From Octopus vulgaris (Eukaryota): DNA of 64,000 nucleotides. Made by a program: the position numbers and the translations under genes. The stretch's first letter is position 1. Every line of letters starts with the position of its first letter. The DNA lies in assembly GCA_951406725.2 (NCBI GenBank), contig OX597814.1:40052001-40116000 (forward strand). Direction: 5' to 3'. Shown here one piece after another: positions 1 through 64,000 of this stretch. The notes under the pieces are model-generated. The model was not told the DNA's origin. It saw nothing but the letters and a program-made list of their open reading frames with translations, and ran no database searches.

Positions 1-1442
1 TACCGTAATTTACAAACATAATTCGAATTTGTCAGAACACGCTTAGCAGAAAAATCTTGCGGTGATTAATCACATTTCAATAATTCATAATCTATAAATA
101 TCCATTGTCCTCAGGAAATATGTTGCACATTCATGTTTCAATATCATTTCATTTTCATATATTTACAATCTCTTCTGTTTTGATGGTGTCTGTATAAGTT
201 ACTCCAGTATTTATTCGAGTAGGAGGTGACGTATCAGGATTTTGGCAGGGGTTTCAGTATGTCGACTCTGTTGTGCAACGGTAACCACTGCATATGGTCA
301 AGTTCTGCCGTTTCTCTCTTTCTTTATGTCTCCTGCTATCGATATCGTCCAGTATATACTAATATCTGGAATCAGGCTCAGATGTGTCCAATTCCCAAGA
401 AACCTAACTGCTGAGAAACCGTCAAATTATTCCCTGCGCACTCAAATTGAACGCATTAAAATTGACAGGTTGAATCGCTCTCGCCCTACATGAAGACCAG
501 TATGGCTTTGATAGATTCATTTAACTCGGGGCCTATTGCGCTATGTCACTCACATGAAGAGTTCCAGAGTTTTCGTTATTTCATATTGTTCATCGCAGCA
601 ACAGCAATGATTCAAGCGCATGTCACTCACAAAACTACTGGAAAAACACCGGAATACGCATCGGCATTTCTCGCCCCTTATACTTGTGGTAGCATGTCAG
701 ATAACATTAGCGTCAAGATTGCACATAGAACCCATAAGGATATATTTTGTATCAACGCTATCGTATCGCAAAGCTTTGATTTGTCTTCCCCATTCTCATT
801 TCCATAGATAAAAATGTACTTGCCGTCGGCTTCATCACCTCACACCTGAACTCAAATTACGCCACCAACCCTAATTTTCCTTAACATTACGAATACAAGC
901 GCCTTTCGTTCTTGAGTTGGTATCTCGGCAATGCAGGAGAACCATTCACTGGCACAATGATTAGTGCGTACTTTTTGATCAAATATTCAATAGCGAAAAC
1001 AAAACTAAAACAGCTTGAAATATCATTGCACTCGTATCTATAAACAGAAACAACACATCATTAGATATTCGGTTATCTCTTACTTACTGGGTCAGCCTGT
1101 AACTGGACATCACTTGCAGGGAAATATATATTTATAAAATAGCAACATTTAAGGCAAACAAGCGAAACTTCAATTTAGTGAAATAAAAAACATGAGACAA
1201 AATCTAAGATGGGATAATTTGCAGATAAATCCTAAAATAGAATACTATTGTGTCTGAGGTGATATACTAAACTGCAACCTAGAAAAAGTGTGTGGGGTTG
1301 GGTTTCAAACAATATCACAAGGACACACATACAAAACATCGGACGTACATACACATATACGTATATGTATGTATTACACGTAAATATATGTACATATATG
1401 TATGAAAGTATGCATATATGCATGTGTATATATGTTATACAT

Positions 1443-1551
<109 letters not shown>

Positions 1552-3391
1552 CACATATATATATATATGTATGTATGTATGTATGTATATATAAGGACAA
1601 TCATAGTTTGCAAACTTCATTCAGGAATAGCAAAATCTTATGAAAGTAATAGTTACATATACAAAGATTATTGAACATTATATATAATACTCAACTGCAA
1701 ATTGGCCATATAAATCATGGTTCATATATATTTATTTATTATAATCATGAGATGAGAATAGAGAGAGGAAATTATTAAATTATCATTCATTAATTTTAAA
1801 AAATTGACAAACATCCCTTGCAGCTTTTTAAATTTTGTCCCTCAGAAGATTAATCGAATTATAAATTATTTGAAAGTCGAATCTCTTTAGAGGTAAATAA
1901 ATATATTCAAATTTGGTTTTCAATTCCTGCATGTTGAATAAACGCTGTAAACCGTTAACTGATAACATTTATACATAAAGAATATAGAATAAAAATGGTA
2001 GAGTCTATATAAGGGGAGTAAGGTTGTGTATAATGGAGGTGTAAAACAATATATTTAATTTGAGTGTTAAGTATAAGGAAGCTCAATTTGCCATAATTAA
2101 TAAATACATCATATTTTGCTATTAATTCAAATTTCTATACTTACTAATATTTAATTAAGGTGGACGACATTCAGGCAATGTATTATTTATTATAAATATC
2201 GAAATAGATAAAAGACGAATAAGAACATTAACTTAATGTGAGGGCGCTTAAAAAATATAAATATAAATAAATAGAAACATGAATAAAGTAAAATAAATAA
2301 ATCAAAGCAGATAGAGGAAAAGGTGAAAATAGATATGGACAGGAAGAGAAATAAATGAATACACAATTTAAAATTATTACCTTTCAGTCCTTAAAAATTT
2401 ATTGTTTTCCTAGCCTAATCAATTTAAATATTTCAAATATGCAGCGTTTGTATAGTGAGAAACCGGATGTACATATGTTAAGTTACTAAGTAACGGAGAT
2501 ATGGTATTTAACATGAATAAATAAATAAAAGCAAAAATAGGAATTAAAAGCAATAAAAAAATTCTAGTAAAAGTGATAAGTGCTTAAATATGGGTCAAAG
2601 CATCAAGTTAAATTAAAATTTATAAATAAAAATATTTAAATAGTTCAATACATAGTTTAAAAAAAAAAGCATCAAAACCGGAAGTAGGTATTCATATAGA
2701 AGGGAATGGGTAAAAAAATCTAGGAATGATTGAATTTGGCGGCATACCAAAGCGAAAAAAGGTAGAACTAAATAATTGTTCTTCACAGTAAGTTAGGGCA
2801 TAGTCACAGGTTTGGTTCATATAGTAGAAGTAATTTGATTTAGAGGAGTAGAGCTTATCAAAAACTAAAAACTAACTACATTAGAGACATACACACGAAC
2901 CGGGGAATGCAAATATTCATGTAAATAGATAAAAAGAACTATAAAACATTTTATACACATTAGATAGACATGCGTTTAAAGAGAGAGAGGGGGATATACG
3001 TAAATTAGGAAAGTTATTATTTTGCTGATTTGGAGTTGAGTAAAAGTACACTGTAATTATATTTTGTATATGTATAAAAGAGAAAGGACCTAATTTATAA
3101 AATCAATGGAACACAAATAGCCAAGAGGAGGTAATTAATAATAAATTGAGCAAAACAAACAAATATATTGGGCTCGATGAAAAATGTGCATATAATATAT
3201 TTTTAGAGAGGTGTGCAAGTTATGAAGTAAAAAATAATATGTTAAAGAATAAGTTAAGTGGATTTATCACTAAAATATTAAAACGTTCTACCAAAAATAG
3301 GAAGAAAAAACAAGATATATTATGAATAAAATACTGGAAAATTAGAGAAGTTAACGTTTAATTTAATGGTAGGTAGGAATAAGATAAACTG

Positions 3392-3430
<39 letters not shown>

Positions 3431-4026
3431 ATAGATAGATAGATTGATTGATTGAGATAGGACTAAATATAGTTTAAAGTCAGAAAATAATAAAATGGTT
3501 AGTTGTAAGACGAATCCACGTTGTAATTAATAAATATAATAATAGAACAATAAAGTGAATGTGGTAGGAAATGGATGTTAGGTGTACAGTAAACATAGCA
3601 AGCGTACAAAATAAATATTGAGTTTATAATAATATAGAGATTATTAAATTAATAAGCCCAGCATTACGTATAAGAGAGGGTAACATATAAATACTTTTAT
3701 AGTTAAATATATATACATGGTAGGTAATAAATATAATATAATCTGAGAATTATAAAGGGTTAAAAAGAGTAAAACAGAGAGTAAGGGGATAAGAAGCTTT
3801 TCAACAATTTTTTTAATTTAAACATGCATATAGGCAACAAGAAAGAGAAATAAGTATAACTTATGTTACTAAAAATACTATATACTAGTATTAGAATTAA
3901 AATTGAAATATGGACATGTATATCGGGAAGACATTGCTTTTGTCTCCGAACAGGTTAAAACATAAATGCAGAAATAGAGGAGTCTATATGGATGCATTTA
4001 ATATCTATATCTATATCTTATCTATA

Positions 4027-4107
<81 letters not shown>

Positions 4108-4113
4108 TATCTA

Positions 4114-4187
<74 letters not shown>

Positions 4188-4334
4188 TGTATTAAATAAA
4201 TATAAATATTGGAACCTTTCAGGTGGGTTTACCATAAAGTAGTAAGGGAAATGGATGAGTGAGTCATTATATAATTTAAACATGCACGGTAGTAATAGGA
4301 ATAAAAATAGCGATATAATATTTTATTCATATTT

Positions 4335-5345
4335 AGAAAATACAAATTTAGTTTTATGAATACAAGAAACGTTGCACTAATCCCTGAGGTTAAGAATATG
4401 GTCTTTAGTAGGGAGAATAAAAATCTTTTCATTTAAGCAGAAAATATATTTTTTCATATAAATTTGTCTGCAAGGTGTCGATGCAAATATTTCCCATTTC
4501 AGAACGTACTCTATATTCCTATCTTTTAACACCCACATAAATTTACTCAGTCCTGTTGAATTAGATTTATTATTACTTCTGAAAGTATAGAGATGCGTGA
4601 CAACTCGCTTTTTCATTTCATGTCACGGCGAACCTATATAAGAATGTTTCACTCCCTGTACCTTTACCGTATATTGGTATATTACACTTTCATGTGAACC
4701 TGCTTTCTTAAATAAGCAATTACTTTTAATCGTACAATCACAATTTTATATATATATATTGTCAATATTATAAACGCTTGGTAGATGGACCCTATAGTGA
4801 GTACTGGTATTATTATGGTATGATGGCTAATTGCAGACGACGTTTGAACTACTACTTTTATTATTATTATTATTCCTATCAGATTTACTTCTATTGAAGT
4901 AGAATATGTCTAACATCCTACTGCTAATAGATCTAATAGTTGTAAGGACATAGGTTAAACTATATCCAATATTAATAGCTTTTTGTGTTGATAATTTCAT
5001 GATATCTATTCCTATTAATAAAATGCTTCTTAATAATTGGGAAAATTGATTTTATCAAGTTACTTTTAATTTGCATTGCAAAAGGCAAATTCAACAATAT
5101 TTTGTTATCAGATAATTCATTATATCCATTAACATTTGGGGCCTTGTTACCTGCTATATATTTATTAGATATATATTTATCTTTATTTTTGCTATATTGA
5201 TTTACACCTTTATTTTTATTTCTATTAAATATTTCACTTTTTTGTCAGAGTTTAGGTTTGGTATTAGCATTAATGTCATTATGTATATTTGTTTTTATGC
5301 CAAGTATATTTCTATTTATGCCATTGTTATATATACTACAACAAT

Positions 5346-5414
<69 letters not shown>

Positions 5415-5715
5415 CGCTACTGCTGCTGCAGCTGCATTTGTTACTATGATAATCCGTAATATCTATGTGTAGAATATATATCATTTTGTCAAGATAGCCA
5501 TCATTAGCTAATGCTATATTGTACTGGTCTTTATGCTTATTAAGTATTCTTCATTAGAAGATAAGTAAGAAATTCTTCTGCTAATATCTTTCATTGATGC
5601 CTTTTTAATTAAAGCTGGATGATTACTTTGAGAGTGTATGTACTGAATATTTGAGTTAAATTCTTTGAATGGCTCATGTAAAATTAGCATCTGAGAAATT
5701 AGTAGAGATATATTT
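4335..5715 (-). mobile_element. Degenerate Penelope-like element (Naiad-like), RT thumb plus GIY-YIG endonuclease
   Basis: Minus translation gives IQYIHSQSNHPALIKK..ISRRISYLSSNEE, NLPFAMQIKSNL..IIKKHF, CDCTIKSNCL..ESVIYQYTV..SYIGS, KKRVVTHLYTF..NSTGLSKFMWVLKDRNIEYVLKWEI and CLNEKIFIL. Contains stops and frameshifts and is interrupted by an (ACT)n tract. Confidence 0.85.
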
Positions 5716-5766
5716 TCTCTTTATAGTAATACTAAGTTATATAAACGCATATACATACACAAACAC

Positions 5767-5813
<47 letters not shown>

Positions 5814-5877
5814 ACTTCAAGGAAAGCCATTACAAGGTTCGGTATCACTGGGGGCAGCTCGGGTTCCCATCGCAATT

Positions 5878-5926
<49 letters not shown>

Positions 5927-5930
5927 TAAA

Positions 5931-5963
<33 letters not shown>

Positions 5964-5980
5964 TTATTTATTTGCATATT

Positions 5981-6030
5981 CAGTAGTAACTTGGTTTTCG
6001 CACACCACTGTTTACGAATAAATCGTGCTT

Positions 6031-6081
<51 letters not shown>

Positions 6082-6128
6082 CACGATCTATACGTCATCA
6101 AGGGCGTTCATAAAACGAGGTACTACTG
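5981..6128. mobile_element. pogo/Tigger-like MITE with (TA)n interior, copy 1
   Basis: About 50-bp imperfect inverted arms (5981-6030; 6078-6128) with CAGTAGTA(A/C)CT termini and TA after the right end. A second copy lies at 30701-31537. Confidence 0.65.
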
Positions 6129-6340
6129 TATTAAATGAATATGAGAAAGTCAGGAGATAAAGTACGATGTATTCGTGATTAAAGTAGTTCGAAAACCGTG
6201 GTTCTATTTTATATATGTGTGTGTGTGTTTGTTCGCGCGCGCGTGTCGTGTGTGTTTGTTCGCGCGCGCGTGTCGTGTGTGCATGTGTGTGCTCTGCGCG
6301 TGCGCGTATATAATATATATACATAGATACACACACACAC

Positions 6341-6378
<38 letters not shown>

Positions 6379-6659
6379 GCGCGTGTGTGTTTATGTATTA
6401 GAAAAATGTGATAGGAAAACCAAATCTATGAGAAGTTTTTAGGGCACTTATAAGTAAAATGATATATATACATACTTTTACAACTCTTTCTGGGATATTA
6501 TGGAAATAGCTTCATTAGAGACCTTGTGAGATGTTTAAATAAAGGTAAATATATGAGTTCGAAATAAGGAATTTTATGGAAAATGAGAAGATAGTGAAGG
6601 TAGAGGGAAATGAAAAAATTAAAGTAGAAATAAAATATTAAATATTGTACTTGGCGTAA

Positions 6660-6830
6660 CTTTACTCGAGTAAAATGGTATATAGAAGTGGAAGAACATT
6701 TTCCTGTACATGGTAAGTTCCAATAGTAATACTTATGTCAAAGTATGGAGCCGTGGATCCTTCGTTGCTCAATCGATGGGGTTTGTTGTGTGAAAGACAA
6801 TCTGAGAATGTATCGGTAGCATTTGTGGAT
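6660..6830 (-). mobile_element. Probable RT-core fragment of the same Penelope-like element
   Basis: YFDISITIGTYHVQENVLPLLYTIL resembles the PLE RT segment FDVTMGSYDGAExCELVGLYIL. Same strand and upstream of the thumb region. Confidence 0.45.
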
Positions 6831-7269
6831 AGAAAGGTGAGAGAGATGTATATGATTAGCATGAGTAGATAGGTCAAATGAAGATATGAAAAGAAAATGA
6901 GAGGAAGAGTGAAAGTAAGAAAAACGACTAAAATAATAAAATAAAATAAACATTGATCGATCAATAGACAGATAGATAGAGAGAGAGATACACCCAAACA
7001 CACACACACACGTTTATGATGCATAAAGTTATTCTTAGAGTCATATTTTATTGACGCGGAGATATGTTAAACAAATAAAACACCTTTAAAATTTACTTTC
7101 AGGATAAATTTTATTTCAGGAAATGGTAGACTTTCATTGAGCAAAATATTTTTATGCAATCTATTTTATGTTAATATAAGATACATAAGAATTCATAATA
7201 TCATCTACATTTGAAGCTTTGAGAGTATTCAAAAATTGAAAATATTAAGTTATATTACAATTATATTGC

Positions 7270-7520
7270 CCTGCTTCATTTTCGTCCATTAATATATAAC
7301 GCAACAACCCTGGCCAAGTACATACTAGTCGATGAAAAAATGTGCCACCGAGTACAGCATAAATTGGAAGATTCTAGAAAAGTAAAGTGCAAGTTATGCC
7401 TAGCTGAGAAAAGACCGATTTTAAAGAGTACACATCATCGATGTACTTACCTGGATAGCAGAAGCATAATTCTTAATCCTTGATACCACATGAAAAGAAA
7501 TACATCCTATCGTAACTGTG
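7270..7520 (+). mobile_element. Penelope-like element GIY-YIG C-terminal fragment
   Basis: NATTLAKYI..EYSINWKILEK..KCKLCLAEKRPIL..YLDSRS, assembled across frameshifts. Confidence 0.7.
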
Positions 7521-8459
7521 TGTCCCAACATGACAATGATCCCCATTCTCCCAACTTCGGCGATCCATCAACACCTGGGTGTTTGGCAAAGTGTTTGACC
7601 AGAACAGACAATTTCGCATCGTCAAACAAATACACACACACCGGCACGGTGTCTCATACTCAACATACTTTTTCCTCCACCGCTATTATAAGCTCCCACA
7701 CATATTGTACCTCTACACATACTGCATGACCATGTATGATCATATAAAGTCTCATCGAATTTAAGCAATACGTTAAAAGAAGGAATTTCACTAACGGACG
7801 CGGATATGTATGCCCACCCAAACGCAAAGGTTATATATGTAGTGTCACTACAACATGTAAATGCAGACACTACAAACATTCCAGTCCCACAAGAATACCA
7901 ACCTTAAAGACATGTTTTCCACAAGATCTTTTCCACAAAACTCATGCCGACTTGCAACAAAAATAACTCCAGTGAAGATGTTTTCATGCCAATGGGCATA
8001 ACTGCTAACTCAATCACCCTGCAGGATTCGTTTCATTATCTTCTTCACAGCAACCACAAACCGGATGTGTCTATTCACCTCCAACAATAGAGAGTGATCA
8101 CCATATTTCATTCCATAACAGTTGCCTCTGATGATCGCAGGGTTATATAATCTGATTGTTACCCATCATTGCGTTGAACACCTCGTGCGAAACCGTTTGG
8201 TACTGTCAAGATTGATTTATACACATAGAAACGCGCGCACACACACGCACATACACACAAACACACACACACATACTCACACACACACACACACACACAT
8301 ATATATACGCACAAATACATGATCGAATATACATAGATTTTCACTAGGCTTTCGAACTAATCCACAATGACTATGACACCACACTGCTTGGTAAATACAT
8401 TTGTTGCCTATTTGTAGGATGAAAAATGCACCCACCTACACACACATATAGATACACAA

Positions 8460-8502
<43 letters not shown>

Positions 8503-8520
8503 TTTATGCATGTTGCTTGC

Positions 8521-8584
<64 letters not shown>

Positions 8585-8615
8585 AGATAGATAGATAGAT
8601 AGATACAAATATGTG

Positions 8616-8649
<34 letters not shown>

Positions 8650-9984
8650 GTTTGTATATATGTATATATCTTTATACATCTATGCACACGTGCATCTACA
8701 TGTGTAGCTCGGTTCATACATGTGCATGAGGTGTATATTATCTATAGATTTTCGTTTACAAATTACATCATAACATTAAAAGTAGGGATAAACATTTTGA
8801 CATCAATTTGGACTTAATAGATATTAATAGTTGTCCCCCAAAATGTTACAATTTATAACTTGGAACGGGAAACATATTCTATAATGTGTATAAATTGAAT
8901 TATGAAATATAAAAGAGATACAGAAAGACCTGCAAAACGGAAACAATAACGAATAAAAAATGGCGGTTAGATTAAAGGGAAGAGATAGTTTTCGATTTCT
9001 TCCATCAACAATTAAATTTCACACTGGAATAGTTATGTTTAATGTAATTCTAATTTGCACTTAGGCACTTTTCATCTTTTGCAAAAACAAATAATATTGA
9101 GAATTCATATGACAGAATATCATTTTAATGTACTCTTGTGTAAAATTATCTCTTCGACAGTTTATAATGTGATATATTTTATACAATATATTTAATTTTA
9201 GTTGTTCATGATACCCTTGAGGAAATTTTAATTATTATTTGTTCAATGTGTATAGCAGATAATATAATTGTCTGTTAATTTCGTAGCATCTCTGTCATAA
9301 GTGCATGGAAGTAATATTCCTTGCCGTATTACATTTCACACTAAAACATTAATGCAGAAGCAGTCAGATAATCTTCATCACCAGTTGTAACACTAAAGCC
9401 CTTATCCACACAAACCTTTCAAGTATTCAGCATTTTTATAGCGTTTCTAGTGTATTCAAACAGGCAATGGAAAAGTGCCACTCAGACTAGACAAAATAAG
9501 AGAAAACTTATTCATTTTGAAGTAATTAACTAGAGCATTTCATTACGTTCACATAAAGAACGCGAGATATTGTAATATTCCAATCGTGTTTGAACAAGTA
9601 CTGTGCATTTTGTAGGAGGAGCTTGGAATCCTATTTATGACATGGGGGTTAGTCAATGACGTCGAATCTGGAATTTCACTAGTAAAATGGTTATATTCAG
9701 ACCGATGGGATACATTGGAATATATGGTTCGGAGCGACACTCTAGTGTACTATGTCATGAACTTTTGACTTCTGTACTATACAATGCAAGTAAAGCCCCC
9801 ACTTAAACAAAGAAGAGGAGGTATGGGGATTACAATAAAACGATGAGTTATTCGACTAACTAAAGGTTCAGGTGTTTGTAGCCAGAACGACAAAACTATA
9901 TAGAAGGAAAACAAAGGTATAACACCGAAAATTACAAAAATATACATACATACATCCAGTCATACATACAACACATACATATAA

Positions 9985-10096
<112 letters not shown>

Positions 10097-10231
10097 CCTT
10101 CCCTATTGAGGATAAGCACGCACGATACACACAATCTCACACGTTCACGTACGCATGCGCTTATTTGTATATGTGCATTGATATGTGTGTGTATGTGAGT
10201 ATTTTCGGCTGTTTATATAATGTGTTACATG

Positions 10232-10282
<51 letters not shown>

Positions 10283-10730
10283 CACATACATACACATACA
10301 TATATACATATACGAATAACATTATTCGTATGTTGCTTGTATAGTCAATACATATATTTAGATCAACTCAATTACACCACTGTCTTAGTAGCAGTTTTCC
10401 CTCGAGAATAATTTAACACTTTATCCAATATATTCTAAATAAAAATATAACACTTTTAAAAAAAATATATTCTGAACAATATTTGAACCACGTCATCAAC
10501 ATAAAATGAATTTGACTAACTATGTCTTCCGTCGAATTAATTTAATTTTCCAATGGTGTATGTAGCATAGCAACAAATTAAATGCTTATTAAAAATATAT
10601 CGAACAATCACTCATACGCACACTTATACATAAGCCAACACACATACATATGCATGTATATATGTATATATATGTTTATATATATATATATATACATACA
10701 TATTTATTTATATGCACACACACACACATA

Positions 10731-10803
<73 letters not shown>

Positions 10804-10810
10804 ATATATA

Positions 10811-11100
10811 ATTGCAGCGTGGAAGGTGTTTATAAGCCATTTAAGAAACACACACAACTGTTACATTCACTTCAACATTTAAATATAATTTGTCAAAATT
10901 ATATTCGTCGTTTTGAGACCGCGACCTGTTCACTGTCAAAGCTTCGTGCTGCATCTTTTTCAGTGAACAAGTCGCGGTCTCAAACCGAGGAAAATATTTG
11001 AACAAATTAAATTTAAATGTTGAGGTGAATCTAACGGTTTTGTCCGTTTCTTAAATGGCTTACAAACACCTTCCACACTACAATTGTTTTCGTTCCAGCA
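10811..11100. mobile_element. About 280-bp palindromic non-autonomous element with hammerhead-like arms, copy 1
   Basis: Nearly the whole span is an imperfect inverted repeat (attgcagcgtggaaggtgtttataagccatttaag ... cttaaatggcttacaaacaccttccacactacaat). One end abuts (TA)n and the other carries a ttttcgttccagca tail. An inverted copy lies at 38519-38814. Confidence 0.85.
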
Positions 11101-11145
11101 TTCTATCTCAGATCAAGTCACTCGGTATGCAAGTACATCTCCCTA

Positions 11146-11185
<40 letters not shown>

Positions 11186-11189
11186 CATA

Positions 11190-11260
11190 TAAAATCGACT
11201 TAATCCGTTTGTCTGTCCTTGTTTGTCCCCTCTGTGTTTAGTCCCTTGTGGCTAGTAAAG

Positions 11261-11262
<2 letters not shown>
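11190..11262 (+). mobile_element. SINE family B, 3' tail fragment
   Basis: Reverse complement of the tail seen at 16561 and 44856 (gtttgtcccctctgtgtttag..gtaaagaaat). Confidence 0.75.
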
Positions 11263-11305
<43 letters not shown>

Positions 11306-11308
<3 letters not shown>

Positions 11309-11612
11309 AGGTGCAATGACCCTGTGGTTAGGGCAGCGGACTCCCGGTTGTAGGATCGCGGTTTCGATTCCCAAACCGGGCGTTGTGAGTGTTTATTGAG
11401 CGAAAACACCTAAAGCTCCACGAGGCTCCGGCAGGGGGTGGTGGTGATCCCTGCTGTACTCTTTCGCCACAACTTTCTCTCACTCTTTCTTCTGTTGGCC
11501 TGCTCGCTTATGTAGCGGGGTGGCGTCATTTGAAGGCTATAACAATGCGAAACGCATTGTGACTAGCGATGTGGAGCAACATCTGATAGCCCGGTCGATC
11601 CCGGTGATCACG

Positions 11613-11616
<4 letters not shown>
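11306..11616 (+). mobile_element. tRNA-derived SINE (family D)
   Basis: A-box-like tgaccctgtggttag and B-box-like gtttcgattccc head; tail with repeated cggtgat; flanked by (TA)n. An older element with a similar tail lies at about 42165-42470. Confidence 0.8.
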
Positions 11617-11656
<40 letters not shown>

Positions 11657-12389
11657 GTTTGATCAATAAAACAGAATGTAATACAGTCCTCCCTTCGTGA
11701 TATGTTGTGTTTCCCCATCCAGTTGCCCTTGGAACATTCAATGCCAAAATTTTGCAAATCGCCACAACGTTGAAACGTATGTTGGTTACAAATAACATAA
11801 ACTTTTGTAATCAAAGTGTTTTCACATTCATATATATATATATATGTATATGTAAATATACACATATGCACGTGCATACACACAGTCATGCACCCACATA
11901 ATGTACAGTTTATGTTTTCTGAAAGTGAAAAAGCTAGAAATTTTGAAAATTATCTCATATATGATCTGCTGAAATCTTGTTAAAGATTTCAATTCTCATA
12001 TTTAGATATATTATATTATCAATGTCAAACTATGTTTTATACGATAAGAAAGCGTGAAATAAAATGTAAAAGCAATACAGGGGAAGAGAAATTGAAAATA
12101 GAAATTATGTGCAATAAACAATGAAACATATCTCAAAACTAATATTTAAATATAGAGAATAAATTACTTTGATTAGTTTAAACAGTGTTGAGCGTTTCTC
12201 TCTGCATGTATATTTCTGCATGAATTTGTACAACTATCAAAGGATATTTGTCGATACTAAAGAGCTACATTAATGCATAATCATTACTTGTTACGTTTCT
12301 TTTCTTTGAACCAATATGATTTAATTTTGGCATTACAATAACAAACAGTCTACTATGTTCAACTAAGTTTTTATTTTTTTATTATTTTA

Positions 12390-12741
12390 TTTGTTTCTGT
12401 CATTTGTCTTCGGCCATGCTAGAACTCTCCATTAGTCGAGAAAAAATCGACTCCATGGCTTATTCTATTGGTCTTTCGCCAAACCGCTAAGTTACGGGCA
12501 CATAAACACACCAGCATCGGTTGTCGAGCGATATTGAAGGTCAAACACAAACACACAAAACACACACTTGCACACGCACAAACACATATACGACAGGCGT
12601 CTTTCAGTTTCTGTCTACCAAATCCACTCAGAACTTTGGTCGGCCCCTGGCTACAGTAGAAGACACTTGCCCAAGGTGCCGCGCTGTAGGACTGAACCTG
12701 TGTGGTCAGTAAGCTACTTACCACACAGTCACTCTTGCGCC
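12390..12741 (-). mobile_element. tRNA-derived SINE family A
   Basis: Similar along its length to the copy at 42506-42881. Confidence 0.85.
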
Positions 12742-13239
12742 TATGCAAATATCAATGCGAAATTTAAGTTTTAAACATGTATATAGACGAGATGAATTCG
12801 TTATAAAATGTCGAGCTAAATTCGTCACAAAAATTGACTTTTCAACGCTGCAATTATAAAACTTATATAAAAAACTTTGCAATTTACCAAAAGAAATATT
12901 GTAAAATATTTGTCAATAACTTCAACATAACTTTTATTCGGTGATTAATGAATGTAAATATCCTATATATTCAGTGGAACTTTATTTGTAATTTGAAAGA
13001 CTGGTTAGATATTAAACAAGTGTCGTGTTACGAACCTAAATCTATAATGCCGGCATCTTGATTTACATTATTACAGTCCAATCTTACAATATATAGCAAA
13101 ACTCGTGATCCTTCAAATTTCAATTGACATAAGAAAATATACATGTATAAGCATAAAACTGATCAAAACATAACACTTAATTTTGAAAGATATGAACAAA
13201 AATCGACTACGATGTGTACTTTTAGTTATTAGCAATCCT

Positions 13240-15135
13240 AAGTTAGACGATCCTGTGTAGATTAAGTTAAGTTGAAGCGGATATAGATTTTTTAAAGAGC
13301 TACAAGAATAAAATGGACACTAGACAGAAGTCCCTAGGTCACGATGCACGTTAGACTTACATGCCACACGTCGAGAATGTGAAGCCAATTTAGAAGACAG
13401 ATCAGGACCAATTGCATTACAAATACCGCGTTGAATGTGGTCCAACAGAGTTAAATGATCCACAAGAGCCACTGCCCCTATGTGACAACAGTACTCAATG
13501 CAGAGGCGAATGGTGGAATTTTAGAGATAAATAATAGACTCAGAAGTGAAATAACTTCATGAACGAAGAAGTGTGCCTGCTTTCATTGCATCTGATTTGG
13601 CAATATATTCAATGTAAGTCCTCCAAGAAAAATCATTACAGAAAGTCACTTTTAGGAGACGAAATGAACGACTCTCATTTAAGTCAATGTCATCCATCGA
13701 AATCGATGGCAAGAAAGGATGTTTGGGTGATTAATTGAAAGAAGTTTAGTTTTCAATGAATTGAACGTTACAAGACATTTCCTACTCCACTCAACAACAG
13801 ATCGAAGATCATACTCTAGGTTAGAAGCGATCTCAACCTTATCAGACAAGTCGTCAGATTTATCCAAGCATGAGTACAAAGTAGAGTGATCAGCATAGAT
13901 TACTAGCTCACAGATGATAGGATCTGATAGATCATTGATAAAAAGAAGAAAAAGTTGAGCCCAGGGCAGATCTTTGAGTAATCCCAGCATTAACAGTATA
14001 ACTAGATGAAGATTAACTATCAAGAACAACATTGATACTACGGTCATAAATAAAAGAGATGATGTTCAACATGAAACCTCACACACCAAAGGAATGCAGC
14101 TTCCTTAGAAGTCCAGCAAGCCACCCCTATCAAATGTCTTAGAGAGATCAAAAGTAACTACCCCAGATTGTCAACATATATACATGGCATGAGAAACACG
14201 CTCGGATATAACAGTGAGAAGATCAGCAGTAGACTTACCGGCACGGAAACCATGTTGAAAGTCGGAGAATAAACGATTTGCGTTAAGATATTTTACAAGA
14301 GAGTCATTAATTAATGACTCAAAACCCTTTCTAATGATTGATAGTAGAGCAATTGGACTATAATTACAAGGATTAGATCGATAAGTACAGTTCTTGAAGA
14401 GAGGAACAGCTGTCGAGAATTTCTATAAATGTGGAAAAAAGACTCTGTGATACACTTTCGGAAGAGCCTAGATAAGACAGAATGCACCACAGGAGAGCAC
14501 TTCTGAAGAACAGTGAAATGTCATCAGATTCAGTTGCTTTACATGGATCAAACAGTGCCACAATGGCTGCAAAATTTGCAGAAGTAATATGACAACTGTG
14601 TAATAATTTATCACTTTTGAGAAAAAGATCAGGAAGTGGATGACCCGAGTCATCGAGAATATAGTGACAACTAAACAGCTGAGCAAAGAGCTCTGCTTTA
14701 TCATTAGATGTTGTAAAGACCTCAGGTCAGTTGATTAAAGGAGGAATAGAAACTTATTGTTACCTCTAACACTTCCAATAATTCTCCAAAAGTCACGGAA
14801 GCCTACATTCTACGATTATATACAACCATGGATGTGCTGCTTGTAGTCTGATTTAGCATCACGTATGATAGCCCTTCAGTGATTGCGAACATTGGTGAAA
14901 TGCTGTTTATTCACTCCAAAATTATCTCACTGAAATCAGTGGAAAAAAATGATTACGATGGGTGATAGAAGCAGCACGAGCAGGAGAAAACCATGGTGAG
15001 GAATGTGGTTTCCGCCGGTATAGGCGAGTTGGTATGCAGCTCATAATACCAATGGAAATCCAAGTGGTAACTACCCCAGCATAGGCCCCAGCAGGTTTAG
15101 CAAAAATCTGTTTGTAGCAATTGTAAAGAATAAGG
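13240..15135 (-). mobile_element. Decayed CR1/Jockey-group LINE, RT region with deletions
   Basis: [14 protein letters not shown]; NYSPIALLSII..FESLIN..FSDFQHGFRAGKSTADLL; FLLFINDL..IYADHSTLY..DLRSVVEW..VTFNSLKTK. Confidence 0.9.
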
Positions 15136-15144
15136 TGTATATAA

Positions 15145-15262
<118 letters not shown>

Positions 15263-15399
15263 CATATATAGCAGCAAAATTTAGGAACGGCCATAATAGG
15301 CCGTTCAACCCACTAAAATTAGCAGACAAGGCTTCAACCGCAAAACAATATTAATTCCGTAAATCAGGAGAAAATTTTAAAAAACATTTACCCTGTAAT

Positions 15400-15502
15400 A
15401 CCTTATACAATGCATCGTTTCGTCTATTTTTTAATGGTAAATCAACTTGATTAAATTAGATCAAGCTAATTTTCCATAGGCCAATAAATTCATCAGTAAG
15501 GT
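15400..15502 (-). ncRNA. Type I hammerhead ribozyme motif (PLE pseudo-LTR type)
   Basis: ACCUUA-CUGAUGA-[long stem II with uggaaaauuagcuugau/aucaaguugauuuacca]-GAAAC-GAUGCAUU-GUA-UAAGGU. Stem I is perfect (6 bp) and stem III is near-palindromic. Sits in a ~330-bp island between (TA)n arrays. Confidence 0.75.
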
Positions 15503-15600
15503 AAGCCAGACGGGACAGATATTTGCACGAGGCAGCACCACTACTGTCTCGGCTATATCTGATTAATTATGAATTTGCCACCCTATATTGATTAATTTAT

Positions 15601-15742
<142 letters not shown>

Positions 15743-16560
15743 TATTTATATTCATATTTATATAACAGTAAATTAAGCTAAATGAAATATATAACGGAGT
15801 TAAAAACATTCTCCTCTAGAGATAAATAGTTTACAGTTTAAAAGAAATTATGTCATGCGGCTTTTTCTTTTATTTCATCATAAAATTAAATTACAAATTG
15901 TATTTTGTAAGATCAGTGAATGGGTGAATCAATAAAAACAAGAATTAAAATATTGAACCCCCAACACTTTTGAAAGTGTATTCGCGTAATAATACAGGCT
16001 GACGATTTAGTTTACAAATTATAAGTACAGAACTGCAATGTTTTTCCTCGAGACTATTAAAAGTAACATTGTTATCTTAATCCACAGATATATAAGCATA
16101 TAAAATTGTTTCTATGACTATTATAATGAAAGGATTATTGGTGCACCATAAACATTGGTGATTGTGAGTTGTACGGTTGGTTGTATATGCACAAATCCAG
16201 ACCTTGGTATGTCATTCTCAATAGGAACGGGTGTACTTTAAAACGAACAACTCTGTGGGTTATCGGAATATAAGTAACCGCTGAAAGCACTGGAAAATTT
16301 ATAAAGTGTAACATTCTATATAAACAGATACAGAGATGCACAGTTAAGTTTACGGCATCGGAAATAGGTAAGCAGAATTGATCATAAAAATGATACTTTT
16401 AACGTTCATTTTTATATACATACACAATGTGCGTGTGGATGTATCAACATTTGATTCAAATTCGTGTGATTGTCTGTTTAGACTACATGAAGGTTAGCGA
16501 GCAAATATGACTCTGCACGAGCCACTTTATTAAAGAATATATAATTAAAGAATATATATA

Positions 16561-16770
16561 TTTCTTTATTGCCCACAAGGGGCTAAACATAGAGGGGACA
16601 AACAAAGACAGACAAAGGAATTAAGTCGATTTTATCGACCCCAGTGCGTAACTGGTACTTACTTAATCTACCCCGAAAGGATGAAAGGCAAAGTCGACCT
16701 CGGCGGAATTTGAACTCAGAACGTAACGACAGACGAAATACCGCTAACCATTTAACCCGGCGCGCTAACG
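16561..16770 (-). mobile_element. tRNA-derived SINE family B
   Basis: Minus-strand head with B-box gagttcaaattcc, then gcctttcatcctttcgggg..aagtaccag. Other copies at 32728 and 44856. Confidence 0.85.
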
Positions 16771-16849
16771 TATACATATTAAAGAATATATATGTCTTCA
16801 ACATAGATGCACAGGGATACAGAGCGTCTCTGCGTATGTATTTTTTCTT

Positions 16850-17232
16850 TTATTTCTTTTAGTCCTTTGACTGCGCTATGCTGGAGCATCGCCTTTAGTC
16901 GACCCCAGAAATTATTCTTTGTAAGCCTAGTACTTATTCTATTGGCCTCTAATGTCTACGGGGATGTAAGCACGCCAACAACTGTTGTCAATTGATGGTG
17001 GGTGAGAGACAAACACAGACACACAAACATAGGGAGATATACATACTTGTGTACATATATATATATACACTACGGGATTCTTTCAGCTTCCGTGTATCAA
17101 TCCACTCAACAGGCTTCATTCGGCCCGATGTTATAGTAGAACACACTCGCTCAATATGCTATGCAGTGGGACTGAATCCGGAACCATGTGGTTGGTAAGT
17201 AAGCAACTTACCACGTAACCACTCCTGCGCCA
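16850..17232 (-). mobile_element. tRNA-derived SINE family A
   Basis: Diverged copy of 42506-42881. Confidence 0.8.
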
Positions 17233-17274
17233 TTTATATGTTCATAGTAATGCCTGAATGTTATGATGACGTTC

Positions 17275-17650
17275 AGACAGAAATTAGTTGCCCAGCAGAT
17301 GTTAAGATAAAGCTGAAGGACAGTGAAAGGGAGAACATCTAAACTGAACTATTGGCAAATCTGATTACAAGTTCAGTGTCATACCCGTAATTATCCAGAT
17401 TACAAGTTCAGTGTCATACCCGTAATTATCGGGGCCCTGGGATATGAAACACACTACCTAAATACTTATCTTTTAGCATCTCCATACCAAAAAAGAGAAA
17501 AGTAAGTCAAAGACTAAAGATCCATTACATCACTGGACTGTAAAAGTTTGTAAAGGTTTCCACATATTTATAACTTAAATATTTATGAGCATGTCTAGAT
17601 AGGCAACAATTTGCATGAGAATACATGCATAAAACATACAAATCTGCACA
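17275..17650 (+). mobile_element. R4/Dong-clade LINE 3' fragment (restriction-like endonuclease region)
   Basis: EISCPADVKIKLKDSEREN..DYKFSVIPVIIGALGY. Internal 33-bp tandem duplication (17363-17395 / 17398-17430). Runs into (CATA)n. Homologous to 54455-55040. Confidence 0.8.
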
Positions 17651-17655
17651 TACGT

Positions 17656-17688
<33 letters not shown>

Positions 17689-17689
17689 G

Positions 17690-17740
<51 letters not shown>

Positions 17741-17763
17741 TATATAGATATATATATATATAT

Positions 17764-18060
17764 CCATCACCTGCACTTCTAGCAATGTCATCTACTGCAT
17801 CTCCTGCTCTCTCTGCCCTTCTCGATACATCGGGGAAACGGGACGGTACCTTGTGGAACGGATCGCAGAACACCTCCAAGATATCCGACTCGGCAATGAC
17901 ACGCTGGTCTCGCGCAATTTCAGCTCTACCTGTACTCTTTGGAACAGTTGTCTGTGCTCTGATTGTCCTTGTACAGGAGCCATGCGGACTCCCGTATACA
18001 TCGTGAACAAAAATTAATTTTCTCTCTTCGCTTCTTTGCATCATATGGGCTCAAATCTCC
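17764..18060 (+). mobile_element. Penelope-like element (Neptune-like) GIY-YIG 3' fragment
   Basis: ITCTSSNVIYCISCSLCPSRYIGETGRYLVERIAEHLQDIRLGNDTLVSRNF..RIHREQKLIFSL..YGL. The 5' end abuts (TA)n. Confidence 0.9.
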
Positions 18061-18790
18061 CCCCCCCCTCTTCATCTAGCCCTCCTCCCACTCCTCTCTT
18101 CCTTTCAAATCTACTTTCGGATCTTTTCTAAAAGATGGACAGAATTTTCTAATTAACTAAATATTTAGAAACTTCGTATACTGGTAAAATGTGTCAAAAG
18201 AAAACATTAATTTCAATTAGTTTTTTTGAGAAAAATGTATTTTCTAACTTTTACGTAGTCTAATTCTTCGAATTTTAACCAATCGTATTCTCTATTTTGA
18301 CCTCAATTCATTCTGCCGTGTTATTCGTCCTTATCCATATCTTCTGTCTTCTGTCTTCAAACGCTTCTCGCATGTTTATTTCAATGTCATCCCTGACTTA
18401 CGGAACGATTACCTGTGTGTGTGTGTTTTTGTTGTGTATGTGTGTGCGTGTGTGTGCGTGTGTGTGTTTGTTTTGTGTGTGTGTTATTGTTGTGTATGTG
18501 TGTGTGTGTGTGTTTTTGTTGTGTATGTGTGCGTGTGTGTGTCTTTTTGTTGTGTATGTGTGCGTGTGTGTGTGTCTTTTTGTTGTGTATGTCCTGCCAT
18601 GGGTTTGGCAGTAAATCACTAAATCATCCATGACTTTTGTATTATACTCTCAAATTACACCAACATCTCAGACAATAACAAATCGTATTTATTGTCAGTG
18701 AAAATTATAGAATATAAAACAACTGCGATAAAAACTTATACCTACTTTCTGACGAAAACAATGCCTTTCTGAACATTTAAGCCGCAACTG

Positions 18791-18849
<59 letters not shown>

Positions 18850-19356
18850 GCGCGCGCACACGTGTGCGTGCGTATGTGTGCCTATAGGTACATATGAGTG
18901 ACCGATATTCAATAGACCTATGTAGGTTATAGCGTTTAAGGATAATCACATGAAAGTCATTATTTGATAGGAAAAGCATTTCCGTTGAGATATATCTGTC
19001 AATGTCTGACTTAATTCGCCTTATAATTAATTCTGATGTTGACTTACGTAGATCTCATTATATATATATATTCACAGGAAAGATAAATTTAACTATATGT
19101 TGCTCCTCTTATTCACACACACCAAGCTTACACGCCCCACTCAAACGATCATCTTCACATACAATGGCGTACATACTGAAAATGTTTAGGCTTCTGTAAT
19201 GTTAAAAGCTAACATAACGCATCAAATAAAATAAATCCGGATTATATACCGACTCAGCCACAATGTAACACGAGTACATGCATCTACAAATCTTTGCATA
19301 CACACACACACACACACAAACACACACACTCACACACATATATATATATATGTATG

Positions 19357-19418
<62 letters not shown>

Positions 19419-19726
19419 TATGTGTGTGTATTTGTGTGTGTGTGTGTGTGTACAGTTTTATATAACAAATTTTATTATGAATAGTATCAGTTTTTGATAG
19501 GTTGCTTGACTATGTAATTGACATTACCGAATCGTTTTATCCTACTTTCTTAAGCATCCAGCAATCTCAAAGAATTGATGATGTTAATATTTATCAGTAG
19601 ATTTAAGATATATGTTCCATACACATACAGCATATATGCATAATAACCAGTCGAGCAACGTAGAGATCGTAGAGCTTAGTGATTATGTTCATTCAAAGTA
19701 CACGTTTTGTGTATTTCCATTGTATA

Positions 19727-19776
<50 letters not shown>

Positions 19777-19888
19777 CTAACGTATAATATCTATCTATAT
19801 ATTTATACATACATAGATACATACATACCCAGATTCATACATATTCACACACGCATACATACATACATACATACATATATATACATAC

Positions 19889-19976
<88 letters not shown>

Positions 19977-20009
19977 TATAGTATAAAGCAGATATATATG
20001 AATATGTTT

Positions 20010-20087
<78 letters not shown>

Positions 20088-21282
20088 GCATATATGTATA
20101 TACATATATAAATATACATACACAAATATCTACACATCAACGTGTGTGCGCGTGTGTATCTATACAGCCATAGTTTTATATATTTTCTTTTCATTTTCAA
20201 TATTGTGACAACTTCAAGAAAATATATCATATGTTCACTGAATATTTACGATCAGCCTTGTGTATAAACATGGTCAAGCGTCCTTCATCGGTAAAGCAAA
20301 GAAAATATTTTTTCAAATAAATCAATCTGCGTAGCAAATTTGGCTCTCGCATTTCCAATCTGGTGCTATTACTTGAAGGGATCTGAGGATATTTGAAGCT
20401 CTCCGTATACAGTATAAATTAATGATGTCGTTGCCGTAGCATTCTTTGATTTTTGGAGTTAGTTTCCAATAAGTTATTTCTAGTATACCGTAGTGTTTTG
20501 GTATAGAGATCTGAAATAAGCATTTCAGTTGTTGTTTTTTTTATTTCCTTTGCTTTATTTTGTATCCTTCCATTTTCTTTAGTTGCAATATTATTGCTGA
20601 ATAATGATTTTCTCGTTTGTATTGATTTTCGTTTCGATTGCTATACTATACTTAGCTTCTTCGGGTTAGAACTTTAATGACATAAGTGAATATTCTTTCA
20701 AAACTGAGATGAAAAATAAAGTAATAAGTACTCGCACCAGAAGTAAGACATCTTAGACATGCGGTAAAGGAAAACATGTGTGATCGTAATAATAGACTGA
20801 GTTTCCGAAAACATTCCATTTACATTAAGTATCTGCAATTAGAAAATCTACATCAGCAACATACAATAACCTACGTTTCTATATATTATGGATGTCCTGA
20901 CAAAAGAAAAAATTCTCTAAAGACTACAGACCAGATCGAAAACGACACCTTACACTAGAAATCATGCAAGTATTACAGAATATGCATTTAAATCTGATGA
21001 TACGAAAACACACTACTCATTTTCTAGCAGAATTACAAACTATACTGTAGCAGTTGCTGATTTAAGCAGAGATGGAAAATAAGAAAATTGTTTCTATATT
21101 ATTTCCAAAGTAAATCAGCAATTTTTTTTTTATAATCAATATATCTATTTCAACGAACGCCAATATACCTCTAAAAGAAGTGGAATAACTCTCAAGTTAT
21201 AAACAACTGGAAATAGAGATATACAAAAATGTAGTTTGAAAACAGAAGAGACCTGTATAGTAATAGGCGAATTTGATCGATA

Positions 21283-21613
21283 AACAGAATGCAGTCACAT
21301 GTGTAAACATAGCATCACAATTTAAACAGATATGAAATGTAAACGAAATAATTCCAATACGTGAGACATACATTTTCTGTTGAGTAGTGGAGAAAACATA
21401 CGATCAAAACCAAAGAATATGAAGTGCCTATAAGAGCGACGAAGCACTTATGCAGTGAAATCGCATAGTACGTAGACGAATGAAATAACAACATACAATA
21501 AAATGAAATATACCACAAAGAAAAAATGAACCTTAACAACAGTAGAAGCAATGATATTAAACAGTAGCGACGAAACGAATTCAAGCAGTAACAGCAATAA
21601 TACTAATAAACTG

Positions 21614-21691
<78 letters not shown>

Positions 21692-21721
21692 ACACCACCA
21701 CCGCCGCCGCCGCCGCCACCG

Positions 21722-21775
<54 letters not shown>

Positions 21776-23568
21776 TTACTACTATTACTACTACTAGTAG
21801 TAGTAGTAGAGTTATCGTCATTTATTTGTCCTTATATTCGGGATTTGGTGTTTGAAATGTTTTATACCCAGTTTGGGACAAGTTAAAATAACCTATAATT
21901 ACACGGTGACAAAATGGGCAGCTGTTAAACATCAGCAACGAAATTGTGGTTATGTGAGATTACAAGAAGAGAAGACTACGGATACCATCCAGCTACATGT
22001 TGTACCCTGTTTCATTGTCTTCCATAAAAAGTGCATTGTGATGTCACCTGTTAAAAACAGTTGCACTGTTCCACACAGTCAGATATGTGTTGCGCTTACC
22101 CCAGATCTGTGATATAACTGTATAATTAGATGTGAATATAATCAACTGATTATGTGTCTGTGTTCCTTTGCAGCAAGCAGAGTGTTTTATAATTTATGTC
22201 ATTCCATTCAATTCACAATATACTCCACAATGCCTTAGATGTTAGATTTAATTTATTTCTAATTGGAGTATAATATTTTCACTAATTTTTGTTAGAAATA
22301 AATAGCTTAGTCTTCTTGTTGAAGGAAACCATCTCACAGCAAAAGTGAAACGGATTTTGGTTATTGTAATATTGTTCTGGCAATATCGTGTACGCAGCAG
22401 GTACTTGCTTAGACCAGTGCTTCCTTCTTTGACGTTATATTTGTGCACTTTTAAATGAATTAGTTTAAAATTATGCCCGAAAAATGGCAATTAATCCACT
22501 TCCCGTCCGTGATCCCTTTCATATACCGCAGCCTACAGCGTTTTTACGCATTACAAAGCACTGAAAAAATATTCAGTAATTGCTAAATAGTTTCCAAAAG
22601 AAAGCACATTCCAATAACAAAGCACACATTCCTTATAGGAGATGATATATGCTAAGAAAGAAAAATATATTTCGAAAAAGTTTACTATAAATTTCCTACT
22701 ACTGTGATATGCCGAGTTACTTTCAAGAATCTAACGTGGCATAGGATCCCCATCATTGGTTTAAACTAGTTCATATTAGCATTTCGGCGACTGAATGATG
22801 TCAATGATGTTTAGATCTCTTCAGGGTTGCAGCTGTGTTTTACTGTGATTATGTGACCGTGCTCAATATCATCAAATACCATTTCATAGTCCAACAACAA
22901 ATAATTTGCAGTTATTCATAGCTTATTTTTTACCGCCACCAAAACTATATATACACCATATTTCTTTCCAATGCTATTGATGACGATTGGCATTTAATGT
23001 TATCCCTTGCCTTAGATTCCACATGATTAAAACTGACGACAGTATAGGTATTTGCGATCTGAAAAATGTAAGCTACATTACAACCACTAAGATAAGAATC
23101 TTTGATGTATAGAATAAGAGGAGCAGTACTTCATCGAATGTATTAAGCTTTTGATATATCCCAAACTTAATCATAGATAGCGTGGTAACATAGATGTAAC
23201 TTTCTCTTCAACAAACTAGTATTATTGTTGTTACAGCTTGAATTCGTTTCGTCGCTACTGCTGTTGAAGTTCTTTCTGTTAAATATTTTGTTATCATTGC
23301 TTCTACTGCTATTACCGTTCATTATTTCTTTGTGGTATATTTCATTTTATTGTATGTTGTTATTTCTTTGGTCTATGTACTATGCGATTTCACTGCATAA
23401 GTGTTTCGTCGCTCTTATAAGCACTTGATATTCTTTGGTTTTGATCGTATGTTTTCCCCACTACTCAACAGAAAAAAAGTATGTCTCATGTATTGGAATT
23501 ATTTCGTTTACATTTCATATCTGTTTAAATTGTGATGTCATGATTACACATGTGCCTGCATTCCGTTT
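21283..23568. repeat. Long inverted repeat (arms ~21283-21606 and ~23217-23568) with 1.6-kb spacer
   Basis: The arms are directly reverse-complementary over more than 300 bp with scattered substitutions and one ~25-bp indel. The matching ORFs 21315-21584(-) and 23225-23428(+) reflect this. Confidence 0.9.
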
Positions 23569-25559
23569 TCAGAAAACCTACTGATAGCGTCATGTTTGTC
23601 AAACTGTAGAACACTGGTTGAACAATATACGTCACAAAACGTTTATTGAAACGCAAGAAACTGCTCCTATACAAGTTAACCAGTATGCAAATCAGTACGT
23701 ACTATCATCTTTGTTTGCTTTTTAACGTCTCGACTAAGTGCAGTCCAATTTAATTTGATTGATTTAATTTAATTGTTCGGTGGCTCTGTGAACAAACCTG
23801 TTTTGTTAAATTCTCGTCATTAACCCACTTACTGTGGTTTAGAGACATGTGATTAAAATCCAACTATTTATAATTGGAGTCATCGTTAAGCCTTTTAAAT
23901 CAAACAGCGAACATCGAACTGTTAGAATATCTGAGATTGTAACTGCTACCTAATTATGCTATTCACCAATAACTGTAAACTGTATATTATATTGCGAAAT
24001 ACTTTTGCAAACACTTACCTAACATTGAGCAAAAGAAACTATACTCTAGCGATATGTACTGCAGCAATAGAAACATGGAAGCTAGAGCAAAAACAAAAAC
24101 AAAAGAAATAAAATGCTAACTCTTTATAATATAACAAAGAAATCAACAAGAGAACATACAAATCCATAGAAGATATATATATATAATCACGGAATACTGC
24201 GGAACTGGCAAGTAACTGTAGATTTATGACTAGTCTAGCAAAGATCAAATATATATTACAGGAACGAAAGAAATTGACGAAACACATGCTAGTAGAGATA
24301 GGATCATGAGATAACTTTCTGAGAGAAAAACTAGAAGTAGCATGTTGCGTGAAAGAAAATGAAATATTTACGAAAATATATAAAGACTGACAAAAAAATT
24401 TTTAATCGTTTATTAGCACACTAAAAATGAAATTGCATGGTTAAGTACCTACACCTGCAACTTTTTCCACCTTATTCAATCATTTCATTTAAAGCTAGTC
24501 ATGAAACCGTAAATAAAGTACCCGATTATTGAAAATAATACTGTAACGTTCATTAATATATAAAAATGCACGCAAGAATCCAACAGTGTCCTTTTCCAAA
24601 CACAGAATTCAAGAAGAAACGTATGCATATAAGAGATATACTAAATTCAAGAAAATTGTTTTACAATGCAATTGTATAAGCTCACAAAGTGAAATTGGTA
24701 AAAAGAAAACAACGTAATAATGCAATTCTACGCCACCATCTATTTTACCTGAAGTCGGCAAATTAAAATATTTCTTTTAGCTAGATGCAATTAACAAGAC
24801 TAGCATATCTACCCATTTAGTATGTATTGAGAAATGTGTCAATGGACTTGGTAGATTACTGGGTGATATCTCAGAGAAATCACATTATTGTGGATGATAC
24901 AGCATTATATTGCAGCTATGTGACATGTGTTTGCGACTAGGTGACATGTGATGACGATTCACTTCCGAACTGAAATAGTTTCCCAGCCTCTGTATCATGA
25001 ATGTTTATGTGGAACACTCTTAACGAAATTCAGAGCTTCCTTCGACAACTACATAAAATGTATTAGGAAAAACATGTTATTTCGATATACTTTTATTTTA
25101 GTAGTTTACAGTATTTTCCGCCTGTTTATACTCTTATACGTTCAAAGTGCACACATTTCCCTATTTAGACAATGAAGCATATCCCTTTCGATAATATCGA
25201 TATGATTACCAGACTTCTTGGAGACCGTTGCTCTATTCATAGCGACGTATAACTAGCTGTGTGTAAACATCGGAGTGGTGAAAAATACACCTACACAATT
25301 TAAAGTCTGGCTCTATCTCTTGTTTGCTGTGAATGCGCGAGTGGGATCTTCAGCGTTGCAAAAATCAATCTAAGACTTACTTCTCACTGTTCTATGCGAA
25401 TACTGTCTGGGTGTTCTAGTACCATGAGATATTTTTATTGACAAAACTGAGATGCAATCAACAGCCGCTTCGATTAGCCGTTTCGAATCCTGCTCGAGAC
25501 TGACACACTTCGATAACCACTAAATAATCACAGACACTATATACTGACACACATTTTCC

Positions 25560-26196
25560 CTTTTATTTTACCTATTAACCATATTCGTGCCCCACTTCGT
25601 ATCTACGATAGGGCCACAAAATATACGACGAAAATTCAGAGCTACTTGTGGTCGGTGAATTTTTAGTAAATATGCGAAGGGGGTTTAACAATTCAAAAAT
25701 CGATGTCCACGAAATAATCATACTTTCTGATTGTTTAATGCTAAAAGTCTTCCTGATAACTGTCTTTGTAATTCCAAAAAATATCGTAGCCATTGCTCCA
25801 GCCATCTGGCCGCGAAGAGGGAACAGACAAAGAGACGGACAGGCAGCCGACATAACACCCATTATAGTATCATAGCAAATCTACCCATCTACGTCATGTT
25901 AACGGGATAGTATCGCAAATCTTAACCCTCCAAATTCATGATCTATACGTGGTGGGGGAATCCAGAGTTAATTCACGTAGCCGGAATTTTAATAAAAAAT
26001 CGAAGGTGATCTCTTAACTCAAAACTACATTTCCACTACATAAACGTATTTTCACATTTTTTTTCGCTAAAAACTTTCCTGATTACCCTCCCCACTTCGT
26101 ACTCCCGAAAAAATCCTGACTGGTCCAGCTGCTTGATCTTGAAGAAAAATAGACAGACGGACTAACAGACGGACATAACGCCCATTAAAGTAAGAT
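25560..26196 (-). mobile_element. Two tandem degenerate Helitron-like 5' segments
   Basis: Repeated ...gacagacggac..acataac(a/g)cccatta(t/a)agta.. ends at ~25870 and ~26196. On the minus strand this reads A|TCTTACT followed by a (CTGT)-like microsatellite, typical of non-autonomous Helitron 5' ends. No 3' hairpin-CTAG found. Confidence 0.4.
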
Positions 26197-26969
26197 CAGT
26201 TACGTACATTATGTCATATATTTTACATTGAACGACTTTGTCATATTTGTTGCGATCTACGACGATGAATAGCGACTATTATACTTAACATAAAACTTAG
26301 GTCGCTATTTATAATCGTAAGAAATGCTACTAATTGTAATGTATTTTGGTCACAATTTTCACCTGGATTCTCATGAAATATTGCATACAAGATCTTTTCT
26401 AAATTGCCGCAGATGTGCCTGCCTTGAGAATAACTTTGATTCCTCTAACAAGAGTCTTTTCTCATTAAAGTGAGTCTCAAACATATCCGGATTTCCATCA
26501 AAAATTAAATCATAAAGAACATTTCGCAAGGAATTATAAAAATTACTACATTCTTAACTGTTCTGACATAGAGTGTAACTTCAGCCAATATCATTAAACT
26601 TATCACAATATATAATATTTCTTATCAAGCCATCAGCTATGTTTTCATAACATATATTACTAAATTGTTTTATATATATATTATTTTAAATAATCACAAA
26701 CATCTAATAAGTAATTTTAAAATGAAATTTAATCAAAATATGAATAGATGCTGAAGTGAAAAAAATCTACGATTCAAAAACATATCTGTAATTTACTTTA
26801 GATTGTATTCAGAATCGAGAAACACTCAATCAAACTACACGCAGACACAGAAACATGGACACACAAATATTTAGATACACATACACGCAAAAACACGTAA
26901 ACACACATACACACAAACACACACACACATGTGCTTGCACCCACACGCGCACCCACATATATCTATCTA

Positions 26970-27000
<31 letters not shown>

Positions 27001-27045
27001 ATATATATATTTATATATATGTATATATACATACATATACATATT

Positions 27046-27186
<141 letters not shown>

Positions 27187-27474
27187 ATATATGTATATGT
27201 ACACATATGTATGTATGTAACAAAGCGAGATTTAACGTTATGTAAGAATAACAAATGAATCATTCTCTGGAGAATAGAACGGACATTAAATAAATGTAAA
27301 ATGTTAAGTATATTACTAAGTTGAAGCTATACATTGTTATTATGTTTATAAATGACGTTTACGAACATATCTTATTAAGAACGACAGCATTTGGATATAT
27401 TATTCAGTATTTTCATTGAGAAGACACACACACACATATCTATATATAAACATTTATTTATAAGTATTTATGTA

Positions 27475-27536
<62 letters not shown>

Positions 27537-27651
27537 ATTATGCATATATATATATATATATAAATTTAATATACGAAGGGTGAATGATTGAATATTAATT
27601 TCATTAATATCAATTTAAAACCAATTTTTAAAAATCTGAGTATACATACCT

Positions 27652-27710
<59 letters not shown>

Positions 27711-27732
27711 TTATTATACACACATACATATG

Positions 27733-27774
<42 letters not shown>

Positions 27775-28859
27775 CATAGATACATACATACACGTATATA
27801 TACATAGAGGATGCTCTTTGAATAATTCTTGTCTGTTAGAACCCTGGAGAAAACGTCGCAGCAAAAATAATCACATGAGAAAATTATACGATTTCATGTG
27901 TGAACATATAATCTGTTGTAATTGATTTCTTCGAACCATGGTATGTAAGCATTGCTGCGTTTTTACGTATCCTCTCTGAGAGATTATGAAGTTCATAGTA
28001 CACCACCCTATCAAAATGTTAGTTCTCAAGAACAGCAATCATCAGATCTGTCGACGTGCATAACATGGAGCTAAATCAAATTAAACAAAGTTTCAGCAAT
28101 TGGGACTGAATCTCATGAAAGTATGTACAATGCTTTAATACCTTCCTATAAGTTCGAACCTGCGACGTCTTTTCCCTGCAGAAACTGACCTGGCAGAGAT
28201 TTCTCTTTATAGATAATATGTGTAAAAGCATATCGGGCAAAGATTAACATTATCCCATATGTATTTTGTACAAAACTGCTTAATGCATCTCCATATCATT
28301 AATGTCAGCTTGCCCAGCTTTAAGCATACCAGTAAATTTAGTCGCAGTTGATCTTATATAATATATCAGAACAACTATCTGACAGTGCAATAAGCAAATA
28401 ATTCCCTATTCGTAGTTCGTAACGTGTAACAACTCAGATACGCTTGTGTTCCACGGTCTGATGACGTGTTTTATAGGCCGAAGCGTTTTTATAAATGTTG
28501 AGAAAGGAGAGATATTTTCCCGATACTGTTTAGGTGGCGAAAGGTTTTCTCTAGTTAGAGTGCACATGAATATGTAAAATGACGTTGTACATGAATGTAT
28601 TTTATTTAGTTCTCTTCGTGCATCACCATTTGATATGTATGTATGTATATATGCATGTATGAACGCATGCATATATGCATGTATGCATGCATTCATGCAT
28701 GTATGTTTGAACCTATGCATTTGTAAGTTTATATGTGCATGTGTCTGTGCTTAATATTTAATTTCTTCTATAATCTAACTTATTTTAGTCCATTTATATA
28801 GGTATCAAAATGTCAGTGGATGTGCCTGTACAACGCAAAGCTACAAACCTGCATGTATT

Positions 28860-30670
28860 CATATTTTTATTTTTATTTTATTTAGTTTCAGCTCACAAGC
28901 TGTGGCCATGCTGGGGCACCGCCATTTGGTGTTGCTACATGATTTTACTTCACGAATGCTTTTTAGCAAATGCCATCTGGTGCATGAGAGAGTTCGATGC
29001 AGCTGCCCTCATGTGCATCTCCATCCGTGAAGTTGGTTCATCTGGGACACCTGACAAGAAGAGATCCAGTTTCATTTTAAATACATCTGCATCCACTCCA
29101 TGCAAGTCTCTTAGGTTCTTCGGGAGGATATTGAAGAGCTGTGGGCCTCGGAAGCCCAGGCTATCACAGTATCTTGTCCTACATCTTGATGGCAAATTTG
29201 GAGTCCTTGGCACTATGCAGTGGCGTTCAGTTCTGGCATTTGTGTAACTCTCGATGCCAAAGTTTGGGACAAGTCCTTTAGGATTTTCCAGATGTATATT
29301 ATGGCATATCTTTCTCGCCTACGCTCTAAGGAATAAGGAATAATAATCTCTTGAGTCTTTCCCAACAGCTTATATGCTGCACAGACGCTATCTTCTTCGT
29401 GTAGCTTCGTTGGATCGTCTCAAGTTCTGTGATTAACTTGACACTGGATAGTGACCATAGTTGAAAGCAATAGTCAAAGTGGCTTAGGACAAGTGTCCTC
29501 CAGAGGACCATCATGGTTTCCTGGTCGCTTGTTCTAAAGGTTCTGAGAATCGATCCGGTCAGCCGTCTACATGTCATTGCCAATTTGGCAACATGCACAT
29601 GAAAGGTTGCATCCTCACTCATGTAAATACGCAGGTCTCGCACTGATTGTGCCTCTGGGATTGCAATCCCTCCAGGTCCAGTGTATTTATTGGGAATTGC
29701 ATTTAATTTTGCATGCTGATAGTATAATGCTTGAAACTTTTCAGCATTGAACTGCATTCTTTTCAGCCCAATTGTATATTTTGTCCAGCTCACATTGCAG
29801 GTGCTTAGCGTCTTCAGGGTTCTGTTTTGCCTGTGAAACTTTTTTATCATATGCATAACTTGTGATCGTGGCTCTCTGCGTGGCTGAGGGCATGTCTGAG
29901 AGGGCCATTATGAACAGCAGTCGTCCCAGAACAGTGTCTTGCGGAACACCACTCACTATTTGCGTGTTAGTGGCTACTACCACCTGACTTCTATCCTTCA
30001 GAAAGTCATGAAGCCATTGTCCCAATTTTCCAACTATTCCAAGATCACGCAGTTTGTGACATATCATTCCATGATCGACTTTATCAAAGACCTTTGCAAA
30101 GTCGAGATATATGACTTCCACATTTGAGTGGTTGAACAGTCGTTTCAGCATCCAGACATAGTGTTGTAGGAGCTGAGTTAAGCAGCTTCTTCCTGGTCGG
30201 AAACCATGTTGGGTGTCAGGCAGCAAGTCATTTCCTTCAAGGAAGGAGATCAGTTTCCTTCTGACTATTCGCTCCATGGCCTTGCTGATGTGTGAGGTCA
30301 GAGAGATAGGTCTGTAGTGCTTGGCCTCCGCTCTGCTACCTCCTTTATGAATAGGGCATATTTTACCTTCCTTCAGATTTCTTGGAAGTTTGCCAGCTGC
30401 AAGGAAGCTCTGAAAGAGGAGCTGCAGTGGTCTTGCTAGGACTCTTTTACATACTTTTAGAAGGATTGCTGGGAATTCATCGGGGCCAGTAGCTGAGTTT
30501 GTTTTCATTTCATCAATAGCCATTGTTTTCATTTCATCGTCTTCCTTTATATTGATGTAATCAATCATCGCTGCCTCTGATTTTAGATCTGCAGTGGTAA
30601 AGAAGTCAGTTGGATTGCTGACTTGAAAATGCCATAGGGGTGGAGTGAAAATACTCTTGAATTGCTCATT
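28860..30670 (-). mobile_element. 5'-truncated CR1/Jockey-group LINE, RT and 3' end
   Basis: GPDEFPAILLK..YRPISLTSHISKAMERIV..QHGFRPGRSCLTQLL..IYLDFAKVFDKVDH..SGVPQDTVLG..SYAYD (mutated YADD). C-terminal GPQLFNILP..VPDEP; (TAAAAA)n-like tail; frameshifts. Confidence 0.95.
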
Positions 30671-30700
30671 TATCTATCTCTCTTTGTCATTCATGTAATA

Positions 30701-30757
30701 GAGTAGTACCTCGATTTACGAACGCCTCTGATCATGAATAAATCGTGCTTTATCTTC

Positions 30758-30803
<46 letters not shown>

Positions 30804-31356
30804 ATATATATATATATATGGTGGCTGCCCCCTCATTATCGAGTATGGCCATTGCACAGAACTTAATCAATGTTGTTATCGTGCAATGCCTGTGCAAGAA
30901 GATTTTTTTTAAGTGTGCTCTGAGTCAATCCCACTCACTAAGCAACAGCAGCCATAATCCGAAAAGAAGAACAAGTCAACATCATCGGTAACCACTGAGC
31001 CGCAACTTTTATGTCGTAGTTATCCCAGTTACCTGAGTTACTTTCTCTTAGAAGGATGCCCTTACAAAGACTGGGAGTCCTTCACTCCCAATGGTTTAAC
31101 CACGCGATTGGCTATTCAGTCCGATTATTTCTATGTCCCCACGCACGATATAGCCTTAAGACATTTATTGGATGGCGGTTGATTCTCAAGAGTTACTCAG
31201 CCCTTTGACGGGTTTTGTTTGTCATCCTGCAGGGTGTCCCAAAAACTCCCTCCTCACAAAGCAAGCTTCGTGGGTTTGCCAGTTTAGTCACCGAAGACCT
31301 GATCATGTAATAGGTTGTACTGGGATACATATTACGAGTAGCACTCGAAAGTGACT

Positions 31357-31409
<53 letters not shown>

Positions 31410-31436
31410 AATACATGCATACGTACATACACACAT

Positions 31437-31483
<47 letters not shown>

Positions 31484-31537
31484 TATAAAGCACGGTCTAT
31501 TCGCGATCAGAGTTGTTCACAATACGAGGTATTACTG
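30701..31537. mobile_element. pogo/Tigger-like MITE, copy 2, with microsatellites and a nested retroposon
   Basis: TA|gagtagtacctcgatttacgaacg..aatcgtgcttt (30701-30751) and aaagcacggt..tacgaggtattactg|TA (31487-31537). Same arms as 5981-6128. Confidence 0.7.
30820..31358 (-). mobile_element. Non-autonomous RTE-derived retroposon
   Basis: Minus-strand 3' end ccatactcgataatgagggggcagccacc matches the RTE LINE end ccatactccataacgagggagcacccatc (54206-54234). No credible ORF; flanked by (TA)n. Confidence 0.6.
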
Positions 31538-31642
31538 TACATGTACATATATATGTGTATGAATATAGAGGTAATATATAGATATTTCTACACAGTGATT
31601 TACCTGTAACACATCAAAGAAAATTATGCATCTATCCCTCTG

Positions 31643-31719
<77 letters not shown>

Positions 31720-31720
31720 A

Positions 31721-31763
<43 letters not shown>
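31643..31763. repeat. (TATC)n microsatellite
   Basis: Direct reading. Confidence 0.98.
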
Positions 31764-31859
31764 TTATGTGTACGCACGTGTGTCAGTGTGCTCAAAAGCT
31801 GCCACAACAATACTTTGAAGCAAAAAGAGCGGCGATCCAAGTGTCACACACGACGCGTT

Positions 31860-32435
31860 CTTCCTGGGAATTCTACGAGCAACGACGCAAAGATTTACGT
31901 TCATATCACCAAGATGGTGGCAATGTGCAGGCGAATAGCCTTATGGATTCTGAGAACCTTCACAAGGGACCAACAAACTATGCAGGTTCTATGGAGAGCA
32001 TTCGTCGACAGCTATCTAGACAACTGCTCTCAGTTGCGCTCACCCTACAGTGTCACATTAATAGCAGCACTTGATGCATTTCACCAGTGCTACACCAAGA
32101 ATTTTGCATCAAGGGAACACCTGAGCTACAGGGAGAGACTGTAACCCCTACGATCTACTGCCTGGATTCGAGTAGTAGGTCTAGTGTATTGAAATATATA
32201 TCAGACACCGAACTGGACTTTGCAGTATTGTTCCAAATTTTCCTGCTATCACGTTTAGAGTGAGGGATATATTCTCCAATAGCTTGGGATTCAAGGACCG
32301 TCAATTAGTTAAGACGTTACCACGATGTCTGAGTGATCTTCATGGAATAGTGGTAGAAACATCTGACCTTCTGTTATCCAAGGTCCCAGATGAAAGTATA
32401 TTAAGTCAGGAAACTCGATATGAGGCAGCAGTGTA
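31860..32435 (+). mobile_element. Older CR1/Jockey-group LINE 3' fragment, same family as 28860-30670
   Basis: DAKIYVHITKMVAMCRRIALWILRTF..VLWRAFV..YRERL..SLGFK..LSDLHG..VPDE aligns to the C-terminal ORFs of the minus-strand copy. Confidence 0.85.
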
Positions 32436-32727
32436 ATTTGTAGACTTTATGGCATACACAGTTTTGACAGGTGTGAACAGATATGTAGGCGAAGTAGTTG
32501 GTAGAGATTCATTCTTAAACAACACACACCACGGACGCACACACACATACAACTCTTAAACGAGATTTGAGACCAACATAAGAAAGGCATGGTCTGCCAC
32601 ATATCGTATCCCAAATTATGCACACAAAAACGTTTGCACAGTGTTATGTGCTTTGTACATGTAACTATCTTTCTCCCTCACTTTCTTCTTATATATACGT
32701 GTGTGTGCATATGTATGTACATATATA

Positions 32728-32818
32728 TTTCTTTACTACCCACAAGGGGCTAAACACAGAGTGGACAATCAAGGACAGACAAACGGATTCAGTCGATTAT
32801 ATCGACCCCAGTGCGTAA
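32728..32818 (-). mobile_element. SINE family B, 3' fragment
   Basis: Matches the tail at 16561 and 44856. Confidence 0.8.
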
Positions 32819-32909
32819 CAGAACTCCTCATAACAAACCCCTCATCCCCTCCTCCACCTTTTCTTCTCCATCATCATCACCATCGTCGGCGTCATCATCA
32901 TCATCATCA

Positions 32910-33060
<151 letters not shown>

Positions 33061-33968
33061 AGATCACGTTGTTCTGTTATTCATTTTCTGTAAGACTGTC
33101 ATGTTCCTATGACAAATTTTCTTACGTCCTTCATACATACAAATCGCGCAGTTTCAATTTCTAGTGTGCTTTGACTATAAGGGAGAACGGTTCTCTCGTT
33201 AATTTGGGATTCACGGTTGCTGTTAGTTCAGATCAGCCTGAGTCAATCATAGATCAACCAACGACGTTCATGCTGAGAACATCTCTTTTATTTAATGTAT
33301 ATGTCTATTTGAAATGTGTAAATGGCTACCCTGTTTTAAAGCCTTGATGTTTGATCATGGAGACTTAGTTGGTATTCTTAACGTTTAGGTCGATAGCATG
33401 ATGTCTCCATTGTTGGCTCATTGGTCAGCAGGGATAAGCGTTTTAATTAAGAGAAATGCTTTAATTTAAACAAAACCATACTTGGTCGAATCAAATTTCT
33501 CAGTAAACCCGAAACGTAATTATATAATGAGAATCTGTGAGAAAAATGTTTGATATTTTTAATTGCTTGGAATTGTAACCCATCTGCAGAAATAACATGT
33601 TATAATTCGTTGCACAAAAATTAGTGTATAGATGGAATATAATATTGTGAAAAGCTATGTATTACGATCGTAGCTCAAAAACAATAAGTTATCACTTAAT
33701 ATGAATAATCAATAATGTAACAAACGTAAATTTTATTAACTTTTAGATTGATAACAGATACACCAACATACTATTTTATGTCAGCTCTTTAAATATAAAC
33801 CTTCGAGCCATGGTAGATATTGATTTTTACTACCACATCAATCAGCATTCGAAGAAGTCGAGTTTGAGCCAGGGAATTCATATGGCAAATAAAGAATAAA
33901 TATAGACGTATTAATCATTGCACAGAAGTAAAATTCGACGCATCTTTCAGCCATTTCAAGAAGCACTA

Positions 33969-36235
33969 TTAACCCTTTCCACCCTTTGAGCCCATCCTGA
34001 CATGGCCTCCACCCAGATTTCCCATTGAAAATTTGCAAAAAAATTCATTTAAGGTTTATTTTTATTCATGTGCTAGGTTTTTCCTGTTATTTATGATAAA
34101 TAAAGAAATAAAATACCTATTTAATGTTGTTTATTTTATTTACTCATTCTACCTCAAAAACTGAACTTTAGCGTGCCAGTCACGCCAGCAATTTTACTGT
34201 TGTACCCTGAAGTACAAGAAAGCTTTAAAACAATTGCACCAGTAAACTGATTTTGAATTTTGGGGAAGTCCCTTCTATGTAGCACTTGATTATGTTGTCT
34301 AACCCTGTCGTGTTTTTCTAGGCACACTACACACCTATTGTTCAATGTTGCATGGAGACCTTTTTCCACCGCGTGTGATCTGTAATATTGTAGGCATTTG
34401 TTTGTGTTCGGACGTATTTTAACCGATAATAGATAGCGATAATTGCCTACAAGTTCATGGCAGAGTTTTTGATAAACGCATGGAACGTAAACACTCTTTG
34501 CACTGTGGATTATGCGGCTTATAATGTCCCATGATAACGTATGTATTATACGCGGCCAACATGAAAAAAAGTTCTTACTTAGACTACGTGACTATTTGAA
34601 ATGACATCTACTCCGATGTAGTTTGGCAAGTTGTTCATTTTTATCGGTGCCATCCATATATGCATTGTAACTTTGGATAGGTTTTGGGCAAACCACAGGA
34701 AGTTTTCTGTGCTTTTTACTACCTCACCTTTGTACTTGAAGGGTGCATTATAAATGTAGATGTTAGAAAATAAATGGAATTTTTGCGCGCCAAGAAAATT
34801 ACTGCTACAATTTCATTGAATAACAGTTCAAATTTACCCTGGCAGATTTGATTTTTGTGATTTGATGAGGTTTGTTAGATAATGTCCACGATTTGTAAGT
34901 GCAGTGCCTACTAAGCAGATTCCTCTGTTTTCCCTTAAAAACTCGCACAAATATACGTTAGTGTAGAATCTGTCAGTGAACACGAAACTGTCCAACAAAC
35001 GAACAACAAGTTTTCCAGTCACACCAAAGCTTTCAAATGTTTCGGCATCCCCTCTACGACCTGTATATACTTCTACCTTTGAAATATATCCATTCTCACT
35101 ATTACAAATAAGGAAGGTTTTGATACTCCACTTTATCGGTTTTTCTTTCATATGCTGTTTTATAGATAGGGGTATTTTGTCGGAGTCATTCCTTCGTCAT
35201 GTGACAAATTGCTTCACTGTGTGTAATGCAACATCCAGTTTCGAACAAGTGATTGAACACGGGCATGAATTTGTAAATCTTGTCAGATTTGCCTAGTTAA
35301 GTTAAACTATGTAACAATAAACCATATTGCTAAAAATTTATCTCCTGTGCAAATCCAGGTGTAAAATCAAGAATGTTCCTTATCTCGTCTATATTGCTCA
35401 TAGTGATCCTTGTGAATAAGCTTTTCCATCGCTACTCCACTGCAAAATATTGCTTTTATCTCTAATATTGTCATGGCCTTAGAGCTAAAGGATTTTGCAT
35501 AATAATTTGAAGCTTTTGCTTCTCTGATATGTCAACTTGGCTATTAGTTTCATCGACAAAGAGCTCCCAGAGACCATCATCCTACAATAAATTGAAAAAG
35601 TCAACAGGGATGCTCACATTATTAATTGAATCCGGAATAGATTTTTGCCGGGTGTCTTTAGGATTGAATTGTCTTTCAGTGAAGACTCTAGTGTCACTTG
35701 TCCACTGAGTCTTATCAGACAGTGACTGAGAAACCCGTCGCACAACTTGACCAGCACATCTACCGTGACCCCGGCCCCTAACAGGTAGTAAAACATCACC
35801 ACCCGGGTCGTGATTATCAACAGAGTCACTATTATTTTCATTTTCACCTACATTTACACTTGTCTTATTATCATTTGTAATGTTGACATCATCTTCACTC
35901 TCTTCGCTTTCAAAATCACTATTACTTTCATAATCAGACTCTCCATTCTCATCATCAGGATCCGACATTATCATTCGTAATGGCTGTTCGATTGTCACTT
36001 TCTTACACTTCCTGTTTATAGCATAAATAAATAAATAGTTAGATAAAAAAAATACTAAAAGAATCTGCAATTCAGGTGTAAAAAATTCCCACTGCTTCTC
36101 CCGAAAGTTCGGCCGTGAATTGAAGCTTAAACAGCTATGTAAAACGGTACTTTGTTGGTTAAATAGTGAACTAGCGGGTATGTATATACTATATACTCAG
36201 GCCAGAAAACCGGCCTGGCGTGTTCCAAGTGTTAA
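33969..36235 (-). mobile_element. Decayed piggyBac (PGBD4-like) transposon
   Basis: Acidic N-terminus ..PVDFFNLL; KPIKWSIKTF..NGYI..EVYTG..VFTDRFYT..VGT..NR; IQSYNAYM..DKNEQL; Cys-rich end RCVVC..VYWC..CWRDWH. TTAA at 33969-33972 and 36232-36235. TIR similarity is weak, so the ends are tentative. Confidence 0.9.
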
Positions 36236-37617
36236 AACAATATTTTCACATCTTAGCATTTTTAAGTTTGCCTATTGTAAACAGTCTTTATCTCACGATT
36301 ATAAGCATAAACAATATATAAAATATATAAAGATATATAACTTGTACATATTGGAAAGGTGCTTTGAAATATATTTACAAGGTAACAAGTAAATACTGAA
36401 TTCTTTAAAACCTTCATACCATCGCATGAGCAGATTATATGAATAAATGATAAATCAATATTAGAATGAAAACAAAAAATAAAAAAAAGATAACGTTGTA
36501 GATATATTGCAGAAAATAAACGCAGCATTGAAATAAAGCAATATATGCATATCAAATATTACATATGATGCATATTATGCTAATAATACTCTTTATGCTG
36601 ATGCCCAAGAATGATAAGTATATGGGGGAGTAAGATATAAACGAATGGGCGAAAGAAAATAGTATTTCTAAATACTGTGAAGATTTTGTTGGAGATAGTG
36701 ATATTTCTGGTAACTAATATGATCATTCTTATCTACTAAATTCTCCTTAATAGGATCTCGATCATAAATTTCAGCATTAATAACGCACCTGATTTTGGAG
36801 AGTGTCACGAATAAATGTGGTGATTAACAAAAACTGATAATGAAAGTTACGGAATATATCAAAGGTGATAAATACAAGGGCATTTTGAAATTTCACAGGT
36901 GTTACGAAATTAAATTTAGTAGTAATTACCTTAAGAACACAAAATAAAAAATTTAATAAATTAATCGAATATAATTTTCAACACATATGACAGCAAATAG
37001 ATAAGCATATACACGCACATATGCGTATCTTGAAATGTATGTATGTATGTATATGAATATGCATGCTTCGTTATATGCGTATGAATGAAACAAACCTGTG
37101 AGTCAGATCATAGGCCAAGTACAGACTAATACAAACGAGAGAGTCAGTTCATAGACTAGTATAAAATAGTAGAGAGAGATGCACCAATATATTTGATTTA
37201 GTTCACAGACTATTTAAGCCCTGTTAAACCTACTTCAGTGAAGATAAAGCCCAGATAATGGAATTTAGGTTAGGTTGGATGTGTAGATCCTCACGTATAT
37301 ATTTTATAATGCATGTCAATATCGTAATTCATCCATTAGTCGGGAGGGAAGGCTGTTCGTATCAGTCGTATCCTCAACTCAAATCCGGCCCCGAAAGTTG
37401 GCAATTGAATGGATCCCGCTAAATTTGCCAGTTGATTGTGCAGAACCAATTAAGTCTACAAATGATTTGGACATGTTTGCATTTGAACTCGCCAAAAATT
37501 GTGAAGTAATTAATATCGCAGCACACCAGGTCCGAATTTTTGTAAGTGATTGTTGAAGCCAAGCGAATGAAAACATAAAGGACAAATTTAAACACAGCAT
37601 ACACAGACAGAAACACA

Positions 37618-37659
<42 letters not shown>

Positions 37660-37784
37660 TATATATATAAAACTACAACATTGGAACTGTTCAACCCTTA
37701 ATTGTAGCAACATGGGCGTTTCCTAACACCATATTCACTTTTATTGACAATTATGGTTTTCCTTTTTGCCGATATGTCGAAAAA

Positions 37785-38160
37785 TGCTGTGGTAAGTAGC
37801 ATATTTACCAACCACATGGTCCTAGGTTAAGTACCACTGCGTGGTTCCTTCGGTAAGTGTATTCTACTATATACTCGGGTCCACCAAAACCTTGTGAGTG
37901 TATTTTGTAGACGAAACTGAAAGAAACCCATCATATATATCTATACATAAAATGTGTGTGAATGTGTGTGTTTGTGTATCTGTGTTAGTACCACACCATC
38001 TCAGGACAACCGATGTTGGTGTGTTTACGTCACCGTAACTTAGCGTCAAAGTGCCCGGTAGAATAAGTACTAGGCTTACAAAGACTAAGTCCAGGGATCG
38101 ATTTCTTCGACTGCAGGTGGTGCTCCAGCATGACCGCAGTCAAATGACTGGAACAAATAA
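37785..38160 (+). mobile_element. tRNA-derived SINE family A
   Basis: Reverse complement of 42506-42881; ends ggtgctccagcatgaccgcagtcaaatgactggaac. Confidence 0.85.
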
Positions 38161-38518
38161 CATATATATAGAGAGAGAAACAGAGAGAGAAAGAGAGACA
38201 GGCAAACAGACAGAGCTACATATATATATACATACATATGTATATATATATGCATACATATGTGTAAATATACATATATATACACACACATATATACGTA
38301 TATGCATATATATATGTGTGTTTGTGTATGTGTGTGTATTACAAACAATAAAATTGATAGAGAACAATTGAGAATCTAATAATTTATTTTAATTATAAGA
38401 TAATATACGAGTAAATATAATATATTATTTGTATTGGTTATAATTATCATAAATCTGTTTTGTTTACGGAGTCCTCCCTTCGATAAATTACGCAAATAAG
38501 GACCATAATTTGCTAGTG

Positions 38519-38814
38519 TGCTGGAACAAAAACAATTGCAGCGTGGAAGGTGTTTTTTTATAAGTCATTTAAAAACACACAAAAACCGATAGATTCGGCT
38601 CAACATTTAAATTTTATTTGCCAAAATATCTTTGTCGTTTTGAGCCCGCGACCGATTCAATGACAAAATTATGTGCTGCACAGAATTTTGTCAGTGAACA
38701 AGTCGCGGTTTCAAAGAGACGAAAATATTTTGGCAAATTAAATTTAAATGTTGAAGCGAATCTATCGTTTTTTTCTGCTTCTAAATGGCTTATAAACACC
38801 TTCCACGTTGCAAT
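38519..38814. mobile_element. About 280-bp palindromic element with hammerhead-like arms, copy 2 (inverted relative to copy 1)
   Basis: Same arms as 10811-11100. The tgctggaacaaaaac tail is now on the left and a TA-rich junction is on the right. Confidence 0.85.
38687..38737 (+). ncRNA. Hammerhead-like motif with variant core GUGAACA
   Basis: UUUGUCA-GUGAACA-A-GUCGC[gguuucaaa]GAGAC-GAA-AAUAUU-U-UGGCAAA: 7-bp stem I, stem II, GAAA, palindromic stem III and NUH triplet UUU. Confidence 0.55.
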
Positions 38815-38974
38815 ATATAATGCGAGAAGTTATTATATACTACCATTATATATAATATATATATCCATATATTTTCTGTCAGTAACCTTAAATATGTGAA
38901 AAACAGTTTACGTTATATTATATTTTATATTAAATTATATTATAATGTAAATAAAGTTTTAGATTGTCAATTGT

Positions 38975-39289
38975 ATTACTCTATTTCATTTAAGCCAAGT
39001 AACTATTCTATCAGGCCCTTTTACCGAACCGCTGTGTTTCCAGTACGTAAACACACTAGCATCCGTTGTGAAGACAAACACAGAAACACGAACACATAAA
39101 TACATATATATATATTTACATACGGCAGCGGAATTCTTTTAGCTTCCATCTACCAAATCCACTGACAGTGCTTTGGTCGGCCCGAGACTAGAGCACATGA
39201 CACTTGGTGAAATTGCTACCCAGTGGGACTAGATCCGGAAACATGCGGTTGGTGAGTACGCTACCTTCAACACATCCACTCCTGCGTTG

Positions 39290-39290
<1 letters not shown>
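38975..39290 (-). mobile_element. tRNA-derived SINE family A (old copy)
   Basis: ccgaaccgct..ctaccaaatccact..ttggtcggcccg..cagtgggact match family A. Confidence 0.75.
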
Positions 39291-39342
<52 letters not shown>

Positions 39343-39926
39343 GGTATGTAGAAAAATACAACATGGACAAGAACGTATAACTCTTAGAAGACGATACAAT
39401 AAACACGGACAGGACATTCGAAACCCTCAGTCTTCAGTCAAGAACCGGATCATCGTAGTAATATATATATATCATATAATTAAGGGCTAAAGAGGGTTAT
39501 TCTAAAGCCAATACACTGATTTATCCACTTATAATCCGCTTGCTACAGGAGAATTGAAACTGAAAACGGGCAACTAACCTTTACAAAATTTATATTTCTT
39601 TATCTCTATATTGAATCAATTTCGGAATTAATCTTATAAAAGATATATTCTTTCTTCAGTAGAGCTTTCGATGGGATATAAATAAAATATGATCACGTAT
39701 GTTCATGGAAAAAGCACAAGCTAAAAACATAACTACACTTGAGTACATCACTTATATCTAAAAATAAAAATTCTTTGGTCAGCCTCAGAAACAACGTCTT
39801 GACCTTTCGCCGCTACAAATTGTAATGGTTACCGGTTCAACCGTAACGGTTTTTTTAAATATACTGCCCACGCTTCCTGATGGATTCCTTTTCTCTAGAG
39901 AAAGGGACTTCATCCTATATTGTTAG

Positions 39927-39966
<40 letters not shown>

Positions 39967-40548
39967 CATATATATATATATAAGGTCCTTCTTTAACTCC
40001 TAAATTTCTCCTCATTTATCTCCCCTTTACCTTTTTCTATGTCACTTGGATTTGTTTTCTCTTTCCCGTTTTTCTCCAACTCCTTCAATCTCACTACTCC
40101 CTACCCTCTCTCCTCCTTCGGCCAGCCATGAACTTTCTTGGCATAACTATCGAGCAAAGACATCTGTTGTCTTCCATCTCCTATTCCTCACTAAGGCTTT
40201 CATTTTATACACGCCAGCTAACCTAATTCATCTTTCGTCGAAAGACACCTGTTATATTCTTGTTGTTTGCATTTGTAATTGTGTAGCTTGTTATCCGTTT
40301 TTTTTTCTTTATTGCCGTACACATTCGCTTGCTTTCTTACAAAAAATGTTAATGCTCTTAGCTTGGAATTTTTTTTCAATGGAGATCAGATTGAACAATC
40401 TCAAGTTATCTTCTTGATTCTGTGATGGGGACTGGCAGCTTGAGTGACGAAAGTAGACCACGATTGAGCCATGCCTTTTTTCCTGTCCCTGTAATTGTTG
40501 TTTTTCCTGTACACCTTTGTATCATCAACCTTTCCAGATGTTTTAGTA

Positions 40549-40587
<39 letters not shown>

Positions 40588-40774
40588 TGAAATTTATAGA
40601 AAAATGAAAGACGAACACAGGTGTATGAACAACAAACAAGTGCATTACTTTGACACTCATGGAAATGAAGAAGTATTTATGTCTCGAGCCTACGCTCTTC
40701 AACAGAAAATAATAAGAAAACAATAAACGGAAAGAGAATGAAAAAACATATATAGATTTCGGTTGTCCAGCGTA

Positions 40775-42022
40775 ATCAGGTCGTTAAGAATGAAAAGTCT
40801 AATTTGTTTGTGCATCAACTTTGACAATCATCAACTCTAATGTTTTATACTGACAATCCTTTGTTTTACAAAATTGAAGAACTACACCATCACTTTCGGA
40901 ATATAATTCATACTGTCTGATTATAATGTAATTTTTTTTCTTTTAAGTCAATTGTTGTGAACACATGGTTAGATCAAAAATTCGTGTTGTTTATGAATAT
41001 GAGTTCCATCGTGGAATCAATGTATCCCAGACACCTCGAAGCATCAATGAGCTGTTTTGTGATGATGTGGCAAATGAGCGTTCTGTACGTCGAGTATTTG
41101 AAAAGTTCTGGTGTGGTGAATTTACTCTTGAAAATTTGACGAAGATGGATAATGACGAGCTGGAAACTAGTGGAAACCGATACATCTCAAACTACGCGTG
41201 AGTTAGTAGCAAGGTTTGGTGTTCCGATTCCTAATATATTGGACCATCTGAAAGAAATCAGCAATATAAGGGGGCTGGACACGTGGGTACCACACGAACT
41301 GAACGAGCATTAAATGATACATCACCTTGAAACTTGCTGTTCTTCGCTGTCACGTCATACAACAGGCAATTTGTGCATCGTGTGATGGAAAATGGATTCT
41401 TTTCAACAATAGGAAGCGTTCTGCGTGGTGACTGGATTGAGACGAAGTGCCAAAAGACAATCCAAAAGGGATATTCACTAAAAGAAAAAAAGCTAATGGT
41501 GTATGATTGGTGATCAAGCGCTGGTGTCCTCCATTACCACGTCATGACACCTGGTTAGTCAATTAAAATGGATGTATACAACTAACTGAATGAAATGACG
41601 AGTAAACCTGCAATTAAAACAACCGATAATGACAAAAGAGACAGGCCAATTACCTGTCAAGCTAATGCTCGACTACACGTTGCAAGAAGAACTCAACTCA
41701 ATTTACAGGAAGTGAACTTCGAAGTACGCTGTCTTCCACCATATTCACCAGACCTTGCACTAACTGGCAAACACCTTTTCCCAGGCATTAAACCACATTT
41801 TGCACATCAAATCTAAAGAAGATGCAAAAATAGCCTTTAATGATGTCATTACCTCATGCTCTCCAGAATTATTTGCTGCCGGCATAAATGACCTACAGAC
41901 AAATTGGCAAAATTGGGTTAATAGTTTAGATGCATACATTGCATAACTGCATTGCATTTTGTTGAGATAAAGTAAAACAAACTTTCAGTTCAAAATCGGA
42001 CATGTCATTATTAATGACGTGA
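40775..42022 (+). mobile_element. Full-length but decayed mariner transposon (~1.25 kb)
   Basis: HTH IRVVYEYEFHRG..FEKFWCGEFTLE, WVPHEL at ~41284 and PPYSPDLA at ~41735. Degenerate TIRs atcaggtcgttaagaatga / tcattattaatgacgtgat. Many stops. Confidence 0.92.
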
Positions 42023-42470
42023 TATATATATATACATATATATATATATATGCATGCGAGTGTGTATGAATGCGTGTGCCCATATGTCTGTGCATTTGTT
42101 TGTGCGTGCGTGTGTGTGTATATGTATGAATATATGTGTGTATGTGTGTGTGTGTACGTGTGAACGCCATTGGTGTAGCCGTTACGGGTATTGAACCACG
42201 ATGTAGAAAATGAAGTTCCGATTATCTGATATGCTGTGCGGTGTGTTCTTTGAAAAAGCAATACATTTCACACTCCAGTCTATTCAGCTCTGAATCAGTA
42301 ACCCTGCGATAGACTATCCTTTAAGTGAGGGGGAATCTTGGCCTCATCGCCTAGCCAGCAGAGTTGCGTCCTTCAAAGCCTTAACCGATATTAATCTCAC
42401 CATGACAAGCGATGTATAATCAAATGTGAAAACGTGATAGTCTGGTGGTTCACATGCTCACCTGATATAC

Positions 42471-42505
<35 letters not shown>

Positions 42506-42506
<1 letters not shown>

Positions 42507-42881
42507 TCTCTCTTTTACTCTTTACTCTTTTACTTGTTTCAGTCATTTGACTGCGGCCATGCTGGGGCACCGCCTTTAGTCGAGCAAATCGACCCCGGGA
42601 CTTATTCTTTGTAAGCCCAGTACTTATTCTATCGGTCTCTTTTGCCGAACCGCTAAGTGACGGGGACGTAAACACACCACCATATACAGACAAACACAGA
42701 CACACACATATATATACATATATACGACAGGCTTCTTTCAGTTTCCGTCTACCAAATCCACTCACAAGGCATTGGTCGGCCCGGGGCTATAGCAGAAGAC
42801 ACTTGCCCAAGATGCCACGCAGTGGGACTGAACCCGGAACCATGTGGTTGGTTAGCAAGCTACTTACCACACAGCCACTCC
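42506..42881 (-). mobile_element. tRNA-derived SINE family A (best-preserved copy)
   Basis: Minus head ggagtggctgtgtggtaag..ccgggttcagtccc (A/B boxes), CORE-like cttgggcaagtgtctt, LINE-like tail and (GTAAAAGA)n end; inserted in (TA)n. Confidence 0.92.
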
Positions 42882-43104
42882 ATATATATATGAATATAAA
42901 CAAAGGGTAATAATATGGATTACTACCAGTGGCCCAGCACAGAAGACGAATTAGTCATTAGATAAAATATTATTCATACAGAAAAATAGTATTCATATAG
43001 AAATATTATTAAGGGCTCCTAAATAAGGATGCCAAGTGCTAGGGGCACAAAAAAAGGATAGATTTATCGAGAGTGAAAATCAAAACACTTACCATTAACG
43101 ATAC

Positions 43105-43184
43105 ATCTCGGACTGATCAGTTTCTACCTCTTTCTAGCAAAACAAACAGAATATGTATGCTAAGGGTGGTTTCATCAGCAAGAC
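43105..43184 (-). ncRNA. Type I hammerhead ribozyme motif (PLE pseudo-LTR type)
   Basis: GUCUUG-CUGAUGA-[aacc..uagca..ugcua..ggua]-GAAAC-UGAUCA-GUC-CGAGAU. Stem III is the perfect palindrome ACUGAUCAGU and the cleavage triplet is canonical GUC. Confidence 0.8.
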
Positions 43185-43302
43185 ACCTAAGTTAAATCGA
43201 GATGCGCAGCACGTTAGACCATGTGTTGATCTCAACAACTTGCAGATCTTAACTTTTCAAATCTCTGCGCAGTCGCAAAATCACCCGCTGATATAGGGCA
43301 TA

Positions 43303-43613
43303 TATCGTGAGGTTGTGAGCTCGAATCCCGGACCGGGCTGCGTGTTGTGTTCTTGAGCAAGACACTTTATTTCACGTTGCTCCAGTTCACTCAGCTGTAG
43401 AAATGAGTTGCGACGTCACGGGTGCCAAGCTGTATCGGCCCCTTTGCCTTTCCCTTGGACAACATCGGTGACGTGGAGAGGGGAGGTCGGTATGCATGGG
43501 CGACTACTTGTCTTCCATAAAACAACCTTGACCAGACTTGTGCCTCAGAGGGTAACTCTATAGGTGCAAACCCATGGTCACTCATGACCGAAGGGGGTCT
43601 TTACCCTTTATCC
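43303..43613 (+). mobile_element. tRNA-derived CORE-like SINE (family C), 5'-clipped
   Basis: B-box-like gagctcgaatccc, then gtgttcttgagcaagacacttt..ctcagctgtagaaatgag; tttaccc tail before (TA)n. Confidence 0.75.
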
Positions 43614-43633
43614 TATATATATATATATATATA

Positions 43634-44698
43634 TAACTTCCCGCCGTTTATTTTAATTATAGAATTTATTGCGCTTTTAAATTTTGGAATCTATTTTTTT
43701 TTTTAGGATTGTATGGAGCGAGTACCATAGTTGAAAGAACCGCTCGTGATGTGCAGGCCAAGTTCAAAATTGGAAATTTGACCTTAAATTTATACCTCAT
43801 TCTGGCCGTCCAGTTCAGTTCCATGAAGACCGATTAAACCAACTTTTGCACGAAAATTCTTATCAAACGACAAGGGAACTGGCAGAGAAACTGGAATGCT
43901 CCCACACTGCTATAGCGAAGCATCTTCACCCGATGGGAAAGATTAAAAAGTATGGAGCGTGGGTTCCGCATGCTTTAAGTCACAACAACTAAAATCAACA
44001 AGCCATAATCTCTATTTTGCTTGCTCATCACCGCTCAACTCATGGAGAGAAACAATACTTTCTTTAATGAATCGTTACTGGAGACGAAAAATAGTGTCTG
44101 TACATCAATATGAAGCAGCGTAAAGAATGGCTTAGCCCCGGTAAACAAGCAACACCACGCGTGAAAGATGATGTTCAGCCGCGTAAACGATATTGCGCTT
44201 ATAGTGGGACTGGGAAGGGAGTATCCATTACAAATTGCTTGAACGTGACAAAACGGTCAACGCGGAATTCGGTGTTCAACAGATGGAAAGATTCAACACA
44301 GCTATTCAAGAGAAAAGACATAATCGGCAGCATGAAGTTCTTCTGATGCACGACAATGCCTACCATCATATCACCAATATGACCAAGGAAGCCATTCAAA
44401 CGCATGGATGAGAAATGCTGCCACATCCGCTGTATTCTCCTAATTTAGCACAAACGGATTTCCACCTCATTCGATCTCTTTCAAATTTTATGCACGAAGT
44501 TTCGCTCAATACTGATGCAGAATTAAGACCTTAGGTGGATCAATTTTACGAATCGAAATCGGATGATTTCTACCAACGAGGTATTGAAAATCTTCTTGAA
44601 CGTTGGGAAGATGTAAACATCAAGGATGAATACATTATTGATTAATTAGTTGTTAGTTTTTATTAAACCGTTTAAAATTTTTAATTGCCAACCCAATA
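43634..44698 (+). mobile_element. Decayed mariner transposon, second family
   Basis: HSGRP..TTRELAEKL..WVPHAL..IVTGDEK..HDNA..HPLYSPNLAQTDFHL..FYQRGIENLLERW..EYIID*. Right TIR ttgccaacccaa|TA. Confidence 0.95.
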
Positions 44699-44747
44699 TA
44701 TATATATATATATATCTGTGTGTATGTGTGTGTGTTTGTGCGCGCGC

Positions 44748-44781
<34 letters not shown>

Positions 44782-44855
44782 ATAATAAAGTAACGTTGGG
44801 TGTTACCGCACGACTAAAAATATAAGGAAAAGGATCTGAAAAGGCAGGATTCTAA

Positions 44856-45258
44856 TTTCTTTATTGCCCACAAGGGGCTAAACACAGAGAGGACAAACAA
44901 GGACAGACAAACGGATTAAGTTGATTATATCGACCCCAGTGCGTAACTGGCACTTATTTAATCGACCCCAAAATGCTGAAAGGCAAAGTCGACCTCGAGC
45001 GGAATTTGAACTCAGAACGTAACGGCAGACGAAATGCCTATTTCTTTACTGCCCACAGGGGGTTAAACACAGAGAGGACAAACAAGGACAGTCAAATGAA
45101 TTTAGTCTATTATATCGACTCTAGTGAGTAACTGGTACTTATTTAATCGACTCCGAAAGGATGAAAGGCAAAGTCGACCTCAGCGTAATTTGAACTCAGA
45201 ACGTAACGGCAGACGAAATACCGCTTAGCATTTCGATCGGCGTGCTAACGTTTCTCCC
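44856..45258 (-). mobile_element. Two tandem SINE family B copies
   Basis: About 185-bp unit repeated (starts ~44856 and ~45041); same sequence as 16561-16770. Confidence 0.9.
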
Positions 45259-46041
45259 AGAACCTCGATTTAAACGATGTTAAAAGGATCCTGAAAATGC
45301 AGGATGCTTTTAAAGTGTTTATTAACTTAACCGGTTTCATTAAAAGCATTTTTAAAATTAAAACATGATATTTCGTTGTCCCTGTGCTGTCAAAAATTAA
45401 TTTTAAAAAATGTATTCAAATCAAGTGATAGAATCTTTGACAATAAGAAAATATTCGAGACTTTGTGTATCCTCCGTGAGGAATGAAAAAATAGTTTACA
45501 CGAAATCATTCAGATCAGGTAGCAATCTTTTTTTTATAATGGTAAGAAGAAAAGAGTAGTTTTCATGAATATATCTCGATCATGTAGCTGAGTCTTTGAC
45601 AAGATGATAGAGAATTTATATCCTTTGTGATGAATGCAGAAATACTTTCCATATAAACATTCAAATAAGCTAAAAAAAAATTATAACTATGAGAATATGA
45701 AAATTATTTTATATGAATATATCCCGATCGAGTAACAGAATTGTTGGCAAGAAGATAAAATGTGTAACTCACTATTTTAAGTTCTCGAATCTGGCTTCTA
45801 AGTGTTTTGCGTCTGGATATAGTTTGGTAACTATATAAAAGCACTGCAATTCTTCTGTATAATATCTTCCTTTTATCCCAAAAGAATAAATGTTAATGAT
45901 ATATCCTTTAAATGTCATTGCCATCCAATATTCATTTTTCGATGTAAAATTAGTGTGGGTGGCTGATGATCAAGTTCACCAGCTCACGCGTGGGAGAAGG
46001 ATCTGGGTATCGGCTGAATCCATAGTTAAGATTGCCCCGCC

Positions 46042-47619
46042 ACCCTCATTTGGCCGGGAGGGTCAGGCTATTATTTATTTGTCTGTTGGCTGTAGTGAAA
46101 TAAGTAGTGTAGTGAACACGTTTAAAAGGTCTGAAGACAGACACTTTCCTCCATGGCCAAGTCTTAATAAACTTTTTCAAGTTACACTTGAAAAGGGACG
46201 TGATGGTGGACAGTGAAGTATTGTCTTATACCAAATTTGTTGAAAGGTGGTTAAATGTTGGAATAATGATCAGTGTGAAAGGACGCGTTTTGAGCATGCA
46301 CCTGTAAAAATAAAACGAAAGGGCTCTTGTCCGGTTCGTAAGACCATCTATGTATTTCATGGATTTTTTCGACGAGTAGATTTAAAGCGCCTCACTGGTT
46401 TATTTCTCTCTTTGTCTCTTCATCTAACTTCATGTAAGATCTTGTGACCAATGAAAGAATTAATTATTATTATTGTTGTGTTCGCGGTTAGTCACGCGTT
46501 TTGGTCTCCAGAAATTGTTTGAATTTTTGTTGCCACAAGCTATAAAACTTTTGAGTTTATTGTTTAAATTTTTTTGTTAGAAGGTAGATGCCCTTTTAGT
46601 GAGATAGTTTTTGTTTGGAAAAAACACTTTTTGGGGTTAAAGCACTCATTTACTTCGAGGAATTTCTTGTAAAATTCACAAATAGAAAACAATAGCGACT
46701 GAGCGAGGGAGTGATGATGAGATTTTGAACAGCCAGTTCAATGAAGACTTCCCTGCCTTCACTGCTACTAATGTTCTTGCACAGGAGAAGGAGGAAGAGA
46801 GAAAAGAACAAAGGAAGGAGGAGGGAAACAAAGACACTGACACTGCCACTACCACCACAAACACGAACAACAACACCAACCTCACAATTGCTCATAGCCC
46901 TATGCGGGTCGGTTTATGCGGTCGGTGGTAGTTCCACTGTAGCATTCTATATAGAGTTAGTGGACGAAGACATTTTCGAGGAAGCTCTGGGCGTCGAAGA
47001 GGATAAACCTAAGGTTCTGGTCCGGAGAATATTCGATCCGGAGTTTATATATTTTCAGAAATTCCTGGCCTGGTAATGTTACTGAGGTGTGCTGTCTGTT
47101 CGGGATAAACTTTAAAGGCACGGAAGTGCCGTCAGCCGAGTCTGCCCAAGGTTAACACAGGGGGACGAAACCGTTCTGTACGCTCTAGTCCAATGTCCGG
47201 GCATTGCTGACCTGTGGACTTATGTCGAACACCTGCTGCTGTCGCGTCTGGGACGCATCCTGCTGTCAGCTGGATCCATAGATGCTACCCTCATTTGGCC
47301 GGAGCACAAGCAACTTTTATTTGTCTTATGGCAGTAGTGAAAGAGAGGTAGTGTGGTGGATAGGTTTGAAAAAGGCTAATGACAGACACTTTTATCCTTT
47401 GCCAAGCCCTAATAAACTTTTTCCAGTTTCACTTGAGAAGGAAGGTGTGGATGGAGAGGGTAGTATTGTCTCCTAGCAAGTTTGGTTAAAGGTAGGTGAA
47501 AGTTGAGAAAATGGTCAGTGAACATGCACCTGTAAAAATAGAAGGAAATGGCCCTTTCCGGCTAGTCAGACTAGATGTGGCTTTTGTGTGTTTTTCTACG
47601 AGTAGGGTTAAAGCGCCTC
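46042..47619. repeat. Diverged direct repeat (46042-46393 and 47287-47619)
   Basis: Shared anchors accctcatttggccgg, gacagacacttt, aataaacttttt, catgcacctgtaaaaata and aaagcgcctc in the same order. Confidence 0.8.
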
Positions 47620-48239
47620 CCCTCTTTTGGGAGTTTTACTTGTTCAAATATTTCCGTTATTCATTTTTTTACACGATTTAAAACTCGTTGTATCGTCCTA
47701 TTTTTTCATTTAATTTTTTCTATGTAATCCTTCATGGTTAGTACAGAAATAATAGTTATACTTTGTGTCTAGATCTTTCGACTGCGTCTTCAGTCATAAA
47801 TCTCGTCTTGTTTGAAGCCGTGCTTAAGGGAATTGATCCCTATTCTTGGTAACAAATACCCTTCAGTACTTACTAGATTTTCAGGTGTAACTATATTTAA
47901 TTAAATCTATATAATTCCCTAATTACGATAAATCTTTTTACGATTTACCACAAGTTACACTTTGGTCGCAATACTAACATATCCTTTCACCTAATACCAC
48001 CCTTTCTACTAATTATCACTTCTCAACATTAATTTTGCACATCGCATTTACGCAGCACCTCCTTTAAGTCAATCCATTGAATTATTCCCATATCTTCTCC
48101 TACTTCCTCCTCAACAAAATAACCTAGAACTAACTACTATTGCTTTCCCTAGTAACCTAGCCATTCCTCTTTGTTTCTCTATCACGCTGGTGTCTCCCTG
48201 AGGAAATTTCTGCTGCGAAATAACAGACGACATTTTGTT

Positions 48240-48570
48240 GTTCATATTATCCAGTTGCCCCATCAACGACATCAAGACTACCCGAAAGACTATGTGGTGT
48301 ACGAAGTAGTTTGCAGCATATGCATATATGGGACATTCTACATACGGAGCACCACCAAGAATTTGCGTAACCGTAGAAATGAATATATGCACTTGGACAC
48401 TTCAATGAAGAAACATATAAAGGAGTACCAAATCCAGAAATTTAAAGTATCCCTCAGAATCACCCAACGGAACAGTGTCAATATCGGAATAATGAAGGCT
48501 TTATTTATAAACAAATTTAGAACTGTGTGTTACAATTGTTGTTTAAGTGAGATTATAGGGCATTTGTAGG
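48240..48570 (+). mobile_element. Penelope-like element GIY-YIG fragment
   Basis: KDYVVYEVVCSIC..FYIRSTTKNLRNRRNEY..SMKKHIKE..IMKALFINK. Confidence 0.75.
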
Positions 48571-48877
48571 CTGTATGCACCCATCTCAAGTCTCTACCTC
48601 ATCTATTCTGTCGATATCTCTATTTCCACTTGCGATCTGTGTCGTTCAAGATTTAACATAAATGAAGTGAATTTCCTCAAGAGACCAGTCAGATATCCCA
48701 AGAGTTTCAAACCTTCTTTGTATTAGACAGGTGATATATTGAGAGCATTGATGCACAATTTTGGAGTCCAAGATGTTTTATATTTACTGTTCAATAATGA
48801 AATGTGGACTTTTCGTTTGTCAAAATTTCGTTCTTTTGTTGCCTGAAAATGTTATTAATTCTAGGTGTCTTTTGGTA

Positions 48878-50657
48878 TCTATATATATAAAACTGAGAAT
48901 GTGTGTGTGTCTTTCTGTCTGTGTGTTTCCCTAAAACTTGAGAACTACACAACCAATTTCATTCAAATTTTAGAAATGCATTAAATAGGGTCCGAGGAGT
49001 GTCATCAGCAAAAAATTAACTTTTGGCCTAGGGCGAGACCACAGTAATATCATATCTTCTCCACTAAGATTCCCTAAAACTTGAGAACTACACAGCCAAT
49101 TTCATTCAAATTTTACACATGCCTTGCTTAGGCTCCATGTAGTTTCATGGGCAAAAATAACTTCTTGCCAAGGGCGAGCCCATAGTAATATCATATCTTC
49201 TCCGTCATTTCAGTATTATGTGTTAAAAGTGAATCAAAAATATTTCTCCATTTTATGTCAGATGCTTTCACATTAACAATAAAAATAATAATAATAATTG
49301 AATTATATGTAGTAAGTACTAATTATAATCAAACTAAAATATAATATAATCGTAACATAACAAAAGTAAAAATAGTAATTGGTATAAAATTGCATCAAGC
49401 CTTGAACTTTAATAAGTGGTTTCACATGAAAGGGAATAAATTAAAAATAAAATTAGCGTGCAGAAATGGAATACTCCAGATGGAGGTGTGCACATACCTT
49501 TACTACGGCTTTTACATTAGCTTATCTGCTAATTAGCTAGCATTAAGTATCTATATGAAGTTTGGCTGTATGTAATGTCTATTGAGTACTGCTGTTGGAT
49601 TATTTCTTATACATAAAGGACTATAGCTTCAACTGCGTACTGCTTTTTGATTCATCGTAAGGTTTGTTGTTATTATTATTACTGTTAACTATTGTTATCA
49701 CGTTTGTTGGTTCCTCGTAAGGGAAACGTTGTTGTGTTGCATTTGTTAAATAATTGTAAACTGTAACCCTCCCCCTTTGGGAGAAGGAGCTTTGGATATT
49801 GTTTAAAATTGGAATTGTTTGGAGAAATTGACATCATTTTCATCGTTTACACGGAAGTATTTTTGTTAGAATGCCTTCGATAGAAAAACGTCCCAAAATG
49901 AATTTCGCTGCAGCCGTCGGCGGGCGCGAACTCATTAACATTAAAATGGAAAAAATACAAACCTATTTCGGATTGATCACCAACAAAGACGGTGAATCTA
50001 GGATAACACCACCAAACGAAATAAAAAAATAATTTAAAGAAAAAGACTATTGACTATAAGGTATACAATGTAGAGAAAAAAAATTGAACACCTGGAGCAA
50101 AGCACCATCGAAAGTGTCTTGGTGCGAATATGAAAGCTATCTAACCAGAGGCGGTAAATTCGCCACAATAGAAGCAAGTTCGAGTCAACGGAGCGTGCAA
50201 TGGAGTACTCGACTCGAACCTTGCAATGTGGAAATATTTAATTTTTACCTTTATATCTGGGACGTAGGACGTCCCGGATAAAAATTTAAAATGTCCCTCC
50301 AGAAGTAGTGGTAGGCTGGATTGTAGCCATACTGCTATACAAGAGGAAGGATAAGATACAATTAATCGAAATTGCAGGAGACGGGCCTACAATTCCAGTC
50401 GGTTATATATTTTGAATATTGTTATCACTAGCGATATCACGATATCACCTTGTATCTTGTATTTTATGTGTAGATGTATATATATATAGATGTACATATA
50501 ATATGTATATATATAGATGTACATGTAATATGTATATATATAGATGTACATGTAATATGTATATATATAGATGTACATGTAGTATGTATACATATATATA
50601 TGCACATATATACATGCACTAGCACTATGACTCGGCAACGACGGGTCATAATGCTAG
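48878..50657 (+). mobile_element. Non-autonomous Helitron, copy 1
   Basis: A|TCTATATATATAAAA start; subterminal hairpin tatgactcg-gcaacga-cgggtcata; CTAG|T end; no TSD. About 143-bp tandem duplication near the 5' end (48927/49070). Homologous to 57731-59240. Confidence 0.9.
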
Positions 50658-50664
50658 TTACTCT

Positions 50665-51070
50665 ATATTCTTTAACTTGTTTCAGTCGTTGGCTTGCCGT
50701 CATGCTGGAGAACCACCATTAGACGAGCAAATCGACTCCAGGTCTTATTCTTTAGAAGCCTAGTACTTATTCTATCAATATATTATGCCGAACCGCTAAG
50801 GTACGGGGACGTAAATACGACAATGTCGGTTGTCAAGCGATGTTGGTGGGGGGGTCAAACAAAGACACACAAACACTCACACACATACATATATATATAT
50901 GTATATATACGACGGGATTTTTTTCAGTTTCCGTCTAAAAAATCAACTCAGAAGGCTTTGGTCGGCCCGTGGCTATAGTAGAATACACTTCCCGAAGGTG
51001 CCACACAGTGGGGCTGAACCCGGAACCATGTGGTTGGTAAGCAAGTTACTTATCACACATCAACTCCTAT
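50665..51070 (-). mobile_element. tRNA-derived SINE family A
   Basis: Full-length similarity to 42506-42881. Confidence 0.85.
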
Positions 51071-51074
51071 AAAT

Positions 51075-51830
51075 TGTTAACATTTTTAACCTAAATGCTG
51101 GAATGAGCACTGGTACTGCCAAAGCATTGTGAAATATTATTTTGTTGTAAGTGGCAAGTTCCGATTGACATATATTTCTAACACTATCCTGCACATATTG
51201 GGTCACAATATCTTCGTATGATATATTTTCGTCAATTCATTGCTACTTCTAATATTCTTTGTGTTGGCCAGGTGATATAATGAGACCATTGTTGCTCAGA
51301 TTTTGTGCCCTAGGGGTTCGATTCTTCATGTGCCACAATCAAATGTGAATTGTTTTGCTAAATTCCATTTCTACGTTGGCTGAAAAGGTTATTAAATCTT
51401 TTTGGTATAGCTAACATTTTAAACATAAATCTTGAGGTTTTCCCCAAAGTAATTAGGGTTTTGTTACGCAACTCTTTGATTTTTGCAGCATGAATTATAA
51501 TGGATAAAATGTCCAAATTACAGAAATAATATCGCTTTGGAATATCCCCGTTGAAATACTGAGAGACGATGGTTCTACTCTGTTTTGTGTGTAAAAATTT
51601 TTGTGCAGGTCAATGTGAGTCCATCAGTGGGGAATAGAGTGCAATGAACTTCTATAATCAAACCATCTTTCACAAGGCAGTGGGGCGTTTATTTAATATT
51701 CAAGTATTACAGTATTTTTTAATCAAAATTTCTTCGATGTATCCCAGCAATCCTTTCGTTTCGCCTGTCTCCTCATAAGCCAATATGTCATTTGATTTGC
51801 AATGGCCCTAGAAAAAATGACTGCGGAGAA
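51075..51830 (-). mobile_element. R4/Dong-clade LINE RT fragment (very decayed)
   Basis: ENLKIY..ITFSANVEMEF..IDENISY..SVRNICQSELATYNKIIFHNALAVPVLIP resembles the R4/Dong post-YxDD region. Confidence 0.65.
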
Positions 51831-51844
51831 GGAATTGTATATAT

Positions 51845-52008
51845 GCATGTATGTATGTATGTATGTATGTATGTATGTATGTATGTATGTATGTATGTAT
51901 GTATGTGTGTATGTATGTATGTGTGCATGTATGTATTATGTATTATGTATGTATGTATTATGTATGTATGTATTATGTATGTATGTATGTATGTATGTAT
52001 GTATGTAT
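51845..52008. repeat. (TGTA)n microsatellite
   Basis: Direct reading. Continues after the RTE insertion at 54235. Confidence 0.97.
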
Positions 52009-54234
52009 GAGGACGAAGTACTGCGTTTGTTGCGAAGGAGCTTCGACACTATGATCTTCACATCGTTGCTTTATCTGAGACGAGATTAGCCGGAGATGGA
52101 CAACTTACAGAATCTTGTGGAAAATATACATTCTTTTGGAAAGAGAGGAATGAAAAGTTTAGAGGAAAGGCTGCGTTAAGCATTTGCTGTTAAGACTGCT
52201 CTTGTAGACAAATTGGAAAAATTCCCAGTCGGGATTAACGAGCGTCTTATGTCTATGAGAATTCCTTTAGTAAAAGGAAATTATGTGACCTTGGTTAGTT
52301 TGTATGTTCTAACTATGTGCTATACTGATGACGAAAAAGTTTTTTTCTACCATGCTTTGAAGGGCATAATAAGACATATCACTCGGGCAGACAAAGTCAT
52401 CGTACTGGGTAACTTTAATGCTAGAGTGGGTAGGGATTTTAACACATGGATTGTAATTGCAAAGCATGGGGTGAGAAAGTGTAATAGTAATGGCATACCT
52501 CTGCTGCAGATGTGTGAGGAGCTGCGTCTGTGTGTTACCAATACCATGTTTCGACAAAAGATTAAGTTTCAGACCACATGGATGCACCCTGCATCTAATG
52601 ATTGTCATATTCTGGATTGCATCCTTGTCAGGGTGCGTGTGTTTGTGTTCTGTGTGGGGCTGTGTGTTGGACTGGCCAACGCCTAATACGTGCAAAATTG
52701 AAATTAGTGGAAATTAGTGGAACAGGATTTAGATTAAAATCAGGTTTCTATCGATCTGACAAAACCCTTTCATACCGTTAATAGAAATGCACTGTGGAAA
52801 GTTCTCCAGAAACTTGGGTGTCCTGAAAAGTTCCTTGCTTCGGTTAGGTCTTTTCATGAAGACATGAAGGGTAGAGTTAATTTTAGAAGGAAAATGTCGG
52901 AGCCTATTTCAATACAAAATGCGATAGTTTTCTGTATTGCATTCAGAAACTGCAGATATAGTGTTTACTTTCCATTATGGAACCTCTGGCAGCATATTTA
53001 ATATCAGGCGCTTTACTGCCAAAACAAATATATTTACCTCTATCATAAGATACTTTTGTGTGCAGATGATTGTGATTTAGTAACGCTGGCAGAGATTCAT
53101 ATGCAACACATTTTGAATGTTTTCTCTGATGCTTACACTGCCTTAGGATTGACAGTCAGTCTCAAGAAAACTGCTGCCTTGTACAAACCTGTCCTGGTAA
53201 GCAGTATAGTGAACCAAATATCTATGTGTATGATAAACGACTTCATGTAGTTGATCGGTTTGTCTACCTGGGAAGCACTGTTAATAGATATAGCAATTTG
53301 TATAATGGAATTCTATACAGAATTAGGAAAGCAAGTGATGATTTCGGAAGGCTAGAAAGGCGCCTCTGGAGCCGGCGAGAAAAAGATAAAGGTGTACAAG
53401 GCATGTGAGCTCTCTTCTCTTCTTTATGCCTGCAAGACGTGGGTCACGTATCGATACCTCTTTAAAAAACTGGAAAGATTCCATCAGATGTGTCTCAGAC
53501 AGATCTATGGGATTAAGTGGGAGCAACACATCAGTGATCTTGAAATACCAGAAAGCTCTCCGTGTGAAAGTATAGAAGCTCTTGCCTTAAAGCCAAGGCT
53601 CAGATGGAGTGGTCAGAAGTTAGCTAAAGGAGTACGACCTCCACAAAAAAGAGGTATAAGAACTTGCTGAAGGCTTCCTTAAGAGATGCTTGCATCTCTG
53701 CTGACCCATGGGAGGGCATAGCCATTGACCGTAGCAGGTGGTGTTGTTTGTGCACGTGGGGACAGCTACTTTTGAGAAATCTCGAGTTGTGCATGAGAAA
53801 GTAGGGAGGGATGCCAGGAACGGTATCGCTGTTGCACTTCCAGATCGTAAGGATCTTCCTATGATGCTGACATGCAGTGTCTGTGCAAGACCCTGCCACA
53901 GTAAGGCTGGACTCAAGAATCATATTCGTAGTCATAAAGCGAGACAGATGATTGACAACCAGGACACTAGTGGTAGTGCTACACACCATACTAATCATAT
54001 CTCTCAGGTATGTAGAAGGGAGTGTAATTCGGCGGGATGGCTTAAACGATACGCAAAGGTACATGTAGCCCAGTTACAACTACATCACCCTACTGCCGGT
54101 AAAGGTTTTATCTGCCAATTCTATACAAGACATTGTAGATCTTTAGCTTGGCTAAAGAGTCGCATTCGATCACAGCACCGATAATTGTTAAACCTCGTGA
54201 AATATCCATACTCCATAACGAGGGAGCACCCATC
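52009..54234 (+). mobile_element. Internally deleted RTE-clade LINE (APE, RT, three C2H2-like fingers)
   Basis: IVALSETRL..INERLMSMRIPL..VLGNFNARVG..NSNG..TWMHP; TVNRNALWKVLQKLGCPEKF; CADDCDL; FVYLGST..ASDDFGRL; LLYACKTW. Flanked by (TGTA)n on both sides. Confidence 0.95.
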
Positions 54235-54454
54235 ATGTATGTATGTATGTATGCATGTCAGTTATCAGTTTTCTTCCAAGACTTCTTGCTAATAGCAAAA
54301 CAGCTGGTTTCTAACATAGTACCAAGGCTCTTTCATTGGAATTTTAACATCAACAATAGGGTATTTCAGTATGTATGTATGTGTATGTGTATGCATGTAT
54401 GCATGTATGTATGTATGTATATATGCATGTATGTAGTCAATATGTACACACGTA

Positions 54455-55040
54455 GATATTTATATGTGCAGTTTTGTATGTTTTAATTTATCCATGTAGT
54501 TTCATGCTTATAGCTGCACAACAAGACATGCTCGTATACATTTAAATGATAAACTTCTGCAAAGTTTTATAGATTTTTGCAGTTCTATTAATGGCTTGGA
54601 TCTGTTGTCATCGAATTAGCTTTCTCTATTCTGGTTTTAAGAAGCCTAATTTCTCAAAGTTGGTATTTAGGCATATCCCAGAGCCCTAATAATTACAGAT
54701 ATTAACATGGACGTGTCATCTGTATATAGTAATTGCAGATTTCTCAGTATTTCAGGCTATGTATTCTGTTTATCAGGGATCTTCAGCTTCGTGTTAACAT
54801 CAGCTAGGTAGCTAACTTCCGCAACTTACCTACTTTCTCTTCTCTATCACAAATCAGTATATCAGGTCCGTTGTGCTTACACTTTATTGAGGTTTTCACT
54901 GGGACATTCCACCAGTAGTCCTTTGCATTAGAAGTGACTATGACCTCTAACTTACTGTAGTTTCGTATTTCTTTGACCTGTTGGTTATCCTTGGATTTCA
55001 TTATAGTGCCCTAGTTACAACATCATGTGGGTGATATCGG
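54455..55040 (-). mobile_element. R4/Dong-clade LINE 3' fragment
   Basis: YWWNVPVKTSIKCKHNGPDILICDREEK..ADVNTKLKI..LRNLQLLY..VIIRALGY..KTLQKFII*. The 3' UTR matches 17580-17650 and runs into (TACA)n. Confidence 0.85.
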
Positions 55041-56148
55041 TGCTAACTCCACGTATGTATGTATTTATATATGCTGATTATATAAATGATCGTAGATTTT
55101 CAAATTTGTAAATATACGTATACTTAGCAAAATCAATGCAAAGTGCAGTTAGTAAATTCTTTAAATTCTCTCGAGTTTCCATAATCACGAAATCCCGTAA
55201 CCGGAGTTAACTCTAACATATGGGTTGCATTTATTTGTTAGGTTTATATTGTGGTAGACTTTAATTAGGTTTGTTAAACTTTTGTATCGGTCCTAAAGGG
55301 GACTATTGGAGATTATTCATTAAAGTACTTCGATTTAAAGTTCTATCCAGTTGTAAATGTGGCAGAAGCGTTATGTATGGAACGGAACCTTATGCTGTGG
55401 TACTGCATCCTTTCAGCATTAAGTGTCTTAAGGAAAAATGCCTCCATTCTTTAAACTATAATATACGTATATTTCCAGTATTTTTCCTCTGGGAACGACG
55501 ACTTGTTCAAATGACATTAACAATTGGAGACACAATTCTATCACATGATACCTAAAACAATCAGGAAAAGGAAAGCCAGTTCATGAGCTCCTGATTGGCA
55601 AGCACATTATTTGACGATTCCTCAAAGGATTGTCAGGGTGAAATACCTTTAATTACAGTATATAATTATACATAGTAATACTTATCATATTTTTAGGGGC
55701 ATCTACAGAATAATCTCCGATTTATTGGATATATAAATTTTAAATCTATTTTGAAAGACATATTGTCTTTGGCATCAGACATAGAAAAGAGAAGACAAAA
55801 TCGAAAGACAACTCAAACAACAAGTATAGTGCTGTAGTTAATATATTTATTTTGTTACAGGTAGCTTACGTATTGATATGTAATCAATACTTTACGAGGG
55901 GTGTGTGAAAAGTCTTGGACCTCAAAAAGACAAAACATGGTACAAGACTTCTGATCAAGGTTCAAGACCTTAAGGCCTAAAAGCCTTCAAGGTTGAAAAC
56001 TTTTCATAAACCCCTAGTATAAACAATATTACTATAAAGATACACGATACTATAATTTTAATTATTTTAATTATTGTCATTAATAGAGTTAGAGATAAAA
56101 TGAAAAATATCTGGATGTTTAAGCGTCGCATCAAATACAATACGCAAA

Positions 56149-56267
56149 TCATTTGGCGCATGAGTTACACTTATTAGGACAAAATCTTGCGAATGAGTAC
56201 ATATACTTAACATCGCAATACGTTTCTGGGTAATGCTCACAGAAAGGATAATCAGGATTGCATGTCA
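56149..56267 (-). CDS. CAP/CRISP-like secretory protein, terminal exon (ShKT domain)
   Basis: ttctcttttag| phase 1. Encodes (L)TCNPDYPFCEHYPETYCDVKYMYSFARFCPNKCNSCAK*, six Cys ending CPxxCxxC (ShKT pattern). ATTAAA hexamers lie about 80-90 nt downstream on the minus strand (56057-56071). Confidence 0.92.
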
Positions 56268-56987
56268 CTAAAAGAGAAACCAAAATTTTAATTCCTATTG
56301 AAATCGTTTCAATTGCATTTTAAATTTCGTAAAATCAACAACATTCATTTCAGAGGATATTAATAGATATACAAAAAGTCTAAGATATATCAAAGAAATT
56401 TAATACATTCATAATGCGAGACATTTCATGCATAATCTTTTACATACAATTAACGATAATTTCTTCAGTGAGTAAATCGAGATTTTGTTCACTGCTAAGA
56501 GTTAATGATCTTTCAGATCACCACAAGTGAAATATGTAATACATTTTGACATTTTATTACTACTAACTATGATAAATAATAGGAAGGAACATGATTGCTC
56601 AATAATATCGGAGTATCAAATATAAAGTTCACATTTTCAGCAATCCGCCTACACCGGTAAAATATCCTCGACAATTTGCTTGTACAGCTGTTTGCGAAAC
56701 TAATTCCCCGAACAAGCTGTTTTAATAAGCATTCATTGCAATATGATGCATACTTTTTTCTTCAACAAACCCTCACTTTTACTCAAACGAACATTCAGCA
56801 ATATCTCAGTATTAATTGAATAATATCAAATACACATATGAATTGAATATGGCTTATATAGTTTACAAAACACATAAATCATTATGAAGGTTCAAGAAAA
56901 ACATATTTATACTCTGTAGGGAAAAGAAAAATATGAACTTGAATACTAAGTTAATTGGTTAACTAAAAGAAAAAAATGGCAACTTAC

Positions 56988-57086
56988 ATTCCGCACACTC
57001 ATCTCCGGTTGCTAGTTGGTAACAATTACATTGGCAAGTATTTATATCAAGCATGCCACCGTACTGACAAGATTTGCCATTACAAT
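56988..57086 (-). CDS. CAP/CRISP-like secretory protein, EGF-like exon
   Basis: ttttatgcag| 99 bp |gtaagtt, phase 1-1. Encodes (D)CNGKSCQYGGMLDINTCQCNCYQLATGDECAE, a six-Cys EGF-like module of the kind found after the hinge in molluscan CAP proteins. Confidence 0.92.
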
Positions 57087-57556
57087 CTGCATAAAATATT
57101 GAAGAATTTGATTAAAACATGAACGAAAAAATAAGTGTTCCATATAATGAATATCCTCATTAAATACTGTAACGATAATAGTTGTCAGTCTTGGACCCAC
57201 CGGATCCTAGTGAATAGACGGAAGCTAAAAGTGTATTTCAGACGGCTATAAAATATGGAGAAACTAAATATGGTATAGCAGTATTTTGACTCTAGTCATG
57301 CACATATGCGCATGTATATTAATATAATATTGAGTATAGTTTATGTAACATTCAGTAACGTACAGCTGATAATTATGAGTAGAAACAACTAATGTGGTTT
57401 ATAATAGAATCTTTTCAATCCCGCTTGTTTATATTCTAAGGATATTTGCAGATTTCCATCTATATATCCAGTAACGGGAGAAGTCCTATATGATAACATT
57501 TGGTTACCGCTAACAAAAGTGTAGCCTTGGATAGCACATTATTAGGCTAATACACA

Positions 57557-59274
<1,718 letters not shown>

Positions 59275-59509
59275 GTATTTTTGATTATAATTCTACTTAT
59301 ACTTTTTTTTACTTTTATGAATACGTATTATCTTCTATTTCTCGATGGCATACCTTTTATCTATATATATCATTTTAAAATTTATTTTTATAATTACCCT
59401 TGTGTGTGTGTTGTGGGGTCGCGCGTCGTGTGTGTGTGTGTGTGTGTCAGCTCAGACTAGTGTCGCTGCCAAAATGACAGTAGGTGGTATAACGTGAGGC
59501 TGTTTCTGC

Positions 59510-61897
59510 TGCCTTTCAATGCAAGAGTAGGCGCTGATCACCAAACATGCCGCAACTGATGGCCAGTGATGAGATCCAAATGTCAAGAATATTCTGAAGG
59601 ACATCTCCAATACTTGGATAACTCATCCACTGACGACATGTGGAACAACATGAAATCTGCAATATATGATTCTGCATCGATGGCCTTTGGAACGGGTCAA
59701 CTTTCCAAGTAGTACTGGATCGAAGCCAATGCATCAATACTAATGCCATCACTTGAGAAAACGCCCAAGATCTTCATAAAGCACAATTGATTGCCAAAAG
59801 AATGTACGAAGCAACAGATACGTGCTGCAAAATCCAACCTTCAAAAAGAAACTAGAAAATGCGCCACCAAGCACTGGGATAAATTATGCGTAGAAATTCA
59901 ACAGGCGAGTAACATGGGTAACATCAGGAAAATGTATGAGATTATAGTTGCTATCTGACCAACAGTGAGTAAATTGGCACCTCTCAAGTCTGCAACAGGT
60001 GACCAGCTGACGGACAAGAAGAAACAGATGGAAAGATGGGTGGAATATTAAACAAAATTGTACACAAAGGAGCGAAGTGTTGATAGACAGATTGATGAGG
60101 CCATTCCTCAGCTCTTCGAAAGGACAGAACTCGATATATCACCAATGGAAGAAGAACTCTCCACAGCAATTTGTGAACTTGCAGGCGAAAAATCACTTGC
60201 TGAAGTGTTCCAAGAGAACAAAGATACCCTCCTTCCACATTTATAGAAGTTACTAAAGACGTGTTGGTTGGAAGTAAAAATTCCACAGAATATGAGATCC
60301 CATGATCGTCACTCTCTACAAAAATAAAGGGAACAAGGGATATTTCAATAACTACAGAGGCATCTCACTACTGAGCATCACTGGAAACGCTTTTGCGAGG
60401 ATAATTCTGAAACGACTTCAGAAGCTAGCAGGAAAAGAACTACCAGAGAGCCAGTGCGGTTTTAGATCTAACCGCTGAACAATGGATATGATCTCCATTC
60501 GTCAGCAACAAGAGAAATGGTGGGAGCAGCAATTACCACTATATATATCATTTGTCGATCTGACAAAGGCATTTGATACAGTCAGCAGATGAAGAATGAA
60601 CATGGAGCTTGAAAGATATGGATGTCCCCTAACACTGCTGCAGCTCATTGTTTCGTTCGATGATGACATGAAAACAACCATTCAGTTTGACGGTTCACTA
60701 TCAGATTACTTCAACATCGACAGCAGAGTAATACAAGGTTGTGTCCTAGCATCAATTCTTTTCTGCATTTACTTTGCTGTATTGCTGCAGTATGCATTTC
60801 AAGAGTCGCCGGAAGATGTCTACATTGGTTGGAGAACTGGTGGGTAACTCTTTGATCTTTCTAGACTTCGGGCCAAGATGGAGATCAATTGAGCAACAAT
60901 AAGAGACTTTCTCTTCGCCGACGATGCAGCACTTGTTGCTCACCGTGAATTAACTCTACAAATTAATAATGTCCCACCAATCATCAGCATAAAAGGCCTC
61001 CGGTTTCATTATCAGTGTAAGGACAGTCATCCTCATTCAGTAGGGTGCAGTGAAATGACATATCAAGCCTGATGACAATGAGATTGAGATAGTGGACAAG
61101 TTCTGCTCTCTAGGGTCTACCATTTCCTGTAATGCTTCACTTGATGAGACTAACGTCAGGATAGGGCAAGTAGCAAGAACATTTGGAAGGCTTACAAAAC
61201 GAGTATGAAAGAACAAGATATTAGACATCAAGACAAAGATCAAGATTTATGAAGCATGTGTTCTCAGCACACACCTCTATGGATCTGAAACATGGACCTT
61301 GTACAGCAGACAGGAAAGATGTCTCGTCATTTTGCATCTCTGATGCCCCCACAAGATCTTAGATCTAACATGGCACGACAAGATTACCAATGTTGAAGTG
61401 CTGGCCCAGTCGAATCTTCAAATAAAGACAGCTATGTTGTGTATGAGAAGACTAAGGTGGCTGGGGCATGTGAAGAGATTGGATGGCCATCGAATCCTGA
61501 AGCAACTGCTCTATGGACAACTGGCCCAGGGCAAGAGACTAAGAGGAAGTCCAAAACTGAGGCATAAGGACATTTGCAAAACTAGTTTGTCCAAGTGTGA
61601 GGTGGATGTCGGCACCTGGGAAGACAGGGCTGAGGACTGAACAACGTGGAGGACTGTGATGATGGAACTGCTTCTCTAGAGAGCAGCTACAGAAAAAAGC
61701 AAGTTGAGCAGCGTCAGCGGCGAAAGGAAAACAATAGAAATGCAGAGGGCTGAGCCATCCACTTGGTATGCAAGTGCTGTGACAGTAGGTGCGCTTTAAT
61801 CATAGGAAGAATCAGCCATGAAACAGGAGTCCCTGATATGTTCGATTAAATGGCATCTAAACTAAATTGACCGTCTGCATAGACGAAAAGTGCCAAT
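59510..61897 (+). mobile_element. 5'-truncated RTE (BovB-like) LINE, decayed (in CAP gene intron)
   Basis: NNYRGISLLSITG..LPESQCGFR..FVDLTKAFDTVSR..QGCVLA..FLFADDAALVAH..LYGSETW..RRLRWLGHV..KQLLYG. One degenerate Cys motif; many stops. Confidence 0.95.
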
Positions 61898-62096
61898 TAT
61901 TATATATATAATCTATCGTGTACCTTACTAAACAAGCATAATTTAGTTATTCCTGTATAGATTGGAAAAAAAATATGACCGAATGTCATCCACTATCGAA
62001 TCTTATTTTGATAGGCGTCTGCATCAACTTGATCAATATACTCATCAATTACAGTATCTTCAGAAAACTGGAACTGCTAATTTGCACACATGCATA

Positions 62097-62610
62097 TATT
62101 AGTGTTTCGGAAAAGCAATCTCCCATTTTGAAGCAATAATTTGTTGTCATGCCACAAATACTTTACTAGTTAATACAATATTTACTTGCCATCAGCTAAT
62201 TGTACATGGAGTTAATTACTAAATATCATAACGTAGTAATGTGCAATTGTATCTATTGGAGAACAAGAGCCTTACTATTCGGCACAATTTGCTTTATGAA
62301 TTTCAGAAGGGCAACAATATAACAAGGGAAAAATATCTAGTGAATATCCTGATGGTGTAAGAGTGTGAAATTGCAATGGTTGTTTCAACAAATTTAAAAT
62401 AGGGGATTTTCATCTTTCTGGTGGGTATAGATCAAGAACAACTACTTTCAATAATGACATCTCAAAAACAACAATTGAAAGAAAAAAAAAACTGCAGTCA
62501 GTATAGAAGAAAAAAGATATATTGAGCTTTGCTGCCACACAGCGTTAATATTAAGGAGAAGAAAACAGAGATCAATGGGTCATACATTAATGAATCGGAA
62601 ACAATGTATT
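62097..62610 (+). mobile_element. Mariner 5' fragment (HTH region)
   Basis: IRHNLLYEFQKGNN..FNKFKIGDFHLS..RS resembles the mariner N-terminal HTH. Confidence 0.6.
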
Positions 62611-62878
62611 TGTTTTATTATGCCATAATCTAAATATTATTTTCCTAACATCAATGACATACATTTTTATTATTTAGAATCTGCTTCCCGTTTGAGGCCA
62701 ATCTGAAGCTAATTTTTTTTTAAATGTTTCACCACGTAACTTATTTGAATTTCGGAATAAAATTTTCTCCCTAACAGCTTTTAGTCAATACAGTTCTATA
62801 TTTAAGAGATGAGGAATTATGTAAAATATTTACATTATTTACATTTGACGAATATTTGTCCTCATATTGTATGCTGTT

Positions 62879-62924
62879 AACACAACGTTTCGGCTGATAT
62901 ACCCAACAGCCTTCATCAGGTGTC
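62879..62924 (-). ncRNA. Minimal type I hammerhead ribozyme motif
   Basis: GACAC-CUGAUGA-A-GGCUG[uuggguauau]CAGCC-GAA-ACGU-U-GUGUU: intact core, 5-bp stems I and II, loopless palindromic stem III (dimer type), triplet GUU. Confidence 0.8.
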
Positions 62925-62971
62925 ATGTTATATTTCGAACCTGGGTTCTAATTCCTACCCCACATGCCCAC

Positions 62972-63046
62972 GAGCATATGACATAGTGGTGAAGAGCGCA
63001 TGCTACTAACCCAAAGATCCTCAATTCGATTCCAGGCAGTGACCTG
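62972..63046 (+). promoter_or_regulatory. tRNA-derived Pol III type-2 promoter-like head (degenerate)
   Basis: A-box-like tgacatagtgg, anticodon-loop-like ctactaa and B-box-like aattcgattcc at tRNA spacing. Does not close as a cloverleaf. Confidence 0.6.
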
Positions 63047-63409
63047 AATAATGATAATCATAATAATAATAATAATAACAAAAACATCGAAAATTATCTT
63101 AGGAATGAGAACCCAGGTTCCACATTTCCCCAAGACACCTGATGAAGGCTGGAGAGTATATCAGTCTAAGATGAGGACAAATATCTCTAAAATATAAATA
63201 ATGTAAATAATGTATTGTTTAGTCACTCATTCATTCTAAATATTTTATGTATTCGTTCTCCAACGAACAGTCTACTATTTTTCCTCGTCCATATTCATAT
63301 TTTTCGGCGGAAATTCAATTCCCATGCTGTCGAAATTAGCTGATTAAATATTTTTGTGTGATGAAATTTCATTGGCAACCGATGTTGGTCTCAGACTACT
63401 TGCATTCGC

Positions 63410-63460
<51 letters not shown>

Positions 63461-63584
63461 CATATATATGTTTGTATCTATGTGCATAGAGACGTACACA
63501 CGTGCTATATGTATAGCAATATGTAAAGGTAATGATAAACATTTATTAAATTACATATATGCATAAAGGAACAAATATACTTAC

Positions 63585-63673
63585 CACAAAGTGTACTATT
63601 TGCTGGCCTTGGGCAGGTTGTTAATTGATGCGTAGCATTAGCAAGCTTGTAAGGAAACACCGTACTATCTTGG
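63585..63673 (-). CDS. CAP/CRISP-like secretory protein, internal exon (end of CAP domain and hinge)
   Basis: Minus strand tcttttcag| 89 bp |gtaagta, phase 2 to phase 1. Encodes QDSTVFPYKLANATHQLTTCPRPANSTLC. The terminal G joins AT of the next exon to give LC-D-C. PYK...CP...LC resembles the CRISP hinge. Confidence 0.85.
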
Positions 63674-63862
63674 CTGAAAAGATATATTTAGTTATTCACA
63701 AAATCAGAGAATTTCACTGAAAAATGTACTTAAATTTCGTGGTTTTTCATAATATTCCTATTCTAAAATGGGCTTCATCTTTTTCAAATACCTTAAACAC
63801 CCCATTTAGATATATATGGATATACATGCATAAACACATACAAACACATACGCACACACACA

Positions 63863-63937
<75 letters not shown>

Positions 63938-64000
63938 ACACACATCCGCACTCACACACACACATAAGTAAAAACTCGAAACCCGAAATTGTCGTTTCTT

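Follow-up and report, generated by a model that had tools for sequence, protein, structure and literature searches.

Inverted Repeat Copies in the Window

The window, by which we mean the whole 64,000-nt stretch of Octopus vulgaris contig OX597814.1 analyzed here, contains two inverted copies of one repeat family and, for comparison, an unrelated inverted pair.

38516..38680, minus strand: inverted pseudo-LTR (pLTR) arm plus part of the 3' tail, 80-84% identical to the L165 and L058 references
38674..38680, no strand: head-to-head junction, a 7-nt overlap covered by both arm alignments
38674..38814, plus strand: pLTR arm of a Penelope-like element (PLE), approximately nt 4-148 of the 208-nt unit
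38687..38737, plus strand: minimal type I hammerhead motif (from sequence, folding of the parent copy and covariation in six families)
38687-38693, plus strand: stem I, 5' strand (sequence)
38694..38700, plus strand: core GUGAACA with G3 and C8, GTGAACA in DNA (sequence)
38702-38706 with 38716-38720, plus strand: stem II (sequence; one mismatch in the window copy)
38721-38723, plus strand: GAA (sequence)
38724-38729, plus strand: palindrome AATATT (sequence)
38730, plus strand: U17 (sequence)
38731-38737, plus strand: stem I, 3' strand (sequence)
38730..38731, plus strand: predicted scissile bond after U17, placed by hammerhead numbering
38785..38814, plus strand: first ten codons of the parent PLE ORF, which open the ORF in the near full-length copy L165
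10810..11145, no strand: second head-to-head copy, in (TA)n, with a short arm (10810-10956, minus) and a tail-bearing arm (10955-11145, plus)
62780..63230, no strand: unrelated inverted pair with a canonical C3-G8 minimal hammerhead (core starting at 62919, minus)

The plus-strand arm of the first copy has its 5' limit near the likely transcription start and its other limit at the short 3' end of the unit, with 84% identity to the 3' pLTR of the ORF-bearing L165 and 89% to the subfamily A copy L058. In both pairs of the family the arms differ in length because one of them carries the 3' tail. Both copies had been recognized in the initial annotation, although with limits that we correct to those above, and the pair had been described there as tail-to-tail; in fact it is the 5' ends of the arms that meet, and the strand bearing the hammerhead reads away from the centre, a head-to-head arrangement. 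No clear TSD was found at 38516-38814.

The motif at 38687..38737 consists, in order, of stem I, the G3-C8 core, an extra base, stem II, GAAA, a palindromic stem III and U17. The same order had been read before, with the exception of the extra base, which was omitted; it sits between A9 and G10.1 and is A in the window copy but G in most copies. The stem II originally quoted, GUCGC/GAGAC, is present but holds a G·A mismatch, where the family majority has a perfect GUCGC/GCGAC. Because of this mismatch the right arm fails a strict hammerhead scan, which the motif near 62879 passes, and from its sequence the right arm is likely a dead copy. The core of the left arm has decayed to TTGAATC. As previously noted, GTGAACA occurs in three of the four arms of the two copies (10933, minus; 10963 and 38694, plus), and the motif at 62879 has the same order of parts, there with C3-G8 and on the minus strand. 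Its family is nevertheless unrelated to that of 38516-38814 (no BLAST match). The pair at 62780-63230 is also head-to-head, its hammerhead being intact on the minus strand and decayed on the plus strand. Elsewhere in the window, translations around 29700-30700 and 34100-36200 on the minus strand read like decayed LINE-type RT and endonuclease frames, and one around 52180-52680 on the plus strand like an acidic N-terminus of piggyBac type.

Family Size and Insertion Pattern

A DNA search of the 2.8-Gb genome returned 2,996 candidates, 40 of which were scored. The pattern composed of core, stem II and GAAA has 6,057 exact genome matches against 0 for the reversed pattern, which puts the family at about 6,000 arms with the G3-C8 core; hammerhead motifs of any 3-8 type were absent from 60 third-order Markov windows of 64 kb. 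At least two subfamilies exist, A and B, which differ in loop II and keep the core and stem II. The unit is a 208-nt monomer, found solo (many arms are) or with an inverted partner, and the position of the central junction varies from copy to copy. Two 3' ends are preferred, near nt 150 (about codon 11) and nt 208 (about codon 31), some 60 nt apart. Targets are TA-rich, with 56 of 114 insertions touching microsatellites; among the 58 non-microsatellite insertions, 29 share at least 8 nt across their flanks (range 8-15 nt, mode 12), compared with a mean of 2.2 and a maximum of 7 in the control. Inspected loci are solo or inverted, apart from a few same-strand pairs about 380 nt apart (L161:7256 and 7634; G000:C2:193492568 and 193492949), which may be triple (direct-inverted-direct) insertions or short tandems. 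The loci L062 and L063 hold a dense nest of rearranged mariner-like fragments together with subfamily A pLTRs, which here run on into the N-terminus of the ORF.

A long inverted repeat with thousands of copies, represented in the window by a copy without coding capacity, has the appearance of a DNA-transposon MITE, whose likeness to a hammerhead would then be a matter of chance. The unequal arms, variable centre, abundant solo arms and TSDs of variable length all speak against such an origin; symmetric fixed ends, a constant interior, a TSD of fixed length and a DDE transposase partner were not found. Moreover, the arms are directly continuous with a PLE ORF, and it is because of this linkage that we regard the MITE reading as refuted, its probability being negligible.

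A Penelope-Like Parent

The monomer terminates in an ATG-led frame, and some copies reach 5' into a microsatellite-rich UTR joined to a GIY-YIG ORF, whose domain scores over the Pfam cut-off. Of 377 ORF candidates, 20 loci were taken from the best 40, and at 17 of these the G3-C8 motif lies in sense 947-1,694 nt downstream of the matching GIY-YIG ORF. The near full-length L165 comprises a pLTR, an ORF that opens with the N-terminus predicted, a UTR and a pLTR with tail; the repeat is found on both sides of the ORF, and the ORF starts inside it. The ten codons encoded at 38785..38814 align with the N-terminus of a sister family. A single frame with RT and C-terminal GIY-YIG spans 839 aa in L162 and 1,025 aa in L216. 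Older subfamily A pLTRs also stand behind related ORFs (L208, L211-L214, L217), which are 60-89% identical in segments, and these pLTRs resemble the subfamily A arms of the window.

All the characters of an EN+ PLE are present: an ORF with RT and GIY-YIG, a pLTR at both ends that overlaps the ORF start, an optional 3' tail, an inverted 5'-truncated copy, and variable TSDs in AT-rich or (TA)n targets. This anatomy matches that described for PLEs (PMC8557442, PMC3846280, PMC11167929). We consider it almost certain that the hairpin family is a pair of PLE pLTRs, as had been proposed for the apparent MITE from the window alone, with the anticipated PLE ORF now found beside the arm and the arm running on into its N-terminus.

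The assignment to a clade is less straightforward. The parent protein carries RT motifs, a short CX3CxxC linker and CCHH; in the RT region it can be aligned with a Neptune RT at E 4e-10, and its linker resembles, by eye, published Nematis rows. Compared with Neptune-like elements of the same genome it shows 25-30% local identity and forms a long separate branch, so that no grouping with Neptune RT-EN was found, in a tree holding two Neptune-like ORFs of the same genome, labelled by motif reading, and no Nematis reference. The best database protein match has 54% identity and is labelled Octopus vulgaris by its source.

Several other candidate parents were rejected. A Hydra-like ORF in L006 is merely an insertion target: on the minus strand of that locus a family copy flanked by a 12-nt duplication interrupts a broken PLE ORF, whose RWK and DKT motifs point to the Hydra clade. 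A 781-aa Neptune-like family has its own U3-A8 motif, and the Neptune-like ORFs beside L125 and L133 are neighbours only. The former family (L096-L103; L096:4873-4935) has many intact 781-aa frames and an upstream ORF, and the hammerhead of its pLTR lacks the extra base. A second U3-A8 hammerhead lies upstream of a truncated parent ORF (L209:5960, minus) and probably derives from a different PLE family. A pattern search aimed at coding sequence downstream of the tail produced two matches, both irrelevant.

Covariation of the 3-8 Pair

The C3-G8 pair is key to the active hammerhead structure. To our knowledge, G3-C8 has been known only as an engineered rescue. In the octopus family, aligned arms carry G3-C8 in 42/49 and 19/25 cases and C3-G8 in none, and C8 follows in 5,777 of the 6,116 genome matches with G3 and the fixed context, a degree of fixation that bears out the suggestion of a natural covariant core. 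Both core bases are changed in just 5 arms genome-wide in the subfamily A context, none of them to C-G, and no variant of at least 5% at base 3 or 8 was present in contigs of four runs under four organism labels.

The sister family, whose protein is 54% identical (branch support 100/99), shows C3-G8 at the corresponding position; its stems I, II and III have changed in a compensatory way, and base 9 is C. This is a young PLE family (L200:5924-5985, L201-L203, L218) with a 1,311-aa frame and an Asn-rich insert; its core, CUGAUGC, is identical in all copies seen, and L251 likewise has C9. Metagenome loci were scanned with positions 3, 8 and 9 left free (78 loci, 375,896 nt), giving 4 motifs, three of them in close relatives, against 1 in the reversed control. 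A relaxed scan of the 17 metagenome loci with ORF ends added one motif, for a total of 4/17, all 99-120 nt behind the ORF match; a credible motif was absent at the other 13 of these relatives, several of which have short flanks. The four relatives with a motif have U3-A8 or C3-G8. Overall, the 3-8 pair is G-C, C-G or U-A in all six families, even though the scans did not demand pairing there, while the 63 of 66 stem cells that pair in the six-family table are partly circular, since stems were required by the scans. Pairs were read by structure, because three rows of the divergent motifs came out misaligned in MAFFT.

The intact parent RNA is predicted to fold stems I and II unaided, with pair probabilities of 0.7-1.0. 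Judged as a minimal type I hammerhead, the motif has N3 U G A N N8 A with the 3-8 pair as G3-C8, GAAA, A15.1-U16.1 and H17; stems I and II form and covary, and stem III is palindromic. The literal CUGANGA is not matched by the family core, so that descriptors built on it miss the family, as the initial annotation had foreseen. The Rfam hammerhead model does not match the motif either and equally misses the canonical one at 62879; in one Rfam scan, the best 150 of 249 matches were all microsatellite-driven. We conclude that the motif is, very probably, a homologous hammerhead with a natural G3-C8 pair. The central proposal made from the window, that the arms are PLE terminal repeats whose G3-C8 core is a natural covariant, is thus supported, and none of the testable findings named there as contrary to it (among a consensus without GAAA and stem I, clean TIR/TSD links to a DNA transposase, or absence of cleavage as monomer or dimer) was encountered.

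Does the Motif Cleave?

We predict that with the swapped pair the active site retains its geometry but works at a reduced rate, and we lean, by a modest degree, toward a G3-C8 hammerhead that would cleave. The genomic copies speak against activity. Copies were selected by their 3' part, and of the first 30 out of 566, 8 have 5' ends at nt 1-4, 3 run through the promoter and 19 are scattered, some with internal deletions; none mapped to the predicted cut and at most one is compatible with it. Furthermore, a hand count of the first 100 of 339 non-C8 matches gave 43 G, 39 T and 18 A. The share of G8 seems, from these counts, too high for neutral decay and suggestive of a pair-broken sub-lineage that spread; four of six G8 arms seen have a common loop II variant. 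G3·G8 arms, over-represented among non-C8 arms (L328, L331, L333, L334, L205), would make up about 2% of all arms, as either a derived loss or an intermediate of the swap. Cleavage looks dispensable, given the lack of 5'-end clustering at the predicted cut and the apparent spread of the G3·G8 sub-lineage.

Folding predictions add that G3 can pair with U17 (0.67; C17 would give 0.98) and A13-A14 with U17-U1.1, pairings that would trap an inactive fold. The former is the mirror of the C3-G17 trap described in PMC3884650. No tertiary contact between loop I and loop II is evident.

In an alternative scenario the repeats are the same PLE pLTRs but the G3-C8 motif no longer cuts, being a folded leader recognized by the ORF protein or the translation machinery, or a vestige. 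The distribution of 5' ends, the persistence of an uncut motif in thousands of copies and the spread of G3·G8 arms agree with this scenario, as do the reports that hammerhead mutants left insertion unaffected with no reads ending at the cut (PMC11167929) and that minimal PLE hammerheads cut poorly in vitro (PMC4209133). Nonetheless, bases 3 and 8 form a tertiary pair of the active fold (PMC3884650), and their complementarity in all six families is what selection on the catalytic fold predicts; also, cleavage at the site removes the cap from the RNA, which may then just fail to integrate. Loss of cleavage is a serious possibility, to which we give about one chance in three, and a slowly cutting hammerhead is the reading we retain below.

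Origin of the Short and Inverted Copies

Parent copies have a TATA-like stretch about 30 nt upstream of the A of TCAG, followed by the pLTR. Many of the short copies begin at this TATA/initiator-like site and carry an additional G. The base before AGATG is G in 116 matches and A, C or T in 135. When 30 non-G matches were sampled, 15 proved to be promoter-linked (13 identified by script and 2 by eye), against 0 of 30 G matches. Since half of the sampled non-G matches are promoter-linked, G accounts for about 60% of true junctions in AT-rich targets; 16 solo G copies have no common upstream sequence. The extra G likely reflects reverse transcription of the cap, judging by analogy with L1 and SVA, where an untemplated G marks capped copies (PMC4859970). 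A non-autonomous master with a fixed end was also considered and dropped after promoter-linked copies were found.

Splicing could also set the 5' start of the short copies, with the AG as intron acceptor and the G as the end of an upstream exon. CTAAC, a pyrimidine tract and AG do precede ATGCAG, giving the look of a branch point and 3' splice site, and introns ending beside the hammerhead are known in Drosophila Penelope (PMC4209133). However, the short copies retain the AG and gain a G, the 16 solo G copies lack a common upstream exon sequence, and a GAG|GT donor is absent from the UTR of 5 of 7 parent copies checked, with none common to the other two. The TATA-like stretch about 30 nt upstream, the TATA and initiator described in rotifer pLTRs (PMC3846280) and the untemplated G of capped L1/SVA copies all favour a promoter instead. 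A splice-acceptor function of the AG is possible but fits less well than a capped start, and splicing as the source of the 5' ends is in our judgement improbable.

Internal initiation by RT has been shown for the Poseidon element of Anolis, PAc (PMC11167929), and together with the evidence of a cap this predicts cDNAs that cover the pLTR only. In the mechanism that we put forward, RNA polymerase II would start at the A of TCAG, about 30 nt behind the TATA-like stretch, and produce an RNA of an endonuclease-bearing PLE whose 5' leader holds a minimal type I hammerhead with a fixed, swapped G3-C8 pair. This motif has likely retained a slow cutting activity, exerted as a dimer or assisted by protein, while the majority of copies would be made from uncut, capped RNA. 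The RT of the element would prime at a nicked AT-rich target, initiate internally on the RNA, either about 150 or about 208 nt from the cap, run to the cap and add a G, with the pLTR alone as product; a second, inverted copy joined at microhomology would complete the MITE-like hairpin. As a whole, this combination of head-to-head EN+ PLE pLTRs, a slow G3-C8 hammerhead and copies of uncut RNA is, with good probability, the best explanation.

Comparison with Known Elements and Ribozymes

The minimal type I hammerheads of metazoan PLEs (Cervera and De la Pena 2014, PMC4209133) share with ours the position in the pLTR, an extra base between A9 and G10.1, G10.1-C11.1, a palindromic stem III, a short stem I, frequent U17, motif pairs on opposite strands and, in one covariant, U3-A8. 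In contrast, the core here is G3-C8, while GUGANCA occurs in none of the representative cores of their Figure S3 examined; the extra base is G against A, C or U in their consensus, and stem I has 7 bp. Natural covariation of the 3-8 pair is also described by Perreault et al. (2011, PMC3088659), with U3-A8 alone named in the parts available, so that natural U3-A8 is reported in both sources. In the literature searched, which was mostly non-subscription and partly excerpts, no natural G3-C8 hammerhead was found.

In PAc (Frangieh et al. 2024, PMC11167929), as in the octopus family, the pLTR overlaps the ORF start, two 3' ends define the tail, targets are AT-rich and uncut RNA is the likely template. 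In the hammerhead of this element an engineered C3G/G8C change partly restores cleavage; the swap is natural here, and the PLE clade is different. Moreover, PAc has its start codon inside stem II and a tail of 30-40 nt; here the start codon is found about 57 nt behind the cut site and the tail measures about 60 nt. With the EN+ Nematis and Neptune PLEs (Craig et al. 2021, PMC8557442) the family shares a C-terminal GIY-YIG with CCHH, a CX3CxxC linker, (TA)n targets, inverted 5'-truncated copies and a tail, but its RT motifs A and B are separated by about 100 additional residues, and its short linker resembles that of Nematis. Finally, non-LTR retrozymes (bioRxiv 10.64898/2026.07.22.740005) are likewise short PLE-derived hammerhead repeats with many monomers, yet they form tandem arrays, whereas the octopus repeats are scattered pLTRs, solo or inverted, whose ORF-bearing parent has been identified.

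Significance

A broader scenario may be envisaged, which we advance tentatively, doubting that it will hold in full: this PLE family, mobile in recent times, would have fixed the first naturally occurring active G3-C8 hammerhead, within a clade that swapped its 3-8 pair among C-G, U-A and G-C with G3·G8 as an inactive intermediate, and the MITE-like hairpins would be cap-to-internal-primer cDNAs of uncut RNA, a general PLE route. The roughly 6,000 G3-C8 arms, the C3-G8 sister and the U3-A8 relatives constitute a natural series for the study of the 3-8 pair and of the effects of position 17. CUGANGA descriptors undercount PLE ribozymes, which bears on claims of PLE clades without ribozymes. The short, likely cap-derived copies are an independent line of genomic evidence that PLE reverse transcription initiates internally, and they illustrate that MITE-like hairpins can be retrotransposon ends. 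Finally, uncut copies make the purpose of PLE hammerheads directly testable.
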